Position numbers and translations under genes: made by a program
The notes under the pieces: generated by a model
Database searches by the model: none
Seen by the model: the letters and a program-made list of their open reading frames with translations, nothing else
Told to the model about the DNA's origin: nothing
From: Utricularia gibba
Taxonomy: Eukaryota; Plantae; Magnoliophyta
Assembly: GCA_002189035.1 (NCBI GenBank)
Contig: CM007989.1
Location: forward strand, 1,054,001 to 1,118,000
Reading direction: 5' to 3'
DNA length: 64,000 bases
In this document: positions 1 to 64,000 of the stretch, in pieces
How the letters are laid out: each line of letters opens with the position of its first letter
Numbering within the stretch: position 1 is the first letter of the stretch

Positions 1-4
1 TTAA

Positions 5-42
5 TGGGCTGTACTCAAACAAGTTTTTTCCAATTAGGGTTT
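5..42. promoter_or_regulatory. Site II element (TGGGCT, 5-10) plus telo-box (TTAGGGTTT, 34-42) upstream of RPS26
   Basis: Both motifs read directly about 100-135 bp before the RPS26 ATG. The site II/telo-box pairing is typical of plant ribosomal protein promoters. Confidence 0.7.
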
Positions 43-140
43 TGTTTATATATAAACTAAGCGACGGCAGCTCTTCTCATCTGTCTCCAGAGAAATTAAG
101 CGGAGAGGCCTTTGAATCGAGCTTCGTCGATCAATCCATA

Positions 141-1299
<1,159 letters not shown>

Positions 1300-2033
1300 A
1301 GTATTTCTACTGCTACCAACTGCCTTATCATGATCTTCTTGTTTCTTTTACCATTTTGACTCAAGCGTGGGAATCGGTATCTGCCCACACCCGTCATTCG
1401 ATTTTCGCTTTCCCTGACATCAAGTTTGAGATTGATTCTTCGTGCGTCTAAATGCAATTCCAGGAAATTGTCTTTTTTTTTCTAATATTTTCTGTTGTTT
1501 CAAAAATTAATTTAGTTCTTTAAAATCATATTTAGGTTTGGTTACCGTAACGCGCCAAGAATGAGCTACTAGAGTATGGTAGTTGTGTCTCGTACAGCAA
1601 TTGTTTTTGTTTTCTCTAATGCATTATTCCTATTTTATAAGAAAATTATATATAATACTATAATACTTTTTTATTTTATATGTTGATAAAAAAGTTCCAA
1701 TTTCATAAGAATTATGGGATAGTAGTTTTTTTCTAAGTGATTTAAGATTGAGTTTACTATTATATCATTTTTTTATGCATAACTAATATTAGTATCATGT
1801 AAATTAGTAAAAAATTTTAATTTTAAATTCATTAAATTGAAGTAAAAATATCAAATGCAATTTGTATATTTTTACTTTATAAATTAATTAAATATAATTT
1901 TTATGACATAAATATATCATTTATTTAATATGAATCAATTATATAATAATTATCATTACAAATATTTTTAAATTATATATCGATTTTTATTTTATCAAAA
2001 TTATAAATTCTAAATCAAGAGGTAATTTTCCTA

Positions 2034-3201
2034 CACGTGGTTTTTGTCTTTTTTGCAAAGCTCGTAGAAGTAAGTTTTATTTTATAAAATACAAACAACA
2101 GGACAAAAAGACATGCACGTGTCTCTCTAGTACAACTCACGATTCGTTTAATAAACAGACACTCATGAAATTCCTTCCCGACACGCGTAATTAGTTTATT
2201 AATTAATAATTAATCCATGACAAATCAAGCTTACGTGATTGAATCAATTTCAAAATGGTACTTCTCAGGGTGGATTCGCTGACGTGGATTGTACGACAAG
2301 AACAACACGCATTGTCCATTCTTTTTTCTTCCCAATTTTTTACTGCTACATTTTACGCGTAAATTGTAATCTTTTTTCCCGTGTGTGTTTTGCCGTTGAT
2401 GTACGGATTAACGGAACTCAAGATTTCAAAGGCTTCAGATCAGTTACCATTACAAGAACGCGTCTTTTTGTCCGAATCCAACTGGCGAAGGTTCTCGATC
2501 CCGGCGTTGCGTGTCCGTCCGGGAGTCCGGTGTCGTCATCGCCTAGCACCACGTGTCCGGGCGCGACACCGCACACCAAACGTCTCCGCCTGGTCAGAGT
2601 CGCAAAGATGGCCGTCACCTCGCCACTACATCAACTAAAAAATAATATCTCAAATCAACATAATAATTAAATTCGATTATATTTTTATGCGTCAATTTAT
2701 ATAAAAAAAATTTCACGGACCCACTACTGCTATACAGGTGTCAGCTTTTGGCCCTGATGCAATAACTTGGGCTTGTACGAGTGTCCCAAGTTGACAATGA
2801 CGCAAATTTCATTTAATATTAATGTTCCATAATCATTTTTAAATTAAATCGAGTTTAGATAAATTTTTAATTTTTTTATTAAAAACAGAGTAAGTAATGT
2901 GTTTTATTTTAAATCTTTATATTATTTATCTAACATATTTAAATTTTCTACATATAGTAATGATTATTAAAACCATAATTCTTTTACATATTTCTATTTT
3001 GAACCATAAGCCAATATGAGATTGAAGATTGATACCCACTTCTTAATCACATGATTATCGAGTGTTGTGTGGTTGATTCAATGATGCAATTCATGTTTGT
3101 GAATAATTACCAGATATTTTAATGTTGATTCCGACCAAGTGTGTGAAGTCTTTTCAAGGTTCAAGCGTGTCCGCGACGGTCCCCTCACGCGCTCACACGT
3201 G
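2034..3201. promoter_or_regulatory. G-box/ABRE and CGCG-box cluster upstream of CIPK
   Basis: CACGTG at 2034, 2116, 2550 and 3196; ACGCGT at 2183 and 2355; further ACGTG cores at 2233 and 2282. Confidence 0.5.
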
Positions 3202-3391
3202 TTACATGGTGGGCGGCTACGCTGCACCTCATCTTCTTGAAATACTCCCGGAGCTCTATTCCATCATCCGCGGCGAACATTTTCCCTCATTCTTTCCCCT
3301 CGATCATAAAGCATTCTTCACACCATTGGTCTCACAGCCGAAACGCGGCGTTTGAACTCTTTTTTCTCCTCCGGGTCTCGATTGCGCTGCA

Positions 3392-4693
3392 ATGCAGGAG
3401 CCGGAGATTGAGATATCCGATGCCGATGAAGTGGCGGCGGAGCGAGGAAACCAACTCTTCAACAAGTATGAATTTGGGAAACTAGTCGGCTGCGGCGGCT
3501 TCGCGAAGGTGTACCACGCGAGGAACATTTCGACGGGGCAGAGCGTGGCGATTAAGGTGATTAGTAAAGCCAGATTAGCAGCTAATGCGAATCTTATGGC
3601 GAACGTCAAGCGTGAGATCTCGATCATGAGCCGGTTACGCCACCGTAACATCGTCCGATTGTTGGAGGTGTTGGCGACTAAGAGGAAGATTTACTTCGTT
3701 CTGGAGTTTGTGAAGGGCGGTGAATTGTTCACCGAGGTAGCCAAGGGGCGGTTGAGTGAGGAATTAGGGCGGAGGTATTTTCAGCAATTGATTTCTGCCG
3801 TGAGTTATTGCCACGCACGCGGCGTTTACCACCGCGACTTGAAGCCGGAGAATCTGTTGCTGGATGAGAATGGGGATTTGAAGGTGTCTGATTTTGGGCT
3901 TAGTGCGTTAAAAAGTCAGGTACGGGCGGATGGGCTGTTGCATACTATGTGCGGTACGCCGGCATACGTCGCGCCGGAGATTCTCGGGAAGAGAGGTTAC
4001 GACGGCGCGAAGATCGATATTTGGTCTTGCGGCATCGTTTTGTTTGTGCTCATTGCTGGGTATTTGCCGTTCAACGATGCGAATTTGATGAATTTGTATA
4101 AGAAGATTTACAGGGGCGATTTCCGATGCCCAAGGTGGATGTCGCCGGAGCTGAAGCGGTTTCTACACCGTCTACTGGAAACGAACCCGGAATCGAGAAT
4201 CACCATTGATGATATCAAGCGTGACCCATGGTTCAGAAAAGGGTACAAGAAGGAGCACTTCCGATCAGTTGGTGGAGCTTCCACCGTGGAGAAGGACACT
4301 AAGAATCTCAAGCACCTAAACGCTTTCGACATAATTTCGTTCTCGCGTGGTTTAGATCTCTCCGCGATGTTCGACGATGGAAACAACGCTGAGTCAGAGA
4401 GCATCCACCGCCTCACGGTGGAGGAGTCGCTAGAAAAGGTCATCGAGAAGGTGGCAGCGGCGGTTAAGAGGGAGAAGGACTTGATCCAGATGAGAAAGAA
4501 GGAAAACGGTGTTTTAGTGGAGCACAAAAACGGTAACTTCACTTTCGCCGTCGATGTTTACCGGCTAACGGAGAGACTACTCGTCGTGGAGGTCAAACGA
4601 ATCGTCGGTGACGCGGAAACTTTTTCAGACATCTGGAACCGGAAGATTAGACCCGTGATCGCCGCCGCGCAACCGGAACAGCCGGTTGCCTAA
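3392..4693 (+). CDS. CIPK14: CBL-interacting protein kinase (SnRK3), intronless CIPK11/14 clade
   Basis: 433 aa ORF with [37 protein letters not shown] and the NAF motif [10 protein letters not shown]. Confidence 0.93.
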
Positions 4694-4767
4694 TGCTGCA
4701 GTTGCTATCAACCAACTGTAATCGGCTTTTAGAAGACCCAAGAGAGCTTCTTGGATAGTTGCCATGA

Positions 4768-4913
4768 TTAGGGAATTGGTCGGTCTGAGTGTGCTTGCTC
4801 GACGCCGTCGGCGATCAACTCATCGCAGAGCTTCTTCCGCAATCATCTGCCTCCGCGATCAACTCATCGTGGCGCGCAACAGCTATGAGCTTCTCCTCGC
4901 CGTTTCCGCCCAT
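4768..4913 (-). pseudogene. EXO70B: Relic of an EXO70B-type exocyst subunit gene (N-terminal ~50 codons, internally deleted and frameshifted)
   Basis: Minus strand from the ATG at 4913 reads MGGNGEEKLIAVARH, compared with EXO70B1 MAENGEEKLLAVARH (recalled). Fragments EADD and, in another frame, RKKL..DGVEQAHSDRPI* follow. The rest of the ~620 aa gene is absent. Confidence 0.65.
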
Positions 4914-5374
4914 TCTTTTTCCGGAGAGTCCAATGAGAATCTCCGGCGCGACGTGACAGTGGCGAGAGGAGCGAGTGACGACGCGGTTTCGTGGTCGTGG
5001 GAAGGACCCCGAAGTTTCCAACGGGACGCTGGCGAGAAAGCGCAAAGTCCTTGTGTACAAAGAAGACTTCCCAATAAAAAACGCCTTTCTTTCAAATGGC
5101 GATTTTCCATTTCCAATTCCAATCCATTATAATGCATTCCCCTACAACCCAATTCAAATGAGCGAATACAACAGCATACAGTGCAGATGCTCAGCAGTCA
5201 GTATACAACACTTTTTATTGACCAAGAGATCTGCTGTCCAACCAAGTTTCAGTGGTAGCTGAATCCACCCCACCATGATCCGTGGTATCCAGATGTGTCT
5301 CTTGAGAGATGGGTTTTGAAACATTCGTCGGAAACCTTCTTCAAAACTGTACCTCGCTCACCATTCCTCAGTCC

Positions 5375-7526
5375 TCACCTTTGTGTTGCATATTTGCTGG
5401 TCTCCTCCGCCACTTTAGTCCACTCCGCGCCAATTCTCTCGTTATATGCAACCTGTACCAACACGGAGATTTGATAAGCTCGATCTTTGGTTTAGGGGTA
5501 TGTTGTTAGTTGGCTGTCAGACAGTGTCAAGAAACCTGGCTAGCAACAAATCCTTTGAGCATGTTGAGGAAATCCGTCTGCCTTTCTTCATCTAGTCTCT
5601 GGATTTCGCTCCTGTTATTTTCCTGGCATGATGGCAAACGAGTGGTGATTGGAAACCGTGAAGCCTCAGCAAAATATGAGAGGCGCCACCTCAAGGGGTT
5701 ATTGTATTTAGTGGGAGCGAAGCATCAGAAACAATTCCACAACAGTTACCTTAATCCTTTGATATTCGTTAATTGCACAACTTTTAGCACCCTCAGTGAT
5801 GCTAACGGCATCTTTCAGGTCCTCCAGTTTGCGGATCCTGGACTTGTCACCACTGGACATCTTTGAAGATGCCGTGTTCTCAAGTTTTTCAACTCTCAGG
5901 TGCAAGGAGGACAAATCAGAGATCAGAGTTTGGACAGTTAGTAAAGCGTTCGACCTATCAGAAAACGCACTATGAACGGCTAACATGAGCCCCATGTACT
6001 CATGCAATATCTCCTGCAATATCAATATGAACACAATTACAATCGATTAAACACAGTGCATGAGTACAAAAGAGTCATATTATATGAAGAAAAATTGGGA
6101 GATCTATACTGAATCAGAATAATGAATGCCTTTGCGGAAAAAGTGTGAAGGAAGAACTTACAAAATGTTTCACGGTTTTCGAATTCAGTTCTCGAAATAG
6201 TCTGCTAACTTTGACAGCTGAGGTGGCCAAACATTTCATGTCAGCCGCCCTTACTTTTTGTGTGTTCATCACAGCCTGCTCATTCTCATACTTTGTTAAC
6301 TTAACAAAGGCCAGACCCAATTCTCCCAGTGTGTCTCCCATATCTTGCTGCGCCTTCACAAAAGTTTCAGCCTACCAAACCAAAAGAAAATAGCAAGCGA
6401 TTACAATTTAACCCCTAAATCTCTTCATATTCAATGTGAAAAATATAATTGAACCCAGTGAAGAGAACATGAAAGAAACACTACTGAGCTGAATACCGGC
6501 AAACCTGTTTGGAAGTATTTGTGAGTTGCTGTTCAAGCTTAATCAACTTCCCTCTTTTATCCAAGAAATCCTTATCCTCCTCCTCTACGGAAGGTTTCGA
6601 ATTACCCCAGTCATTGACAACAGATTGTTTCAACTCCTTAAAGAATCTAAGCATATTCCTCCCACTCCTAGCAGGGTGCACGACATCCTGTGGCTCCACA
6701 AGACTAGTTGATTCCCCAAGAAGCTGCTTTGGAAGCCTCGATGCCCCATCAAGCACCTGTGAGGCTACGTCGATGCTTGTGGGCAGTGGCATTCTCCCTG
6801 TACTGTCAAAAACACTCTCAATTCATCACTCCTTCCAAGCACAGGATGCCTCGCTAGCCGTCTCAGGAACTTCTCCAGCTCAGCTCTCCTCTGCTCCACA
6901 AACTCCTGCGACTGCATTACCTGCCTTTCTACAACACTCTTATCTGGTCGAGGAGGAATAAAAAACCCCCTGTAGCTTTCATTGAGACGATCAGATAAAG
7001 TAACAACATCTCTAAATCTTCTCCGCACACTAAAACTGGATCCCCCAAAATCAACAAAATTCGTGGTCGTCGTGATCAGGTAGCTCACGTAAGTGCCACT
7101 ACCTGGAACAATCGAATTGGACGAATCAACCTCCTTCTGCGGGTCGGAAACGCTGATTCTCAAATACTCGGCGTCAGACGACTGCGATCCATGAGGCGAA
7201 TTCGGCACCTCAAGGACACTATTACCACCATTAGACTCGGGAATCCCATCGTGAAAATTATTGACCATCATCGCCGCGTAGGAAGGGGAATCCAATGACT
7301 GAGAGCGGAAGAGGAGGGGATCGGAGACGGCGGGAACGAGAGGATTATCGGAAACAGCCGATGAGGAGAGAGCACTCATAGCGTTGCGGTAGCTGGAATA
7401 GGATTTGGAGTTGGAAACGCCGTCATCGTCATCATGGAGCGCTAGGGTTTGCAATTGGTCATCGGTGGCGAGTGGGTGGCGGAATTCTCCACCGCTTCGT
7501 TGCTGCTGCTCCTCGGAGCCCATCAT
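5375..7526 (-). CDS. SNX2: Sorting nexin 2 (PX-BAR)
   Basis: PX domain YVSYLIT..VRRRFRDVVTLSDRL..FIPPRPDKSVVE and BAR exons (KAQQDMGDTLGELGLAFVKLTK). The last exon is VAYNERIGAEWTKVAEETSKYATQR*. One missing G at 6796-6798 splits exon 1 (VQG|RMPLP). Confidence 0.93.
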
Positions 7527-7916
7527 TCTGGATCGATAATCTGCTGTGCGCCCCCGCTTCGGATTGCGCCGACACGGCGATATTGCCTGCACTATGGAGC
7601 CCCGGTGCACTGACTCCGCTCTGAAGGTGTTGTTCCTTAATTAGGTTTTTTGATTGTCTCCCAAAAATGTAGAGAAGAAGGAAAATTTAACGGAGGAACA
7701 AAAAATTAATTTTATTAAAATTAATAAATTCTTGAAGGTGTGCCTTTTGGACATCGGTACCCTGAGAATCGTTTGCTCCCCATCTCTGCAACAAGGGTAC
7801 AACTGTACGCCTCCTAGGTCTGGGACTCAGAGTTCATGTCGCCTTTTCCGTTCTGAGCACAACTGCAGCGACGCTTTGAGGTTTTATTCTTTTTTTTTCT
7901 GTGAAGTTGTCTATCA
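7527..7916. promoter_or_regulatory. Shared head-to-head promoter of SNX2 and NAA25
   Basis: The two divergent start codons are only 390 bp apart. Confidence 0.6.
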
Positions 7917-10900
7917 ATGGCATCGAAATTTGGTTTAGCGGGCGGCATTCCGGAGCGGCGGGTCCGACCCATTTGGGATGCTATTGACTCACGCCAGTTC
8001 AAGAACGCCCTCAAGCTTTCCGCTGCTCTTTTGGCCAAGTTTCCTAATTCCCCTTATGCTATTGTGAGTTGGATTTTGCCATGTTTTGGTTTTTATCGTT
8101 TTCATTCAATCTGAAACATAGTGCGTCACTGCTTTGTTGATTACGTATCGATGGCTCAGACTCTGAAGGCTCTGATATTAGAAAGAATGGGGAGGAATGA
8201 GGAGGCACTCTCTGTTTGCCTTAATGCCAGGGATGTTTTATTTAATAATCCCAATGCTTTGGTCGACGAACTTACCCTCAGCACAATGCAGATTGTCTTT
8301 CAGCGGCTGGATCACTGTTAGTGTCTAACTTCGTTCTCTTTCGAATGCATCGTTCGGTTTCAGTAAACGGGCTGTCAGAAATTTGTTTGCGTCTGCAGTG
8401 GACATGGCAACGAGCTGCTACGAGCATGTGTGTACAAAATATAGCAACAATATGGAATTGATGATGGGCCTATTTAACTGTTACGTACATGAGTATTCAT
8501 TTGTAAAGCAACAACAGGTTAGACAAAGGCGTCATTGAAATCTCCATCCCCCCCCCCCCCCCCACACACACACGCACCAACTGACCTCATTTTTGTTGAG
8601 TATGATAATTGATGTGTGTACATTTTTGTATCCATAGACAGCAATTAAGATGTATAAAATTGCAAGTGAGGAAAAATTCCTGCTCTGGGCCGTTTGCAGC
8701 ATTCAGTTACAGGTTGAATTCTCTGGTTCTCTTCTTTGCCTTAACGCTTTCTCAAGGTGTAATCTTTGTACTTATAAAAATCATCATATAGCTTGCCAAG
8801 GGTTGTCCACTCAACCTATAGAATGCAAATGATAGCCTTTTTAGGCTCTGATCTTATGATATCCTCTTATTCTCTGAATACAACCTTTTGCCTATACGAA
8901 AAATTATTAATTTATAGGATTCTCTGCTTGCTAGCAAGATTTCCTATTGATGATATTCTACCCGGTTTAAGGTTTTCTTTGGAAATGGAGGAGAGAAGCT
9001 TTTACTCTTGGCAGAAGGTTTGCTCAAGAAACATATAGCTTCTCATGGTCTACATGAGTTGGAAGGTGTTTTTCCTCGTCCTTATTCTTTTACTGCCTAT
9101 TTTCAGAGTGTTACTTGACAAAATCAGTGTTTTTTCTGTGATCAGATCATTCTCTGAAATTTCTCTTGTATGCTGCAGCTCTCAATACTTATATATCATT
9201 GTTGGAGCATCAATGCAAGTACGTTGATGCACTGGAGATTCTTTCTGGGAAGTTAGGATCTCTAATGACCATTGAAGTGGACAGGCTGTATCTGCAGGTA
9301 CTTCATTCCGTACTAATCTGTTAGACATGTTGTCTCCTTTCATTCTGTAGGCACATCTTTCATTTTTCAAATCATATTTTTTTATTATAGTTTTCCGGTT
9401 TCATTTAAGCTTGTGTTACTGTAACGTTAAGTTGACAGGGGAGGCTTCTTGCTAAGGCTGGAGACTTTGCAGCCGCGGCTGATGTATTCCGGAAGGTCTT
9501 AGAAGAACGGTATGGGTTTCAGTTCGTGGTTTCTTGGCTTCTAATGCGATTATCATTTAGTGGCTTCATTTTCTGCAAAATTGTCACCTAAATTCTCTTT
9601 GTAGCCCTGATGATTGGGAGTGCTATCTTCAGTTTTTTGGCTGTTTAATGGAGGATGAAGCTGCCTTCATCAAAGCTAATGATCCCACGCATCTGCAGAA
9701 GCCTACTCCTTGCAAAAAGTTGCAAATTTCTGAGGAACTTGTATGTTCTTGTATTTCTGAAGACCATACTTGCCATGCTATGTTTGATCGGGTGGTATTC
9801 CATTTGCAGTTTGATTCACGCATATCAGATGCAGTGAACTTTATAATGAAACTAATGGAAGCAAATAATAACTCGTTAAGGTGTCCATACTTGGCTCTTC
9901 TTGAAATAGAAAGACAAAAGCTCCTGTTCTGCAATGGTGATCCTGTGAAAATAATTGGAGATCTTGTTCTCTATTTTTCCAGGTATATTAGTTCTAGAAA
10001 GCTGGAATTAGAAAAGTTACTTTCATCATAATCTCTTTTTGCTGCCTTTTGATTTTTCCACTCTGTACCAGATTTGGGCACTTGGCTTGCTTCTCTTCTG
10101 ATGTTGAAATTTTTCTTCAACATCTTGATGCTAACTTCAAAATTGAGTTCTTGAATAAAGTAGTAGAGGAGGCAGAGAGCAGTGTTGCTGACCAAACAAA
10201 AGCACTTGGACGCACTATATCTGTGTTTAAAATCAAGTCTTTAGTTGTTGATGTGGCAGAAGGTAATATTGAGCCACTTGCTTGAATTCTTTATGTTTTC
10301 AACTGGCTTCATGATCATAATTTCTAGGATTTATGAAAGGTTCTTGTGGATAAAGCTCGTTATTCTTGCTCAACTAGCGCTGTGTTTTCTTGTCTCTTTT
10401 TTTTTTTCTCAGCATTCAGCTCGCTTTCTTTTCTTTTCTTTTTTCTTGCAGATTCTCATATTCCGGATCTTGAGAATGCAGCTGTGGATATGATAGAGAC
10501 ATTCTGCAGGACCCTGCCCTCTCAAGAGAATTAGACCTTCAGGAGACTATGCAAGGAGAAGAGCTTATCTCACTTGCATGCAATCTTTTGGTTCAGGTAG
10601 CTTCTTTTTTGTCTGTTATAAACGGTTTCCCATCCCATTTTCTCTGGTTAGAATTTACATCATATGGATCCTACATAAGCATTGTAGAATTATACGTTTC
10701 ACGATATGCTTCTGTGTATTTTATATATATATGTGTGCAATCATATGAACGACAGCTAATGGTTGCTTACCAATAATATGTTTCATGGTGGATAAGCTAT
10801 TCTGGCGTACGAGACATTTTGGCTATTTGCTCGAGTCAATCATTATCCTGGAGTTTGGTTTAGCTATAAGAAGGTTAGAAGTTCTGTCAACTACTTTGTA

Positions 10901-13517
10901 AGCATTGGTTTGCAGCCTCTTGGAAGCACAAATAGTGAATTATTTTATTGGAAGTAAGTAGTCGAAGGGGCTGGGTCCTTGCTTTTGGATGCTGGAAACA
11001 TGAACCCATGAATCAGATATCTTACCTTGCTAATGAACACAATCTTTTTCTCAGCTCCTAGTTGTTACCATCTCTAGTTCCATTTTTCAATTTCTTGCTT
11101 TTATGTTTAACAGATATGTCTGGCAGTATAAGCTCATGTTGGTGCACCTTTATTCTTATTGGAGTGCCCTTCCATTAGCTTATCAACGGTCAGCTCATCC
11201 TTCTTAAATGAATTTTATAATCTTTCTTTTACAAGTTGAGCGTCTATGCTACTCTCCTTATGCCAGATTTCCTAGCCTTTTTAGTCGGCACCAAGTTTTG
11301 TAAATATGAAAATGTGAACCTGTACTTCACTCTTTATTGTAGCTATAAATCCTTGGATGTGAAGAACATTTTGCTGGAGACAGCATCCCACCACATTTTA
11401 CCTCAGATGCTAGCATCTCCCTTTTGGTCAGATTTGAACAATCTGTTGATGGACTATTTAAAGTTCATGGACGATCACTTCCGAGAATCTGGAGATCTTA
11501 CCTACCTTGCATATTGCCACAGAAGCTACTCAAAAGTGAGACAATGAATATATATATTCAGAGTTTTGTTTTCGTTTTTTTAATTCTGTCACAAGCAAAT
11601 GCTTTGTGAATCTGTTTTCCACAATCAGTAGCATCAGAGTTCTAACTTTTTCTATTAGTGAAAATCATGCATCTCTCCTTCTTCTTTCCCTTTTAGGTAA
11701 TTGAGTTTGTGCAATTTAAGGACGGATTGCAGCGGTCCAGTCAGTACTTGGTTGCCAAAACTGAATTGGCCATATTGCAGCTAAAACAGAATTCAAATAA
11801 TGTCGATGACCAGGAGGTGCGTTAATGAATGTTTAATCTTCTTATACCCGCTTATTTTTTCCTTAATGTTTAGAATTTTGTCTCAGCGCATTTTGGAGAG
11901 CCTGAATAATGGCACTCACTTTGTCGAGCTCTCTTCTGAGATCAGACGCAAGTCTTTGACATTTAATGAAGACCTAAATTTAAGGCCTTGGTGGACACCA
12001 ACTTATGACAGAAATTATCTCATGGGTCAGGATTTTCTTTGACTAAATCTTTTGTTCTTTATATTCACTGTCATTCCAGCCACTGCTTTGAATCTTATTT
12101 CTTGCCTTGCCAAAAGCTGGTTATTCTTCTTCCAACAGTGTTGTGGATGCTAATAATACTTCTCTTCTTATGCAGGACCCTTTGAAAGAGTTTCCTTCTG
12201 CCCACGCGAAAACAGGGTATTAAAGCTATTTTCTGTCATTGCTGATATTTAGTAGAAAGTTGCAGGAAAAATCTATATTTTCTGTTTTCCTGTTGCTTTG
12301 ATATATGCATTAGAACGGCCATGCTTGTCTCCATAATTCCAGAATTCAAAGTTGCATGCATTAAAATGGCCATGCTATGTTTTGACTATTTGTGAAAACG
12401 TAGAAATTCATTCATCTCTCTTTTTGCAGGCTTCTGAAATCAAGCAGTCACATGACCGCCTTCTGAAAACTGTACAGAAGAGATTACTTGTTCCACGGAT
12501 GATTTATTTATCCATGTATGCTGCTTCATCATCAGCAAAGGAAAATACAGAAGTCAACGGATCATTGGTTGATCCAAAACTTACCGCGGAACTGAAAAGT
12601 TTGCTTGAGCGTCATGCTGAGATTATGGATTTACCTTTCCATGATGCAGTAGAGCATGTAATTGGGATTTCAAGTGGAAGCAAGTTGCTTGAGGTACTTA
12701 ATTTACATTTCTCCTCACTCCACATTTTAAGTGTTCACCCATAAAAAAAATTTTGATTAATTTAATTAAGTTCAGCACAATTGAAAGGTTGCATTTTGCT
12801 TCCGTTTTTAACTCAGGAGCCTGCTGTATACATTTACAGGTGCGAAGTACTGAAATCATCGATTGGATGAACTTTGCTGTGTTTTTGAATGCGTGGAATT
12901 TCAGCTGCCCTGAGATCAAATATGCTGATGGCTTCACAACTTGGAAGCTTGTGAGCTCACTGTTTAAGAAAATTGTTGAGAAGATGAAGCATGTTGGATC
13001 CCTGGTGTCCTCCGGTGGCATTGATCTTTCGTTTCTGGTTCAGCTTGTAACTGAACCCATTGCGTGGCATGCCCTTATCATCCAGTCTTGCATAAGGTCA
13101 TTACCACCTTCAGGGAGGAAGAAAAAGAAAGGTGCCGTTGAACAATCCAGCTCTACCTCATTGATGGAAATACAAGGCTCGATTATATGCCTCTGTGATT
13201 CATTGGATCTGATTGTGAAATGGTTAAACGAGCAACTCAACAGAGATTACGATGAAAAGGTCGAAGCCATGCTCTCTCTGGTTCGAATAAACGATGGAAG
13301 TGATGGGCCTGGTAAAGTCTTGAAAACACTTCAGTCTTCCATCTCCCTGATGAATAGTAGTGATGTTGGACAGAGGATCTTCGATGCCGTGCATTCTTGG
13401 AATCCAGGCGATGTCACAAGGAAGATCATATCTGGGCAAGACAAGTACTTGTTCGAGCTCCTCGAAATTTGCAAATCTAAAACCAAACAGCTTCAGTCAC
13501 TTCGAGTTCAGCTGTAG
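7917..13517 (+). CDS. NAA25: NatB N-terminal acetyltransferase auxiliary subunit (NAA25/TCU2), multi-exon
   Basis: Starts MASKFGLAGGIPERRVRPIWDAIDSRQFKNALK, followed by TPR-like exons with GT-AG junctions; ends QSLRVQL*. One missing C at 10517-10519 (FCRTLP|LSRELDLQETMQGEEL). Confidence 0.93.
8548..8573. repeat. C16 homopolymer followed by (AC)5, in an NAA25 intron
   Basis: Read directly. Confidence 0.9.
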
Positions 13518-25995: not shown

Positions 25996-26812
25996 TTTTC
26001 GATCCTGAACTGAACTTTCCGTTGAAAACACGACACTCGACTTGCCCTGCATTTTGTAGGCGCCAATGAAAAGCGTGAGGGTATTATAGTAATTTCCTAA
26101 GCAAACCAACGGGATACTACGTGGCAGTTTTACAGCCTATATCCGTTATCGAATGCCGAGTCGTGGCGGTTAATCAAGCCCATTGGGCCTTTGGTGTCTG
26201 ACAGACCCACTTACGCAATTAATTATACTTATTTACTTTTTCATATTTTTAGCAACATTCTTCTACTCTTTATCACTATTTATTTATTTATTTATTTATA
26301 TGTTTAAAAAAACACAGTTGAGTGGAAATATTTCATCTTAAATTCCATGAAATCAAATTAATACTGTGTTCTGGAAAATTTTTGGATAGTATTTTTACTT
26401 CTATTTTTATCTAAATTAATTTTGTACAAAACAATTTCTGTTTTTAATAAGAATAATTTTTGTAACTAGTTAAAACTGAGCCATAAGTATAAATGAGAAA
26501 ACAGCTAATGACAAGTTTCATTTCGATTTTTTTTTTTTTTGCTATCAAATTTTCGAATATATATATATTTTAAAACAAGTCATTTTTATTTATAGTTCTT
26601 AAAAAATTTCTATTTTTAATTTTAATTTTCTAAAAATAAAATAACATTCAAAAAATTTCTAAAACACTATTTAAATCATTTGGGATCATGAACTATTTGT
26701 GACGTAAGTTCACAATTTTGGGTCATTGCTCAAAACTATACTACTGCCTACATACCATACATGTATACCAGATGACTGTGGTGGGGATATTGAGCACGCC
26801 AAGTGTGGGAAA

Positions 26813-28764
26813 TCAGAGGGCATCGTGGCTATGGCTGCTCCGCAGTTGTGTTGTTCTGGAGACGAGGGAGGGGATCATGGTGACTGTGGCGGACTCGTTT
26901 GCTCCGACCCTCAATGCCGCCTTCCCTGCTTCCACGAATCTCTTGACTGCATCTTCGGCATACTGAAGGGCTTCCCGCACATTCATGGCTGTTCCTATGT
27001 GCGAGTAGGCATTCAGGATATGGTCGCCGTTGAGCTGCGATGCGAGCTGGATCAACTCCATTTGGAACTCGGACAGCTTCCCATCTTCCTTCGGTCCGTG
27101 AGGCCTCAGCGCCATGGTAACTTCAGGCAGCTTCACTGAGAAAACGGGAAAGAAGAGTTTCAGAGATCAGTAGTTCTAAACTGGTTTAGGAACATGTGGA
27201 GTGTTAATGATGCTGACTCGGGCAGTCGTCTCGAGGGGTGTCGCGCATTTGCAAGAAGTGCTCGAACGTTCCGGCCCAGGCATCCCTTTTGGTCAGAAAG
27301 TTGGATTTGAGATTGAACAGCTTCTTCACGGTTGCAGGTATTGATGAGTGCTCGTACTGTGAGGATGAGGTTGGGCCATTTGCTTCATGAATCACTGCAA
27401 GGGAAAGAACAGACAAAACGAGATCCAAGTGAAGTTAAACAGCACCAAGAATCACAATATAGTGTTTTAGAACCCTTAAAAATGGACTACATTCAAAAGA
27501 ATCACTTCCAGATGAATGTGCTGGCCAGTTACTAGAATAATTGCTCTTTCTACCAAAAAGATTTGCACTAATTAACCATTGAGGCTATGCACAATACTTT
27601 AAGTTTCATCTTCCAGCAACATGTAACAGTAAGACAAAGCGTATCGAAGAATCGCATACCAGTGCCTTTCTCAACCCATGGAGAGATAAAAAATGTGGGA
27701 ACACGAACACCGAGCCGGTCGAACTTGAAATAATATGGGGCAGGGCCGATGATCCCATCTGGATTTGGAACCCCTGAAACAGGTGTAGGAACATGGTCAT
27801 AGAATCCACCATGTTCATCATATGTAATCAGCAATGCCATCTCTTTCCACTGTGGGCTAGCCCTCAAAGTTTCATACACCTCCTTCACAAACTTTTGACC
27901 AATGGCCACATCATGAGATGGATGATCATCATTTGCAGGGAAAAGGGAAACATCAAAGTATCTCTGCTCAATCACCACATAATTGGGAAGCTTCCCCAAT
28001 CTAGCGTGGCGTTTAAAGGCTAAATCGTAAGGGTGGAACTTGACAATGTTCTTGAGTTTCCTAAGGCTCTGGAAGAACAGAGTAGCGGGAATGTTCTGAT
28101 AATAGATCCCAAAACTGAGGCCATTCTCCTCTAAGGAATCGAAAATGGTTTTTTGGGGGAAACCGCGCACAAGATCCTTTTTAACGTTGCTGGAGGCACC
28201 ATGAGAGGTAGCGGAATGAACATAGAACCTGTTGGGCTGCGTCGACGCCGGCACAGACGCGAACCACCGATCGAAAACCGCGAATTCGTTAGCTAAAGCA
28301 GAGTAAATCGGCACACGATCTGGCTTAAACCCACTCATTACAATTTTTGCAAGGTCTTCTCCTTCCATGCTCCAGGCCTGCTGTACAAACCCATTCATTG
28401 GCGCTCTACTAGCAGAAGTACCATTTGACCCAAAAATCTGCTCCCTAATCGCTTGAATCGAGTGCCCAGGATCCGCGGCAATGTAGAAGGCGTCGTCGGA
28501 GACGTGGATAGAGCGTGACGTTGGATCAGAGGCATTTACCCTGTTGAACTCAGAACCAGAAAGGCCGTCAATTTCGGGACGTAACTTCTTGATCCAGCCA
28601 AGTATATGATCGAAGGAGCGATTCTCCATTACCAAAACGACCAGGGTCTTAATGGGTCCTTCGATTTCATGCTTTGGGAAAGTGGAGGACTGAGTAAAAG
28701 AAGCGGCGAACAGCAGATAAACGAACCAAACCCCGAGAAAAAAGGGACGCCGCGAGAACCCCAT
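26813..28764 (-). CDS. NPC1: Non-specific phospholipase C (phosphoesterase family), 3 exons
   Basis: Signal peptide [14 protein letters not shown], then [32 protein letters not shown] and [12 protein letters not shown]. Confidence 0.93.
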
Positions 28765-29411
28765 TTTTCCCCGACGGGCGGCGGCGGAAAGAGGGCGATA
28801 ACTGATGTTGCCGTAGAAGACAAATGACTCGTATAATATAAACGACTCCCCCGGCATATCCTGAGGAATCATTCGGTTGCCGAGCGAGAGAAGACAAGTG
28901 ACGGAACAATCCTTTTCAAGGGACACAACACACATCCCATTCCCCCACACCTTGCGTGCAGCTTGCAATGTATTTTCTCCTTTTGAACATAGTTTCAGTT
29001 TATGTTGTAAAGACAAAGAATACTTTCCGTACTTGTACACACCGCAGCTTATGAGCATTGTAACTGAAAACTCCCAACGCCCATGAGTAATGACCAATCT
29101 GGAAGGATTAGCCACCGGTGATCGGAGCCACCCGCCGATTGCCCAGAATCGGATGGTTGAACCCTAAACCAGAAGGTAAACGACCGACGACTAATATGTG
29201 AGCAGAAAATAGTGCTTGGTTTGTCGGTATTTGGAAAGTAAACTTCTGGCCAGCCAACGAAACTGCTCTTATTCACTTCACGGTTGAAGAGTTGACGATT
29301 CAGTCCTGCTTTAAGACAGGGACGCATCACGAATCACAGTGATTTATTCACATAACTAGTCTATTGGCATTGGAAATGCATAGAAGAAGGCCACCTCCTC
29401 TAGTTCCGTGC

Positions 29412-32400
29412 TCATGGAACAGGGCACTTGCTTATCTTCCAGATTTCGTTGGCGTATTGTTCGATAGTCCGATCGCTGCTGAACTTGCCGCTACCAGCCG
29501 TGCTGAGTATAGACATCTTGATCCATTTCTTCCTATCCCTGTGGATGACACAAGTGTGCTTCAGAATTCTAGTGTGAGATGAAGTGAATGGGGTGTTTGG
29601 TTCAACTTCTGGGTCATGAAAACGCCATTTTAAGCTGTGTTCATGGGGTGCTTACTTGTATGCTTCATCGACCCTTTCCTGCGCTTCCATGTAGCTTGGA
29701 AAGTCATGTCCGACGAGGAAGTAGTCCCCTTTGCCGTACCCTGAGTTGCCCTCCAGTGATTCCAGCAGTGGGTTGTAGTCATAACTCCCAAATGCTCCGG
29801 ACCTTATGAACTTCTTTGCCTCCTCGAATCGTGGGTCTGGCTTGAACTGAGATCCAAACGAACACAACTCGATAGTATCAATAAGTTTCATAATGTAACA
29901 GTTTGTATGGAGTTTACCTGTCCCTGTTCTCTTTCTTTACGTAGGCCAGGAACCTGATCAGCTGTGGCTCCAAAAAGAAAGAAATTTGTTTCCCCAATCT
30001 CTTCCCTGATCTCGACATTAGCTCCATCAAGCGTCCCAATGATGAGACATCCATTGAGCGCAAATTTCATGTTGCTGGTGCCACTGGCCTCCATCCCTGC
30101 AGTACTGATATGCTGCGATAGCTCGCTTCCTGGGATGAGAACCTCCGCCACAGAGACGTTGTAGTTGGGGACGAAAACGACCTGAAGTCCAGGATTCAAT
30201 CATTCCATATCAGAGTGAGAAGATAGGCATCGAGGGAAGAACTATACCTTGAGTAAGCTGTTGACTTCAGGATCCGTGTTCACGACAGCACCAACATCGT
30301 TTACTAGTTTAACTATTCTTTTGGCATTTGTGTACGTTGCAAAGGCTTTTCCTCCGATCATGATGGTGCGAGGTGTCATCTTTTTACGTTCTTCAGGGCT
30401 CATTTCCTTCATTAGCAGTCATAATGGATTGCATGCCATGATAGGAGACAATGGATAACAATGAGACTTGAAAGCTAACCAAGAAAAATTTCACTCACCT
30501 TTAGCTTCTTGTACCGGTAGATGGCGCCTAAGATGTTCAAGAGCTGCCTCTTGTATTCATGGATTCGTTTGACTTGTATATCGAAGAGCGAATGTGGATC
30601 AATGGTCTCCCCTGTGACCTGCTTTATGTAATTCGCTAGCCGTCTTTTGCTTGCAAGTTTGGCTGATTCCCACTCCTTTTGAAGCTCCGAATCATCAGCA
30701 AACTTACAGGGAAAAGGTTTGAACATGAGAATCAACAAGGAAAGATGATTATCAAGATAAACAAAGAGGGCTGGTAATAAGGGAAGCAAAAATGAGCATA
30801 CTTGACGCAGATTTGTGAGAAGGTCAAGTTCAGTGGTCCACTTATCGGTCTTCAACCATTTGGTTATGATTTCACTCAACTCAGGGTTGCAGAACCTGAT
30901 CCATCGTCGAGGTGTAATGCCATTAGTCTTGTTTTGGAACTTGTTCGGCCAGACAGAGACGTAATCAGCGAATAACTCCGACTTCAAGATGTTACTATGC
31001 AGCTCAGCGACACCATTTACCTGAGAATAGATCAGGGATCAATGTATCGTTTATACTGAGATGAGCAACCATTCATAAACAAATTCCTCTGTGGACTAAG
31101 TAGGTAGAGCCTCTTACAGTGTGAGAGGAAACCACGCACAAATTGGCCATTCGAACAACAGCCTTTTGTGGGTTATGATCCAAAACACGGAGCTCACCAA
31201 CTTTGGCCTCTAGATCAGATCTTGTGCTCTTGATCATTGCAATGAACTGCAAAGTTGAAAGATTATTATTTTCCCCTAAGATGGTGGCGAGTTGAGTAGA
31301 ATCTGAGAGAAGAGTGCAGCACCCTTTTGTCAATCTCTTCGATGATTTCCATGTGACGAGGTAGGAGCTTCCACATAACAGCTTGAGACCATTTCTCCAA
31401 GGCTTCAGGGAGAACTGTGTGGTTTGTATATGCAATTGCTCTGGTAAAATACACAGCAGCTAATCAGAGATTTGCCAAAGGAATTATTCAAAACTTCATC
31501 AGTTAAGTGATACCTTGATGTGATATCCCATGCCTCATCCCATCCAAGGCCTTCTTCATCCATTAGCAAACGCATTAGCTCTGGTATGGCAAGAGTAGGG
31601 TGTGTGTCATTCAACTGCACAGCAACCTTAGATGGGAACTCAGACCACTGGATCGCCTCACTTGCAACCTGCCTCTCCTTGAATCTTGCGATGATATCCT
31701 AAAGGACTAAATTTTCTAAGCGAAAAAATTAAGCAATAAATTTATACAGAAACAGATAACAAGCTATCAGCGGACCTGCAGCGATGCACTGCAAAGGAAA
31801 AACTGCTGCTTCAGACGCAATAGTTTTCCCTCTTCGGTAGCATCCCCAGGGTACAGAACGGCACATATCTAGAGTTCAGTAATTTGGATAATGAGAATTA
31901 AACAGTTAACCATTAGCTTACAGATTGACAGAGCAAGAAATATTACCTGCTGAGCTCTTGAATGAAGCACAGCTGCAGACTCATACTGTCCATCATTAAA
32001 CTGAAACAAGTTAAAGTCCTCAGCCCTGGCTTGGGCATCCCAGAGACGGAGACTGTTAGTATTCTTTGTTCTATATCCAGGTATTGGCACATCATACGCG
32101 ACTGCTTGTATGACCTCTCCACCAACCCACTTTCGACTAAAAAATCAATGACAAACACAACGCATGAATACTTAACTGAAAAAGAACATGGTATTCCATT
32201 ATATTATAACTGCAGCAGCAGAGTCAAACTAAATAACTTTTTTGGGGTGCACTTACGAGCCACCAGGTTGGACATCAACTTGGCCAAAAAATCTGATTGG
32301 GAAGACAACATCATGTCTGACAATCTCCCAGGGGCTGAACTTCTGCAATATTTAGAATACATTTCATGGTGAACTTCTCCAAAAAGTCACAGCAGAAGTA

Positions 32401-33280
32401 GAAGTTCACAATGATAAATGCCATTGCACCTCCAGCCAGTCTTCGGCAATTTCCTCCTGACCTCCCTTTCCAATTTTCTGTTTGAACAGACCATATCTAT
32501 ACCTTAACCCATATCCCCATGCAGGTAAACTCAATGTGGCCATTGAATCAAGGAAACAAGAAGCGAGCCTTCCAAGCCCTCCATTCCCAAGCGCAGCATC
32601 TTTCTCCTATTCCCACAACACACCACATAAATTGCATACAAAACATCATGAAAATACTTCAAAAAAAAGCAAAAATCACACAGAAGCACACTTTGAAAAA
32701 AACAAAATCAATGTTCTAAATCAAACTAGGAAAGAATCAATCTTTATGAAGTGTGTAATGCTGAATGCTCAGATCGAGATACCTTCTCCACGACGTCCTC
32801 AAGTTTGTGACCGAGTTGCTTTAAAGCATCAGCATATGCACCTTGGAGATCAAGGTTTCCTACTGCATTGGTCAAAGCTCGGCCTTGGAGATACTCCATT
32901 GAAAGATAGTATGTTTGTTTAGGATTAACTTTATGATAATGCCTATAAGTCTCATTCCATTGCTGCACCCACAAAAAAAAAAAAAAAAACAGATTTTTCC
33001 AGTGAGCACGACTGTCTACTATGGATATCTGATAATCAACAAACATCACAGAGACAAAAACCTGGATGAGCCGATCACGAACACTTTCCGCAGTAGCACA
33101 ATACGCTTGCTCCAGCTCAAACGTGAATGCCGAATAATGAGGGGAATACCGAGCATGATAAACGATATTCGATGCAATATCATTTGGTTTCTCAGCCAGA
33201 GGATAAGCTATTGCTGGAAAAATCGCAGGGATTTCAACCTTCCCAACTGCGGAGTCATTGTTCTTCACGGAAGCAGCCAT
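29412..33280 (-). CDS. PHS2: Cytosolic alpha-glucan phosphorylase (H type)
   Basis: [66 protein letters not shown]. There is no transit peptide or L-type insert, and all exons checked splice in frame. Confidence 0.96.
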
Positions 33281-34028
33281 AGCCCAAAAACTTCAGAAGT
33301 TTCTAAAGATACACATAAAACCCGTTATTTTGAATAAAACAACAAAAAAACGAAACCCAGATACGGGAAAATTGGGTTCGGAAGCAGCCCGACGAAGAAG
33401 AGCAGATCTTACATTCAAAATGCAAATCAGAAGAAGCAACAAAACAAAACGCATTTACCTATGACTCGTATCAATACGAAGTACCTCTGAATCAAAGAGG
33501 CAAATGTTGGAGTATCACTAACATGAGATGAGGGAGAACCAGAGAGGAATACGTAGGCAGACAGACGCTTTCGGAAGGTGATAAAGAGCAGGTCCGTGAA
33601 AAGCGTCGGTATTTGTGGGGTGGAATGATTGCAGCAAACTATCAGATCAAGAGCGCGAGGACGCGCCACGTTGATGGCGGTAGAGTGTAGATAGCTAATT
33701 GATCAGAATTCAACGTTACATTCGCACGTGACTAGGGAGTGGACGGCATGGGAGCGCACAAGACGCGAATCCTGCAAGGTCCGGATCCATACCCAAATTA
33801 AAGGATTGGACAGGAACTCATCCCATTGACGCCATCGGAGTAGACGATCACTTGAGAAGAGATTGAAAATGCCAGTTATACCCGATGGGTCTGCATCACA
33901 GCGGACAGGGATGGTGGTAGTCGACTTGTGAATGTGTTAATCATGGGGCTACTTCGGTACAAACCGTCACAGTTTTCTAGTAAGAACAACCGGGCCTCCC
34001 TCCATCTCTTTGTACAACCATGAAGTAG

Positions 34029-36381
34029 TTAAGATGTTTGGGAAAGAGTGACCCTCTCTCCGGTGGAAAAGACATTCCAGAAGATCGCAGCCGAGAAATA
34101 GAGAAACGCTGTCAACAGCAAAAACGCCTCGAAGGAACCAACTAATTCCACAAAATAACCAGCGCCCACTGTTCCGATGACAGCAGAAATTGTTCCAGCA
34201 GTATTGCACATTCCTGTACATACAAAGATCAAGATGCATTTCGGAAATGTTAAGAAGAGGTGAAGATCAAGCAAGGGAAAGATGGATGAATGATCTAGTT
34301 GCAAGAGCACGAAACTGAGGGAAATATGAACAGCCAAAATGGACGTGAGTGTGGAAAGGGTTGAGTATATAACGTACCATGTATAACACCGGAGAACTCG
34401 GGAGCAATCTCCTGTTGGCAAAAGTAGAACACAAGACAGAAGACATCAGAAAGTGTTGGGGAAGGGAGTGCATACGCATGTATGAGATGGGTCACCAACC
34501 TGTGAATTCACGAGAAATCCACAATGACTAAATGCTTTCAGCCCAACTGCCACAGTAATCCAAGCAGAAGCTACAGCTGGACTTCTTGCTCGTGTTAGGA
34601 AGATTAAAGCCAGTCCAGGGCCATAAAATCCAATTGACTACCTCCAAAAAAAAGTGTAAGGGGTTATAAGAATATACCATTTCCTTAATGTACCAAATTA
34701 TCTCGTTTCTGTAGGCAGTAAGGGCGAAATTACCTGCATGACTTTGCGGGTTGAAGTTACGCTAATCCCCCTTTTTACCATCAAATCAGATATAACACCA
34801 GAAAAATACCCCAAAAGAGACATCACGGTCCATGGAATAGCGCTGAACGATGCACCATGTCTAAGGTCAACATGATATATCTGCAGAAAACAAAAAAAGA
34901 AAAACTCAAGTTCAAAACTATTTTACCACCTAAGAAAAATCCCTGTATCTTGTAACCTTACCGTCTTAAAATAAATTGGCATCCATGAAAGTATGACGAA
35001 AAGCCCCTGCATTGAAACAGGAGTAGCACAAAAAGCGTGATGTCAGTTACCAATTTTAATGGTTCAAAGAGCACAGTTTAGGAGAAAAATATTACCCAAC
35101 TGTACATTGAATTTGCTACTATCAAAGACCAAGTAGGCATTTTAGAGAGTAGAATTTTGAATGGAGGAACAACTAATCTCCCTTCCGGTTGGGGGCTTGA
35201 AACAGAAGGTACAGCACGGTTTTTCTTTATGTATCTAAGCTCATAAGATGATATTTGGGAACTTCTCTCAGGAGAGCTCGAGGTCGCTGATACCCAAACT
35301 ATAACCCAAAGAAAGCCAGACAAACCAAATATCACGAATGGTCCAAAAATGCCACCTCGTGACATCAGTATTGGAGACAGAATCAGGCCAATCGCGTTTC
35401 CAAGTTGAAATCCAGCCATTGCAAGTCCTACAGCCCTTGACCTTTCTGTTTGGGGAAACCATCTAAAACACGATACAAACTTAGAAAATCAAGAAATAGC
35501 CAGCAAACAGAAGATCAACATCTACAGTAAGCATCGCTAAAAAAATGATTAAATGACACTTCAAAAAGTTACCTTGCAATCATATTATTCATGCAAGGAA
35601 GTGCCACACCTTCACACATGCCTAGTAGGATCCGCGTTGCAAGTAAAGCTACTAACGATGTTTCAGCAGCCCATGGGGTAAGAAATGTAGCCAAAGACCA
35701 CAAAGCCACCCCCAAGCCATAACCACCTTACCACCATAATTGTCCACAAGAACTCCCCCGGCTATAGGTGATATGACATATCCCATAGAAAAGAAGACTG
35801 CCATCAGTGGCTATTACATCAATCAGAAGGAAAAGAATCAAACATAAAAATCTTTTACCCTATATTGAAACAAAAATAAAATATAACTACTCTAGCCCAT
35901 TCAATCACTACAAATTTTCAGCCCCCAAAGCGATATGAATGCAGTGTACCTGAACAACACCAGCGAAAGATTGGCGCCAACCATGCGATTGCGAGAGAGG
36001 CACGATTGCTACCGACATGACAACCCTATCAGCATTACAAAGAACCAAAGCCAATGCAAGCATTGCCACTACTTTCACCCTCTCCGAAGTAATAAACTCC
36101 AGATAACTCGGTTCCCGCACCTCGATCAAGCTTCCGTCATCCAACTCATCACTACGAGAAGCTCTAACTCGACTATATCCATGAATACCCAATCTTAGCG
36201 GTAAAAAACCTGATCCACATCGAACTACCCGCGAACGACCACACTGAGGTTTACTACTCACTACAAACGAAACCTTGGAAGGCAATACCAGAGCACATGG
36301 CCTCACAGTGCTCCGGTGGATCGGAAATGCAGCCGAACTGCCGCATCCGCCATCTGCCCAGAGAGAAGAGTGAGAAATCAT
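34029..36381 (-). CDS. PHT4;3: Plastid anion/phosphate transporter (SLC17/PHT4 family)
   Basis: Transit-peptide-like N-terminus, SERVKVVAMLALALVLCNADRVVMSVAIVPLS, WFPQTERSRAVG; ends FSTGERVT. Two missing Gs in exon 2 (35782-35784, 35709-35713). The exact start is uncertain. Confidence 0.88.
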
Positions 36382-36540
36382 TACGCGACAACACGGAGAC
36401 TGACGAGATCATCCGCCCTTCTCAGTTATTGCATTTTTTTTTCAAAACTAGGCAGCAAACAATGAATTATAGTTCCATTTTCCTAAAAGAAACGGTTGCG
36501 CTTAGGAATGAGGCCTTGGTAGAGCGCTAGGTAAATTCAT

Positions 36541-36566
36541 TGGGCCTACATGGGCTTGAGCCCAGT
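36541..36566. promoter_or_regulatory. Site II cluster (TGGGCC, TGGGCT, AGCCCA) upstream of PHT4;3; similar clusters lie upstream of DDB2 (~26178-26190) and RPL4 (~37984-38032)
   Basis: Motifs read directly 100-200 bp upstream of the respective start codons. Confidence 0.55.
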
Positions 36567-37099
36567 GTGAGACTTGTGTTGGTCCATTAAACAAAGAAAT
36601 TGGAATCAAAATTGATTTATTTAAAAAACGCTTCAACAAAATTTCTAGTTTAAAAAAACAGATATCTAAAAGTATTGATTATTTTTAAAAAGAAAATAAA
36701 ATCAAATTAGTTTATCAACTTTTGAAAACAAATTAAAAAGCAAAATTATCTTTTAATTTTATAGATTAAAACTATCATAATAATAATAACATGAAATTGA
36801 TACGACAATAATGATTATATTATTAACAATAAGAAAATCAATTACTACAGTGATTATATAATTAAAAAAACTGATAGACAAATTCAAAAAGCTCATTTGA
36901 TTCAACACATTTTTCATTTGATTCAACGGATGGGCATTGAGGATGCAATATAACCAGTCTCATCGCATAAGTTCAGAAGATGAATCTCGTATCTCAGAAA
37001 TGGCAGCGGATTTCACTCCGATGACTCAGAGGCCTCTTCTCCTTCACCTTCGGTTAGAAGAGACGACTCAGAGAGGATAAAGGAACAAATTGAAGGTGT

Positions 37100-37912
37100 C
37101 TATGAGATTTTACCTGCAGAAACTTCTTCTTCTTCGTCTACCTCAGCTCCATATCTCTCGTTCAGGAATTCGACGGCGCCTTTCGTGAGAACAATTTTTT
37201 CAGAATCTAAAATGTCGAATAGATTTAGGGTTCTTGGTGTAAGGAGCTTCAGGGTTCTGAGGTTTCTGCTTGACAGTTTCACATTTTCCGACACGTCCTT
37301 CAGAAGGAACATCGATTTCTTGGCAGGATCCAGCCCTAACCTCTTCATAAGCGCAATGAAATCCTTGGTTTTCGGCTTGTCGAATTTGTCTTCGAAATCT
37401 TCAACAACGATGGTGTTTTCAGCGGCGCTCGCAATCGCGGTGGAGATAGCGAGTCTCTTTTCCTTCTTGTTGATCTTAATTGACCAATCCTTCGGCTTAG
37501 GGCCAAACACGACCCCACCGCCTGGTCGGAGAGGCGTGCGTTGAGACCCACGGCGGGCGTGGCCGGTCTTCTTCTGCTGGTAGGGCTTTTTGCCGCCGCC
37601 TCTGACCTCGCCGCGGGTAAGCGTCGAGGCAGTGCCGCGCCGGCGGTTAGTGAGATCGGTGGTGATTCCACGGTGGACGACTGACCTCGCCGTGTCGGAG
37701 GCGGCGGATTTGAGGTTGAGGAGAGTGCTACCTACTTCAGTTCCTTCGAATGACAGCACGGGGAGAGACGTGAGCTCTGAGCGAATGGCGGCGCCACGGA
37801 ATGTGGGGCGGCGCTGGGAGACGATGAATTGATGCTTCGTATTCTGATTGGATCGGAAAATCGAAGAGGAAAAGAAGGAGATCGAAGAAGGGGAACACGC
37901 TGAAGCCGCCAT
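37100..37912 (-). CDS. RPL4: Plastid 50S ribosomal protein L4 (uL4c), intronless
   Basis: Ser-rich transit peptide, RRGTASTLTRGEVRGGGKKPYQQKKTGHARRGS, GGVVFGPKPKDWS. Confidence 0.96.
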   Translation of the reverse strand: MAASACSPSSISFFSSSIFRSNQNTKHQFIVSQRRPTFRGAAIRSELTSLPVLSFEGTEVGSTLLNLKSAASDTARSVVHRGITTDLTNRRRGTASTLTRGEVRGGGKKPYQQKKTGHARRGSQRTPLRPGGGVVFGPKPKDWSIKINKKEKRLAISTAIASAAENTIVVEDFEDKFDKPKTKDFIALMKRLGLDPAKKSMFLLKDVSENVKLSSRNLRTLKLLTPRTLNLFDILDSEKIVLTKGAVEFLNERYGAEVDEEEEVSAGKIS

Positions 37913-38099
37913 CGTTGGATAGAAACTGAAGAAACGTTAGCCAGTCATTTTTCTCTTCTGGTTCTCTTCCTCAGCGTTGCGTATTGGGCCGGACCTGGAG
38001 TTCTAATAGCCTAACTTCTTTTTTTCGGCCCATACATCCCAGGAACCTTATATTCCGTACTGTGTGCAGTGTGCACAGACCGTGTAATAGCCTACGCAT

Positions 38100-38880
38100 T
38101 CCTATTTTTGTATATTTAAGCAGGATTCATAAAAATTTTTAAAATATATTTCTATTTTTTTTCAAAATTATTTTAAATAAAAAATAATAAGTGATAAAAA
38201 TAAAAATAAATTATAATTGTTCTAGAAAACTGTTTCAGTTAAAAATTAGAAATAAGATATAAAAATAGTTCATTCTTTATTTTTTCAAAGTAATTTTTAT
38301 AATATAATTTCAAAATTAATTTTAATAAAATTATTTTTAAAATTAACAGTATTTTAGAATAAATTATTTTTATTTTTTAAAAAATAAAAATAGATTTAAA
38401 AAATTTTCTAAAACAATCGACTATTTAAATAATATATGAAATAATAATTTATGGTAAATAACATACATCAATCATATATTAATTGATAACTAATGTTTTA
38501 GTATCATGAATTTAATAATTTTTAAATTTTAACGTAGTATATATATTTAATCTTTAATTTTTTTTTACTTCTATTACTTTTAATCTACAATGTGCACATA
38601 TCAAATATAATTGATTTATAATATTTAAACATATGGTGGCAACGGGTGGCACTATAGGTAAGCGGCGATCGATGGTGGTCAACGTTAATTGTTAATAATA
38701 AAATAAAATTGGATAAAAAAAATTAGGATTTTAAATTTGTATCCATTTTGATATTATTGTAAACAGTAAAAAATAATTTTACTCAATTTTTAAATAGTGA
38801 TTATCAATTTGAAATAATGTAGTAAGTGCAGTTTATCACTGAAAATATGGTTGCACGTTTTGGAAAAAAAAAAAAGGAAA
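38100..38880. repeat. Very AT-rich island, likely decayed MITE(s). Similar islands at about 1580-2030, 2640-3000, 17340-17740, 26220-26690, 36600-36900, 44660-44900, 46400-46800, 52930-54430 and 57100-58230
   Basis: Very high A+T with sharp edges. A shared motif AAAAAATTT(T)CTAAAACA..CTATTTAAAT occurs at 26650-26676 and 38398-38430, and a weak foldback links 38123-38160 with 38385-38420. Confidence 0.4.
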
Positions 38881-38999
38881 CGACAATTCCAGAATCAAGA
38901 ACCCGAGGAAATCATTCAACTTGAAGAACAGCACGTAGGTACGGGTCGGGGTAGGGGTGCGGGTGCCCATGTTTCACGCTTTACTGGGGACTCGTGAAG

Positions 39000-40365
39000 T
39001 TAGTTGCCTGTAATCGCCGACATAAACTTTTCTAAAGCCACCACAGACGACCCACCGGGTTTTATCGCCGCCGCAGCAGAGTGCATCATCCCTCGACCCG
39101 ACGCCGCAATTCTACTCCGGCCTTTAACTCCATCAGTTCTCTCACACGCTTCTCGAACTCTGCCGCCGTGATTAAGCCGTCGGCTTCTTCGTCTAATGGC
39201 AACGCTATCCTCAGTTCTTCTACCAGAAAAACTCTGTTCATCCTCTGCTCTGCATACATCGGCAGCCCGATAATTGGAACGCCGTTGGACACCGCTTCCA
39301 GAATTGAGTTGTGGCCACAGTGGGAAACGAACCCGCCCACGGAATTGTGTCCCAGCACCGCCGTCTGCGGCGCCCACGACTTCAGAACAAGCCCCCTGTT
39401 CTTAGTCCTCTGTAAGAAGCCTTCCGGCAGCAATGATTCCAAGTCGGGCTCATCCCCCCCGTGGAGCCCAACTCTGGCGGGTTTCTCACCGCCCATAGGA
39501 ATCTATGACCGCTATTTTCCAACCCCGTGGCCAATTCTCTCAGTTGTCTTCGGGGAAATCTTCCCCTCCGGCCAAAACAGAGAAAAATAACGCTTTTACT
39601 GGGCTGCGTATCGAGCCACTTCAAACACTCGTGGCTCTCACCACCCCCGCCGCCGCCCCACAACATAGGTAAGATGGGGTAAATCGGTGGACTCGGCGCC
39701 TCCGGTACGCACAACCCATTTGTGATGGCTTCAATGGCTCTAAACTCTAGCGCCTGAAAACTGAAAACGACGATTCCAGCTGATTTGCGAAAACTCCTCG
39801 CCATCGCTAGGAAGTGGTTGTAAAGATTACTCTTAGGAAATACCACAATCTTGGGTAAATCTGAAGAGTGTATCAGCGGGCACCCGGGAACATCAACGAC
39901 GCCGTCAAGCTCCGCCATGTCCACGGCGAAAGTGTCGTGCAAAGTCGGCCAATAAAGGCCGAGCGCAAGCCCAGAAGCTCCAGAAGTTTGAAGGAAGTAA
40001 GTGGGTATACCCAAACTAGAAGAAACCTCAAACGCCCAATTGCAGAACATATCCATCGCAAACGCCCTAATTCTCAATTTCTCCGAAATCTGCGTCAGCA
40101 CTAGCCGAAGATTAGGGTTGTTGAGACGGGGGATCTCAAAGAACAGCTCTATATGGTCAAATTTAGACCCCGGTGGAATCTCCGGCATGGGAAGGCGGTG
40201 GTACGTGACTGACGGCGCGGCGGAGAGGTCAGGGGCAGCGGCGGCGGTACTAATAAGGACGACGGAGATCGAGGGGTAGCGTTTCCCGATCAGGATCGCG
40301 AAATCCTTGATCGAGTTCAAGTGTTCCTGAGTTGAGTACAAGACTACCGCGTCGGACATCGCCAT
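39000..40365 (-). CDS. UGT88: UDP-glycosyltransferase, UGT88 family (UGT88D-like), copy 1, intronless
   Basis: N-terminus [18 protein letters not shown] with the catalytic His. PSPG box [44 protein letters not shown]. The only lesions are two single-G losses (39454-39460, 39090-39092), so the gene is probably intact. Confidence 0.88.
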
Positions 40366-41268
40366 GGCTCCCGGAAATGATAGCACACGACGCCTCCAAT
40401 ATAACTACATTCCGACGCCCCCGTTCGTTGCACCTAATTAGTTCGCTGCCGGGTGGTCCCACATTTTCATCGTACACGTCTTCTGTTTCCAGCTACCACC
40501 ATTCATTCCCGCCTTCTTCTAGGGCTATGAGTGTCAGTTAGTACAACACATTTTATCACCCGCAGTTTGATAGTCTCATAGTTGAAATCATATTTTTAAT
40601 TACAAAAATAGAGAATATAATTGATATTATACAAATATTTATTCATAAATTTTAATTTCTAAACATTCTTACTACCTGTATAGTCTTAACAAATCCAAAT
40701 AACAATAATTCATCTATCAAACACGTTTATTTCATCATTTATTTAAACCCAAATCATTTAAATATTAATTGCCTACCAAACGTGGCGTGAGCGAATTGGG
40801 ATTGCACGTTTTCATTATCAAATTTGATCAAACAATCATGCGATTGGTTCCATTAATATCGAAATCTGAAAAATAGAAATACCCTAGATTCAACAAGCGC
40901 TTCCTCTGGATTATATTATAAATTTGGGCATCCTTAATAAAATATATGAAAAAAATGATCACCCTCGATTAAAAATTTTTGAATCAAGATGATCAATTTT
41001 GTAAATGATTCATTACTAGGATGGAGTATATGCCGCTGTTCCTTCACCTTCACTTCATCCTCGTGGGTGTGACGTCAAACATGTGGGATCTCCTTGACTC
41101 TCAATGCCTGTTTGCCAAATATGAACAAATTGACGAGACATCGTCCCAAGGGTGGCATTACGTCAGTATTTAATTAAAAAAATATTCATGGATCTGAAGT
41201 GGAGGGTCCAGAATTCAGACCCAAGAGGAGCATGCCCGAATGGCTCCTTTCAAGTCCGACTTTGCAGG

Positions 41269-41771
41269 TAGGGATGAAAGTTAAAGCCCAGAATTCGGGC
41301 TTGGGTCTATACATTGATGACCCGAAAGATTGTCGGGCTTTTTGGCCCGAAGCCCTAAGCCCTTAGCGCCGATTGGCCTTCGGGCCATAAAGCCCGACGG
41401 GCCTAAAGCCAATTTAAAAATATGATTTTTATATATGATAATTATAATTATTTTTAATTTTTAATAATTAAAAATCATTTTATATGCATTATTTTATTTT
41501 TAGAATATATAATATGAATTAATAATTTATATAATAATTTTAAATTTTTTTTCTATAAATTATTTAAATAATATTAAAATGTATATTAATGTTTAATAAT
41601 TTTTTAAAATGTTTAATTTATTACATGATAGGCCCGTGGGCCAGGTAGGGCCAGCCCGACCCAATGAATAATCGGGCTAGGGCCATGCTAATCATATTTT
41701 TGTGTAATCGGGCTTTAGCCCGGCCCTAGCCCGAAACTTGACGAGGCCCTCTGAAATAACTTTCATGTCTA
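41269..41771. mobile_element. Non-autonomous hAT (Ac/Ds-like) element, 503 bp
   Basis: Left TIR TAGGGATGAAAGTTA; right TIR (reverse complement) TAGACATGAAAGTTA, 13/15 match. Perfect 8 bp TSD TTTGCAGG at 41261-41268 and 41772-41779. GGCCC/GCCCGA-rich subterminal arms flank an AT-rich core. Confidence 0.92.
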
Positions 41772-41785
41772 TTTGCAGGTAATGC

Positions 41786-42416
41786 GTTTCTATTCTGAAT
41801 CTTTTTCTCGCTGGCTGTGGCTGTAGTCAGTGGTTGTAAGAGACTGGTTTATGCCGATTTTGATGAACCAGTTTTCTCGGTTTTGCAGTACGGCATGGTT
41901 TTGAAGACTAGTTGTTCAAGCTTTGCAGGGCTAGCAGCGCCAGCGAGACCTCGCCGCTGGGTTGGTGGCCAATTCCAGTGTAGAGGAGAAAGAGCTTGCC
42001 CATCTTTATGAGCGTCGAAAATTCCCATACCCTGGTGATGAAGCAGCCATGAAAAGAGTTGATTATGTTAAAATTAAGTATATGATGAATCCATCGAGTT
42101 AAATTCACAATAAATATGAATTATATTAAATCAATTAATAATAATTTTATAATTTTTATATATTTGATTATTTTAATTTATAATTCTAATTTAAGATTAT
42201 TTATTATAATACCCGATCTCAAGTCAAAATAGTATTCGATTCAATTAAAATTTGTTTTTTTTTATTTTAGGTAATGATTGAATCATAATTTGATATAATT
42301 TTTACATTAATTTCCATTCAGACCCATATAATTATGAGAAGGAAATTTTGGACAAGATGTTCTAGCACCAAGGCTTGAAGCCATGGTCGCGGTTGAGAAA
42401 TGAGGTGATTGCTGAG
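41786..42416 (+). pseudogene. Degraded copy of the gene at 45142-46156
   Basis: Aligns by eye to 45552-46127 (the intron end, TSPLGWW, ELAHLYERRKFPYPGDEAAM, NEVIAE). It has a ~125 nt deletion, frameshifts and a ~250 bp AT-rich insert. Confidence 0.85.
42061..42313. mobile_element. AT-rich insertion (putative MITE) inside the pseudogene
   Basis: It interrupts homology to the intact copy and has degenerate inverted termini (ATTATGTTAAAATTA..TATGAT-like at both ends). No clean TSD was found. Confidence 0.45.
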
Positions 42417-42824
42417 GATACTGAATTCAAAGTTCTCAGCCCTAAAGGTTGAACATCGTGGGGGAGAAAGGATTGCTAACTCCATGGGAATTGGGATGTC
42501 GTTGATTCCCTCACACTGTTCGAAGCAAAGTCTGAGTGCTAACAGATTGAGAGCCAACAACTTATTTCATACAGATGAAACTGCAATCCAAACTCATTCA
42601 GTAACACATAAAGAAAGGAGAATTGAGGGAATCAAGTTTCACACCGCTGCAGGCCACAGTTTCAGATTTCTCTGAATCAACAAGCAATTCATGGTTAGAC
42701 GAAGGAGGCTGCAAGTCAAGTTTTTCTGGGCATTGGCTGGCTGTGTCGTGATAAGTCTACATGTTGCACTAGGGTCGTTCATTATTCATGGGGATGTCGA
42801 AATGTTCACAGCGCACTAGTGAGG

Positions 42825-44175
42825 TTAGTTGCCTGTAATCGACGCGAAGAACTTTTCCATAGCAACCATACACGATCCACCAGCTTTCATCGCCGCCGCT
42901 GCAGAGTGCATCATCTCCTGTGACCGACGCCGCAATTCTACGCCGGCCTTCGACCCCATCAGCTCTCTCACACGCTTCTCCAACTCCGTCGCCGTGATTA
43001 GGCCGTCGGCGTCCTCGTCCAATGGCAACGCCAGCCTCTGTTCCTCCACCAGAAAAACCCTGTTCATCCTCTGCTCTGCATAGAGCGGCAGCCCGATAAT
43101 TGGAACGCCGTTGGCAACCGCTTCCAGAATCGAGTTGTGGCCACAGTGGGAAATGAATCCACCGACAGAAGCGTGCCCCAACACCGCCCTCTGCGGTGCC
43201 CATGACTTCAGAACAAGCCCCCTGTTCCTAGTCCTCTGTAAGAACCCCTCGGGCAGCAATGATTCCAAGTCCGGCTCATCCCCCGCCGCGGAACCCAAAT
43301 CCGGCGGAATTCTCATCGCTATTTTCTAACCCAATGGCCAATTCTCTCAGCTGTCTGCGGGGAAGCACCCCCCTCCGGCCAAAACAGAGAAAAATGACGC
43401 TTTTGCTAGGCTGCGTATCCAGCCACTTCAAACACTCGTGGCTCTCGCCCCCCGCCCCCGCCGCCGCCCCATGACATAGGTAAGATAGGATAAATCGGAG
43501 GAGTCGGCGCCTCTGGTACGCACAACCCATTTGTGATGGCTTCAATGGCTCTGGACCCAAACGCCTGAAAAGTGAAAACGACGATTCCTGTTGATTTGCG
43601 GAGAGTCCTCGCCATCACTAGGAAGTGGTTGTAAAGATTACTCTTAGGAAATACCAAAATCTTTGGTAAATCTGAAGAGTGTATCAGCGGGCAGCCGGGA
43701 ACACCAAAGACGCCGTCAAGCTCCTCAATGTCCACGGCGAAAGTGTCGTGTAAAGTCGGCCAATAAAGGCCAACCGCAAGCCCACCAGCTCCAGGAGTTA
43801 CTATTAAGTACGTAGGTAAACCCAAACTAGTAGAAACCTCAAACGCCCAACAGCAGAACTGATCCATTATAAAAGCCCTAATTCTCAATTTCTCCGAAAT
43901 CTGCGTCAAGGCTAGCCGGAGATTATCGTTGTTGAGACGGGGGATCTCGAAGAGCAACTCTATATGGTTAAAATTAGATCCCGGTGGAATCTCCGGCATG
44001 GGAAGGCAGTGGTACGTGACTGACGGCGCGGCGGAGAGGTCAGGGCAGCGGCAGCGGTACTAATAAGGACGACGGAGATTGAGGGGTGGTGTTTCCCGAT
44101 CAATATCGCGAAATTCTTGATCGAATTCATGTGCTCCTGAGTTGTGTACACGACTACGGCGTCGGTCATGGCCAT
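42825..44175 (-). pseudogene. UGT88: UGT88 copy 2, probably non-functional
   Basis: Close paralogue of copy 1. Besides homopolymer indels (44043-44045 and the Gly tract near 43448-43470), it lacks 20 nt at 43316/43317, which removes GHRFLWA and shifts the frame. Confidence 0.72.
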
Positions 44176-45141
44176 GGCTCCCGGAAATGAAATCACTCGA
44201 CGCCTCCAATATAACTACATCCATAAGCGCCGTTGCAGTTCTACCCAATTTTGTAGTCGCAACTTGCAATGCAGTTGTCGTACACGTGCTCCGATCCCAT
44301 CCCCGACAATTTACTCCGGCGGTCCCTTGCGGTAAAAGTGTCCAGCTAACCTAATGCAACACAGTTTCTTACAGTCACCGAACAAGGCGCGATTGCAGGT
44401 TTCATTACCAGTCTTGATCAAACGCGCCCATGCGATTTGTTGCATGTAAGATTCAGCAGGCGCTTCCTTCAGATCTTCCTTCCCTGTGGTTGATCAAATG
44501 GGCAGCATCATCGCCCCAATCTTCAGTTCATACTTGTCGCTGTAAGACGTTCCGGTCAAACCTCTCTGTAATCCACCGACGCCGAATATTCCATGGATAT
44601 GCCAAATGCTTCTCATTGCCAACTGGCCAACTGGGCTTCTGCATGAAACATCTCCGCCCACATAAATTTAATGAATTGACTATATTGAATTTTTTAAATT
44701 TTTAATTTTTAATTTCTATTATTTTATAATAAAATCAAAATTTTATATTTTATTAACTTTATGAATTATTTAATTTATTATATTTTTAAAAACAATAAAT
44801 ATGATATTAATTTTAAAAAATTATAATATTAATTTTTTTGTTTAGTCTAAAATAATATTTATTTTTTATTATATTTGAAATACAATTTTAAATTATAAAA
44901 CACGGCCTTAGAAATGTACGTCACTAAATCTCTTCTTAGAACTCTCCACAACTTTTTTATTTTTTTTTAAATTAAATATATAGATATTTAATTTAATAAA
45001 TAGCAAAGCAAAAAGCTAAAGAAAAAAGTTTAGCAGGGAGCTATGAACGTTCCCAAATTACCCTGTTTCGGGATTTTTAAGATAGATTTTCGGGTGAAAT
45101 AAAAAGAAAAATCAGCTTAAAATCTCCGTCGGCGTGCCTCC

Positions 45142-46156
45142 ATGGTTCTAAAGCGATACCAGCGCGCTAAAACAGGTGGGATCTGCTTAACCCTCGATTT
45201 GCAACTCCGTGATTATAACTTGCGCCTTTGATTCGTTTTTTGTTCATCGCTTGTTTGAAGGGTTCATTTAGGGGGGGGGGGGGGGCAAATTTAGAGTTCA
45301 TTTATGTTGATTTTCGCGTTGCGTTCCACCTGTTCGACAAAATGCCTAATTGAGCTGTGGTCGTACTGAATTTGGAATGGACATATGCTGTTAATATTAA
45401 TGTTCTTTTCCCAATGTACTGTTCAGTTTTTCTTACATACGATGTTAGACTCTACCTTCCCTGATGAAGGATACAATTCATCTCTGTATATCAAGGAAAT
45501 GGTAGTGTAAAAAGGACAATCTCGCAGACTTAATTTGATGGGGGGTTTCCTGTTTCTATTCTGAATCTTGTTTCTCGCTGGCTGTGGCGGTGGCTGTAGT
45601 CAGTGGTTTTAAAAGGCTGTTTTATACCAATTTTGATGAACCAGTTTTATCATTTTTGTTGTATGACACGGTTTTGAACCATAGATGCTCAAGTTTTGCA
45701 GGGCTAGCAGCTTTGCAGTCATTCAAAGCCGAGAAGTACCTGAAAAAAATAGGACTAGGGAAAGAGGATCACCATTTCTGGAAGCAAATCATCAAAGGGC
45801 TGTTGGGCACCTATGCCCTCTTCGGCGCAGCATGGCTGTACAATGAAACCTCGCCGCTGGGTTGGTGGTCAATGAAGCCCAGGCCAAAGGAGGAGAGAGA
45901 GCTTGCCCATCTCTATGAGCGCCGAAAATTCCCATACCCTGGTGATGAAGCAGCAATGGAAGAGTTCATCGCCAAGGGTGGGATGATCGGAACAGCCATC
46001 GGCCCAAAAGGGATCATTGACTCCGATCCAGACTCGTACAATTATCAGAAGGAATTGCAGGACAAGACGTTTGAGCAGGAAGCCTTGAAGCTGTGGTTGA
46101 GGATGAGAAATGAGGTGATTGCTGAGCTTCAAGAGAAAGGGTTTGATGTTGAGTAG
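45142..46156 (+). CDS. Uncharacterised plant protein with one predicted TM segment (gene X)
   Basis: Long open exon EKYLKKIGLGKEDHHFW..ETSPLGWWSMKPRPKEERELAHLYERRKFPYPGD..KLWLRMRNEVIAELQEKGFDVE*. A likely first exon, 45142-45175 (MVLKRYQRAKT), splices in phase 1 to acceptors at 45701 or 45710. The N-terminus is tentative. Confidence 0.75.
45271..45285. repeat. G15 homopolymer in the first intron of gene X
   Basis: Read directly. Confidence 0.9.
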
Positions 46157-47285
46157 CTGCATGATATGACTACGAGTATGTGAAAAGGATGATAAACTTG
46201 CCAAATGCAAGCACTCCAAACCGAATGCTGTATCAAAGAGACTAAACCATTGGCTCATGCTCTTCACCACTGCAACTTTTCATGTGTTTTTTCAAGGCTG
46301 AATTGTAACCATATGATCATGCAAATTATTGATTTTTGAGAATATATAGGGTTTGTTCTGTATTTTCAATTTGTGATTTAGGTTATATAGAGGAGAATCA
46401 GTTTTCAAATTATATGAAATTTAAGATTATAAATTTTTTTTGTAAAATAGTATAATAAAATAAATTGTATATTATAAAATTTAATATATCAAATTATTAT
46501 ATAATTTATTATTATGATATAAATATATTTTTAGAGTATATAAAATTAAATAATATGTTATTTAATCATTAAAATATAAAATTAATCACAAACTTTAAAT
46601 ATTTAATTTAATATTAAACAATTAAATATTAGAATTTTTAAAAATTAAATAGAATCAATTTAATAAATTTTGTATACAAAACAGGCTAATATTTAAAATG
46701 ATAAATATTAATTAAATACTTTATTTTGAGTATAAATAATAAAATGAGAATAAGGAGAATAACATAGTTATATCATTAAACCTCTTTTTTGTAAGGATAA
46801 AGATGTAATTTAGTAACCTTTCTATGGCGGCCTTAGCGGGGAGGCAGAGTGCAATTAATGTTGCCGCATTACGCAGCCCCTCCGTTTCTGTTTCCAGTAA
46901 CTCGTTGAGATGTACAGATGCGAGATTCTTTCCCTGAGGTTAGAGCGTCGATAGTGATTGTTTTCTCCATGAATGAATTTTTCTGAGTTGACTTGACTGG
47001 ATTATGCTTTAATTTGATCTTCTGGGTTGATCTTGATCCGGGTTTCTTAGATTTATTATTTTCGTTCGGTAGATTACCGGAACCTGTGTTTGTGTTTCGT
47101 GTTTTCTTTTGATTGAACGATGGTGGTCGTGTTTGTCGTTGACTCTATTCGAGCTTGAGATCTGTTTTCTTTACCGCGGGCTGTATGTCTTCTGAGCAAT
47201 GATGGGTCCTTTGTCTGTGCAGTTTTTGATTGCCAAGTCTAGCCTTCGGGAAGAAGTTTAGTTGAGGTATTCAAATTGGAAGAAA

Positions 47286-48618
47286 ATGTTTTCTTTGTTT
47301 TATGGGCTATGGAAGTATATGGTCAGCAAGATGGAGTTTCGTGTTCTTATACTTGGAATTGATAAAGCTGGAAAAACGGTACGTTGCTTAACAGCTTTCG
47401 TATTCTGTAGCTTCTCATTGTTGTTCACTATAAGTTTGTGCTCCATCAATTGGAGTTGATGAAGTGGACATATGTGTTGATTTAAAGTTTGTGCTCCATC
47501 AATTGTGAGGAGATATTAGTTTCTCAACAGAAGATGTGGCAGTGCTTGCGATGTATATATACTCTAGATTGCTTTGGCGCATCCGTTTTGTTTGATGTCT
47601 ATATTTTTTCGAATTCCTTGAACTGATATGTCATGACATCGCTCTTGCTGACCCAGAGTTTTGAATCCGTAGACATTGCTGGAGAAAGTGAAATCTCACT
47701 ACTCAGACTCCGAAGGTCTTCCTCCAGACCGTATTGTTCCAACTGTGGGACTAAATATTGGTCGTGCTGAAATGTCTAATACAAAACTTGTATTTTGGGA
47801 CCTGGAGGTCAGGTTGAGACTTTCATTCCCTTCATTATCTTGTTTGGTTATGATTTTGAAAATCTCCGACGAAAGTATGCTTAGTATTCATCTCATACTG
47901 TGTCATTTTTTTGTGGACGATTAAATGGGAATATGTGGCATATGAAATATTTGTATGGTTTCACCAGGCCAGTCTTCGGTCAATTTGGGAAAAATATTAC
48001 GAAGATGCACATGCAGTAATTTTTGTCATTGATGCTGCATGTCATTCCCGTTTTGAGGATTCGAAATCTGCTCTTGGTCAGTGATACAAGTTCTTATCAT
48101 ATCATTATTTTTTCACCAGTGCCTCTTTTATTAATCTCTCCCTAGTTAAGCTTGATTTCACTTTGAATTTGCAGAAAGGGTCCTTCGGCATGAGGATTTG
48201 CAAGGAGCTCCACTCCTGATATTAGCCAACAAGCAGGTATGCTGAAATGAACCAGCAATGTATTGGGAACTTCCACACCAGAGAAATATTAAGACATGCG
48301 TAATTTGCAGGATCTGGAAGATGCTGCACCAGTTGATGAGATTGCGGGGTATCTGGACCTCAAGAAGTTGGATGAGAGAGTTTATTCTTTTCAAGGCATT
48401 TCAGCCGTTAATGGTAAGCAGTCCTGCAATATCTATTACCCGAGCTCCTAGGGAAGTAGCGTGGTCTTGTTATGCTTTATCTCAATTTGATCTTCATTTG
48501 CTTTAAACTTTCCTGCAGATTGGGAATCAAAGAAAGCATAAACTGGCTGGTTAATGCTATACAGAGAAGTAAGCGAACCGAAGTCTTGAGTCGCCGCACA
48601 GGATCAAGCATTGTCTAG
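47286..48618 (+). CDS. ARFRP1: ARF-related small GTPase ARFRP1 (Arl3-like), 6 coding exons
   Basis: MFSLFYGLWKY, GIDKAGKT (G1), IVPTVGLNIG (G2), WDLGGQ (G3, one G missing at 47804-47805), ANKQD (G4). A second G is missing at the exon 5 donor (48413-48414). Confidence 0.92.
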
Positions 48619-49590
48619 AACTTATAGTGCATTACTCTTCACTCCTACCATTCACACACCTCACCATTTCCGTTTTTTAAAATTTGAAGATGGATTGCAA
48701 CAGTTCGATTTTCTCAAGGTAATGAAGCTCTCATTTTTTCTAGGTTTGGCTAAAGCAAGGCAATTTTTCAGTCAAAATGTGTTGTAAGCGTTTCCATCCA
48801 TGCTTACTTAGCAGGATCTTGCTCTCTGTTACTGCATCCTTTCTGATTATATAGAAAAGTTTGCATCATCTTGCTTGATAAAAGCTACCTCCCTTGGTTT
48901 CATGACTGCATTTTCATTGCGGGGTTATAAACATGCTGATGAGCGCACAGATAGAATAGCTGCTTCTCATATTTGTAAGCTTGTTAAACATGAGTTCTCA
49001 ACTTCATTTTGTTCTTCTTATCTATCTACCTCCATGGTCAGCCACTGCTTTCTACCATCACAGCGGCTTATTGATGCTATGATTTGATTTCTCCTATTGG
49101 AAAATGGGTAGATCCATCATATGATCCCACGAACGTGTAGGTTTTGAATCATCATATCGAATGATCACATCTACAAAAGCACAGAAACAAAATACAAGCT
49201 GTTTCTATGATACAGTGAAGCAAAACCAGATTGATCACACAGGAACAGGAATAGCACTGGGCATGTTCTTCTCCCCATTCCCTTTGGGACATTCCGTGTG
49301 GAGTGGACGAGGGAAGTGGGTTCTAAGAACCATAACCAAACTACACAATTGATGGAATGTGCATCTTAAAATCAATTTTTATGCTTTTAATTAGTAATTT
49401 AATAAATAATATATTTAATTAAATATACATCATGCATTGATAATTAAAAAATATTTTATAAATATGTATTTAAAATATTAATGTAATTCATATATTATAT
49501 ATTTAATATAAATAAAAAACTGAAAATTTATCTAGTATTTTGAGGGAAAAAAAAAAGGAATGGAATTATGTAATTGCAGCTACATCTGGT

Positions 49591-50576
49591 TTAGTATGAA
49601 ATGGATGGAGAATCTGGAAGGAAACGCTCAGAAATCCCATGTACAACGAATTTCTTCTGACAAAACATATCTGGTGAGATTAATCCGGCGCCGGCGATGA
49701 CTAGGGTTCTCGAATACTTCTCAATCTGCAGCTTATAGCCATGAACCAGAGTTTTCAGCGACGAATTCCCTGCTTTTAGCAGGCCATTTTCACTGAATCT
49801 ACGCGGAACGATGTGCATTCTCACGAGTTTGCTGGTCCACGGGGAAGCCGCGGCCGCAGCGGTGAAATCTGGATCTGGAGGTGCGAAAATGGTGGCGGAA
49901 CTCAGATTCTTGTACTCGTCGAGAATCTCGTCGATTGCCGCGTCTAATCCGGTCGCGAAGGAGACGAATCCTTTCGAAAGCAAGAATCGGATGATTCTCC
50001 CCCAATGGATGCGGCGATGGGAAGTATCGGAGGCCGATTGGTTGGGGGAGATGCACTGCGACGGCCGAATTTGGGGGAACGGTTGGAGAACGCCGTGGAC
50101 GGAAATTGACCCCTGAAGAAACAGATCTGGATGCGAAATCAACACATTGTTGATTTTAATCGACCTGAGCTTGGGATTCTTCTCTGTAATTACCAAATCC
50201 TTGCTCAAGCAGAACCCTGGCGGCTTCTTGGCCAGATCCGTCATTGTTAGGCTGGAGGAGGCGATGTGATAACGGAGGACCCGCCGCACTTCCGACGCTG
50301 GAACTGAGAGACTGGAGATGGCGGTGTCTCGGATGGCAAAGATAGTCAACTCCGGCCCCGAGAAGAAAAGCTCCGGCGAAATTTGGAGAAGGGAGGCGGT
50401 TATGTCGAAACCGCCGCGTCGGCGGAGAGCCTGAGAGACGTTGAGCGCCAGGGATTGCGACAGCGGAGGTGGATCTTCCGGCGAGTACGGTTAACTGCTG
50501 TCAGGGAAATCAACGCGAGGATTATCGCGGTAACCAAGTAGAATGGTGCGTGAAGCCAGTGCGAACAATCCGCCAT
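49591..50576 (-). CDS. FLA21: Fasciclin-like arabinogalactan protein, two FAS1 domains, intronless
   Basis: Signal peptide MADCSHWLHAPFYLVTAIILAL, then LTIFAI, ISHPDLFLQGSISVHGV, WGRIIRFLLSKGFVSFA and FVVHGIS. One-base frameshift near 50480. Confidence 0.82.
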
Positions 50577-50929
50577 TGAAGAAGCTTCAACTCCAGAAAC
50601 TGCCGCCCTCACTCAGCCCATGACATGCACAACTATATGATGATGCCGGAGCCTCCTTGGTACGTATTTACGCCTTCAAGTCAAGCAGTAGCACACATCA
50701 ACCGATTGCCATTTTCATGCAATAGTTAAATCTCCAATTTCATAGATGGTAAGCCACTGGGGCAATTAGAAAGCAAATTTGAGCGTGATTTTATCGAAAT
50801 ATAAATATATCAATTTTTGTAAAAAGTAGAAATATTCTTGATAATGAATGCGATTGGGTAGTAATCCCAGCGAATGATTGATTTGATTCTACTGTTGACA
50901 GATAGTCGTCCATTTGCCGGAAAAGGCGC

Positions 50930-52809
50930 ATGGAGATGACGCGGCCGCCGGTACACTTGCTGGCGCCTTTCGTCTTCGCGGCCCTCTTCGTCGGCGTGTT
51001 GATTGCCACGCGGGCTTTTTGTTCGACGCACCGGTGAGTGCTTTTTCTTTTTGTGTGAGAGGGTAGTCCATCGAACTCTGGAAATTTATTCAAACCACCG
51101 ATGCTGCGTTTCATCGCCGCAGATAGTTTCATCGTTCGAAGGAAGGGAGAATCAGATGATTGTCGATTCCCCCTTGAGATGTTCACACAACAGGTCCTCG
51201 GGTGTTTTCCCGGAGAACAACTATCCATCGGAAAAAGCTTTCTACCGGGAAAGTAAGAGTTCTCCTACTTGCCCGGATTACTTCCGGTGGATATACGAGG
51301 ATTTATGGCCGTGGAGGAAGACCGGAATATCAAGAGAAATGTTAGCGGAGGCGTCGACGAAGGCGCATTTCCGCCTTACCATTGTCGCCGGAAAAGTATA
51401 CCTTACAACCTATAGAAAAGCCTTCCAAACTAGAGACGATTTTACCGTATGGGGGATTCTTCAGCTGTTGAGGAGGTACCCTGGGGAACTCCCTGATTTG
51501 GACTTAGTCTTCGATTGCGGGGATCGGCCGGTGATCAAGAAAGAGAAGGCGGCGCTCCCCTCCGCCGTTGTTCAGATACTGCGGCAATGAGGCCACGGTC
51601 AACATCGTGTTTCCTGATTGGTCCTTTTGGGGTTGGTAAGTTCAATGAAGCTTCGATCCAATTCTGCCTTGTGACTATATAAACTTCCGGATCACAATGG
51701 TAGGCCGGAATTGAACATAAAGCCGTGGAAGACGTTGGCCGACGAGTTCAGGGAAGGGAACGAACGAAGACGGTGCCGGAGAGGGAGGCGCATGCGTACT
51801 GGAAGGGTAATCCGTCCACCGGAGGTCCCTCTTCTAGAGCTGACTTGATGAAATGTAATGTCACTCTAGATCATGATTGGGGAGCTCGCCTTTACGCTCA
51901 GGTACTCTCTACCAATAACTTGCGTATTAGGGTTTCGTTCACGGAATTGAACTTATGGGCGATAGAAACATGCAGAATTGGAGGAAGGAAAAGGAAGGTG
52001 GATTCAAAGGATCAAACGTGGCAAACCAATGCATCTACAAGTAAGGAAGAAACTTCAAGTACTGAGTGAGCTTCTTGCATGGTTTCTTCCTCATTTCCCA
52101 ATCGGAATTCTCCATTTGAATCTGCAGATACATGATCTACATCGAAGGAAACGCATGGTCTGCAAGCGACAAGTACATCCTGGCTTGCGACTCACTTACT
52201 CTGTTCGTAAAATCTCAGTACTTCGACTTCTTCTCCAGAAGTCTCATACCCTTGAAGCACTACTGGCCAGTGGACAGCCATGAAAAATGCAGATCCATCA
52301 AGTTTGCAGTTGAATGGGGAAACGCTCATCCAGAACAGGTTGCTGACTACTTCTACGTCTGCTCATCAAGGCTCCATTTCGAATTTTCATGTAGTCTGTA
52401 TCTGGAACTCAGCAACCACCTCGTTTCTACTTCACTGTGTCAGGCTCAAGTGATAGGGAAGGCGGGGAGCGCCTTCGTGCTCGATGTGCTGACGATGGAT
52501 TACGTCTACGACTACATGCTGCACTCGTTGAAGGAGTACGCTAAGCTCCTGAAGCACAAGATCGAGGCACCTGAGGGAGCCGTGGAGATCTCCTCGGAGT
52601 CCTTTGCCTGCTCATCGCAAGGATTGGTGAAGAAGTTCCTAGACGATACCCTGGTTAAGCATCCGCATCCATCGGCGCCGTGCAGGATGCCGCCGCCGCA
52701 TACCCCGTCGTCTTTCCACTCGATAATCGAGTCCAAAGAAGACGGGGAGAAACGAGTGCGGAGTTGGGAGGAAGAATATTGGAAGACTCATGGGAGGGTG
52801 GCGAAGTAG
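50930..52809 (+). CDS. GT90/CAP10 (DUF821, Rumi-like) glycosyltransferase, copy 1
   Basis: Type II TM N-terminus, CPDYFRWIYEDLWPW, LPDLDLVFDCGDRP, FPDWSFWGW, YIEGNAWSASDKYILAC; 6 exons. Frameshifts near 51557-51560 and at 51775. Confidence 0.87.
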
Positions 52810-54602
52810 AAACACACAATTTCTCAGCAAGCAACAAAGGTATTTTGGTTCTTAGGGGTTCTAGAAACTTCCTTAACTCTTCTTCGAAGGTATTGTAAGT
52901 AGAAATAGCATACCGTCAATGTTTAGCTTGAATAAATCAACCTCACCTTGAAAAACGAAAATCAAATACTTTTATTTTATGTCCATAACGTTTATTAATA
53001 AATAGTTTTAGAGATTTAATATTACATTTATGATGAATATTAAATACATCTATATATGTACTTAATTGATCCTGATCATAAAATAAAATACCATTTTTTA
53101 TTATTTTAAAAAGTTTATTCTCATTATTTATTAAGAGTATTTTAGTAATATTATATATAAATCTAATTATAAAACTTTTTAAAAAATTATCATTTACTAA
53201 AAATATTAAATACTTATTTTTATGCAAATTAATCACAGTCTTATTTAATACCAAATTAAAATCTATTACCAAACGAACTTTATTTATCTTGGTTGGGTTG
53301 TCTATATGTCGACTCATTTATTTAATAAACTCAAAGTTTTAACTGCAAACGTCCCAACTATCAAATCCTTATGTTTAACATAGTTTCTACTATCATGTTT
53401 TAAATTTTATTGAATCATGCCCACCTTTTGAGTCATTTTATATGTTTTTTAATATAGTAATTCAACAATAAAGGATTCCAAGGCAATAAATCGAAGGGGT
53501 GATTTAAAAAGTTACCAAATTCAATTTCTCTCTTATATACTAAAGCAATAAAGCAATATTAAATTTAGTTATTTTTATCACATGTGACATATTTTCTAAA
53601 TCTGCATAGGTGAAATTGTAGAAAGAAACGTGACGGAATCCTAAAAGTCAACGAGGTGGACCTTTCATGAAGTCAACGGAGAGGATATTAAGTGGGGCGC
53701 ATCAATGCCTTCAACCTATTGCAGCATTGCTATTCCTATGATTCTTCAATTCAAGACTCCATGGCTTTGTTAACTAGACAGGCTTTCGGCGGCAACATCA
53801 GCTATTAAACCAGCGTCACATTAATATAATAATTTAATTAGTGATCTATTTAAATTATTTATTTTACTTGTATTTCAACGAATAAGTATTGTATAGTTAC
53901 AAATAAAAATATATTTAGTAACTAAACATATGTGTTAATAAATATGCTTTTTTGCCATTCATTTAGAAACAAGAATTATTTCAAATTGAGTGTTAATAAA
54001 TATTTGGAAGACTACAGAATCAATTTTATTCTATATTTCAAATGTATATCAAAATTAGGTATTTTTCTATATCAAATTCGATCATATGCGAATTAGTTTT
54101 TGAAAATCACCTCAACTATATGAAAAGTGTGTAATGATAGTTTTTTTTTTTTTTATGAAAATGATTTTTGAAAAATAATTTTAAAATTGAAATATAACAA
54201 CAAATATTTTTGTATGTAAATTATTATAATTAATACCACATTAAATAAATTAAAGAATTAGATTTTTCAACTTCTTAAAATTAAGAATCGCTTCTAAATT
54301 TTAAAATTTTTGAAATAAAAATTACTCATCTTTTTTGTAACAAAACTGCTGTATAAAATAGATTACATAGTGGGTGTATCTAAATGTGTGTACCTTGGAT
54401 CCTTTTAATAAACAATTAATATTTAATAGTATCAGTAATAACTGTCCTTTGGTTGCAACATGCCCACGGGCACGTCAACGCAACGGGAAAATCAACTTGT
54501 AAGATTATTTACTGGTCAATTATATCAACGTTTGTGAAGCTTTCATCACTTGGACAGGGATTACATGGCTTGGATTCTCGACGCCGCACGATTATTACGG
54601 TG

Positions 54603-56461
54603 ATGGCGAAGCGTTTCATCTGGTTGACGCGGCTGCCGTCGCGTCATCTCGCCGGCGTGGCGTCTGGGGTCTTCTTCTTCGGCGCGCTGTTCGCCACCAA
54701 CTACCTTAACTTCAATGGCGCCGTAAGCATTCGAATTGTGCTATTAGTTTTGTAATGGTCTGATGATGAAATACACGTAATATGGTGCTTGAGGTTCAGG
54801 CTGCGAGGTTCAATGAAGCAAGCCAGCAGAATATTACTACCAGCTTGGACTTCGGATTGCAGTGCTCTGAAGTGAATTCTGTCAGAACCTGCCCTGAAAG
54901 CTACTACCCGACGAAAAAGGTTACGTACCCGGAAAACGGGTCGGCTATTTGCCCGGATTACTTCCGGTGGATATACGAGGACTTGTCGCCATGGAGGCAG
55001 ACCGGGATCTCGAGAGAAATGGTGGAGCGAGGGGCGGCGAAGGCCCATTTCCGGCTAGTGATCGTCGCTGGGAAGGCGTATGTTCGGTCGTACAGGAATG
55101 CGTACCAAACGAGAATCCCGTTTACTCTGTGGGGATTCCTTCAGTTGCTGAGGAGGTATCCCGGAGAAATCCCTGATCTGGAGTTGGTTTTCGAATGCGA
55201 TGACTGGCCCGTCATTCAAAAAACAAACGACGCAGCGCCCCTCCGGTGTTCAGATACTGCGGCGACGGTTCCTCGGTGAATATTGTGTTCCCGGATTGGT
55301 CCTTTTGGGGGTGGTGAGTGTTTCTTGATAACAGTAATTCACGTGAAGACAGTAAAAATGAACCTGAGTTCTGTCAGGCCGGAAGTGAATATAAAGCCTT
55401 GGGAGGCGGCGGTGAGCGAGCTGAAGGACGCAAATAATCAGAGCCGGTGGTCGGAGAGGGAGCCCTACGCCTACTGGAAGGGAGCCCCGTGGACCGGAGT
55501 CCCGACGAGTAGAGCCGATCTGATGAAATGCAATGTCACCCCTGAGCACGACTGGGGTGCTCGTCTCTACGCTCAGGTACCCACGCTTCACTCCACAAGG
55601 GCATATATCATAGCAGCAAACCATGTGTTCTGTACACAACCTTCTTGGCTGCAGGTGTGGAAAAGTGAAGTTGCGCAAGGATTCAAGCAGTCCAACTTGA
55701 GCAGGCAATGCACCCACAGGTGGAGGAGAAGGAGGTTCATCATTCTTCATCTGGCTCCAATCTTCTACATGGTAACTGTTGTGCTGTTTTGATTCCGCAG
55801 ATACAAGATCTACATTGAAGGGAATACCTGGTCTGTCAGCAACAAGTACATTCTCGCCTGCGACTCTCCCACCTTGTACATAAAATCACGGTATTTCGAC
55901 TTCTTTAGTCGAAGTCTGAAGCCCCTCAAACACTTCTGGCCAGTGGACTACGATGACAAATGCAAGTCCATCAAGTTTGCAGTAGAATGGGGCAACAACC
56001 ACCCACAGGAGGTACGAAAATCCACACCACATTGACATGAAGTCATCATTCTCCCTGGCTCCATCATTCTGCTCCGTTGATCAGGCGCAGGTGATCGGGA
56101 AAGCCGGGAGTAACTTCATATTCGAGAAGCTCAAGATGGATCATGTTTACGACTACATGCTGCATTCCTTGAAGGAGTACGCTAAGCTTTTGAGCTTCAA
56201 GCCCGAGGTGCCTAAAGAGGCCGTGGAGATCTGTTCCGAGTCCATTGCCTGTCCGGCGCAGGGGCTGATGAGGCAGTTCTTGGACGACTCGCTCGTCAGG
56301 CATCCGCATTCCTCCAGCCCCTGCGCCATGCCCCTCCTCACAGCCCTTCGTCTCTCCGCTCCTTTCTCAAGTCGCAAGAACATGGCGAGACGCAGGTCCA
56401 GCGGTGGAAGGAAGAATACTGGAAGGGTCAAGGCACACCAGAAGAAAAGAAGGAAAGCTGA
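54603..56461 (+). CDS. GT90/CAP10 (DUF821) glycosyltransferase, copy 2
   Basis: Same 6-exon structure, with FECDDWP and YIEGNTWSVSNKYILAC. Single-C losses at 55238-55241 and 56331-56334. Confidence 0.87.
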
Positions 56462-58622
56462 ACACAGACTCAGGATCCAACATTGCTTTGTTTTCGAAAC
56501 CTCATATACATTGAATCCACTCCAACTTTTCGTTGTTGGAATCATAGAGCTGTTTCAATCCACATAAGCTCATTGTAGCCCAATTTTTCTTATCAAGATG
56601 CACTATTTGATCCTTGTTTATATTGCATTAGTACACTAAATCCTCTGATTGCCCATACAAATATCATCCAATGCGAGCAAATGGTACTCTTCCAGTTTAC
56701 GCTATTTATTAAAATAAATAATCTCATATAAAAAATTTAAATTGGCATACAATCCATTGAATATTTAATTTCAACATTATCATGTTATGCACATGGAGCA
56801 TACTAAATTGACGAATGAATTAAAAATTTGGTCATGTATGATGTATCATATATTGCGTTAACACAATGGATACTTAAAGTGTGTGAGAGAGAATGTGATA
56901 GTGATTATTTTTCTAAACATCCCTAAATTGGCACGCTTTGTACGGTATCAGCTGCATGATCTAGTTTTAATGACCATGAGGAAAGGGGCTGTCATTCCAA
57001 TTGGAAATAAAACATTCCAATTACTTCCGGTCCGGCTTTAGGCCCATATTGCGGATCCAACCTGCATCAATTGTATCAAGGAATAATAAAAATTGTTCCA
57101 TTAATCACATATTTAAATTAGTTTTTTTTTATGATCATTTATATTTAAATTATTTATTTTTACATAAATATATATCATATGATTATAAATAAAAATATTG
57201 TTGATAAGTAGTTTTTACGAATATATATATCATACAAGTTGGTATATGGGCTAAGAACAGATGTAAAAAGAAAATGAAAATATATTAATTAAAAAAACTT
57301 CAAGACAAAGAAATTTTTGATAAACATGTGTGAAGGGGTTATATAAGGGTTTCATAATACTAAAGCACGCTTATAGAACAAATGGAGTTATCTAAAAAAA
57401 ATGTTTATGATTAAATAATTTATTTTTTGACCAAAATAATTATTGTATTTAATGAATGTGATGCCATATTTGGGATCGGTTTGAACATTACAATTTTGGG
57501 TTGATTTAATATTTACAAACTGTGAAAGTGCGGTTTTGAAATCGTGATTTATATTATATATAATAGAATTAGTTTTAAAAACATGTGAATATAGTCAATT
57601 TGATATTGTAAAATTACTTTGTAAAATAAAATAAAATTATATTATAAAATTTAATAAAATAAAAATATGTATTATAAAGTTTAATATATTTAAATTAATA
57701 TATAATTTAATATTATATTCATATATTTTAAAATAGATAAAAAAAATAGTATAATTTTTATAATTAGTTTTTTATTTAATATCTAAAACAAAAATTTAAG
57801 AAATTTAATAATTTATGAAGTTAATCACAAAATGTAGATTTTTAATTTTACTGTAAAACGATTAAAAATTAAAAATATCACTTGAAACAATTAATAAAAT
57901 AAAACAGTTGCATAGATTCAACCCCTCACGCCATTCAACACTTTTTTTTTCTTTTAAAAAATATATTTAAAAAGCGTACCGTTGAATAAGACTAAATTTT
58001 TAGAAAAATAAAAATACAAAATAGTGGTAGGAATCCAAAGGCTATTGATTCTTTCTTGAACATTTTTCTTAATAGTTTTATGTTAAGTAAACTAAATTAA
58101 ACATTATCTTCGAGTTTGAGTGATTATGAAAACTATGATCTATGAAAAATGAACAAAATTTATTAAAATAATTAGTTTTTAGTAAGTTTGTGTTGTATTT
58201 TTTTAATTTTGTAATAAAATTTGTTTTGTCTGGTTCCATTCGAGCTGTAGAATTCCTCTTAAGAATCGGAACCCGGAACTAGAATAGACTTCCAATTATG
58301 ATTTATGAATGATTAATTTCATAAAACGGACCCCCCTTTGTAAGGCATCCCAACCCTATGCAATGGAATGGAGTGAAACAGACTAAAATAGGTAGTCAAT
58401 TTTTTCACACAATTTATTAATAATTACCAAATTTATTTGAGTCATTATGAGAAATTTATATAATAAATGTGGTGACATGTCCCCTCGGGCACGTCAACTG
58501 CAAAATCAATTTGAAAAACAAGTTGCAAGTTTTTTCTTTTGTAGTCAAATGTTTGTGTAGCTTCCACATTTGAACAGGGACTACATGGCTTAGATTCTCC
58601 ACGGCGCACGATTATTACAGTC

Positions 58623-60480
58623 ATGGAGATACCTTTCATCTGGTTGACGCGGCTGCCGCCGTGTCGTCTCGCCGGCGTGGCATCTGGGGTCTTCTTCTTC
58701 GGAGCCTTGTTTGCCACCAACTACCTTGACTTCAATGGCGTCGTAAGCATTCATATTGTGCTACTAGTTTTTTAACTGTCTGATGAAGAAATACACGTAA
58801 TTTGGTGCTTGAGGTTCAGGCTACGAGCTTCAGTGAAGCAAGCCAGAAGAATATTACTGCTATCCTGGAGTTCGGGTTGCAGTGCTCTGAAGTGAATTCT
58901 ACTAGAACCTGCGCTGAAAGATACTACCCGACGGAGAAAGTTCGCTACCCGGAAAATGGGTCGGCGATTTGCCCGGATTACTTCCGGTGGATATACGAGG
59001 ACTTGTCGCCATGGAGGCAGACAGGGATCTCGAGAGAAATGGTGGAGCAAGCGGCGGAGAAGGGCGATTTCCGGCTTGTGATCGTTGCTGGGAAGGCGTA
59101 TGTTCAGAAGTATAGGAATGGGTTCCAAACGAGAATCCCGTTTACTCTGTGGGGATTCCTTCAGTTGCTGAGGAGGTATCCCGGAGAAATCCCTGATCTG
59201 GAGTTGGTTTTCGAATGCGGTGACTGGCCCGTCATTCCGAAAACAAACGACGCCGCGGCGCCACCTCCGGTGTTCAGATACTGCGGCGACGGTTCCTCGG
59301 CGAATATCGTGTTCCCCGATTGGTCCTTTTGGGGTGGTGAGTGTCTCTCGATAACAATAATTCACCTAAAGATAGTAACAATGGACCTGAGTTCTGCCAG
59401 GCCGGAAGTGAACATAAAGCCTTGGAGGCGGCGGTGAGCGAGATAAAGGACGCAAACAAACAGAGCCGGTGGTCGGAGAGGGAGCCCTACGCCTACTGGA
59501 AGGGAGCGTGGACCGGAGCTCCGACGAGTAGAGCCGATCTGAGGAAATGCAACGTCACCCCTGAGCACGACTGGGGTGCCCGTCTCTACGCTCAGGTACC
59601 CAACCTTCACTCCACAAGGGTATCTTCACAGCAGCAAACCATGTGTTCTATACACACCCTCCTTGGCTGCAGGTATGGGAAAGCGAAGTTGCACAAGGAT
59701 TCAAACAGTCCAACTTGGCAAGGCAATGCACCCACAGGTGGAGGAGAAGGAGGTTCCTCATTCTTCATCTGGCTCCAATCTTCTACATGGTAATCCTTGT
59801 GCTGTTTTGATTCCGCAGATACAAGCTCTACATTGAAGGGAATACCTGGTCCGTCAGCAGCAAGTACATTCTCGCCTGCGACTCGCCCACCCTGTACATA
59901 AAATCGCGGTATTTCGACTTCTTTACTCGAAGTCTGAAGCCCCTGAAGCATTTCTGGCCAGTGGACTACGATGACAAATGCAAGTCCATCAAGTTTGCCG
60001 TTGAGTGGGGCAACAGCCATCCACAGGAGGTACGGAAAACCACACATATGGAATCTGAAGTGGACTTTCTTTGTGGTTCCATCATTCTGCTCCGTTGATC
60101 AGGCGCAGGTGATCGGGAAAACCGGGAGTAACTTCATATTCGAGGAGCTCAAGATGGATCATGTTTACGACTACATGCTGCATTCCTTGAAGGAGTACGC
60201 TAAGCTTTTGAGCTTCAAGCCGGAGGTGCCCAAGGAGGCCGTGGAGATCTGTTCCGAGTCCATTGCCTGTCCGGCGCAGGGGCTGATGAGGCAGTTCTTG
60301 GAAGACTCGCTCGTCAGGCATCCGCATTCCTCCAGCCCCTGCGCCATGCCCCCTCCTCACAGCCCTTCGTCTCTCCGCTCCTTTCTCAAGTCGCAAGAAC
60401 ATGGCGAGACGCAGGTCAAGCGGTGGAAGGAAGAATACTGGAAGGGTCAAGGCACACCAAAAGAAAAGAAGGAAAGCTGA
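58623..60480 (+). CDS. GT90/CAP10 (DUF821) glycosyltransferase, copy 3 (recent duplicate of copy 2)
   Basis: Near-identical to copy 2 in exons, introns, promoter and 3' flank, with FECGDWP and YIEGNTWSVSSKYILAC. Single-G losses at 59331-59334 and 59424-59425, plus a 3-C in-frame loss near 59506. Confidence 0.87.
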
Positions 60481-60800
60481 ACACAGACACAGGATCCAAC
60501 ATTGCTTTGTTTTCGAAACCTCATATACATGGAATCATCTGATATGGAAACTGGTTCAACCGAATCAAATGTCAACTACATCAACTCCAAGTTTTCGTTT
60601 TTCAAATAATAGAGATGTTTCAGTCTACATAATCTGTAACAGACTAAATTGGCATACTTCATACAGAAGCAGCTTCATGATGTAGTTTTAATGGCGATGA
60701 GGAAAGGGATTGTTATTTCGTTCAAAAATAAAACATTTATTATTGTTTTTTTTAACTTTAAATGCAATGTTGATGTGTATGTGATTACCTGTGATATTTG

Positions 60801-63556
60801 TCATAGCAGGTTATGACAAGTTGTATCACAAGGATATGCACAGTCAATTTCCCTGCTGACTCTTCTTCCGAAGTACCAATCTCCAACAGCTTCTGCTATG
60901 GTCTGCATGTTTGTCCAACATTATGGTTTTTTCTTATTCCTTTTACTTCATAGCCAAATAAGCAACAAGCAAAAGGAGTGCAAGCTTCTTGAAGAAATTT
61001 ACTTGTTCACGAACCTTGTTTCGAATTTTCGAAGAATTGGGTCCATACCAAGTTTCTTGAGATTCGGTTTGGCAATGGGCGAAACAAGAGTTAATGAACA
61101 AGCCTCCTCCTGCTGAGTGGAGGAAGGGCGTCAAAGTTCCCAGCATGTAGTTTCTAAATCCTGGTGGAAGTGAGGAATCATAATGATGTTTAGTTGTGAA
61201 TGAAAGGAAAGCAAATGAATTTCAGGACTGCTAAAGAACCTTGCAGAGTATTGATCTGAACTGGGTTACAAGCTTCAGGATTCAGTTTGCAGTGATACCA
61301 GTGGCCGTTAGGATCAGCGGACGGGGAACCAGTGAATGGTGAAACTAGCGTTCAGAGAGAACCACAGATCAGCTAGTTGAAATACAAATGATGCATATTT
61401 TGGGTACAACAACAGCACTTTCTTACTTGGAATGTATCGTAGGCTGTGTTGAGGATGAAAAGGGTGTTTTGATGTACGGTAATAGATATTGTGGGAAGAA
61501 GCACTGCAATGTAAAAGACCAATCAGAAATCAAGATATGGTTTTATTGGCCGAGACCAAGAGTTAAGATAATGCCTACTTGTTGGAGATACCGCTGTGTG
61601 CCTGTGCAGTTGCTGTGAAGGTTTTTTTCTACACCCTGTGAAGAAATTGTGCAGCTGATTCATCTTGAAATACCAATTCTTTCATAGAAAAAAAAAAAAA
61701 AAGATGTCATACCTGCAATGAAACTACACCCTGGAAAAAGTTCCGCATTGTATAGTTTTGAGCTATGTCTTTTCTGCCAGAAACGCAAAAATAAAAGAAT
61801 AGCGAACGTTAGTAATCAACTGCAGATGCTTTCGTCTGGAAGAACTTACGCATCAAGAAAAAATCCAGCATCACTCAGACACTTGACAGCAGCATTCTTT
61901 GGCAAGTACTCAGTGAAACTGTCACAATGAAGGAAAGTAGCCAGTCCCCCAGCCGAGCATCCAGATAGCAAAGCCTGTGATAAAAGAATGACAATATTTT
62001 GATTATGCACAAGAGGATAATATAATTCGATACTAGAGTATCAAACATAATGCAGAGACATTGCCTTCTCAGCTTGGGCCAAGCCTTTAGGCAGAAGATC
62101 ACTAATAATGGCTTGCCAAATCCTCTGTCCTCTGAAATATAGCAAGGTTTCCTGCGATTCATCTCGAAATAGAGCATTTGGAGTCAAGCTTAAGCAACAC
62201 GAACTAGAAAAGAGGGCAACTATATAAAACTGGAAAACAATACCAAGCACAAGAGGAATGATGGAATACTTACTTCATCTTGATATACAGCGTCCCAGCA
62301 AAGGAGGCCCCATCACAGTATCTTATCTTCACCCTGTTCCAATTGTAAAAATCTGTACACAACAAGAATTTTCATAATTCAATTCAACTGTTCCAGTAGA
62401 TGCTTTTCTTTTTGTGGTGCAATATGAAAATGTGATGGACCTTCTAAAAGTAAATTTGAGGAATAGTAATCCCCACTAAAAGTAGCATGGACCAACTTCA
62501 GACAAATAAGGGAACTATGATAGAACGATAAAGAAGCAAAAGGACAGCCCACTTTGTCTATCACCACATATTTAATCTGCACAACCCACGTGAACCAGGA
62601 CCACGTGGGCTCAGGTATTAAGTAATGGGCACACACTTTCGTAGGAAAATGTCAAATATGAGCAACCAACCCAATCAATTCAGCCTCAACAACATTTTTT
62701 AACAAGTAATTTTTTAACACGCACGCTACAAATCATCTCCTGCAAATTGACACGCATCACAAGACTGCAACACAATGATATGATAAAAAAAACATTTTTT
62801 AACCATTTTCCGTATTTTAAGAAAAATAGTATTTTATATTGTGTTAATTTATTCATGTATGAAGGAAGATACAGAGAATTGTAAAAAATACCAGGATTCA
62901 AGGACGCATCGCTGCTTAATATTCCGGAGAAATACTCAAATACACCCATGTAACGGGTGGACCCCCGCCGGGTCGGGGCCCTCTCCCGACACGCCTGGAC
63001 ACTCTCGCACCATCCTCCACCCTAACAAATTATCCTTTATTAAAATTTATCAAAATAGTTCATCAAATCTAACTAGAAAAAATCATTTATTAATCCTGAT
63101 TAATTACAAATGATTTAGGAAGATTTAAATCAATGCAACTGATGTAAGGGGGTACTCTTGATTAATATAAAAAAATTATAGTCAAGTCATAATGTCAATA
63201 TCCTGAAATCCTCAACTTACCCCTAAGAAAACCTGGAAATTACCTCGAACTGTAAAAGCCAGTTGCTGGCCCCTGCGCCGAATCCTCTGTCGAAGTGATA
63301 CGCGGGCGGACTCCCGTCCAAGCAATCTGACACGGCAAAATTAGTATTTTTTTACGAAAAAAGAAAAGGCAAAAAATAAAAAAGAAATTTGAGGTCGGCA
63401 TTAATGGCGGAAAGACTCACATGCTCCGCTAATTGAAGCGCTGCGAACGAGTGTCATCCTAACTAGACTCCGATCCTGCTGCTGCGAGCACGCGCGCGGC
63501 GTGAACGCCATAACTATCGCCACCGCCACAGCGACGGCGGCGCTAAATCCTCCCAT
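60801..63556 (-). CDS. PAE9: Pectin acetylesterase, PAE9-like, ~12 exons
   Basis: Signal peptide, then [50 protein letters not shown], nucleophile motif GCSAG, NTAYD, CFAHCQ; ends [13 protein letters not shown]. One-base losses at 62294-62296, 61458-61464 and 61323-61326. One GC-AG intron. Confidence 0.9.
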
Positions 63557-64000
63557 TCCGAATCCGTCGGCGTTCCTACCTCAATCCGAAACCAGAACGG
63601 AAAAAATGAAACCGCCAAATCAAGAGAATCCAATCAAATCCTCAACGAAATCGAGCCGATTCGCGGATCGACAATGAACTGGGAGACGTTTAACTCGTGA
63701 AACACGAGGGAGCAGAGGCGTGAACCGATTCTCGGGAAGCGCGCGATGAATGGAAAATGTGAAACCTCCGAAGCCGACACCCTCCGCCTCCGGAACTACA
63801 CCGTGCGAGTGGCTATACCCTCCCTAATCCCCCTAATCTCACTGTTATTTGGTAATAATTGGAGAGTAATGCAGCAGCGGCGGGGCTTGCGTCTCACGTC
63901 TCCCCATCCATGTGATTGCGGGCTGCTCATGGGATCGAATATATGTTATTGCAGCAGTTGTTTGGTGCAATTATTAATCATTATTATTTTGGTAAAAAGA

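What the first reader, a model, noticed from the sequence alone, without database searches (positions are those of the whole stretch)
39245..39376. UGT88 with His at the sugar-donor specificity position of the PSPG box (HCGHNS)
Seen: both paralogues read [12 protein letters not shown] (CAC at 39311-39313 and 43137-43139), so this is not a read error. Both also have GLP(M/L)YAEQ in place of the usual WP. Known: most plant UGTs have HCGWNS and use UDP-glucose, while Lamiales UGT88D flavonoid 7-O-glucuronosyltransferases have Arg here (Perilla UGT88D7 Arg350), which confers UDP-glucuronic acid preference. CAC is one transition from Arg CGC but three changes from Trp TGG. The N-terminus (YSTQEHLNS) is UGT88D-like. 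The partner site (UGT88D7 Ser127) appears to be Thr here (LQTSGA / IVTPGA; by-eye alignment). Inference: a third donor-specificity state derived from the glucuronosyltransferase lineage, possibly pH-dependent, dual-donor or using another UDP-sugar.
Basis: partly seen in the sequence, partly recalled or inferred. Interest (0 to 1): 0.75.

Follow-up and report, generated by a model that had tools for sequence, protein, structure and literature searches.

The report
Bladderwort flavonoid sugar-transferase with unusual histidine
A bladderwort-family plant has one working and one dead copy of a flavonoid sugar-attaching enzyme with a rare histidine at the site that selects the sugar, but the gene descends from a glutamine-type, probably glucose-using branch, so it is a modest, untested variant.

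Summary
Both tandem minus-strand UGT genes read [12 protein letters not shown]. The His codon CAC is at 39311-39313 and 43137-43139, and 39245-39376 is exactly the 44-codon PSPG box. Leu replaces the usual Trp at PSPG position 38, and Thr sits where Perilla UGT88D7 has Ser127.

- **Copy 1** looks frameshifted only because the assembly dropped two homopolymer bases. Contigs from three other studies restore them, giving an intact 455-aa ORF that appears transcribed.
- **Copy 2** carries a real 20-bp deletion and is a pseudogene.

- The genes lie in the Lamiales UGT88D-like clade, but inside its Gln-type subclade (HCGQSS/QCS/QGS), next to two Genlisea aurea genes.
- One of those Genlisea genes also has HCGHNS, with codon CAT.
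- An AU test rejects grouping them with the Arg-type glucuronosyltransferases (p=0.0008).
- Codons fit Arg CGG to Gln CAG to His CAC/CAT.
- His is not a "third state". Gln is common, and His recurs in two other Lamiales genes (HCGHGS, HCGHVS).
- A probable Gln-type member, Salvia plebeia SpUGT1, uses UDP-glucose.

Most likely this is a flavonoid O-glucosyltransferase. Donor preference is untested.

The parts
39000..40365 (-). UGT copy 1. ATG at 40365, TAA at 39002-39000. It is an intact 455-aa ORF once two single bases missing from the assembly are added.
   Evidence: Searches show three reading-frame pieces; contigs of X2, X6 and X8 carry one extra base behind 39089/39090 and one behind 39453; with those bases the ORF is 455 aa with a single terminal stop. 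Pfam UDPGT, E=4e-18; both pieces match solved UGT 8INP at E about 1e-46.
39245..39376 (-). PSPG box of copy 1 (44 codons). This is the finding's interval.
   Evidence: Conserved positions Q4, L8, H19, G21, S24, E27, P39 and E43-Q44 are all present. Position 22 is His, 23 is Asn and 38 is Leu.
39311..39313 (-). His352 codon CAC (PSPG position 22)
   Evidence: No variant at this codon in four public runs.
39263..39265 (-). Leu codon CTG at PSPG position 38, where relatives have Trp
   Evidence: Trp in 219 of 228 related boxes, Phe in 5, and Leu only in the two window copies.
39985..39987 (-). Thr127 codon ACT, aligned with Ser127 of the Perilla Arg-type enzyme
   Evidence: Ser in 100% of the Arg-type rows, Thr in 96% of the Gln-type and 79% of the Trp-type rows.
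39089..39090 (.). Assembly error: one base missing from a G-run on the minus strand. It causes the false stop after ...RRRVEG.
   Evidence: table 4: an inserted base here in X2, X6 and X8, which come from three studies.
39453..39454 (.). Assembly error: one base missing from a 7-G run on the minus strand. It causes the false frameshift after [10 protein letters not shown].
   Evidence: table 4: an inserted C behind 39453 in X2, X6 and X8. column 947.
42825..44175 (-). UGT copy 2. It is a transcribed pseudogene whose reading frame is lost after about 256 codons.
   Evidence: Searches show +4 bp and -20 bp relative to copy 1; the 1-bp gap at 44042 is an assembly error (extra G in all four runs), and X2 spans the 20-bp deletion without a gap; its branch is about 3.5 times longer than copy 1's, with 31 derived residue changes against 15.
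43071..43202 (-). PSPG box of copy 2, out of frame with the gene's start. His codon CAC is at 43137-43139.
43318..43320 (.). Junction of the 20-bp deletion in copy 2, which removes the codons for SGHRFLW
   Evidence: columns 893-912. X2 record 13 (42541-43453) crosses it with no gap.
43450..43453 (.). Four extra bases in the poly-Gly G-rich run of copy 2. Not verified by reads.
   Evidence: The contigs end at this point.

Best explanation
The window holds a tandem pair of Lamiales-specific UGT88D-like flavonoid glycosyltransferase genes. The plant belongs to the bladderwort family and is probably Utricularia gibba.

- **Copy 1** is an intact, apparently transcribed 455-aa enzyme. The catalytic His15/Asp105 pair and all conserved PSPG positions are present. 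Its two 'frameshifts' are homopolymer errors of the assembly.
- **Copy 2** is a transcribed pseudogene with a real 20-bp deletion.

The His at PSPG position 22 is inherited, not a read error, and it is kept under purifying selection. It arose within the Gln-type subclade of the family by a single change, CAG to CAC/CAT, together with Ser to Asn at position 23.

The protein lacks both marks of the Arg-type UDP-glucuronic-acid enzymes (Arg at position 22, Ser127). It carries the Gln-type signature (Thr127, Trp139).

Inferred, not shown: the enzyme most likely glycosylates a flavone or flavonoid hydroxyl with a neutral sugar, most probably UDP-glucose. In that reading His acts as a polar, largely uncharged stand-in for Gln beside the sugar's C6.
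For: **Anatomy**
- Sequence, frames and copy alignment.
- Independent contigs of three or four studies restore the frame at 39089/90, 39453 and 44042.
- X2 confirms the 20-bp deletion in copy 2.
- Contigs of X2 and X8 cover only the two genes and not the 2-kb spacer, which is the pattern expected of RNA.

**Family and placement**
- 120 UGT88 hits. The best is Genlisea aurea EPS60060.1, 66% identical over the full length, also with HCGHNS.
- The trees place the window genes with the two Genlisea genes (100 SH-aLRT) inside the Gln-type clade (95-98), with or without positions 22-23.
- The AU test rejects union with the Arg clade (p=0.00076).
- Diagnostic columns: Ser127/Arg in Arg-type rows against Thr127/Trp139 here.

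**Codons and selection**
- Window CAC-AAC, Genlisea CAT-AAC, Genlisea paralogue CAG-GGT, Paulownia CAG-AGT; Arg-type genes use AGG or CGG.
- dN/dS is 0.14 between copy 1 and the Genlisea gene, and the His codon differs synonymously.

**Function of relatives**
- Arg against Trp at position 22 sets UDP-GlcA against UDP-Glc (PMC11096472; PMC8888134).
- Salvia plebeia SpUGT1 (UGT88A47) makes hispidulin 7-O-glucoside from UDP-glucose (PMC10461478). Its forward primer encodes MLKMEN, the start of the HCGQSS protein P0028.
Against: - No donor or acceptor has been measured for any His-type enzyme.
- The link between P0028 and SpUGT1 rests on a primer match. The reverse primer differs at 2 of 18 bases, and only UDP-glucose was offered in that study, so the Gln type's real preference is not established.
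- A partly protonated His could still attract a carboxylate.
- Leu at PSPG position 38 is unique to these copies, and its effect is unknown.
- The RNA nature of runs X2 and X8 is inferred from where their contigs lie, not from their records.
- The tree groups the Genlisea His-type and Gln-type genes together (97 SH-aLRT). His was therefore either gained twice or reverted once, and this is unresolved.
- The trees are 'quick' IQ-TREE searches; the careful search did not finish.
Confidence: 0.55

Rival explanations
1. The His-type enzyme keeps or regains a preference for UDP-glucuronic acid, or uses both donors. A protonated imidazole would replace the guanidinium of Arg, possibly making activity depend on pH.
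For: - Position 22 is the proven glucuronic-acid determinant in this family.
- His can carry a positive charge.
- The Gln-type clade must have passed through Arg (TGG to CGG to CAG).
- His also arose in a Phtheirospermum gene that sits among Arg-type genes.
Against: - The genes nest in the Gln-type clade, not the Arg clade.
- The second Arg-type mark, Ser127, is Thr here.
- At cytosolic pH, His is mostly uncharged (general knowledge).
- A probable Gln-type relative works with UDP-glucose.
Confidence: 0.15
2. The His-Asn pair at positions 22-23, with Leu at 38, retunes the pocket for a different neutral sugar such as UDP-xylose, -arabinose, -galactose or -rhamnose.
For: - Changes at PSPG positions 22 and 23 have altered donor scope in other UGTs: a Pro-to-Trp change at position 22 in TcOGT4 and Lys360Asn at position 23 in UGT78H2 (review).
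- The HN pair is shared by the window genes and the Genlisea gene with different His codons, which fits either retention or parallel gain.
- Leu at position 38 is unique.
Against: - No direct evidence.
- Positions 43-44 are Glu-Gln, as in the glucose-using relatives.
- Gln and His are similar in size and hydrogen bonding.
Confidence: 0.15
3. The locus is decaying. His and Leu are tolerated or damaging changes in a gene that is losing its function, as copy 2 already has.
For: - Copy 2 is dead.
- The Trp-to-Leu change at position 38 is unique to these copies.
- The window assembly itself shows copy 1 as broken.
Against: - Copy 1 is intact in contigs from three other studies and appears transcribed.
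- dN/dS is 0.14 against Genlisea.
- Copy 1 has half as many derived residue changes as copy 2.
- The catalytic dyad and all conserved PSPG positions are present.
- The His is shared with an intact Genlisea gene.
Confidence: 0.1

Closest known systems
Lamiales flavonoid 7-O-glucuronosyltransferases, UGT88D1/D4/D6/D7/D8 (Noguchi et al. 2009, as summarised in PMC11096472 and PMC8888134)
   Same: Same Lamiales-specific UGT88 clade (100 SH-aLRT). Same ..EHLN.. N-terminal motif, about 55% identity, and the same position in the PSPG box is the one that varies.
   Different: These enzymes have Arg at position 22 (HCGRSS) and Ser127. The window gene has His-Asn and Thr127. It falls outside their clade (AU p=0.00076).
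Gln-type subclade, HCGQSS/QCS/QGS: for example Salvia plebeia SpUGT1 = UGT88A47 (probably P0028), and Paulownia, Mentha, Erythranthe and Rehmannia genes annotated 'chalcone 4'-O-glucosyltransferase-like'
   Same: The window genes nest inside this clade. They share Thr127 and Trp139 and are 56-60% identical. His is one base away from its Gln codon CAG.
   Different: Position 22 is His rather than Gln, position 23 is Asn rather than Ser, Cys or Gly, and position 38 is Leu rather than Trp.
Genlisea aurea hypothetical protein M569_14743 (EPS60060.1), uncharacterised
   Same: Closest relative in the trees (66% identity, same Lentibulariaceae clade). It has the same [11 protein letters not shown] motif and is an intact ORF.
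   Different: His is encoded by CAT rather than CAC. It keeps Trp at position 38. In the tree it pairs with a Genlisea Gln-type paralogue (HCGQGS).
Other His-bearing Lamiales UGT88 genes: L007:96-1478 (a transcript contig from run SRR30527281, HCGHGS) and a partial Phtheirospermum japonicum protein P0210 (HCGHVS)
   Same: His at PSPG position 22 within the same Lamiales clade.
   Different: These are independent origins. The first is closest to Erythranthe and Paulownia Gln-type genes, the second to Orobanchaceae Arg-type genes. Position 23 also differs (Gly, Val).
Bc7OUGT, PDB 8INP/8ITA, the closest solved structure
   Same: Both window pieces align along their length at E about 1e-46. The PSPG box aligns residue for residue.
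   Different: It has Trp where the window has His (HCGWNS) and Trp where the window has Leu (AWPMYAEQ).

Membership tests
Plant family-1 UDP-glycosyltransferases (UGT, GT1) | 44-residue PSPG box with conserved positions 4, 8, 19, 21, 24, 27 and 39 and an acidic residue plus Gln at positions 43-44 | tested here: met
   Q4, L8, H19, G21, S24, E27, P39, E43 and Q44 are present in copy 1. Pfam UDPGT, E=4e-18.
Plant family-1 UDP-glycosyltransferases (UGT, GT1) | Catalytic His-Asp dyad in the N-terminal domain | tested here: met
   His15 aligns with His in 95 of 99 rows, and Asp105 with Asp in 96 of 99.
Plant family-1 UDP-glycosyltransferases (UGT, GT1) | GT-B fold | not tested
   Inferred only from sequence matches to solved UGTs (8INP, E about 1e-46 for each piece).
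Lamiales-specific UGT88D-like clade | Monophyly with the Lamiales UGT88D genes, apart from UGT88A1/B1-type genes of other orders | tested here: met
   a clade of 74 (or 37) rows with 100 SH-aLRT contains the window genes.
Arg-type flavonoid 7-O-glucuronosyltransferases (UGT88D1/4/6/7/8) | Arg at PSPG position 22 | tested here: not met
   His (CAC) in both copies.
Arg-type flavonoid 7-O-glucuronosyltransferases (UGT88D1/4/6/7/8) | Ser at the position of UGT88D7 Ser127 | tested here: not met
   Thr127 here, Ser in 100% of 40 Arg-type rows.
Arg-type flavonoid 7-O-glucuronosyltransferases (UGT88D1/4/6/7/8) | Membership of the Arg-type clade | tested here: not met
   AU p=0.00076 against a clade of the Lentibulariaceae genes plus the main Arg clade.
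Arg-type flavonoid 7-O-glucuronosyltransferases (UGT88D1/4/6/7/8) | Preference for UDP-glucuronic acid | not testable with these tools
   Needs an enzyme assay.
Gln-type UGT88 subclade (SpUGT1/UGT88A47-like) | Membership of the clade | tested here: met
   98 and 95 SH-aLRT, the second with positions 22-23 masked.
Gln-type UGT88 subclade (SpUGT1/UGT88A47-like) | Gln at PSPG position 22 | tested here: not met
   His here. Gln in 25 of 25 other full-length clade members.
Gln-type UGT88 subclade (SpUGT1/UGT88A47-like) | Flavone 7-O-glucosylation with UDP-glucose | not testable with these tools
   Known only for SpUGT1 (PMC10461478). Its identity with P0028 is inferred from primers.

The most novel reading that the evidence does not exclude
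The His-Asn pair at PSPG positions 22-23 was acquired in parallel in Utricularia (CAC) and Genlisea (CAT) from a Gln-Ser ancestor. It defines a distinct sugar-donor specificity, for example pH-gated use of UDP-glucuronic acid or a switch to another UDP-sugar. That would make His a further functional state of the Lamiales donor switch.
Probability: 0.12. Interest if true: 0.6.

Novelty: new member of a known kind. Interest (0 to 1): 0.3.

Why it matters
PSPG position 22 is one of the few places where a single residue is known to switch a plant glycosyltransferase between UDP-glucose and UDP-glucuronic acid.

This survey shows that the position is unusually variable in the Lamiales UGT88D-like clade: Trp, Arg, Gln, His and Ser all occur. 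The codons line up as a chain of single steps, TGG to CGG to CAG to CAC/CAT. In 146 motif matches from more distant UGT clusters the position is Trp in 141 and never His.

The Gln and His states appear barely studied. Testing them would show whether the switch has more than two settings, which is useful for engineering flavonoid glucuronides and glucosides.

For genome annotation, the case shows how homopolymer errors in a long-read assembly can make a live gene look dead.

Tried and rejected
- **Pseudogene pair.** I first read both copies as pseudogenes because the window shows frameshifts in both. I dropped this for copy 1 after the public contigs restored the frame.
- **Direct Arg-to-His origin (CGC to CAC).** Rejected on three grounds: the tree placement, the AU test, and the Arg codons actually used, which are AGG and CGG.
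- **Papers.**
  - Noguchi et al. 2009 is not held under its DOI or PMC id, so its content is cited only through PMC11096472 and PMC8888134.
  - A search on 'Arg350' with min_terms 1 returned only human-genetics papers.
  - Searches for HCGHNS, HCGQSS, HCGRSS and HCGHGS, and for Utricularia flavone glucuronides, gave nothing useful.
- **Careful tree.** The 'careful' IQ-TREE search did not finish in the time allowed, so the quick trees were used.
- **Selection on the two copies.** The difference in the nonsynonymous-to-synonymous ratio between the copy 1 and copy 2 branches is not significant (Fisher p=0.34).
- **Neighbour genes.** Pfam found no family for the head-to-head neighbour ORFs.

Full report
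**1. Observation**

The interval 39245-39376, read on the minus strand, is exactly the 44-codon PSPG box of a UDP-glycosyltransferase.
- His (CAC, 39313-39311) is at box position 22, Asn at 23 and Leu (CTG, 39265-39263) at 38.
- A second copy about 3.8 kb downstream has the same [12 protein letters not shown], with CAC at 43139-43137.
- The two copies are 93% identical in DNA and lie in a tandem duplication that also includes a head-to-head neighbour gene.
- Their shared His is therefore one inherited character, not two observations.
- Pfam finds UDPGT in both C-terminal pieces.
- Both pieces of copy 1 match the solved UGT Bc7OUGT (8INP) at E about 1e-46. There, His aligns with the Trp of HCGWNS and Leu with the Trp of AWPMYAEQ.

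**2. Are the genes intact?**

In the window, copy 1 falls into three reading-frame pieces and copy 2 into four. I laid contigs of four public runs from four studies on 38990-44210.
- X2, X6 and X8 carry one extra base behind 39089/39090 and one behind 39453.
- All four runs carry an extra G behind 44042.
- All three sites are single bases missing from G or C runs, the typical error of a long-read assembly.
- With the two bases added, copy 1 is one ORF of 455 aa, from ATG 40365 to TAA 39000.
- Copy 2 still has four extra bases in its poly-Gly run (43450-43453, not verified because the contigs end there) and a 20-bp deletion near 43320 that removes SGHRFLW.
- X2 crosses that deletion without a gap, so it is real. 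Copy 2 loses its frame after about 256 codons.
- Contigs of X2 and X8 cover only 38990-40385 and 42541-44210, and nothing of the spacer except a repeated element. That is the pattern expected of RNA, so both copies look transcribed. This is an inference: the runs' records do not state their type.
- No run shows a variant in either His codon.

**3. How sequences were handled**

The search tools received only pieces of the genes, by reference. The joined, corrected copy 1 and the X-padded copy 2 were built and used only inside scripts, for the trees and for dN/dS. They were not sent to any search or structure tool.

**4. Relatives**

The N-terminal piece finds 120 UGT88 proteins, almost all from Lamiales.
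- The best hit is Genlisea aurea EPS60060.1, 66% identical to corrected copy 1 over the full length. It also reads [11 protein letters not shown] and keeps Trp at position 38.
- Notes from other agents of this scan call the genome Utricularia gibba. I did not test this, but the sister relation to Genlisea fits.
- Among the first 120 hits, position 22-23 is RS in 44, WN in 32, QS in 16 (plus about ten QC or QG) and HN in one.

**5. Phylogeny**

- *99-row tree.* The window copies and two Genlisea genes (one HN, one QG) form a clade with 100 SH-aLRT. That clade sits inside a 28-row Gln-type clade (98). The Gln-type clade is separate from the main Arg-type clade, a Gesneriaceae Arg-type clade and the Antirrhinum/Linaria Trp-type pair. 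All of these lie inside one Lamiales clade (100).
- *46-row tree with positions 22-23 masked.* It gives the same result: 95 for the Gln-type clade, 100 for the Lentibulariaceae clade and 97 for the two Genlisea genes together.
- *AU test.* Forcing the Lentibulariaceae genes to join the main Arg clade costs 40.7 log-likelihood units and is rejected (p=0.00076).
- *Diagnostic columns.* Columns that separate the groups agree with the tree. The Perilla protein with Arg at residue 350 has Ser127. All 40 Arg-type rows have Ser there, while the Gln-type rows and the window have Thr. At residue 139 the window has the Gln-type Trp, not the Arg-type Phe.

**6. Codons**

| Gene | Positions 22-23 |
|---|---|
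| Window copies | CAC AAC (His Asn) |
| Genlisea P0001 | CAT AAC (His Asn) |
| Genlisea P0059 | CAG GGT (Gln Gly) |
| Paulownia, Gln-type | CAG AGT (Gln Ser) |
| Sesamum and Erythranthe, Arg-type | AGG (Arg) |
| Dorcoceras, Arg-type | CGG (Arg) |

- His is one base from the neighbouring Gln codon and two from the Arg codons actually in use.
- TGG (Trp) can reach CAG (Gln) only through CGG (Arg) or TAG (stop). The Gln-type clade therefore probably had an Arg ancestor.
- Because the two Genlisea genes group together, His-Asn was either gained once and reverted in P0059 or gained twice. The base counts do not decide this.

**7. How rare is His at position 22?**

- A word search centred on the PSPG box of the Genlisea protein found one more case. 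It is a contig from run SRR30527281 that encodes an intact 460-aa UGT with HCGHGS, closest to Erythranthe and Paulownia Gln-type genes.
- A search with the C-terminal piece found a partial Phtheirospermum japonicum protein with HCGHVS. Its nearest relatives are Arg-type genes of Orobanchaceae.
- In the 150 best cluster representatives of a whole-library HMMER search, 146 motif matches were found. Position 22 was Trp in 141 and never His.
- His is therefore rare, confined so far to the Lamiales clade, and has arisen at least three times.
- No paper in the library contains any of the motif strings.

**8. Selection**

- dN/dS is 0.14 between copy 1 and the Genlisea His-type gene, and 0.30 between the two window copies.
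- With Genlisea as the outgroup, copy 2 has 31 derived residue changes and copy 1 has 15. Its branch is about 3.5 times longer.
- This fits relaxed constraint on copy 2. The difference in the N:S ratio between the two branches is not significant.
- The catalytic His15 and Asp105 are conserved in copy 1.

**9. What it most likely does**

- *From the literature.* Arg at position 22 gives the Lamiales enzymes their preference for UDP-glucuronic acid. Trp goes with UDP-glucose, and Arg-to-Trp swaps convert UGT88D4, D6 and D7 (PMC11096472; PMC8888134).
- *A likely Gln-type example.* Salvia plebeia SpUGT1 (UGT88A47) converts hispidulin to its 7-O-glucoside with UDP-glucose (PMC10461478). Its forward primer encodes MLKMEN, the start of the HCGQSS protein P0028, and no other SpUGT primer fits. 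The reverse primer differs at two bases, so the identification is probable, not certain. Only UDP-glucose was offered in that study.
- *Inference.* The window enzyme lacks Arg and Ser127 and belongs to the Gln-type clade. It most likely transfers glucose, or another neutral sugar, to a flavonoid hydroxyl.
- *Not excluded.* A role for a partly charged His in binding glucuronic acid, or a change of sugar, is not ruled out.

**10. Verdict**

It is wrong about the immediate lineage and about His being a 'third' state. The result is an ordinary new member of a known enzyme family, carrying a rare and uncharacterised residue at a known specificity site. It is worth a simple enzyme assay but is not a surprise to a specialist.

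Noticed in passing
window 39089-39090, 39453-39454, 44042-44043 (also 41064): This assembly drops single bases in homopolymer runs. Contigs from three or four independent studies carry an extra base at each of these sites. Other apparent frameshifts in this genome may have the same cause.
   Followed up: yes
window 38980-42416 and 42805-46126: A tandem duplication of about 3.8 kb includes the UGT and a head-to-head neighbour. The neighbour is an intact 190-aa ORF at 45584-46156 and a degraded copy at about 41812-42416. The UGT is intact in unit 1 and dead in unit 2, and the neighbour appears to be the reverse. Pfam finds no family for the neighbour.
   Followed up: partly
window 41265-41790: Contig depth rises several-fold here, and many partly fitting contigs end here in the DNA runs. 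This indicates a dispersed repeat. Another note of the scan calls it a hAT MITE.
   Followed up: no
window 37100-37912 (-): An intact 270-aa ORF for a ribosomal protein L4 (Pfam Ribosomal_L4, E=5e-58) with an N-terminal extension. It is probably the organellar L4.
   Followed up: no
L007:96-1478: A transcript contig from run SRR30527281 encodes an intact 460-aa Gln-clade UGT with HCGHGS and with Tyr in place of Trp at PSPG position 1 (SYAPQ). The gene caller had annotated only its C-terminal 250 aa.
   Followed up: partly
P0050, P0057, P0210 (Orobanchaceae members of the Arg-type clade): Within Orobanchaceae, position 22 of otherwise Arg-type genes is Trp (Castilleja, HCGWSS), Ser (Striga, HCGSSS) or His (Phtheirospermum, HCGHVS). 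The donor-switch residue varies repeatedly in parasitic Lamiales.
   Followed up: no
L001 and L002 (Genlisea aurea contigs): The two Genlisea UGT88 paralogues, His-type and Gln-type, lie on different contigs. One is next to an NDUFA5-like gene and the other next to a prolyl-tRNA synthetase gene. Neither contig shows the window's neighbours.
   Followed up: no
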